Below, piece by piece: positions 1 through 24,005 of a stretch of 24,005 bases of DNA (the first letter of the stretch is position 1; each line of letters opens with the position of its first letter). The stretch is from a virus. Taxonomy: Duplodnaviria; Caudoviricetes. The notes beneath the pieces were generated by a model. It was not told the origin of the DNA. It ran no database searches and saw only the letters and a list, made by a program, of their open reading frames with translations. A program made the translations under genes and the position numbers. Where the stretch lies: the IMG/VR virus record IMGVR_UViG_3300016474_000160, positions 1 through 24,005 of that record; one strand, given 5' to 3'.

Positions 1-138
1 ATTGTAGTGTCCTGTAAAACACCACGAGTAATCCCCTTCGCTTAGTCTCTCACGGTCCCTATTAAGGGTTCCGCCCTGTCGCCGTTTGCCTCGGCTTCCA
101 AGTCAATCAGAGGGGGTTTTAAATCCGCACGTTCGCTT
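1..138 (-). mobile_element. Group I self-splicing intron, 5' part (continues beyond the window), inserted in the RNR gene
   Basis: The RNR ORF stops at GVNP, where NPCxE is expected. On the minus strand the exon end AATCCGT (145-139) pairs with intron GCGGATT (128-122), giving the diagnostic U.G at the splice site (P1). Downstream are CCCCCTC...GAAGGGG (P3-like), GATTGACTTGGAAGCC...GGCGACAGGGCGGAA (P4/P5-like), GAGAGACTAA (P7/R element) and a GTGGTGT/ACACTAC P8-like helix. Confidence 0.85.
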
Positions 139-1207
139 ACGGATTGACGCCCTTAAACCAAGGCGCACGTTTCTTTGCAGCCTCGGCATTGATAAATCCT
201 GGCTCAGAGCCACCAGCTTCCTGCATTCGTTGGAAGATATACGCAAGTTCCCAACGAGTAGGTTTCTTGTGGAACATGATGCTGTTGTTGGACTGTTGCC
301 GATGTTCATTTCCATGAAGCCAGAAGTCTTTCTTGGCAAGGATGAACTCATCAGTTTCAGGATCATCAACAGGAACAAGGGCAATCTCAGCAGAACGACG
401 CGACGAAAGGGTGGTTCCGAGAAGGTTCAGGATATCAAGAATATCCATCCGGGAAAGAAGCTTGCCAGCCCGTTTGTTCAGAAGCTCACAGATTTTGGTG
501 TAGGCATCAACAATGGTTTCATCCCCCGAACAAATCCAACCGTAACCTTTCAGACGTTGGCCAGCACGACGGACTTCTTCAAAGTTAAGGATGATCACAT
601 CCACGGGCTTTTTCATGGCCAAGAGCTTACCGCTTGATTTAGCCCAAGCTTCTGCACTATCACCAATGCAGAGTTCCCACACACGTTCACCATTCTCACG
701 AGTGTAGAAAAGCTCTTTGTTGTTGGGTTCACCACGGTCTTTATTCAGGGACCGTTTTACCTCAATCCGAGCAGTTTTGGCAAATCCATTGAGAACCCCA
801 CGAACAGGTTCAAAGCCCACACCACAGCCTTGGAGGAGCAGCCAGTCGGCATCAACAACATCATGGACCGTCTCCACTCGGAGAAAACTACAGTTAAACT
901 GGGAGGCTTCACGGGACTGTGCGACAGTGGTGCCACCAAGCCAAAGGGTTCGACCAGAGACAGAGGCAATGCGTTTCAGCATAATCTCTCGAAGGTATTC
1001 GAGTTCGTCCAACTCAGCATTGGTGAGAGCTACACCCTTTTTGGCACGTTCCCAAAGCCAACGCTGGTGCTGGATAACCCGGTCAATAGTTTCCTCCCAA
1101 GTCTCAAAGATTTTGCCCTCGGCGTCCTTCGGTCGGTTGTAGGTTCGACGAGTGATCAGTTCAGCACGGGCAGAGGGTTTCTTGTAGGCGACAGACGTTT
1201 TGTTCAT
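139..1207 (-). CDS. nrdJ: Class II (B12-dependent, monomeric RTPR-type) ribonucleotide reductase, exon 1
   Basis: Motifs RTYNR, ETWEETIDRV, GRTLW, FNCSF, GCGVGF, RRSAEI, QSNNS and EPGFIN. Ends at NP just before the catalytic Cys. Confidence 0.9.
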
Positions 1208-1222
1208 TTTTCTTCTTTCTTC

Positions 1223-1636
1223 TTAGACCAGATCGGAGAGGTCAACCTTGGGGAAGTCTTTATTTTTCAGGATTTTCCCATCTTCCCGACGAAGGATAGA
1301 ACCATCGGGTTGATACATACGCCCCATATTATTCTCATGGACACGCTTGACAGCTTCTTCTAAGTCCCAACCCTTCGCATTTGCATACCCATAAATGACA
1401 TACACAAGGTCTGCAAGTTCTTTCAACTCATTGACTGCGTTGTAGGAACCACCATAGTGCTTACGAACTTCCCCACTTATGAGCGAAGTTTCAAAAACCC
1501 ACTCATCATACTCCTCACTAATGAGGTCTTCATAAAGGTCTGGATCAGGAGTTTGCCCAGAGACTTTTGCATACTCTTGAACCATCGTAGTGGGGCTTGC
1601 AAAAGATTCGTGTTCGTAGTAGTCGAGCATACACAT
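1223..1636 (-). CDS. MazG-like / all-alpha NTP pyrophosphohydrolase
   Basis: LISEEYDE, ELKELADLVYV, VHENNM and REDGKILK motifs. Start moved to the ATG at 1636 (TGATG overlap with the upstream stop, AAGGA upstream). Confidence 0.8.
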   Translation of the reverse strand: MCMLDYYEHESFASPTTMVQEYAKVSGQTPDPDLYEDLISEEYDEWVFETSLISGEVRKHYGGSYNAVNELKELADLVYVIYGYANAKGWDLEEAVKRVHENNMGRMYQPDGSILRREDGKILKNKDFPKVDLSDLV

Positions 1637-2163
1637 CAGTTTCTTCCTTTGAAGATGGTTTGTTCTTGGGTAGCACCCTTGGGCCAGAAATACCAACAGA
1701 AGTTGTCGGTGCTGGAAGCTTGACTATCCTTAAACCATTTGAGACGACCAATAGAGACTACCTTAGAACACTTACGCATGTAAGGTCCAAAGTAGGCATT
1801 GTGTAGGTAGTCTGCTGGCAGTAACAGCCAAGTGGGCTTCATGGTAATGAAGTGATCAAGCATGGGGAGCAAGACACTTTTGGTAAATGGTGGGTTGGTA
1901 ATGATAAGGTCACAATCTTTCAGGTCAACAGAGGTGACTTCCATAGCCCCCTTAACGACAGAACTTTCGACAGTCTCACGAATGTCACTCCGCCATTTGC
2001 AGGTGGCCACATCCATTAAGAGGTCTTCAAGATCACCGTTACCATAGCAAGGTTCTGCATAAGTCTTGCCCCTAATGAAAGGGACAAGAGGCTCTACAGC
2101 ACGAGGGTCAGTTGTCCCATAAAAATCTTTGTCTATTTTTGGAAAGTTTGATCTTTTACTCAA
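1636..2163 (-). CDS. DNA amino-methyltransferase (m6A/m4C), small phage type
   Basis: DFYGT, the SAM-binding motif EPCYGNGDL and the catalytic ITNPPF. Probable TTG start at 2163 overlapping the upstream TGA, with GGGAGA upstream. Confidence 0.8.
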   Translation of the reverse strand: MSKRSNFPKIDKDFYGTTDPRAVEPLVPFIRGKTYAEPCYGNGDLEDLLMDVATCKWRSDIRETVESSVVKGAMEVTSVDLKDCDLIITNPPFTKSVLLPMLDHFITMKPTWLLLPADYLHNAYFGPYMRKCSKVVSIGRLKWFKDSQASSTDNFCWYFWPKGATQEQTIFKGRN

Positions 2164-2921
2164 AGACTTCTCCCACTTGCTCCAAGGCCACTGGTGTAAC
2201 TTTTTGCGTGCCCCCAACCACCACAGGGTTGACACTTGAACCTTTGGTAGACCACGCCAACAGCAGACCTGTATTGCCCACGCTTCTGAACAGAAGTAGA
2301 GCCACACTTGGGGCAAGTCAAGGTGTCTTGGTCAGAAAAATCTACGTTGGGGTGGTTTTTGATGTAGGGCAACAGACGTAGATAGAGGGCTTCAAGGCAG
2401 ATAACATCTTGTTTGTTGTATTCCGCCAGTTCTTCCCAAGCTTCGTCATTCCCACGAAGACATTGCCACCACAGCTCAAACCCTGAGAATTTCCCATGTT
2501 TCCCTTTTAGGGGTAACTTAAGGTCTTTGCACAAGTCTTCGAGGCTGTTGCTCAGAAACAGAAACTCTTTTCTGGCGACCTTTAGTGTATCAACAATGTG
2601 ATACGGAGAGGGTGGAGGAAACCCATGAACGATACCACGGGTCAGAATGTGCGGGAGATCGAAGTCTTTCCCATTGTGGGCAACAACAATGTCCGCTTCG
2701 TCTAAGAGGTCATACAAGGCTCGCACAATGGCGCTATCATCTGCCTTGCGGTTCTCTTGGTAGACGATCTTCGTATCACCCAACCACTTGGCAGCGAAGG
2801 ACATGATGAACCCACGATCCTCAAATTGGTTCATACCAATGTTGACCTTCCACCTTTGCCACACATAGGCCAGGTTTGGAGCAAGTTCAATGTCTAAGAG
2901 AAGAATCTTTGCTTTAGTCAT
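2160..2921 (-). CDS. DEDD / RNase H-like 3'-5' exonuclease with C-terminal zinc ribbon
   Basis: LLDIE (ExoI), HNGKDFD (ExoII), YNKQD (ExoIII); CPKC...CQPC. Confidence 0.85.
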   Translation of the reverse strand: MTKAKILLLDIELAPNLAYVWQRWKVNIGMNQFEDRGFIMSFAAKWLGDTKIVYQENRKADDSAIVRALYDLLDEADIVVAHNGKDFDLPHILTRGIVHGFPPPSPYHIVDTLKVARKEFLFLSNSLEDLCKDLKLPLKGKHGKFSGFELWWQCLRGNDEAWEELAEYNKQDVICLEALYLRLLPYIKNHPNVDFSDQDTLTCPKCGSTSVQKRGQYRSAVGVVYQRFKCQPCGGWGHAKSYTSGLGASGRSL

Positions 2922-3295
2922 AGGTAGAAAACTTTCGGCTCAACAGAGTGGTAGAAGTGAGACACAAGGGCGTATGCCTCATTAAAATCCTTAAACCACA
3001 GAGAGATATCGTCTACCTCGTCAGAGTTGTTGATAGACCCTTTTACTTCGAGGAGCCAGTCAAGTTCTGGGTTTACACCATCGTCGTTTGGGATGCTATC
3101 ACGATGGATCGGACCTTCAATGACCCCAAAGACTTCAATCTTGACTTTCCCCATTGCTATGGCTTGTTCTTCAATCTGGAAGTCAATTTGGGCATCAATA
3201 TCGTCCCACAGTTCTTCCGAGACACGTTCCCCAAACCAATCAGCAATGCTTTGAAAGAACCCATAGGCTTTGTAGTAGAATTTATCCATGTTCAT
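2918..3295 (-). CDS. Hypothetical acidic protein
   Basis: Fills the operon gap with ATGA overlaps at both ends. Confidence 0.7.
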   Translation of the reverse strand: MNMDKFYYKAYGFFQSIADWFGERVSEELWDDIDAQIDFQIEEQAIAMGKVKIEVFGVIEGPIHRDSIPNDDGVNPELDWLLEVKGSINNSDEVDDISLWFKDFNEAYALVSHFYHSVEPKVFYL

Positions 3296-3687
3296 TCTTT
3301 GATCCAATCCTCTGGGATGTGCTTGTCGGCATACTGGAACCCATGTTTAAGGCACCAATCTGCATATGTCGTCTTTGAGCCTTTATTCAGTTTGGCTTTC
3401 GAGTTAGAGAAAACGAAACGAATGTCATATTCAGGGCATTGCGTTTGAACCAATAGATGCTTCTTCCTATCAGCAGAGGTGAAACGTCCCTTACTCTCGA
3501 TAATGATGCCGTTAGGGAGCTTGAAGTCAGGGGTATACTTGCGAACCTCATTAACCTCATACTTGATCGTCAAGGTTTCATACTCGTAAGCAACACCCTT
3601 ACCCTCAAGCTCCTTAGCCAAGTCTTCTTCTAGACCAGACCTATACCCAGCAGCAATAGCTCTTTGTCGGAGCTTACTCCGCTTCAT
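3292..3687 (-). CDS. T7 endonuclease I-like Holliday junction resolvase
   Basis: YRSGLE, YTPDF.LPNGIIIESKGRF...DRKKHLLV, DIRFVF, TTYADWC.KHGF. Confidence 0.93.
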   Translation of the reverse strand: MKRSKLRQRAIAAGYRSGLEEDLAKELEGKGVAYEYETLTIKYEVNEVRKYTPDFKLPNGIIIESKGRFTSADRKKHLLVQTQCPEYDIRFVFSNSKAKLNKGSKTTYADWCLKHGFQYADKHIPEDWIKE

Positions 3688-4388
3688 TTAGGTGGCTCCC
3701 ACATTTGACCTTCTTCCCTACGCAACCAGAGTAACTGGCCATTCTCTAAAACCCTCGTGGTGTCCCCATCATAGGCATCAAGAACAGCCTTGTAAAGCTC
3801 CTGTGGGGTCTTAGAGTCTCCAAGAATTTTCTCTGCTTTCACAGGTCCAACACCTTGTAGACCAACAATATTGTCAGCCCGATCCCCTGTTAAAATCTGC
3901 TTGTAGAAGCTCCTATTTCCACTATCAGGGGTGACAAAAGTGTATTCACCAGTTGAGAAGTTGAAATGCCAACAAGGGATTTGCAGCATGTCTTTGTCAA
4001 TAGAAGCAACGACAGTTGTCTCGGGATCACTCTTAGAGGCAGCAATACCAATGGCATCATCTGCTTCTTGTCCATTGATTACGACCCCGTTCCACTTATC
4101 AACCACATGATTGCGGCAAGCATCTAGATAGATTGGCTTCTCTGTCTTTTTTCTGTTGCCTTTGTATTCTACAGTAACAGCTACATCGTATCTGAAGTTG
4201 CCCTTCCCTGTGAGGTAAGATGTGTAGTCATTCCCACTGGAAAAAACGAGCGTCTTGTCAATGATAAAGGTCATAAGATCGTCAACCTTATTCTTTGCAA
4301 GACGCTCAGTGTCGCCAGAAAAAGCGGATCGGTAGGCTACAATGTCGGCATCAACGAGTAGGGTTTTCACCAGCTTGGGATTGTTCAT
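3684..4388 (-). CDS. 5'-3' exonuclease / flap endonuclease (T7 gp6-like)
   Basis: LVDAD, YKGNR, EADD, SIDKD, GDRADNIVGLQGVGPVKA (H3TH motif). Confidence 0.92.
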   Translation of the reverse strand: MNNPKLVKTLLVDADIVAYRSAFSGDTERLAKNKVDDLMTFIIDKTLVFSSGNDYTSYLTGKGNFRYDVAVTVEYKGNRKKTEKPIYLDACRNHVVDKWNGVVINGQEADDAIGIAASKSDPETTVVASIDKDMLQIPCWHFNFSTGEYTFVTPDSGNRSFYKQILTGDRADNIVGLQGVGPVKAEKILGDSKTPQELYKAVLDAYDGDTTRVLENGQLLWLRREEGQMWEPPK

Positions 4389-5082
4389 TAGTCAATGCCT
4401 TCCATGAAACGGGGAACAGTGGTTGGATGATTGCTCCAACACAATCCGCAAGATCACGGATTTCCTTCTGGGCGTGTGAATCTTTACGCTTGTTATAGAA
4501 GTTCGCAAAGGCATAGAGGTTGCCAGTCCAAACCCAGTTGACCTCGACCCCTTGCGGGAGAACGAAACGTGCTTGCTCAGGACAAACTCCATCAGCAATC
4601 ATTGTCTCGTAAAGATCAATCATAGCTTCGCACTTAGCACGATACAAGGTCTTCCAGTAACCAGAAGACGGGTGCTTTCCATCAGACCCTTGTTTTGCCC
4701 CACCAGTAGGCTTTGACCTAAATTCGTCAGGGATAAACAGCACTGGACGAGAGCTAATGTAGCGGCGAGATTCTTCGTTTTCCACTAGACCCTGCTTATG
4801 CTTAAAGCATTGGGTTCTGATAGGAATGGGTGCAGCCATGCGAAGCTGGACAGAGGTGTGGGCGAAAGGGGTCCAATGGTCGTGTTTGGCGAGGTAGTTG
4901 ATTAGCTTGGTATCAGCTTCGGAGAGGTTCACAGGATGTCCGTTGATGGTCTGGTAGACAACCCCCTCATAGTCGTTACGACTCCCGCTGGGGAGCCACT
5001 CGCTCTCTTTGTCGAAGCTAACCCGTGCAGCATTGACTACACTAAGGTCAGACCCCATATGGTCCATATACTCTGCTTTCAT
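4351..5082 (-). CDS. thyX: Flavin-dependent thymidylate synthase
   Basis: GSDLSVVNAARVSF, HWTPF, NEESRRY, EQARFVLPQ, HAQKEIR. Start placed at the ATG at 5082. Confidence 0.93.
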   Translation of the reverse strand: MKAEYMDHMGSDLSVVNAARVSFDKESEWLPSGSRNDYEGVVYQTINGHPVNLSEADTKLINYLAKHDHWTPFAHTSVQLRMAAPIPIRTQCFKHKQGLVENEESRRYISSRPVLFIPDEFRSKPTGGAKQGSDGKHPSSGYWKTLYRAKCEAMIDLYETMIADGVCPEQARFVLPQGVEVNWVWTGNLYAFANFYNKRKDSHAQKEIRDLADCVGAIIQPLFPVSWKALTNEQSQAGENPTR

Positions 5083-5083
5083 G

Positions 5084-5278
5084 TCAGAGGTCCGTATACA
5101 CAGATTCGCCACCACCAGTGTGAAGCTCTACTTGCTCAACATAGGTATAGCCTGCACCACGCAGGAATTGCAAGAACATTTCTGCAACATCCCCAAGGAA
5201 GTCAACATTGTCCTTCGTAACAACAACAGTAGAACCGCCGAGTTTCGAATCGTCGTGGATGAAAGAAATCTGAGCCAT
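5084..5278 (-). CDS. Hypothetical protein
   Basis: ATG with AAGGA upstream; fits the operon. Confidence 0.7.
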   Translation of the reverse strand: MAQISFIHDDSKLGGSTVVVTKDNVDFLGDVAEMFLQFLRGAGYTYVEQVELHTGGGESVYTDL

Positions 5279-5289
5279 TTGTGTTGTCC

Positions 5290-5514
5290 TTATTTGGAAA
5301 TGTTACGGAAGAAGGCACCGATGAATGCCAGAGAGAAACCAAATTGCCACGGAGCCATTCCTGCAAGGCCAACAGCCGAGATAAGCTGAGTAATGGTGGC
5401 GGGGAAGAAATACCCTGCGGTAGCGCCTACAAAGGCACCCATGAGGGGATAGATGATAGCCCCAATAACGAGGAAGAAGGCCGAGATGATGGCAAAGATG
5501 ATGCCTTTGAACAT
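5290..5514 (-). CDS. Small membrane protein
   Basis: 74 aa, almost entirely hydrophobic, 2-3 TM-like segments; AGGA upstream. Confidence 0.75.
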   Translation of the reverse strand: MFKGIIFAIISAFFLVIGAIIYPLMGAFVGATAGYFFPATITQLISAVGLAGMAPWQFGFSLAFIGAFFRNISK

Positions 5515-5542
5515 TGTGTATTCCTACATTGGGGGAGTTTGT

Positions 5543-5619
5543 TGGTGCGGATGGTGGGACTCGAACCCACAGAACCCGGATTTTAAGTCCAGTATGTATA
5601 CCAATTCCATCACAACCGC
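5543..5619 (-). tRNA. tRNA-Leu(TAA), encoded CCA, short variable loop
   Basis: GCGGTTG TG ATGGAATTGGTATACAT A CTGGA CT-TAA-AA TCCGG GTTCT GTGGG TTCGAGT CCCAC CATCCGC A CCA. Confidence 0.92.
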
Positions 5620-6265
5620 ATAGTTGGTTGGCAATCCGTTAGCGCGATGACGTTGGATTGTCACCATTGCACCCTAGAGACACACGTTAACTCGATGGCC
5701 CTAGATTTCTTCATCATGGATAGTCACAGTTTAACTTCTGGCAGTATCAGTGCCTACCGTTCCTTCCACCAACCGCGACGGATCAAGCGCGACTTATAAA
5801 CCTCATTTTATAGGGGACTTATTGAGTGTGTGCAGTCCGCTGTCTTGTCTGCACTATTTCCTAAAGGATTGCGGAGGCTTCATCTTTACAGTCTGGCCAC
5901 ACTCAGAAGATCACATCCGCTTGCAAGACACAATCAGCCAGTCAGAGGCTTAGTGACAAGATGTGATCATCAGAATATGTGCGGGTTTATTTTGGTAGGA
6001 TTGCCCGCAGTCCTACGGTCCTAGGGAGCGACCCTAGTATCAAGTTGAGTGTGGTAACGTGAAAACCCGCTGTTTCGCCCGATGCTTGAGGGTCTATCGG
6101 CAAGCTGTTTCGGTCCTTGCTTCCTCTTGCCGTACTTTCGCAGACGATACCACACTCAGAAGGATTGCGCGATATGACGTATAGTCAATTCCCGTGCCAT
6201 AGGCAAAACGCAACCCACCAGAAGGTGGTTCCCGTGATAACGCCCACGGGCAGGCGTAGTTCTTT
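5620..6265 (-). ncRNA. Candidate large structured ncRNA, or cluster of ncRNAs, between two tRNAs
   Basis: No minus-strand ORF in the track. Consecutive long-range helices, an H-type pseudoknot and a duplicated module (see findings). Strand inferred from the flanking tRNAs. Confidence 0.7.
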
Positions 6266-6343
6266 TGGTCCACCCGGCAGGACTCGAACCTGCGACCCAG
6301 TGCTTAGAAGGCACTTGCTCTTATCCAACTGAGCTACGGGTGG
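6266..6343 (-). tRNA. tRNA-Arg(TCT), encoded CCA
   Basis: CCACCCG TA GCTCAGTTGGATAAGAGC A AGTGC CT-TCT-AA GCACT GGGTC GCAGG TTCGAGT CCTGC CGGGTGG A CCA. Confidence 0.95.
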
Positions 6344-6356
6344 TTTATCTTAGGTA

Positions 6357-6920
6357 TTAGACATCCCAAACGTCTGCATACTCAGATTTCTCCTGAGTGC
6401 CTTGGGTGCTGTAGGGGACATGCTCTTTGACAGCGATAGCTTCAAGACGAAGACCAGCACCATCCGAATACATGTCGAAGCGAACGATTGCCTTGGTGCC
6501 ATTCCCAAGGGGGCCATCTTCTTCGTAGTCCCACAGACGCTTGTTCTCAGGATCACGAAGGTCCACAATCTTGGGGAAGCCACCATAGTTTACTTGGGTA
6601 ACTTCTTTGGTCTTCTTGTTGGTAAACTCTTTGATATTGTCACTAGCCAGACGCTTGAGCTTCATGTATTTCCCAATACCAAACTCTTGATTGCCTTCAA
6701 TGACACGGTTGTGGTTCATCGGGGTAAGGTCCATACCGTCTTCAATCAGACGATCAAGGTCTTCTTGTTTGGTGAAGTAGGCATTGACAACAGTCTGGCC
6801 ACCCTTTGCAGCTACACCATAAGCTGCCGATTTCTTCGGTGCCTCAATATCGCCCTTGTCGTAGTTCTGGGGGAACACTTTGGCGTATTCGAGGATCATT
6901 TCCATATCGTATTTAGCCAT
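6357..6920 (-). CDS. Putative single-stranded DNA-binding protein
   Basis: Size, position next to the replication genes, a GNGTKA motif and an acidic/aromatic C-terminus (EYADVWDV). Function is inferred. Confidence 0.55.
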   Translation of the reverse strand: MAKYDMEMILEYAKVFPQNYDKGDIEAPKKSAAYGVAAKGGQTVVNAYFTKQEDLDRLIEDGMDLTPMNHNRVIEGNQEFGIGKYMKLKRLASDNIKEFTNKKTKEVTQVNYGGFPKIVDLRDPENKRLWDYEEDGPLGNGTKAIVRFDMYSDGAGLRLEAIAVKEHVPYSTQGTQEKSEYADVWDV

Positions 6921-6953
6921 GAATCTTGTCCTTTGCTGGCTCTGTATTATAGT

Positions 6954-6984
6954 ATATACTCTAAAATTAGGATTTTTGTTACCT
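6954..6984 (-). promoter_or_regulatory. Candidate phage-specific promoter AGGTAACA-N15-GAGTATAT, copy 2
   Basis: Same two 8-mers and the same 15-nt spacer as 12560-12590. Both copies are intergenic. Confidence 0.65.
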
Positions 6985-7034
6985 GTTTCTAGAGTATATT
7001 TTAGTATAGTTCAAGTGTGACTCTTTAGACACAC

Positions 7035-7271
7035 TCAATCGTCGTAGTCTTCTGCGTCGGGGTTATCTCCATAGTCACAGTAGTATTTGTAACTATAGTT
7101 TTCTTCGCCTAGAAATTGCTCGATGGCAGTCTCAAGGTTTGGACAATCAAACTCGTGTTCTACGCCATCTTGATCTACGATAACACCACGGGTTCCCCAG
7201 TCGGCGCAACAACCACAATCGTGGCTGTAGTAGTATTCGGTTGCACGAATGCTCTTGATCATTTTAACCAT
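7035..7271 (-). CDS. Hypothetical protein with a Cys/His cluster; paralog of the neighbour
   Basis: HDCGCC motif; similarity to 7264-7497. Start uncertain (7271 or 7262). Confidence 0.65.
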   Translation of the reverse strand: MVKMIKSIRATEYYYSHDCGCCADWGTRGVIVDQDGVEHEFDCPNLETAIEQFLGEENYSYKYYCDYGDNPDAEDYDD

Positions 7272-7497
7272 AGTTGTGACCATCCCAATACACAGATTTT
7301 CTTTTGACTTTTGTCTCTAGCTCTGTTAGGCCAAAGAATTTGACGATAGCTTCTTCCAAAGAATAAGTGTCAAACCTATACTTCTTGTCGTTTTGGTCTG
7401 TGATCTGAATGTAAAGATTTGGCGTGTCGATAGGATACACCCCATCAAGAACAGGGTATTCAGTCACGGCAACCACCCGCTTGATCATTTTGCTCAT
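7264..7497 (-). CDS. Hypothetical protein
   Basis: ATGA coupling to the upstream gene, GGAG RBS. Confidence 0.7.
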   Translation of the reverse strand: MSKMIKRVVAVTEYPVLDGVYPIDTPNLYIQITDQNDKKYRFDTYSLEEAIVKFFGLTELETKVKRKSVYWDGHNYG

Positions 7498-7670
7498 TTC
7501 ATCTCTCCAATGAGATCAACAAGAGCCACATCTTCGTGGTTCAGTTTGTCAAAGAGTTCTCGATCAACTGCATCAGCCTCAAGCAGTTTATTCAGGATGA
7601 AGACCCCACGCATGAGGTGATACAGGTCTTCTACATCAATTTCAATAGTGCGGTTAGTGGACATCTGCAT
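7494..7670 (-). CDS. Hypothetical protein
   Basis: GGAGAG RBS before the ATG at 7670; overlaps the end of the polymerase gene. Confidence 0.6.
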   Translation of the reverse strand: MQMSTNRTIEIDVEDLYHLMRGVFILNKLLEADAVDRELFDKLNHEDVALVDLIGEMK

Positions 7671-9561
7671 AGTTCTCTCCATAGTGCCAGTCAGACCCAA
7701 CAGGGACATTAAGTTGAAGTTTTTGGTTTAGCCTCGTGATAGCGTCTTGGTTGATGCTGTCACACTCTTGTTTTCCATCACGGGGGATATACCCAAGATA
7801 CTCATCGTGGTATTGCATGATCACAGGGATGCCAGATTGGATAATGATTGCCAACCAGTTATCAAACACATAAACACCCGTGCTTTGGTTAAGTGTAGAG
7901 AAGATATCCTTGGCGTTTCGAAGACTGTGCCAGAAACCAGAGACAGGGTTCTGTAGCCACATAGAGCCATCCTTAAGCACCTTCGTCTTCTGCATAGAAG
8001 AAACCTTCTTGATGGACCAGTTGCGTTCCCAGTAGGCATTGATGAGCAAGGAAGCCTCTGAAACAGAGGTGTTCAAGGTTCTTGCAAGTTTTGGTGCGCC
8101 TACCCCATAGACGCAGCTATAGTTAGCTGCCTTAAAATTCTTACGGATGGGTTTCAGGTGTTTTGCCCCACCACCAGCATACTCGTCAATTTCTTCCTGT
8201 GTGCAAGCACCAGCATATTTTGCAAGGTCAAGGTGTGGGTCGAAGCCTTCCCTAGACATTTCCTCGACATACTCTGGATCAAGTGGTTGCATGTAGTGGC
8301 GTTTGGTAGTATCCTCAAGACTAACCATGTCTGCACCAATAAGAACATGGTCGTCAGAAGGTGCCAAGATACAAGAGCGGATCAACTCACCATAAGGCTT
8401 ATCAACACCCGGCAGGTTCACGAGTGGCGCTCTGTGCTTGAACCTGAACGTATTTGTTAGACCGTCAATCTTACTTTCGATCCAGTGGGTGCCATCCTCC
8501 TTCTGGAAAGCAAGATCACGAAATCCCTTAAGAATACCGATCCTGTGGTTTAGAACCGTCAGACCATCCAAAAAGTGAATAGCCGGGTCGTGTTCAGAAA
8601 GGTCCAATACAGACGGACATAACTCCCCGTCTTTTCTGACCTGTTCGATCTGTCGCTCTGTTCCATCGTCGTCTTTCACAAACTTGTAGGTCAGAGGTTG
8701 CCACCCCAATCCCCACAACCAGTTTTTAACCTGCATGGTAGACGATGGGTTGCCATCTTCGTAACCTGTGATTACCTTGATAGGACCAGCCGTATCGCTC
8801 GGCAGTCCAGCTTCCTTGAGGTGTTCAAACCAGCGTTTGCCAGCTTCGCTGAGTGTCCCATCTTTCTTGTAGACGTGCTTGGGCTTATTCACTACCTTGG
8901 TCAGAACAACTTTTGGCATTGCCTTGGAAAGTTCTGCTTCTTTCTCGTCCCTGAGCTTCTGTAGCTCATCTAAGCTGTTTGTAACCTTGTTGTAGTCAAT
9001 ACGGATGCCCTCAGCCTCAGCCTTAGCTGCACACTCCATCTTGAAGCTAAGATAGCGTAGAAGGCGGGTTGCATCGGGGGTCAAGGAACCATCTGCATTC
9101 TGACCATAGAGGGCAACAAGCTTGTTTCTCAAGCGTTTCCAGAGACGGACGTTGATCTTAACGTCTTCCTCACAGCGATGCGTATATTCCTCTTGGGTCA
9201 GGTTGTCCCAGTTCTCAATACTTGGTTTCTTGATGCCAAAGGTTTCCCCATAAGCGTCAAGGCCATAGCGAAGACCTTTCTCACCACGCTCGTAGTCTAG
9301 ATACCATGCAAGGGCCAGAGTGTCAACAACAATCGTGTCTTTTCCATTGGAAATCCCAAAGAGCTTTTTTAGGGCTGGGAGGTCAAAGCGACAGATGTTA
9401 TGGCCAATCAGAAGGTCAGTATCAAAAACACGAGAGACTGTTTCTGCATCATATCCGCTCTTGGGTTCCTTTTCAGTCATGTCCTGCCAAGAGATAACGT
9501 GGAGTTTGTCCAGCTTGGTCAGGAAACCATTGGTTTCAATGTCAAAAACAGTCTCTCTCAT
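7654..9561 (-). CDS. polA: Family A DNA polymerase with 3'-5' exonuclease domain
   Basis: VFDIET, GHNICRFD, RCEEDV; motif A GADMVSLE, motif B RKNFKAANYSCVYG, motif C YHDE. Confidence 0.95.
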   Translation of the reverse strand: MRETVFDIETNGFLTKLDKLHVISWQDMTEKEPKSGYDAETVSRVFDTDLLIGHNICRFDLPALKKLFGISNGKDTIVVDTLALAWYLDYERGEKGLRYGLDAYGETFGIKKPSIENWDNLTQEEYTHRCEEDVKINVRLWKRLRNKLVALYGQNADGSLTPDATRLLRYLSFKMECAAKAEAEGIRIDYNKVTNSLDELQKLRDEKEAELSKAMPKVVLTKVVNKPKHVYKKDGTLSEAGKRWFEHLKEAGLPSDTAGPIKVITGYEDGNPSSTMQVKNWLWGLGWQPLTYKFVKDDDGTERQIEQVRKDGELCPSVLDLSEHDPAIHFLDGLTVLNHRIGILKGFRDLAFQKEDGTHWIESKIDGLTNTFRFKHRAPLVNLPGVDKPYGELIRSCILAPSDDHVLIGADMVSLEDTTKRHYMQPLDPEYVEEMSREGFDPHLDLAKYAGACTQEEIDEYAGGGAKHLKPIRKNFKAANYSCVYGVGAPKLARTLNTSVSEASLLINAYWERNWSIKKVSSMQKTKVLKDGSMWLQNPVSGFWHSLRNAKDIFSTLNQSTGVYVFDNWLAIIIQSGIPVIMQYHDEYLGYIPRDGKQECDSINQDAITRLNQKLQLNVPVGSDWHYGENYADVH

Positions 9562-9569
9562 GGGTTTCC

Positions 9570-11288
9570 TCAGAATGGAATGTCTTGGTCCACAACTCTC
9601 TCTTTTGTCGGAACCTCAAAAACGTCTACGGCAGGATCAACTGTCCCTGCTGCGATTCTCTCACTAACCATCGTGGATTCGGCATCATACATAACCATAC
9701 CTGCTGCACCTGTCAAGGCAAAAGGACGATTTTTTCCCACAGTGATGTAGGTAGTATTCTGCTCGATAGCATCTTCCGAAAACTTGTCCCGCTCAAGTTC
9801 GATGATACAGATGGCTTCTTCTTCAATAGACGAAGCGTATTTGGTCTTGCCATCTTGGTTGACGTGTGAGATACAGATAATGCCAAGGTTTTTACGTTTG
9901 GCAAACTCCGTCAGTTTAACCCCAAGCTCTGTCAGAGCAGCCGTTGCACCTTCTGTGCCACCAAGATACGCGAGACGCTGTAGGTGGTCAATGAAGATGT
10001 ATTCAGCACCGAAGAAAGCCTCTGCATATTTGCACTGCTTAAGACAGTCTTCTACAGCATTCTGTGGGTTGATGTCAAACGAAATAAACTTCCGATCACC
10101 AACAACTTCCAAGAGTGCTTGCTTTACATCTTCCTCTGGGACACCCCGACGTTCAGCATCTTCTTTGGTCATTACGTTCTTACCAAGCTGGTAGGTTGCC
10201 ATTGCTCGGCCAGTTGTAGACTTCATTTCCTCCATCATCAGGACAGCTACGGTCTTGCCGTGAGTAACTACCAGATCGTGCTGTAGCATACGCAGAAGGC
10301 TGGATTTACCAGTTCCTGGGGGTGCCTTTACAACAGTGATACCACCCTTGACCAAACCCCTGCCCACCTTGTTAAATGCTTGAATGGGTGTCTCTACATA
10401 CTCGTAGGGGGTTTCAGTCTCAAGGATTTCCAACCAAGATTCAGCATCAGCAACAAACCCAGCCGGGGAAAATTCTTTTGCTTTCCACCAAGCATCTTTG
10501 TAAGACTTCTGTTTCCCTTGTAGGAGAAAGTCATTTGCATCTTTGACATCCCCATGATCCATGACATAGATTTTGTGGGGAAACAAGTCAAAAAGAGTTT
10601 CCTTGATGTGGTCTGCCTTACCATCCGAATCAAGGCTAAGAATGATCTTCTCGAAGCTGTCAAGCCATTTGTAGCACTTCTCCCAAATTCTCTTATTGGG
10701 GGTAGCACTCGGGAGACTGACAACGGGGTTGATATAGGTATTCCCATGCGAAAGCATCTGGTAGCCAGCCATTGCGTCTTCTTCACCCTCGGTGATAGTC
10801 ACAATCTTTGAACAGCCAGCCGGGAAAAGGTTCATGCCGAACAATTCATCAGACTTGATCCCAGAGACGCTAAAGGTCTTATCTTCAACGTATCTTGTCT
10901 TGGTTCCACCACTGGGGTATGGATATACCACACGTTCTGGAGATTCATAGAACATGGAACCATACAGTTCCCGAACACTAGCCTTGATGCCACGAAACTC
11001 TTTGTAGACACCAACCTGACCCTTGTGCATTACTGAGGTCTTATTGGTTTTTTGCACATTTTCGATTACCTCGAACGGATCGTCCTTCATGTTCCTAATG
11101 GCCTTTCTCCCAGAGGGTGTCTTTGCATAAAGCACACCATTGTGTTCGCTGAAACTCATGTTGCATGAGTGACAGAAACCAACGAGTTTTTCTGTATTCC
11201 AACAGAATGCGTCACTGCTACCACAGTTCTCGTTATCTGGGCATGGTTGGTGTTTAATTTCTGACATTGCTACACTTTCGTCACTCAA
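9570..11288 (-). CDS. T7 gp4-like DNA primase-helicase
   Basis: N-terminal Zn-binding CP..CGSSD..CHSC; TOPRIM ITEGEEDAM, LDSD, KDANDFL; Walker A APPGTGKS; IFIDHL; acidic DIPF tail. Confidence 0.93.
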   Translation of the reverse strand: MSDESVAMSEIKHQPCPDNENCGSSDAFCWNTEKLVGFCHSCNMSFSEHNGVLYAKTPSGRKAIRNMKDDPFEVIENVQKTNKTSVMHKGQVGVYKEFRGIKASVRELYGSMFYESPERVVYPYPSGGTKTRYVEDKTFSVSGIKSDELFGMNLFPAGCSKIVTITEGEEDAMAGYQMLSHGNTYINPVVSLPSATPNKRIWEKCYKWLDSFEKIILSLDSDGKADHIKETLFDLFPHKIYVMDHGDVKDANDFLLQGKQKSYKDAWWKAKEFSPAGFVADAESWLEILETETPYEYVETPIQAFNKVGRGLVKGGITVVKAPPGTGKSSLLRMLQHDLVVTHGKTVAVLMMEEMKSTTGRAMATYQLGKNVMTKEDAERRGVPEEDVKQALLEVVGDRKFISFDINPQNAVEDCLKQCKYAEAFFGAEYIFIDHLQRLAYLGGTEGATAALTELGVKLTEFAKRKNLGIICISHVNQDGKTKYASSIEEEAICIIELERDKFSEDAIEQNTTYITVGKNRPFALTGAAGMVMYDAESTMVSERIAAGTVDPAVDVFEVPTKERVVDQDIPF

Positions 11289-11742
11289 CCCAAAGTCTGT
11301 CGTCCAACTCTGGATCGTCCCACAGTTTCAAACCAGCGTCTTCCAGAGCCTTCCTGTTTTCTGGGGTATCTAGAATGTGTTCCTCTGTCCAACAGTCTCC
11401 TATGCCACCCACAAGGCGCTTTTGCTTAAGCCTGTCGGCCAATTCTTGATTTCCCCTGAAGGTGAGTTGGTAGCCCTCAACAGCCCAAGCCCCAAAAGTG
11501 GTTCTAAAGTAGTATTCTGGGCTTTCCTTAAGTTGTTTACGGAGAGTTTCCCTTGGAGTGACCTTGATGATGTTCCCATTGGACCTGTCCCGATAGACCA
11601 TGTGACCATTCTTGTTCAACACATCTAGGACACGCTTCTGAGGAACAACAGCCACTCTTGCAATCTCTGCAATCGTTGTGCGATCCTTGAACTCCAACAA
11701 GGCCCGTATGGTATCTAGGATGGGTTTTTTTGGTTCTTCCAT
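11281..11742 (-). CDS. Hypothetical protein with N-terminal HTH-like segment
   Basis: TIAEIARVAVVPQKRVLDVL; AGGGG upstream; overlaps the primase start. Confidence 0.65.
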   Translation of the reverse strand: MEEPKKPILDTIRALLEFKDRTTIAEIARVAVVPQKRVLDVLNKNGHMVYRDRSNGNIIKVTPRETLRKQLKESPEYYFRTTFGAWAVEGYQLTFRGNQELADRLKQKRLVGGIGDCWTEEHILDTPENRKALEDAGLKLWDDPELDDRLWVE

Positions 11743-11745
11743 ACA

Positions 11746-12402
11746 CTACCCCTTTATATTGTCTACATATAGAATGTCTACTGGGCCACCGGGAATATCA
11801 TCATCAAACACCCCAATAGCAAGTGTCCCTCGAAAGACAGCCCAAATGTCAAGATTGGTTCGGTTTTGGAACAACTCTACTTGTCTCTTTGGGGTATGAC
11901 CATGAACCACATGTTTCCCTCTGTAGCCACCACCGTCTTCCCCAGTGCAGTATCTTCCCCACAGTAGTGCATCATCTGTGTGTTCGTCAAGATCAAGTCC
12001 ACCATACACAGAAGCGTGAACATATACCCGATGGGTGTCTTCGTGATACTTGGGCAACCGTCCGGCCCAATCAGCATCCCAGAGCATTTCTTCCTCTAGG
12101 GGGACACCATAACTGTCGATGGTTTCAAGTCCACCATTGATGCACCACAGATACCTCGCTTGGTCATCTGCCCCACAAAGAGCGTCGTAGAACATCTGTT
12201 CGTGGTTCCCCCGTAGGGCCACTGCCCCACACTCTAGAACCAGTCTACGGACGATCTGAATGACCCCACGGCTATCTTGTCCACGGTCAATGTAATCCCC
12301 AAGAAAGATCAGCTTGGATTTGTAGTCATAGTGGGTATTCAGAAATTTCGACAACAAGTCCCTACGTCCATGTAGGTCTGGGACAACATAAGTTTTGGAC
12401 AT
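11746..12402 (-). CDS. Metallophosphoesterase (lambda NinI-like Ser/Thr phosphatase family)
   Basis: DLHG, GDYIDRG, RGNHE, VHA, HGHTP. Start at 12402 after AAAGGA. Confidence 0.92.
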   Translation of the reverse strand: MSKTYVVPDLHGRRDLLSKFLNTHYDYKSKLIFLGDYIDRGQDSRGVIQIVRRLVLECGAVALRGNHEQMFYDALCGADDQARYLWCINGGLETIDSYGVPLEEEMLWDADWAGRLPKYHEDTHRVYVHASVYGGLDLDEHTDDALLWGRYCTGEDGGGYRGKHVVHGHTPKRQVELFQNRTNLDIWAVFRGTLAIGVFDDDIPGGPVDILYVDNIKG

Positions 12403-12447
12403 ATGTGTGTGTGATCCTTTCATTGCGACTACAAAAAATAGTGGAGA

Positions 12448-12533
12448 AACTTAAGTTTCATACACTTGTTCTGTTGTTTCTTGTTATTGTATATTGTTTA
12501 AGAGTAGAGACACAAGTGTTAGAAACTTAAGTT
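12448..12533. repeat. 22-bp imperfect inverted repeat with a 42-nt AT-rich loop
   Basis: AACTTAAGTTTCATACACTTGT (12448-12469) versus ACAAGTGTTAGAAACTTAAGTT (12512-12533); 20 of 22 positions complementary. Confidence 0.8.
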
Positions 12534-12559
12534 CAACCCCCTACCCCCTTCATATAGGG

Positions 12560-12590
12560 ATATACTCCAAAATCTCGAAAAATGTTACCT
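12560..12590 (-). promoter_or_regulatory. Candidate phage-specific promoter AGGTAACA-N15-GAGTATAT, copy 1
   Basis: Matches 6954-6984 and heads the replication operon. Confidence 0.65.
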
Positions 12591-12619
12591 AGAACCAGAA
12601 AAAAAATAAAAGAAAGTTT

Positions 12620-13216
12620 CTAGTGTGTTTCTTTTGTCACACTGTAGAGCCGTTCTTCGATCTTCTTGCAAGCTTCCAAGTAGGTTTTTGCTATCCACTG
12701 ACGAGATTTCCCCATCGAAACTCCAACCTCCTGTTTGGTGTATCCCATGAAAGCGATCTTCCGAAACACAGACGACTGTTCTTCATCGAGGATTTGATCC
12801 ACTGCTAGGCTCAATAGGAGGCCCGTGTGTTCGTCTTGAGCCTCCAGCCCTAGTGTTTCCTCCTCAGTTACTCTATCGGCCCTCAGAGCGTGGTATAGAG
12901 CCTTCTCCGTGTGGCTGAGTTTGTCGTAGTCACAACGATCCATCTGAAGTTTGAAGGTGTAGGTATTTCCATTGTCGGGGATACTCACTGCCAGAGACTT
13001 CCAGTTGGTGTAGGCATAGAGGGCTTTCCTCATATCTGTGATGATCTTGGATTCGTTTCCACCATCTGCTAGAGCAGAAAGCCCTGCCACAATAGCTTCA
13101 TGCAGCAGGTCTTCCTTCATGTCATACGGCACCCTATATCGAGAGACGAGGATGCCAGCTTCTTTAATGACTTGATCAGCGTTCATTCGAGAGTCGATCC
13201 CAATACACGTTTTCAA
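12620..13216 (-). CDS. RNA polymerase sigma-factor-like protein
   Basis: Region 2-like KEDLLHEAIVAGL and region 4 HTH YTKQEVGVSMGKSRQWIAKTYLEACKKI. Start uncertain (TTG 13216 or ATG 13186). Confidence 0.75.
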   Translation of the reverse strand: MKTCIGIDSRMNADQVIKEAGILVSRYRVPYDMKEDLLHEAIVAGLSALADGGNESKIITDMRKALYAYTNWKSLAVSIPDNGNTYTFKLQMDRCDYDKLSHTEKALYHALRADRVTEEETLGLEAQDEHTGLLLSLAVDQILDEEQSSVFRKIAFMGYTKQEVGVSMGKSRQWIAKTYLEACKKIEERLYSVTKETH

Positions 13217-13451
13217 GGTGGAGGTCTACCTTGTTTTTCCACGCAACTGGCATATCGTAGATTGAACCCGTCTCAAAATCATACACGGTGTAGTCACAGA
13301 AAACGGGGTCTTGGTGAACCAGATAGAATTGATCATCGTCTGAATAGACTGCATCTGCTTTCAGATTTGCTCGGATTTCCAATTCCCGATCAAGCACCTC
13401 ATCAAAAATGTTCACGATGTAGTCGAAGTCTTCCATTTTATTCCCGCTCAT
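13176..13451 (-). CDS. Hypothetical acidic protein
   Basis: ATGA coupling with the hydrolase stop. Confidence 0.65.
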   Translation of the reverse strand: MSGNKMEDFDYIVNIFDEVLDRELEIRANLKADAVYSDDDQFYLVHQDPVFCDYTVYDFETGSIYDMPVAWKNKVDLHLENVYWDRLSNER

Positions 13452-13825
13452 TTGTGTTTTGTTTCGTTCGTGTAGAATACATGATTCCCCACGATCCCGT
13501 CAAGAGAAAACGCAGATGCCCAGACTGGGTGAATTTCTACCGTGTGGTAGTGTGTTGACGTAATCCCAAGGCGTTGCCCATTAAGGGCATCCAGAGCAAC
13601 CTGACGGGCTTCTTTTGCAGCTACAGGGTCCTCCATATGCTCTGGCTTACCATCAAACATGAATGAAAACTGCGAGTCTTCTTTGATTACATCACAGATC
13701 GTGTCTGGATAACGTGGGTCTTCTACACGATTTAGGATCACATCAGCAACCGCCAATTTCCCATCTACCGACTCTCCCCTTGTCTCAAAGTAGATGGCAA
13801 GGGTTAAGCACATAAGACCTGTCAT
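13448..13825 (-). CDS. SleB-like cell wall hydrolase (Hydrolase_2 family)
   Basis: CLTLAIYFETRGE, AVADVILNRV, YPDTICDVI, QFSF, THYHT, GNHVFY; CAGGAG RBS before the ATG at 13825. Confidence 0.9.
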   Translation of the reverse strand: MTGLMCLTLAIYFETRGESVDGKLAVADVILNRVEDPRYPDTICDVIKEDSQFSFMFDGKPEHMEDPVAAKEARQVALDALNGQRLGITSTHYHTVEIHPVWASAFSLDGIVGNHVFYTNETKHK

Positions 13826-13885
13826 CACATTCTCCTGATGGTTGGTGAACCCATGACTTAACACAGGTCCACCAGCTTTGCAAGA

Positions 13886-14896
13886 TCAATCCTTGCGGAT
13901 GAAACGACCCTTGCTGTCCCGAAGGGGTTTGGCAACAACAGCGGTGCTGACGACCGTCTTGGTGGCTTCTGCACGAATGTCCGAAGCTTCAATGGAGTTC
14001 AGCACCGTATATTCACACACACGCATCTTGGCGAAGTCATAATCGTAGGGGACAGCCACAACATCTTTGGGGTTCACCTTGACCACAACCGTCTTGTTGC
14101 GTGCTGCACTTGCATAGTGATCAAGATAGCTGTCAGCAGCCACATGAAGACCAGCCGAACAGGTGGCTTTGGGGTCATCGTTCACTTCCGAACGATCAAC
14201 CTTCACAACCTTGCCCGGAGAGTTATCAAACTTGCCGGAATAGATGTCTTTGAAGTCTTCACGAACACGCTTGAAGGCAATGAAGCAACCATCCTCAGTA
14301 AAGGGTGCCTGAAACTTCTCAAGGAAATTGTAGAGACATTCACGAGAACGATACGAGGGGTTCTGCATCAGATTTTCGAGGAAGTTGACCCACGGCTTCA
14401 CATCGAAACCCTCGTCAATCAGGCTCAGGAGCTTGACAGTCAGTGCGTTATGCACCACATTCCCCTTGTAGAAGACCATCCCGTCACGGACTTCGACGTT
14501 ACCTTGGCTAATGCGGTTGACAACGGTGGTCTTGTCTGCCAGATCACGAATTTTTTCAATATCGTGGGTGGGTTTCATCAGTTCTTCTTTAAGAAGGCTG
14601 TATTGCTTCTGCGAAGATGCCGGAACCACAATCGGCTTACCATCAAGAAGAACGGTAATAGCAGCCGAAGAAATGTTGAACGGGACTTTAGTATTGCTCA
14701 TTTGCTTCTCCAATTTTTCAAATTCGTTTTCAAACAGGGTTTGATTGCAGTGAATCCCCTTACAGTCCCACGCAAGCGAACCCTCGTAGTCATACTCAGG
14801 GTCACGCCCAACCAAAGTTACGACCTCCCCAAGCTTAAAGAAGTGCCCGAAGTTGTCAACGACAAGAACCTTGTCACCGGGTTTATACTGGGTCAT
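13886..14896 (-). CDS. rIIB: rIIB-like protein with an N-terminal ~65-aa extra module
   Basis: FLENLMQNPS, LYNFL, TEDGCFIAFKRV, CSAGLHV, VKVNPKDVVAVPYDY, KMRVCEY. Confidence 0.85.
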   Translation of the reverse strand: MTQYKPGDKVLVVDNFGHFFKLGEVVTLVGRDPEYDYEGSLAWDCKGIHCNQTLFENEFEKLEKQMSNTKVPFNISSAAITVLLDGKPIVVPASSQKQYSLLKEELMKPTHDIEKIRDLADKTTVVNRISQGNVEVRDGMVFYKGNVVHNALTVKLLSLIDEGFDVKPWVNFLENLMQNPSYRSRECLYNFLEKFQAPFTEDGCFIAFKRVREDFKDIYSGKFDNSPGKVVKVDRSEVNDDPKATCSAGLHVAADSYLDHYASAARNKTVVVKVNPKDVVAVPYDYDFAKMRVCEYTVLNSIEASDIRAEATKTVVSTAVVAKPLRDSKGRFIRKD

Positions 14897-14913
14897 TTGT
14901 ATTTCCTTTCAGA

Positions 14914-15063
14914 TTACTTGGATTCGCCAGCGACTTTATACTTCCGGGTCTTCGAGGTGTCCCGCACGAGGTCTTTACCACCTTTGGCCACTCGCATCGG
15001 AATGCTGTTTGCTTTGGTCAGGCGTTTCAGCCCTTTGACTTTCGACTGCTGTTGATCTTCCAT
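14914..15063 (-). CDS. Small basic hypothetical protein (49 aa)
   Basis: ATG at 15063 downstream of promoter 15098-15126, with AAGG upstream. Confidence 0.6.
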   Translation of the reverse strand: MEDQQQSKVKGLKRLTKANSIPMRVAKGGKDLVRDTSKTRKYKVAGESK

Positions 15064-15097
15064 TTGAACCTTGTCCTTTTGTGTCTCTGTGTGATTA

Positions 15098-15126
15098 TAT
15101 ATAAGTGATTCTCCCAAGATTGTCAA
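15098..15126 (-). promoter_or_regulatory. Sigma70-type early promoter with GANTC in the spacer
   Basis: TTGACA-N17-TATATA; GANTC at 15107-15111. Confidence 0.8.
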
Positions 15127-15141
15127 GGGAGAACCTTTGTT

Positions 15142-15279
15142 TTATGCAAGCTGTGCGTCAATACCTTTGACCTTGCAGAAGTAGTGCAATTCAGAAAAAC
15201 TCTTGAAGACCCACTTCTGCCCATTACCAACAAGTGTGTATTCGTTGTGATTTGTCTGACGCCAGTAATAGTTGGTCAT
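15142..15279 (-). CDS. Hypothetical protein (45 aa, below the ORF-track cutoff)
   Basis: MTNYYWRQTNHNEYTLVGNGQKWVFKSFSELHYFCKVKGIDAQLA; ATGA overlap with the upstream ORF. Confidence 0.65.
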   Translation of the reverse strand: MTNYYWRQTNHNEYTLVGNGQKWVFKSFSELHYFCKVKGIDAQLA

Positions 15280-15440
15280 TCGTCCATCAGAGGCTTTAGA
15301 ACCCACTCACATTTGTAGACGTTAAAGAACTTGGCACACTCTCGTTCCTTGTCTGAATTTAGTCCTGCGTTGACACTGACAAACAGCACCCACAAGGAAA
15401 TTAGTGGAAGAATGATCCCTAGAATAATAAACCTGTTCAT
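15276..15440 (-). CDS. Small membrane-anchored protein (54 aa, below the ORF-track cutoff)
   Basis: MNRFIILGIILPLISLWVLFVSVNAG...; TAATG overlap with the upstream stop. Confidence 0.65.
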   Translation of the reverse strand: MNRFIILGIILPLISLWVLFVSVNAGLNSDKERECAKFFNVYKCEWVLKPLMDE

Positions 15441-16204
15441 TAAATTCGCTCCAACGTGAAGGTGCCAGTCGTGTGGTTCAGGACCAGACGTTCGTCATAG
15501 TATGAGGGTTCAACATCAAAGAAACCAATACCATCGAGGCCATAGAACACTTCGATGTTGTCTTCCTCTTTTTGAACTTCGGTTTCACCAGCACGAGAGA
15601 CTACCTTCCAGATGGCATGGTCAAGCTCAGGAAAGATGCTATAAACGCTCACGCCAGCACTGGAAAGCGCACACGAACTAACGGTCTTAGGTCCCTCTGG
15701 GTAGTAATACTGAACGGGGTTGTATTCACAAGAAACGAACTCCACAACATCCCCCGGCTTTACATCAAGTTCCTTAAGAGTGCCAGTTTCGCTGTCGGGG
15801 TCGGCACGAGAAATAATCTTGAAACCTTTCACATGGTCCCAATAGTGTTTCCCAAGTTCGATGTTCACAAAGAGCTGGTTCGAGAAAACCGAAAAGCCCT
15901 CTTGGACCACCCAAGAGTCATCATCAGCGCCTTTGAAACCTACAACATCACCCGGTTTCACATCCAGTTCTTTGAGGGTCTTTCCCATATCTTCCACCAC
16001 AGGTTCAATGCTGGAAAAGGGGAAGAACAGGTGGTATTTATTTTGCCCTTCAGAGCAAGAATGTGGATGCAAACCCGCATGGGTCGTTGCCATAACTCCG
16101 TAGTCCCAAACCCCCGTGACCGTCAAAATATCTCCGATGTGGGGATAGTAGTAGCCATGAGGGATAGCGACAACACGCACTTGCATGCCAACCTCGTAGT
16201 TCAT
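15440..16204 (-). CDS. Hypothetical multi-module protein with two TLKELDVKPGDVV repeats
   Basis: Internal repeat visible in the translation; AAAGGA RBS. Confidence 0.8.
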   Translation of the reverse strand: MNYEVGMQVRVVAIPHGYYYPHIGDILTVTGVWDYGVMATTHAGLHPHSCSEGQNKYHLFFPFSSIEPVVEDMGKTLKELDVKPGDVVGFKGADDDSWVVQEGFSVFSNQLFVNIELGKHYWDHVKGFKIISRADPDSETGTLKELDVKPGDVVEFVSCEYNPVQYYYPEGPKTVSSCALSSAGVSVYSIFPELDHAIWKVVSRAGETEVQKEEDNIEVFYGLDGIGFFDVEPSYYDERLVLNHTTGTFTLERI

Positions 16205-16237
16205 ATCTTTAGTCCTTTGTTCGTGTCTGTGTGATTG

Positions 16238-16266
16238 TGTATAAGTGATTCTCTAGGGGAAGTCAA
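16238..16266 (-). promoter_or_regulatory. Sigma70-type early promoter with GANTC in the spacer
   Basis: TTGACT-N17-TATACA; GANTC at 16247-16251; close copy of the 15098-15126 region. Confidence 0.75.
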
Positions 16267-16274
16267 CAAGTTTT

Positions 16275-18212
16275 TCAGCTTGCCTTGTCAACAAGGGTGA
16301 TGTATTCCTGCCGAAACTTTGGCCGGTCGGAAGATGAAGTATAAGGACGGATGTGCTGATACAGGGGGTATTCATCTTTCAGAATACGTTCCTGTTCTGC
16401 CAGACAAGCCTTGGTCACATCCTCTTGAGTGTTCTTAAAGGGAACACCGATAGTCTGCAAGAAGTTACGAACACCATTGGCACTGATTTCAGCTTTAAGC
16501 TTAGGGTTGGTATACACCGATTCTTTGGCGCTTGCAAGGGTCTTAAACTTCGTGAGGGCTTTCCCGGTCATTCCCGCAAGCTCATAGTCGAAACCATAGG
16601 GTGCATACGTCTCAGCCACAACAAGAAGGTCTTTGAGGTGATCCTTAGCCCAAACTCGTGCATAATCCAACAGGTTAATCCAGAGGTCAGAATCTTCAAA
16701 CTTCTGGGTAAGTCCTTTAGGGACACGGACGATCTGGGGGGTATCACTATCTTTCAAGAGGACTTCTGCCAGTGCCTTGAAGTTATAAGAGCATTCCCCA
16801 CCAACCATAGGAACAAACAAGCCACCGTCTTCAAAGGTGATGGTGATTGGATTATACGACAAGTCTCGGACTTGAAGCTGCCCCTTGGGTTTACGGACAC
16901 TTGCAGGTGGATTAACCGTTGCAAGATCAACAAAGAGGTTCTTGGGGAAAAAGGCTTTAGCAGCATCCAAATCACGAGATTCTTGATCCGAATACGGGAT
17001 AAAGATCAGCCGATTACCAATCTTCCTTGCTTCTTTGATACGGTCCCGAACACGAGTGAGTCGATTCTTGCCATCCTCCTTATAGAAGAAAATCTTGCTC
17101 ACATCGTAGTAGTTCAGGTCAACCGTCTTGCTGCTCGACCAAGTGAGGGTCACACCTACTGTGGGAAACACAAACTCTTTTTGGACAGGCTTCCCTTTGT
17201 AGGTGATCAGTTTGAGGGGGGCAAGACCACGGAAGTCAGCAGACCCCTTGATTGCAATCTTGGTTGCCTCATACGGCGATTCTGCTGCGTCTACAGAAGC
17301 TTGAAGGTCTGCCACGAAGTTCTGTTGCAGGGATTCGATAGCAGCTTCCAGAGTGGCTTTGGTAGGCTCTGTGGGACCATACGAAAGGTCTTCACGCGAA
17401 GGGGTAACTTCAAGTTTGCCAATATCCACTGACAGGATAATGCTCCGCCCCTCAAGCACATTCCCATTGCTCAGTAGGCTGGTCTTGATCGGGTAGAGAA
17501 CACAACCCATGCGAACCAACGGACCAAAAATGGCATGGTTGCGCTCATAGATTTCATACCCATCGCCCTTGCTCAGAATGTTGAGTCCCGCCCAACCGAA
17601 GTCAGGTTGACCAACAACAATGGGGGTGACTTTGAACCCAAGGGCAACCCGACGTGCGGCCCTCTTGAAAGAATCAAGATCACTGACATTTACAGGAAAG
17701 CTGATGCAGACACCAGAGGGTTGATCCGATGGGACAGGCTCCATCAGTGTTTGAACAACAGGGCGACCAGACGGGAGAGTCACCACATTGTATACACCCA
17801 TCATGCCCTTGTGGTAGCTGGTGACAGTGTAGGTGCTAGTATACGACAGGGGAGCCAGACGACCAATGCCCCACTTGCCAACAGCCTCGTTGGTATTCTC
17901 TTTGGTAGAGAAACCAAGGACCGTGTATTTGTTCAGCATGAAATCATGGCTGAGGCCATTCCCGAAGTCCCGACACATGAACTCTTGACGGAACACCGAG
18001 GGGAAAACAACCTCAAAGGGTTTGTCAGCAATGCCAGCCTCTTTGTGGGCATCAAAGGCATTCGACCAAATCTCACGGGTGATGGATTCGGGTTTGTTGG
18101 AGTAGAGGTTGCTGGTCAAGATACGGAAGACTTTACCAGAAGAATCAATCGAAGCTTCCACTTGATCGACGTTGGAAATGAGGTCTTCCGAATAAGAATG
18201 TTGGACTTTCAC
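16275..18212 (-). CDS. rIIA: rIIA-like protein with N-terminal GHKL ATPase domain
   Basis: LYSNK..REIWSNAFDAH, RDFGNGLS, STK...GKWGIG, TPSREDLSY; GTG start with CAGGAG RBS. Confidence 0.88.
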   Translation of the reverse strand: MKVQHSYSEDLISNVDQVEASIDSSGKVFRILTSNLYSNKPESITREIWSNAFDAHKEAGIADKPFEVVFPSVFRQEFMCRDFGNGLSHDFMLNKYTVLGFSTKENTNEAVGKWGIGRLAPLSYTSTYTVTSYHKGMMGVYNVVTLPSGRPVVQTLMEPVPSDQPSGVCISFPVNVSDLDSFKRAARRVALGFKVTPIVVGQPDFGWAGLNILSKGDGYEIYERNHAIFGPLVRMGCVLYPIKTSLLSNGNVLEGRSIILSVDIGKLEVTPSREDLSYGPTEPTKATLEAAIESLQQNFVADLQASVDAAESPYEATKIAIKGSADFRGLAPLKLITYKGKPVQKEFVFPTVGVTLTWSSSKTVDLNYYDVSKIFFYKEDGKNRLTRVRDRIKEARKIGNRLIFIPYSDQESRDLDAAKAFFPKNLFVDLATVNPPASVRKPKGQLQVRDLSYNPITITFEDGGLFVPMVGGECSYNFKALAEVLLKDSDTPQIVRVPKGLTQKFEDSDLWINLLDYARVWAKDHLKDLLVVAETYAPYGFDYELAGMTGKALTKFKTLASAKESVYTNPKLKAEISANGVRNFLQTIGVPFKNTQEDVTKACLAEQERILKDEYPLYQHIRPYTSSSDRPKFRQEYITLVDKAS

Positions 18213-18260
18213 TTGATTCTCCTGATTCTCTGTGCTTACTCGTAGTTTATATAGTAATCT

Positions 18261-18533
18261 TTACGAGATTTCAACAACTTTGTCAGCATAGAAGCTTTTC
18301 CACTTCTTTTCAGCGACAGAGTAGATGGGGATTTGACCACGGGATTTCATAGCTTCTCCTTGCAGAACCCCACGTTCCGAACCAACGATGTGGCTGATGG
18401 GGGCAAAGCAACCATTGATCTTGCGAAGCGAACCATCTTGCTTCACAAAAGTGATGGTTGCCATCTGACCCTTGATCTTGCGACCCTCGACGAAAGCTTC
18501 GACGACAGTCTTTTTGATGAATTGTGTAGACAT
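18261..18533 (-). CDS. SH3/WYL-like beta-barrel phage protein
   Basis: ITFVKQDGSLR...WKSFYADKV pattern; AAAGGA RBS. Confidence 0.65.
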   Translation of the reverse strand: MSTQFIKKTVVEAFVEGRKIKGQMATITFVKQDGSLRKINGCFAPISHIVGSERGVLQGEAMKSRGQIPIYSVAEKKWKSFYADKVVEIS

Positions 18534-18556
18534 TTGTGCTTCCTTTCGTTTCGTAG

Positions 18557-18630
18557 GATTCTTATAGCTGATTCGTCAGTGTTTGTCAACGATTCTTTGG
18601 CGGTTCTGGTAGCGGCATCCAGTGGGTTGG
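18557..18630 (-). repeat. 74-bp direct repeat, copy 1 (contains early promoter TTGACA-N17-TATAAG)
   Basis: Matches 19895-19968; the first 33 bp are identical. Confidence 0.92.
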
Positions 18631-18761
18631 GTGTAGTGCAAGGCTACCCCAAGGTCATATATTCCGCGAATAACTCCGTCTGTGGAGTTCCAGTAACTGT
18701 CGTGGACAATCTTCGCCGCCTCGATCAACTTCTCTAGTGCTTTGATATGTTCGTGTGTCAC
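18576..18761 (-). CDS. Hypothetical protein with a chimeric 3' end
   Basis: GTG start after AAAGGA; the C-terminus reads the 74-bp repeat in a different frame from the DUF551-like gene. Confidence 0.55.
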   Translation of the reverse strand: MTHEHIKALEKLIEAAKIVHDSYWNSTDGVIRGIYDLGVALHYTQPTGCRYQNRQRIVDKH

Positions 18762-18765
18762 TTTG

Positions 18766-18954
18766 TCATCCTTTGTGAATTGCTATCATAACGATAGGTG
18801 GAACAAACACGACAGACCACACAACAGTATTTATTAGGTAGTCAATACGGGTGCTTCTTGGCCACTTTAGGGGATTTACTTCAAGCCTTGTGCAAGCCAC
18901 AAATGCGTAAATTGTGACAAGACCCGCCACAAGAGACGTGATAAGGTAGGTCAT
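18766..18954 (-). CDS. Small two-TM membrane protein
   Basis: Two hydrophobic segments; ATGA overlap with GAGGA upstream. Confidence 0.65.
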   Translation of the reverse strand: MTYLITSLVAGLVTIYAFVACTRLEVNPLKWPRSTRIDYLINTVVWSVVFVPPIVMIAIHKG

Positions 18955-19271
18955 TCCTCGATCACCTCTCGGACGTGGATGCAGCGGATGCGGTCCTTGG
19001 TGGCGCTTTCATCTGCATCTTCTTTGCTTTCATACACGTTGCCGACACCCCATGCGTAATCGTTGATCCAAAACTCACGCGGTTCAATGTGAGGCTTTGT
19101 TACGCGGAATACTCGGATGCGTGTGCTTTCTTTGCCCCAGAACCAATGTTTTGCAAGTGTATCAGTTGCGATTGGGGCATCAATCAAACACACATCAACC
19201 AACGTCATAGGATGCACCGGGCATTCCCCGCCGTTCCAGTCGTGCCAGTTTCCGTCGTTGTAGTCGGTCAT
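18951..19271 (-). CDS. Hypothetical protein (WNGGECPV motif)
   Basis: GGAG RBS before the ATG at 19271. Confidence 0.75.
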   Translation of the reverse strand: MTDYNDGNWHDWNGGECPVHPMTLVDVCLIDAPIATDTLAKHWFWGKESTRIRVFRVTKPHIEPREFWINDYAWGVGNVYESKEDADESATKDRIRCIHVREVIEE

Positions 19272-19275
19272 TTTA

Positions 19276-19638
19276 TCACTCCACGTTAGGGATGGTAAGA
19301 TTATATGCAATGGCTACACACTTCATATTCTTTTTGAAGTCTCTGATGAAATCGGTGTCCATTGCTTCGTCGTGCGCCCTTTGGATTGCGCCTGCAAGAC
19401 TGATATTGTCCACAATGAACTTTGGCACAGGATAACGTTTAGTAGACTTAATTTTAGTAATTTCGTTATTCTTGCGTCTATCCCAAGCTTTTGCAATATC
19501 ATCATGGATAAGGAAGCCGATACCACATTTCGTATCGTTCACACCACGATACAGGCAGCTACCCAAAACATCAGTGGATTTGCAACCTTGCTTTACTACA
19601 CCAATGTAGGCTTTGTCAAACATTTCCTGCGGCGTCAT
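19276..19638 (-). CDS. Hypothetical protein
   Basis: CLYRG...KCGIG...IQRAHD pattern typical of phage early proteins; fits the operon. Confidence 0.75.
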   Translation of the reverse strand: MTPQEMFDKAYIGVVKQGCKSTDVLGSCLYRGVNDTKCGIGFLIHDDIAKAWDRRKNNEITKIKSTKRYPVPKFIVDNISLAGAIQRAHDEAMDTDFIRDFKKNMKCVAIAYNLTIPNVE

Positions 19639-19662
19639 TTTACGTTACTCGCTTCAATCATA

Positions 19663-19878
19663 TCATTTCTCCTTTGCTGCAATCATGGCGTCTGCAAATG
19701 TGTAGCTAATGCCTGCAATAACCTCTGGAAAATTGTCAGGCGTTGGTCCTTCCCATTTTTGAATAGTTGCAGCCAGCGCTTGACTAGCAAACCAATCTCG
19801 CAATGTCATGCCTCGGCCATATGCTGCATTACCTGCCGTGATTGGAAACGCAGGCCCACCATTATTGTAGTCAGTCAT
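19663..19878 (-). CDS. Hypothetical phage protein (GGPAFP...GMTLRDWFA)
   Basis: Motif recognised from a widespread phage family; GGAG RBS before the ATG at 19878. Confidence 0.8.
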   Translation of the reverse strand: MTDYNNGGPAFPITAGNAAYGRGMTLRDWFASQALAATIQKWEGPTPDNFPEVIAGISYTFADAMIAAKEK

Positions 19879-19894
19879 ATGTGTTCTCCACAAA

Positions 19895-19968
19895 GATTCT
19901 TATAGCTGATTCGTCAGTGTTTGTCAAGTGGTCTTTGGTGGTTCAGGTAGCGGCATCCAGTGGGTTGG
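19895..19968 (-). repeat. 74-bp direct repeat, copy 2 (contains early promoter TTGACA-N17-TATAAG)
   Basis: Matches 18557-18630. Confidence 0.92.
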
Positions 19969-20244
19969 ATACGCAACGTCACCGTTGTCTGAGTAATACA
20001 TACCATTTACTGCCTTCCACCCGGAGAACACTGCCCCTTTATCATGCCGAGTGTTACCATAGAACAGCAAATGGTCGCTAGGCGCAGTTTCAATCGGTTG
20101 CCATTGCGGCACTAGATCGGCACGGATGTATTCCATATCACCGTGCGCCCCACTGTCATGATCCTTCCACTTACCCCGATTCCAAACTTTACTTACAGGG
20201 CAGCGTTCTGTTGGATGTATAAAAATACGATCCGGCCCACTCAT
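19924..20244 (-). CDS. DUF551-like protein
   Basis: WQPIETAP...PTHWMPLPEPP. Confidence 0.8.
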   Translation of the reverse strand: MSGPDRIFIHPTERCPVSKVWNRGKWKDHDSGAHGDMEYIRADLVPQWQPIETAPSDHLLFYGNTRHDKGAVFSGWKAVNGMYYSDNGDVAYPTHWMPLPEPPKTT

Positions 20245-20247
20245 GCC

Positions 20248-20406
20248 TTACCCTCCATGAAAATCTGAATCTTTGGCCTTCAAGTCAGGTGGGATTTCCC
20301 CTCGCATCAGCCTGTTCTCAGCAAGACAACAAGAATTAGTACCACTCTTTTTATACCAAATCCAAGCAGCCCTGTAAACCTCTTGAAGTGTGTAGAAACG
20401 GGTCAT
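20248..20406 (-). CDS. Hypothetical protein
   Basis: ATGA overlap, GGAG RBS. Confidence 0.6.
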   Translation of the reverse strand: MTRFYTLQEVYRAAWIWYKKSGTNSCCLAENRLMRGEIPPDLKAKDSDFHGG

Positions 20407-20603
20407 ACATATTCTCCGGGGAAGATAGTCCACCCATCCAGACATTCATCAAACACTTCGTCCCCTGTTGGGTCAAAAATCACTGTAAGGATGTGTCCCC
20501 GTGGAAACTCCGTTGGCCACACCTTTGTGACAACACCAGATTGACCAAAGGGGATTGACGAGTCCACACCAACAAATTTGATCCGATCACCAACCTTAAT
20601 CAT
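20403..20603 (-). CDS. Hypothetical SH3/KOW-like protein
   Basis: MIKVGDRIKF...GQSGVVTKV; GGAGG RBS; TGATG overlap. Confidence 0.65.
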   Translation of the reverse strand: MIKVGDRIKFVGVDSSIPFGQSGVVTKVWPTEFPRGHILTVIFDPTGDEVFDECLDGWTIFPGEYV

Positions 20604-20797
20604 CACACGAACCTCCAACGAATAATGTCAAAAGAGTCACCATCAAGTGTCCATAGGGCAGGGTCATCATTCCTGATGCTTGGGAACTCAACACGCCAAA
20701 TCATTGGCCCAAATTCACGCAGGAACACCTCGATATTGGTATCTGCGGTAACGCCATCCGGCACAGTGCCAGTATTCTCAATCCATTCGTTATTCAT
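20603..20797 (-). CDS. Hypothetical protein
   Basis: AGGGAG RBS before the ATG at 20797 (MNNEWIENTG). Confidence 0.7.
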   Translation of the reverse strand: MNNEWIENTGTVPDGVTADTNIEVFLREFGPMIWRVEFPSIRNDDPALWTLDGDSFDIIRWRFV

Positions 20798-20963
20798 TGG
20801 GTTCTCCCTTACATTCTTCTGTTGGGGTTGGTTGGGGTATATTGAAATTATTGCACAACCTCTCGATTTCGCTTTTTTCATAGCACACTTTTCGATATAG
20901 GATTGTAAGCTCCTCATAAGTTTTTACGTCAAGACACAGATCAAAAATGAATGGCAAGTTCAC
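20790..20963 (-). CDS. Hypothetical protein (57 aa, below the ORF-track cutoff)
   Basis: GTG start overlapping the upstream TGA, AGGGAG RBS; MNLPFIFDLCLDVKTYEEL... Confidence 0.55.
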   Translation of the reverse strand: MNLPFIFDLCLDVKTYEELTILYRKVCYEKSEIERLCNNFNIPQPTPTEECKGEPNE

Positions 20964-21130
20964 TTGGATTCTCCCTTAAGAAGCTCATCAATCGCTACAC
21001 GGATAAGCTTTTTGTTTCGTTGGACCTCGACTGCAACTTCGTAGGTCTTAGACTTTTCTAGAACCTTCTTGGACTGGTCGTAGGTTTTCTTGGCAGCGAA
21101 GATTTTATCGCAGTCGAGGATTTGGTTCAT
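20960..21130 (-). CDS. Hypothetical protein (56 aa, below the ORF-track cutoff)
   Basis: MNQILDCDKIFAAKK...LLKGESK; AAAGGA RBS directly after a promoter. Confidence 0.7.
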   Translation of the reverse strand: MNQILDCDKIFAAKKTYDQSKKVLEKSKTYEVAVEVQRNKKLIRVAIDELLKGESK

Positions 21131-21152
21131 CGTGTTTCCTTTCTATTGTTCT

Positions 21153-21181
21153 CTTATACCCGAATCACATGCAGATGTCAA
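21153..21181 (-). promoter_or_regulatory. Sigma70-type early promoter with GANTC in the spacer (inverted orientation)
   Basis: TTGACA-N17-TATAAG; GANTC at 21162-21166. Confidence 0.8.
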
Positions 21182-21183
21182 CC

Positions 21184-21687
21184 TTAAAGTTTCTCCATCT
21201 TGATGCTGGTGCAATCAGGTTTACCGTCGATTAGGTTGAAGGTGATACGATGGCCTCGCATAGCTTCGATCAATCGCCCATACGCGCAATCATTGCTATA
21301 CAAATTCACAGTCTCAACTTTGGGTTTAGGCTTGATGCGGTAGGCGTAGTTGTGCATCCACTCTGGGTAATGATCTTCCCTCCACTCGCCACACTCAAAT
21401 GGCCCTCTGTTTACCTCAATCTGCTTCCCCTCATAGTGCGCCAGTAGAAGTGCGCCCTTTTCTTCCGGCGTCATGTCGCGCCAGAGTTTCGGAGGTTCTT
21501 CGGCGCGGGAGACGATGCGGAAATATTTTGAACAATCCCAATTGTATTCGTAGTCAACAGTATTGCCATTGCTAATTGTAAGGCGCTTGCCATCCAACAC
21601 AGTGTGACGATTTCCAGTAGGGATATACTCCACAACATCCCCCGGCTTCACGTTCAGTTCTTTCAGCGTTCCAACTTCTTTAGTCAT
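21184..21687 (-). CDS. Hypothetical multi-module protein
   Basis: N-terminal TLKELNVKPGDVV module followed by an EEK...YEGK...YRIKP module. Confidence 0.8.
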   Translation of the reverse strand: MTKEVGTLKELNVKPGDVVEYIPTGNRHTVLDGKRLTISNGNTVDYEYNWDCSKYFRIVSRAEEPPKLWRDMTPEEKGALLLAHYEGKQIEVNRGPFECGEWREDHYPEWMHNYAYRIKPKPKVETVNLYSNDCAYGRLIEAMRGHRITFNLIDGKPDCTSIKMEKL

Positions 21688-21928
21688 GCCATTCTCCTTT
21701 TTCCATTGCGGCCTCTACGGCCTTTTCCTCGATCAAATCTCGCACATCTTTTGACAGACCATCAAGCGAAATATTCACGTCGTCAAACGCAACGGAACTC
21801 ACGTCCATCGTGTCAGGATTAGGTTCATACCAGACAGGTGAACCTTTGACGCCGTAGTCATTGCGCTCAAACTCGCAATCAACACGAGCAGTAACTTCAA
21901 TGGTGAATACTACATACTGTGTGGGCAT
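21680..21928 (-). CDS. Hypothetical protein
   Basis: AAGGAG RBS before the ATG at 21928. Confidence 0.7.
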   Translation of the reverse strand: MPTQYVVFTIEVTARVDCEFERNDYGVKGSPVWYEPNPDTMDVSSVAFDDVNISLDGLSKDVRDLIEEKAVEAAMEKGEWHD

Positions 21929-21929
21929 C

Positions 21930-22319
21930 TTATACTCCTTCCGGGCGTTTGATGAGGCTTTGATCCCAAGGCTTATTGCCGGGTTTGTGGATGATGTGAT
22001 TGCAGCATCTTGTGGGGTAACCATACCACAATTGGTCCCCACCGTGGGTGGAAGGCTCTGATGCATAGATCCACACAGCACCATCAGCATCCCGTGCAGC
22101 CCACTGATACTCCGGCGAAATCACATGCCACGGCAGTTCAATGTCAGTTTCAGGTTCTGGTGCGATGCGGTAGGTGAAGCTATCACGAAAAGCCTTTGAG
22201 ATTTTATCTGCCCATCCAACCGTGTCGCCTGCCCAGCATTGCACTGGTTTTCCCTCATACATAGCCCGATGAAGTTCCAGCTTTTCTTCAATGCTCAGTT
22301 CGCCAAAAGGCTTGTTCAT
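21930..22319 (-). CDS. Hypothetical multi-module protein
   Basis: EEK...YEGK...YRIAP module followed by a WAARDADG module; AAGGA RBS. Confidence 0.8.
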   Translation of the reverse strand: MNKPFGELSIEEKLELHRAMYEGKPVQCWAGDTVGWADKISKAFRDSFTYRIAPEPETDIELPWHVISPEYQWAARDADGAVWIYASEPSTHGGDQLWYGYPTRCCNHIIHKPGNKPWDQSLIKRPEGV

Positions 22320-22322
22320 CTC

Positions 22323-22375
22323 GTGTTTCCTTCTGTTTCTATGATTCTTATATGTGATTCTCAGGCGTTTGTCAA
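22323..22375 (-). promoter_or_regulatory. Early promoter plus RBS cassette (direct repeat with 22556-22606)
   Basis: TTGACA-N17-TATAAG; GANTC at 22356-22360; AGAAGGAAACAC leader. Confidence 0.85.
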
Positions 22376-22552
22376 AGCTTGTTTTTGTTTCTCAACAACC
22401 TTAACTTGCTCATAATAAGCGTTCCAAGCTGCACTACGAAGCTCATGCATGTGTTTATACCACATATCTGCAACAACACCCTCTGCCCTAAGTTCACCGA
22501 ACTGGTTGATGATCTTTTCGATAGCTGCTAGGACTTTTTCTTGGTTGGTCAT
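22361..22552 (-). CDS. Hypothetical protein
   Basis: Single ORF between two promoter repeats; its stop lies inside the downstream promoter. Confidence 0.75.
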   Translation of the reverse strand: MTNQEKVLAAIEKIINQFGELRAEGVVADMWYKHMHELRSAAWNAYYEQVKVVEKQKQALTNA

Positions 22553-22555
22553 TCT

Positions 22556-22606
22556 GTGTTTCCTTCTGTTCCTATGATTCTTATGCGATTCTCAGGCGTT
22601 TGTCAA
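22556..22606 (-). promoter_or_regulatory. Early promoter plus RBS cassette (direct repeat with 22323-22375)
   Basis: TTGACA-N17-TAAGAA; GANTC at 22587-22591; 2-nt deletion relative to the other copy. Confidence 0.8.
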
Positions 22607-22620
22607 CCTAAGATTCAGAG

Positions 22621-22791
22621 TCAAAACGGAGGTTCTTGCCCTTGATATGCAGGTTTCCAAGCGGGTTCGTAGATGACCCTATGGGTTTGAGTCTTTGGTT
22701 TTGCTGCTTTTATGGCTCCAACAAAGTCCAAAAACAGCTCTAGTGCGTAGGGGATTTCCTCTTTATTTTCAGGTAGATACATACGATTCAT
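22621..22791 (-). CDS. Hypothetical protein
   Basis: ATGA overlap with the MTase-like gene stop; AAGGGG upstream. Confidence 0.55.
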   Translation of the reverse strand: MNRMYLPENKEEIPYALELFLDFVGAIKAAKPKTQTHRVIYEPAWKPAYQGQEPPF

Positions 22792-23468
22792 TGCCCCTTG
22801 TTTTGTCGAGGATTCAGCATTAGCCAATTTCCCCACTGCTCACCCATAGCTTCGGCAACACCCTTATAGGTTTTGCTTCTGTCCAACCAACGGTCTTCGC
22901 TTGGTGTCAGTTTGTTTTGTCCTGAGTCGGTTTGGTTAGCCCAACGCTCAACCTTCTTACCACACCATTCAACGATTCGTCCATCTTTTCTTACAGTGTT
23001 CACAAGGTCAGGAACACAAGAGTCTTTCCAGAAACCCGTTAGCTTGCTTGCATCATCCCCAAAATTGTAGGGCTGAATTGTTTGGTCAGGCTTTCGAATA
23101 GCCTTGGACAAGAAGCTTCTGGCAGGGTTCTCAATGGCTTTGGGGTAGGGTAGTGCCAACAACCTCTTGAAGTTTTCAATCTCTGCATCCCTCGCAACCC
23201 TTCTGGGTTCACCTACAAGAGTATCGGGTTTTACCTTCTGGTGGTAAGGGCCATCGGTAAATGCCCAAGCTGCCGAACAGGTGAGGTATTTGCACATGGG
23301 GTGGAGTATTGCAAAATCCCAATCTTGCCCTAGATAGGACCAAACATCACCCTGCAAATGAAACTCATGGTCTGCTGGCAACAGGTCACAGGTGTAGGCT
23401 TCAATACCCTTTGCCCGCATAATGTTCAGCGTCACCACATCCCTCGAATAGCCAATCAGGACACGCAT
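22788..23468 (-). CDS. DNA cytosine-C5 methyltransferase-like phage protein
   Basis: MRVLIG...CDLLP...LQGDV...WDFAILHPMCKYL...AIENP...IQPYNFG...RSKTY. GGAG RBS before the ATG at 23468; the upstream extension in the ORF track runs through repeats. Confidence 0.7.
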   Translation of the reverse strand: MRVLIGYSRDVVTLNIMRAKGIEAYTCDLLPADHEFHLQGDVWSYLGQDWDFAILHPMCKYLTCSAAWAFTDGPYHQKVKPDTLVGEPRRVARDAEIENFKRLLALPYPKAIENPARSFLSKAIRKPDQTIQPYNFGDDASKLTGFWKDSCVPDLVNTVRKDGRIVEWCGKKVERWANQTDSGQNKLTPSEDRWLDRSKTYKGVAEAMGEQWGNWLMLNPRQNKGQ

Positions 23469-23496
23469 CCGAATCTCCATTTTGTTCATGGTCTGC

Positions 23497-23525
23497 ACTA
23501 TACTCGAACCTTTGTGTCTTGTCAA
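23497..23525 (-). promoter_or_regulatory. Sigma70-type promoter
   Basis: TTGACA-N17-TATAGT, upstream of the MTase-like gene. Confidence 0.8.
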
Positions 23526-23680
23526 AGATTCTTGAACAATTTCCACTGTGGGGTAGAACTTAAGTTTTCCAAGATTCTTGAACAATTTCCACTGTGGGGT
23601 GGACCTTAAGTTTCCCAAGAATCTTGAACAATTTCCACTGTGGGGGTCTTTTGTGATTCCGAACAATTTCCACTGTGGGG
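23525..23680. repeat. Tandem 46-bp repeats with a 20-bp core present four times
   Basis: GAACAATTTCCACTGTGGGG at 23534, 23580, 23626 and 23661. Confidence 0.95.
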
Positions 23681-23691
23681 GGGTATACGTC

Positions 23692-23762
23692 TGAATATCT
23701 ACATATGTGAATATCTACATATGTGAATATCTACATATGTGAATATCTACATATGTGAATAT
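23692..23762. repeat. Tandem 16-bp repeat, about 4.4 copies
   Basis: TGAATATCTACATATG x4 plus TGAATAT. Confidence 0.97.
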
Positions 23763-23793
23763 GTATTAACACGACTGATTCTATCGTGTTACA

Positions 23794-23809
23794 ATGTTAG
23801 CGCTAACAT
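23794..23809. promoter_or_regulatory. Perfect 16-bp palindrome, LacI-family operator-like
   Basis: ATGTTAGCGCTAACAT with central CG; half-site CGCTAACA again at 23935-23942. Confidence 0.55.
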
Positions 23810-23952
23810 CAATTCTTCGAGTCAAGCCCCAAAAATCACTTGACAAGCCAAGTGTTGCGGAAGTGTCACTGATTCGCTATCGCCCAGCCTCCCTGTTTTT
23901 TGCGACTCGAATCTACCGATCCGAACCCTGGGCCCGCTAACAATTTGATTCG

Positions 23953-23981
23953 GATATAGGGTCGGGCTGGCGATTCGTCAA
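23953..23981 (-). promoter_or_regulatory. Sigma70-type promoter flanked by GANTC sites
   Basis: TTGACG-N17-TATATC; GANTC at 23947, 23972 and 23985. Confidence 0.6.
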
Positions 23982-24005
23982 GCTGAATCTTAGGATCGAG
24001 GCTAT

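Follow-up and report, generated by a model that had tools for sequence, protein, structure and literature searches.

A string of interchangeable folded RNA units between two phage tRNA genes, with a putative RNase III cut-and-refold frame

The role of the non-tRNA RNAs in phage tRNA clusters has been open since T4 RNAC and RNAD (the species 1 and 2 RNAs), which are seen on Northern blots and to which PMC9697503 assigns no known function. Other RNAs of this setting include GOLLD and ROOL, single molecules with a fixed architecture (PMC12286853), and the theta (HDV-like) ribozymes (PMC10879173), while PMC9964418 covers only phage RNAs known to Rfam. The locus described here resembles GOLLD and ROOL in being phage-borne, near tRNA genes and of similar total length, but differs from them in being a shuffled string with no Rfam match. 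Similarly, it resembles theta ribozymes as a predicted processing device beside phage tRNAs, but lacks a convincing HDV topology or a hammerhead core, and its processing would need a host enzyme. The reading that fits best is of an accessory RNA set like RNAC and RNAD, for whose release a cut-and-refold relay driven by RNase III is the likely route.

Genomic setting and units of the array

The window (the whole stretch of DNA analysed, 24,005 nt) is an entire linear 24-kb virus record (48% complete), with all genes on the minus strand, among them those for PolA, a primase/helicase, ThyX, ribonucleotide reductase and rIIA/B. Because its closest cultured relative is Roseobacter phage CRP-6 (48% in the polymerase and 58% in the 187-aa gene upstream of the array), the host is probably an alphaproteobacterium; close relatives of the window came mainly from freshwater and estuary runs. 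Genes are tightly packed (median gap 3 nt), as the initial annotation had stated, and the two flanking tRNA genes that it proposed, both confirmed, occupy together with the 646 nt between them (5620–6265) a gap of 842 nt, the largest of 43 counted between minus-strand ORFs of our choosing. Its claim that this stretch carries no sense-strand ORF needs qualification, as two short ORFs on the minus strand (52 and 59 codons) begin within tRNA-Arg and extend into the stretch, neither with a PHROG match. CRP-6 has neither tRNA nor array at the corresponding place and L004 has tRNA-Leu directly behind the matching gene with no array, and the array is therefore accessory; 44 of the 50 phage records searched, CRP-6 among them, are without it.

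What fills the stretch is a series of folded RNA units, each inherited on its own, and not a single RNA. In order of transcription, the block consists of the following features (strands U, M and D are defined below):

6266–6343, minus strand: tRNA-Arg(TCT), first RNA in the block, 14 nt past the stop of the 187-aa gene
6231–6255, minus strand: hairpin H1, stem 6250–6245/6236–6231 with an invariant 8-nt loop
6170–6208, minus strand: frame 1 cargo, inside the U:M helix, divergent or replaced in relatives
6045–6158, minus strand: unit A, a 15-bp M:D closing stem around a GAAA hairpin and two arms
6021–6037, minus strand: 6-bp hairpin, with a two-sided change at 6023/6035 in runs X4 and X7
5980–6016, minus strand: H-type pseudoknot candidate, both stems of which pair
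5906–5969, minus strand: unit C, an irregular hairpin and predicted 64-nt product
5822–5905, minus strand: unit B, closed by an M:D stem as in A, with an interior unrelated to that of A
5794–5821, minus strand: short weak hairpin; the L140 version is longer and contains a unit also present in L180
5626–5793, minus strand: unit E, ~170 nt, conserved in L140, L084 and L180, with an invariant 5' 20-mer
5543–5619, minus strand: tRNA-Leu(TAA), final RNA in the block

The helices drawn in the initial annotation hold, the eight arms tested pairing at 14/15, 6/6, 9/9, 8/8, 6/6, 6/6 and 6/7 (the pseudoknot) and 6/6. The pseudoknot candidate is invariant among 40 of the 58 differences in relatives, and thus receives no support from covariation, and the closing helix of the 3' domain pairs, with conservation reaching further 5' than drawn (~5792) and an ambiguous fold: one variable arm of unit E stays paired and three global folds, that of the annotation included, fit about equally. 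Comparison with shuffled sequences yielded a modest signal for the stretch as a whole (z −1.9, with 1 of 20 shuffles equally good). Unit by unit, z ranged from −2.6 to −2.9 for H1 with U, A and C, and was −2.1 for the hairpin with the pseudoknot, −1.2 for B and +0.25 for E, which folds no better than shuffles, against a background mean of −0.33 (5 of 45 windows below −2). Conservation with pair-keeping changes is stronger support than folding energy, and related phages do keep the units in this manner. For example, four substitutions in the closing stem of unit A (read by hand) keep pairing in relatives, three yielding minus-strand G-U pairs and one mending a mismatch; because the G-U pairs arise only there, the tRNA (minus) strand is probably the folded one. 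Similarly, one stem pair of H1 appears as C-G, G-C and A-U across seven aligned copies, and the stem of unit C, which is 89–94% identical in L084 and L086, has three pairs with two-sided change among three sequences. The arm loops of unit A repeat AAGCA..CGAAACAG, and the arms themselves (6069–6087 and 6104–6122) form a direct repeat with 35-nt spacing, one copy of which is missing from a low-depth X9 contig.

No recognised family covers the stretch, as had been annotated. With Rfam 15 (including GOLLD, ROOL, manA, tmRNA, RNase P and riboswitches), only the two tRNAs reach gathering level and the best non-tRNA match in the stretch scores 15 bits (E 1.1); the window copy of H1 likewise matches no Rfam family. 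Possible further likenesses, to retron, Y RNA, SRP, sarcin-ricin loop, box C/D and rrn boxC, were compared through Rfam only. The stretch matches none of 50,697 cultured phage records, and the L084 and L180 arrays share only short words with them. True loci made up three of the closing-stem pattern hits in IMG/VR, 1 of 30 in metagenomes and 0 of 19 in genomes; the 16-mer of unit C gave 3 of 36, the 17-mer of unit E 2 of 6 and its 21-mer, in genomes, 0 of 4, and an M partner accompanied none of the 47 hits to the U pattern in genomes. A search of 401 sampled genomes from the family to which the Rhodobacteraceae bin G049 belongs, run without positive control, did not detect the array, and in 44 sources a model of unit E (R1) recovered nothing beyond the four loci on which it was trained. 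No antisense target longer than 13 nt occurs in the phage's own contig. A permissive descriptor, seeking an HDV-like nested double pseudoknot with a catalytic C or a hammerhead core (CUGANGA/GAAA), gave six poor overlapping hits in the window versus 15 on an antisense control strand and no hammerhead core, and was rejected, as was an HDV-like hit in L086 whose P2 partner sits in a tRNA-like unit.

Several further observations concern the surroundings of the array. H1 occurs alone between genes in unrelated phages and in a Dehalococcoidia bin (L178, L179, L182, L184, L185 and L202; match near 1501, or 1303 in L179), often directly after apparent ssDNA-binding or recombinase genes, its stem covarying and its loop invariant. 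A Bryobacterales bin holds at least nine identical copies of a repeat of at least 100 nt that matches the U pattern by chance (L220, L222, L231, L246, L248, L251, L255, L259 and L264). Within the window, the second-largest gene-free gap lies at 12424–12619 (196 nt), lowering the ARAGORN threshold yields weak tRNA-like folds at 12356–12432 and 12504–12589, among many false calls, and a contig of RNA run X15 skips 390 nt at 7264–7653 (small ORFs between the polymerase and an 82-aa gene), another variable spot. RNA runs X9, X15, X17 and X20, available as contigs only, span 27–29 of the 30 bins of 3000–9000, flanking protein genes included, so that this coverage is not diagnostic for expression of the stretch. 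A promoter scan gave nothing exceeding shuffles in the window or ahead of the L084 and L180 arrays; by eye only, TTGACA precedes these two arrays and a GC-rich hairpin follows each. A terminator-like call at 6228–6215 was rejected, as it is strand U and its homologs have no U-tract.

Unit exchange and the U-M-D frame

Pattern searches identified homologous units in three IMG/VR phages and in the metagenome contig L140 (90% identical). The lineages differ in their replication genes: L084 (the same as L085) and L180 encode a primase and, in the parts examined, no polymerase, L084 also encodes RecE/RecT, the arrays of both L084 and L180 follow lysis genes, and L086, which resembles Achromobacter phage JWF, has a different polymerase. 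Across these lineages the non-coding units are 78–94% identical. Their order varies, from tRNA-Met, C, another stem-closed unit, H1, further units and E in L084, to H1, two tRNA-like units, E and tRNA-Tyr in L180, and a tRNA-like unit, C and the unit of L084 in L086; H1, for example, lies 5' of C in the window and 3' of C in L084. Contigs of close relatives carry a different 143–144 nt in place of unit E in three studies and 107 bases in place of 6160–6224 in one study, and have the interior of unit A replaced in others. These comparisons show that related and unrelated phages swap array units singly, which supports the array of small RNAs offered as one alternative by the initial annotation; that annotation ascribed release to the flanking tRNAs, but processing stems of its own seem to be present in the array. 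Because the cargoes turn over like accessory genes, we tentatively infer that they could be accessory RNAs that bind or decoy host proteins, a view to which we give somewhat less than an even chance.

A hairpin, GACAGCCGG(G)AAAGAC(C/T)GGC, is present in L084 (1675–1697) and twice in L086 (1321–1342 and 1708–1729), and is also intergenic in cultured Ralstonia, Pseudomonas, Stenotrophomonas and enterobacterial phages. L180 carries at 1886–1990 a tRNA-like unit (26 bits) in an M:D stem, with a 12-bp acceptor helix, a 4-nt loop replacing the anticodon loop and a long variable arm, and the atypical tRNA-like unit of L086 (1346–1431) shares 75% identity with the tRNA-Lys annotated in Achromobacter phage JWF. 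The word CCATAGGC in a cargo loop of L084 and L086 (L084 1560–1572) is complementary to the start of the frame 1 cargo (6195–6210) and to L084 1736–1745, which may be chance.

Comparison of the arrays with themselves brought out long imperfect inverted repeats. A three-strand frame recurs in them, with strand U followed by cargo 1, strand M, cargo 2 and strand D. The window contains two copies:

6209–6229, minus strand: frame 1 strand U, pairing with 6169–6149; predicted cut 6218/6217
6149–6169, minus strand: frame 1 strand M, common to U:M and M:D; predicted cut 6159/6158
6045–6060, minus strand: frame 1 strand D, the 3' arm of unit A
5961–5981, minus strand: frame 2 strand U, the 5' arm of unit C; predicted cut 5970/5969
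5896–5916, minus strand: frame 2 strand M; predicted cut 5906/5905

Recurrent TTCTG(A) words had been annotated as lying just 5' of four domains. The words exist, as TTCTGA at 6161, 5975 and 5908 and as TTCTGG at 6223, but they are the U and M strands of the two frames, that is, paired strands of two copies of one helix. In all eight complete copies (two each in the window, L084, L086 and L180; a ninth, in L140, is truncated), the M word CWGAGYGYGG has an upstream U partner 61–116 nt off, in a single register and with 17–19 of 21 positions paired. Outside three mismatch columns, which were excluded from the count, 13 pairs are 95% paired and five show two-sided change, a value reached by 0 of 500 shuffles and compared with 35–49% in slid controls, although the copies share ancestry and the counts are thus inflated and not independent. 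The irregularities are themselves regular, with position 13 unpaired in every copy, position 10 a U-U in six and position 6 unpaired in six. For seven of the eight M strands there is a further partner downstream, D, which closes the second cargo, and this M:D stem encloses five unrelated interiors, with two two-sided changes (U-A/C-G) in seven rows. D pairs with the same ten M bases as the outer half of U, and U:M and M:D are therefore mutually exclusive. Each U adjoins a folded element; in L084 and L086 this neighbour is a tRNA or a tRNA-like unit, abutted at its CCA end. Applied to 2.46 Mb of partly redundant sequence, a frame descriptor recovered its source copies and one hit within coding DNA. 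No description of the frame was found in the literature searched, a scope outside which most subscription papers and the supplementary viral RNA catalogues fall.

The frame strands also coincide with the borders of exchange. Of 13 distinct joint ends in relatives (near-identical ends merged, one whole-spacer joint excluded and several taken from contigs of depth <5), nine fall in frame strands, which make up 18% of the sequence (P 6e-5 if random), and in one low-depth contig position 14 of one U is joined to position 15 of the other. The conserved strands likely double as crossover points for cargo exchange, with the qualification that alignment alone would gather ends in conserved flanks.

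A predicted cut-and-refold relay and its alternatives

RNase III recognises a helix of ~22 bp, cuts it to give 2-nt 3' overhangs and favours a paired, G-C-rich doublet between its cuts (PMC6212723); G-C and C-G are excluded at pb4, with A-U or U-A at pb2 and, for the E. coli enzyme, A-U at pb3, G-C at pb1 and UA/UG in the distal box (PMC1540722), a box that may vary across phylogeny (PMC1540722). The U:M helix fits this length in all eight copies. Between the predicted cuts, position 11 is G-C and position 12 is paired in 8/8, pb4 (positions 10 and 13) is G-C or C-G in 0/16, in line with the pb4 rule, and the outer half of pb2 (position 8) is U-A in 8/8, its inner half being G-C in 4/8. Against the E. 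coli consensus, pb3 is mostly C-G or G-C, outer pb1 is U-G in 7/8 and the outer end is C-G. Scored with the E. coli pair matrix (PMC6212723, Table S4; host probably alphaproteobacterial) over 14 registers, the register with cuts around positions 11–12, which had been chosen beforehand, has the best mean with both pseudocounts and is best in 7/8 copies (0.5) or 4/8 (0.01); random helices with the same mismatches select it in 5–19% of trials. Five copies beat threaded controls (0.004–0.054), whereas the window copies (0.38 and 0.14) and L086a (0.26) do not, and at pseudocount 0.5 six of the eight reach at least the 5th percentile of sites drawn from the matrix to represent double cuts in vivo, with window frame 1 below the 1st. 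On balance we consider it moderately probable that U:M is cut by RNase III, and give marginally less credence, still a little above even, to the fuller reading in which the stretch comprises units in two three-strand frames whose U:M is cut so that M re-pairs with D.

Under this relay, the array would be transcribed together with the tRNAs and U:M would form first during RNA synthesis. Host RNase III would then make staggered cuts that flank the G-C doublet of helix positions 11–12 (6218/6217 with 6159/6158, and 5970/5969 with 5906/5905); the upper cut would give the upstream element its 3' end, cargo 1 would be freed, cargo 2 would begin at the first base of its own stem, and the freed M would pair anew with D, so that the next unit becomes a closed small RNA in its own right. 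The predicted products before trimming are 59 nt (6217–6159), ~189 nt (A with the hairpin and pseudoknot), 64 nt and ~286 nt (B to E). The lower predicted cut lies where the M:D stem begins, at its first base; the upper one falls 12 nt past the folded element in each case, or 8 nt past the CCA of the L084 tRNA-Met. In predicted folding, the outer part of U:M reaches 0.83–0.99 once M has been synthesised and the cut product forms M:D at 0.96–1.00 in 7/7, compared with 0.00 to 1.00 in uncut RNA.

An alternative is that the frame acts within an intact transcript as a folding device or switch, in which U holds M until D displaces it, insulating units or binding a protein. M:D can indeed displace U without a cut (1.00 in the window copy winA and 0.83 in L084a) and beats the outer U:M at equilibrium in 4/7 copies, positions 10 and 13, which are consistently left unpaired, could serve a protein as binding site, and the window copies are weak as RNase III sites. 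Both L086 copies, however, keep U:M (0.95) and form M:D only after a cut, and a switch leaves the 21-bp length and the register match as coincidence; we regard it as unlikely. A tRNA-like release is more doubtful again. RNase P would cleave on the 5' side of the G in the M:D stem (U at −1), in keeping with its cleavage preferences and with the stem mimicking an acceptor helix, RNase E and exonucleases would make the 3' ends, and U:M would be incidental or regulatory. Two of the L180 cargoes resemble tRNAs, as does one unit of L086, and T4 RNAC ends with a T-arm, but the window units have no T-loop motif and none has a CCA end, and the covariation of U with M is left unexplained. A neutral spacer of decayed tRNAs and mobile hairpins, without selection as RNA, would suit the modest whole-stretch z and the many phage records without the array, but is very improbable given the identity of non-coding units across lineages with different replication genes, the pair-keeping changes and the restriction of G-U pairs to the tRNA strand. 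The other proposal of the initial annotation, a single 646-nt ornate RNA of the GOLLD/ROOL kind, shares the size and tRNA-adjacent place of those RNAs (PMC12286853), but is largely refuted and has the least probability of all, as unit order varies among phages, units are replaced singly in close relatives, Rfam gives no match and no conserved helix spans the whole.

Comparison with known systems

If the relay holds, it would offer a compact route from one transcript to end-protected small RNAs that might be put to use in synthetic RNA arrays. Because the frame is defined, exact RNA ends can be predicted from it, which makes the array testable unit by unit, and it provides a search handle for cargo RNAs that have no common sequence. 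More speculatively, and rather unlikely in our judgement, the U-M-D frame could be a portable standard socket combining nuclease site, product end-cap and crossover point, through which unrelated phages trade non-coding effector RNAs (possibly anti-defence decoys) as integrons trade cassettes.

Like T4 RNAC and RNAD, the array consists of folded non-tRNA RNAs beside a tRNA gene (120–140 nt in T4). Unlike them, it contains many interchangeable units in a repeated frame; BLAST detects no likeness, and RNAC has a T-arm, a feature with no counterpart in the window units. The U:M helix recalls the T7 R1.1 site and the 16S and 23S rRNA stalks, in which an irregular helix of about two turns forms from the flanks of the released unit (PMC8708148, PMC1540722, PMC6212723), and, as in RNase III processing stems, weak pairs adjoin the predicted cuts (PMC8708148, PMC1540722, PMC6212723). 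Unlike the E. coli RNase III consensus, frames of the window type differ in pb3 and the distal box, and in contrast to the T7 and rRNA stems, the M strand of the window has a second, downstream partner and would become the 5' arm of the next RNA, with cuts that are here predicted. What is specific to the array is thus the proposed relay through a shared strand, together with exchange among three lineages.
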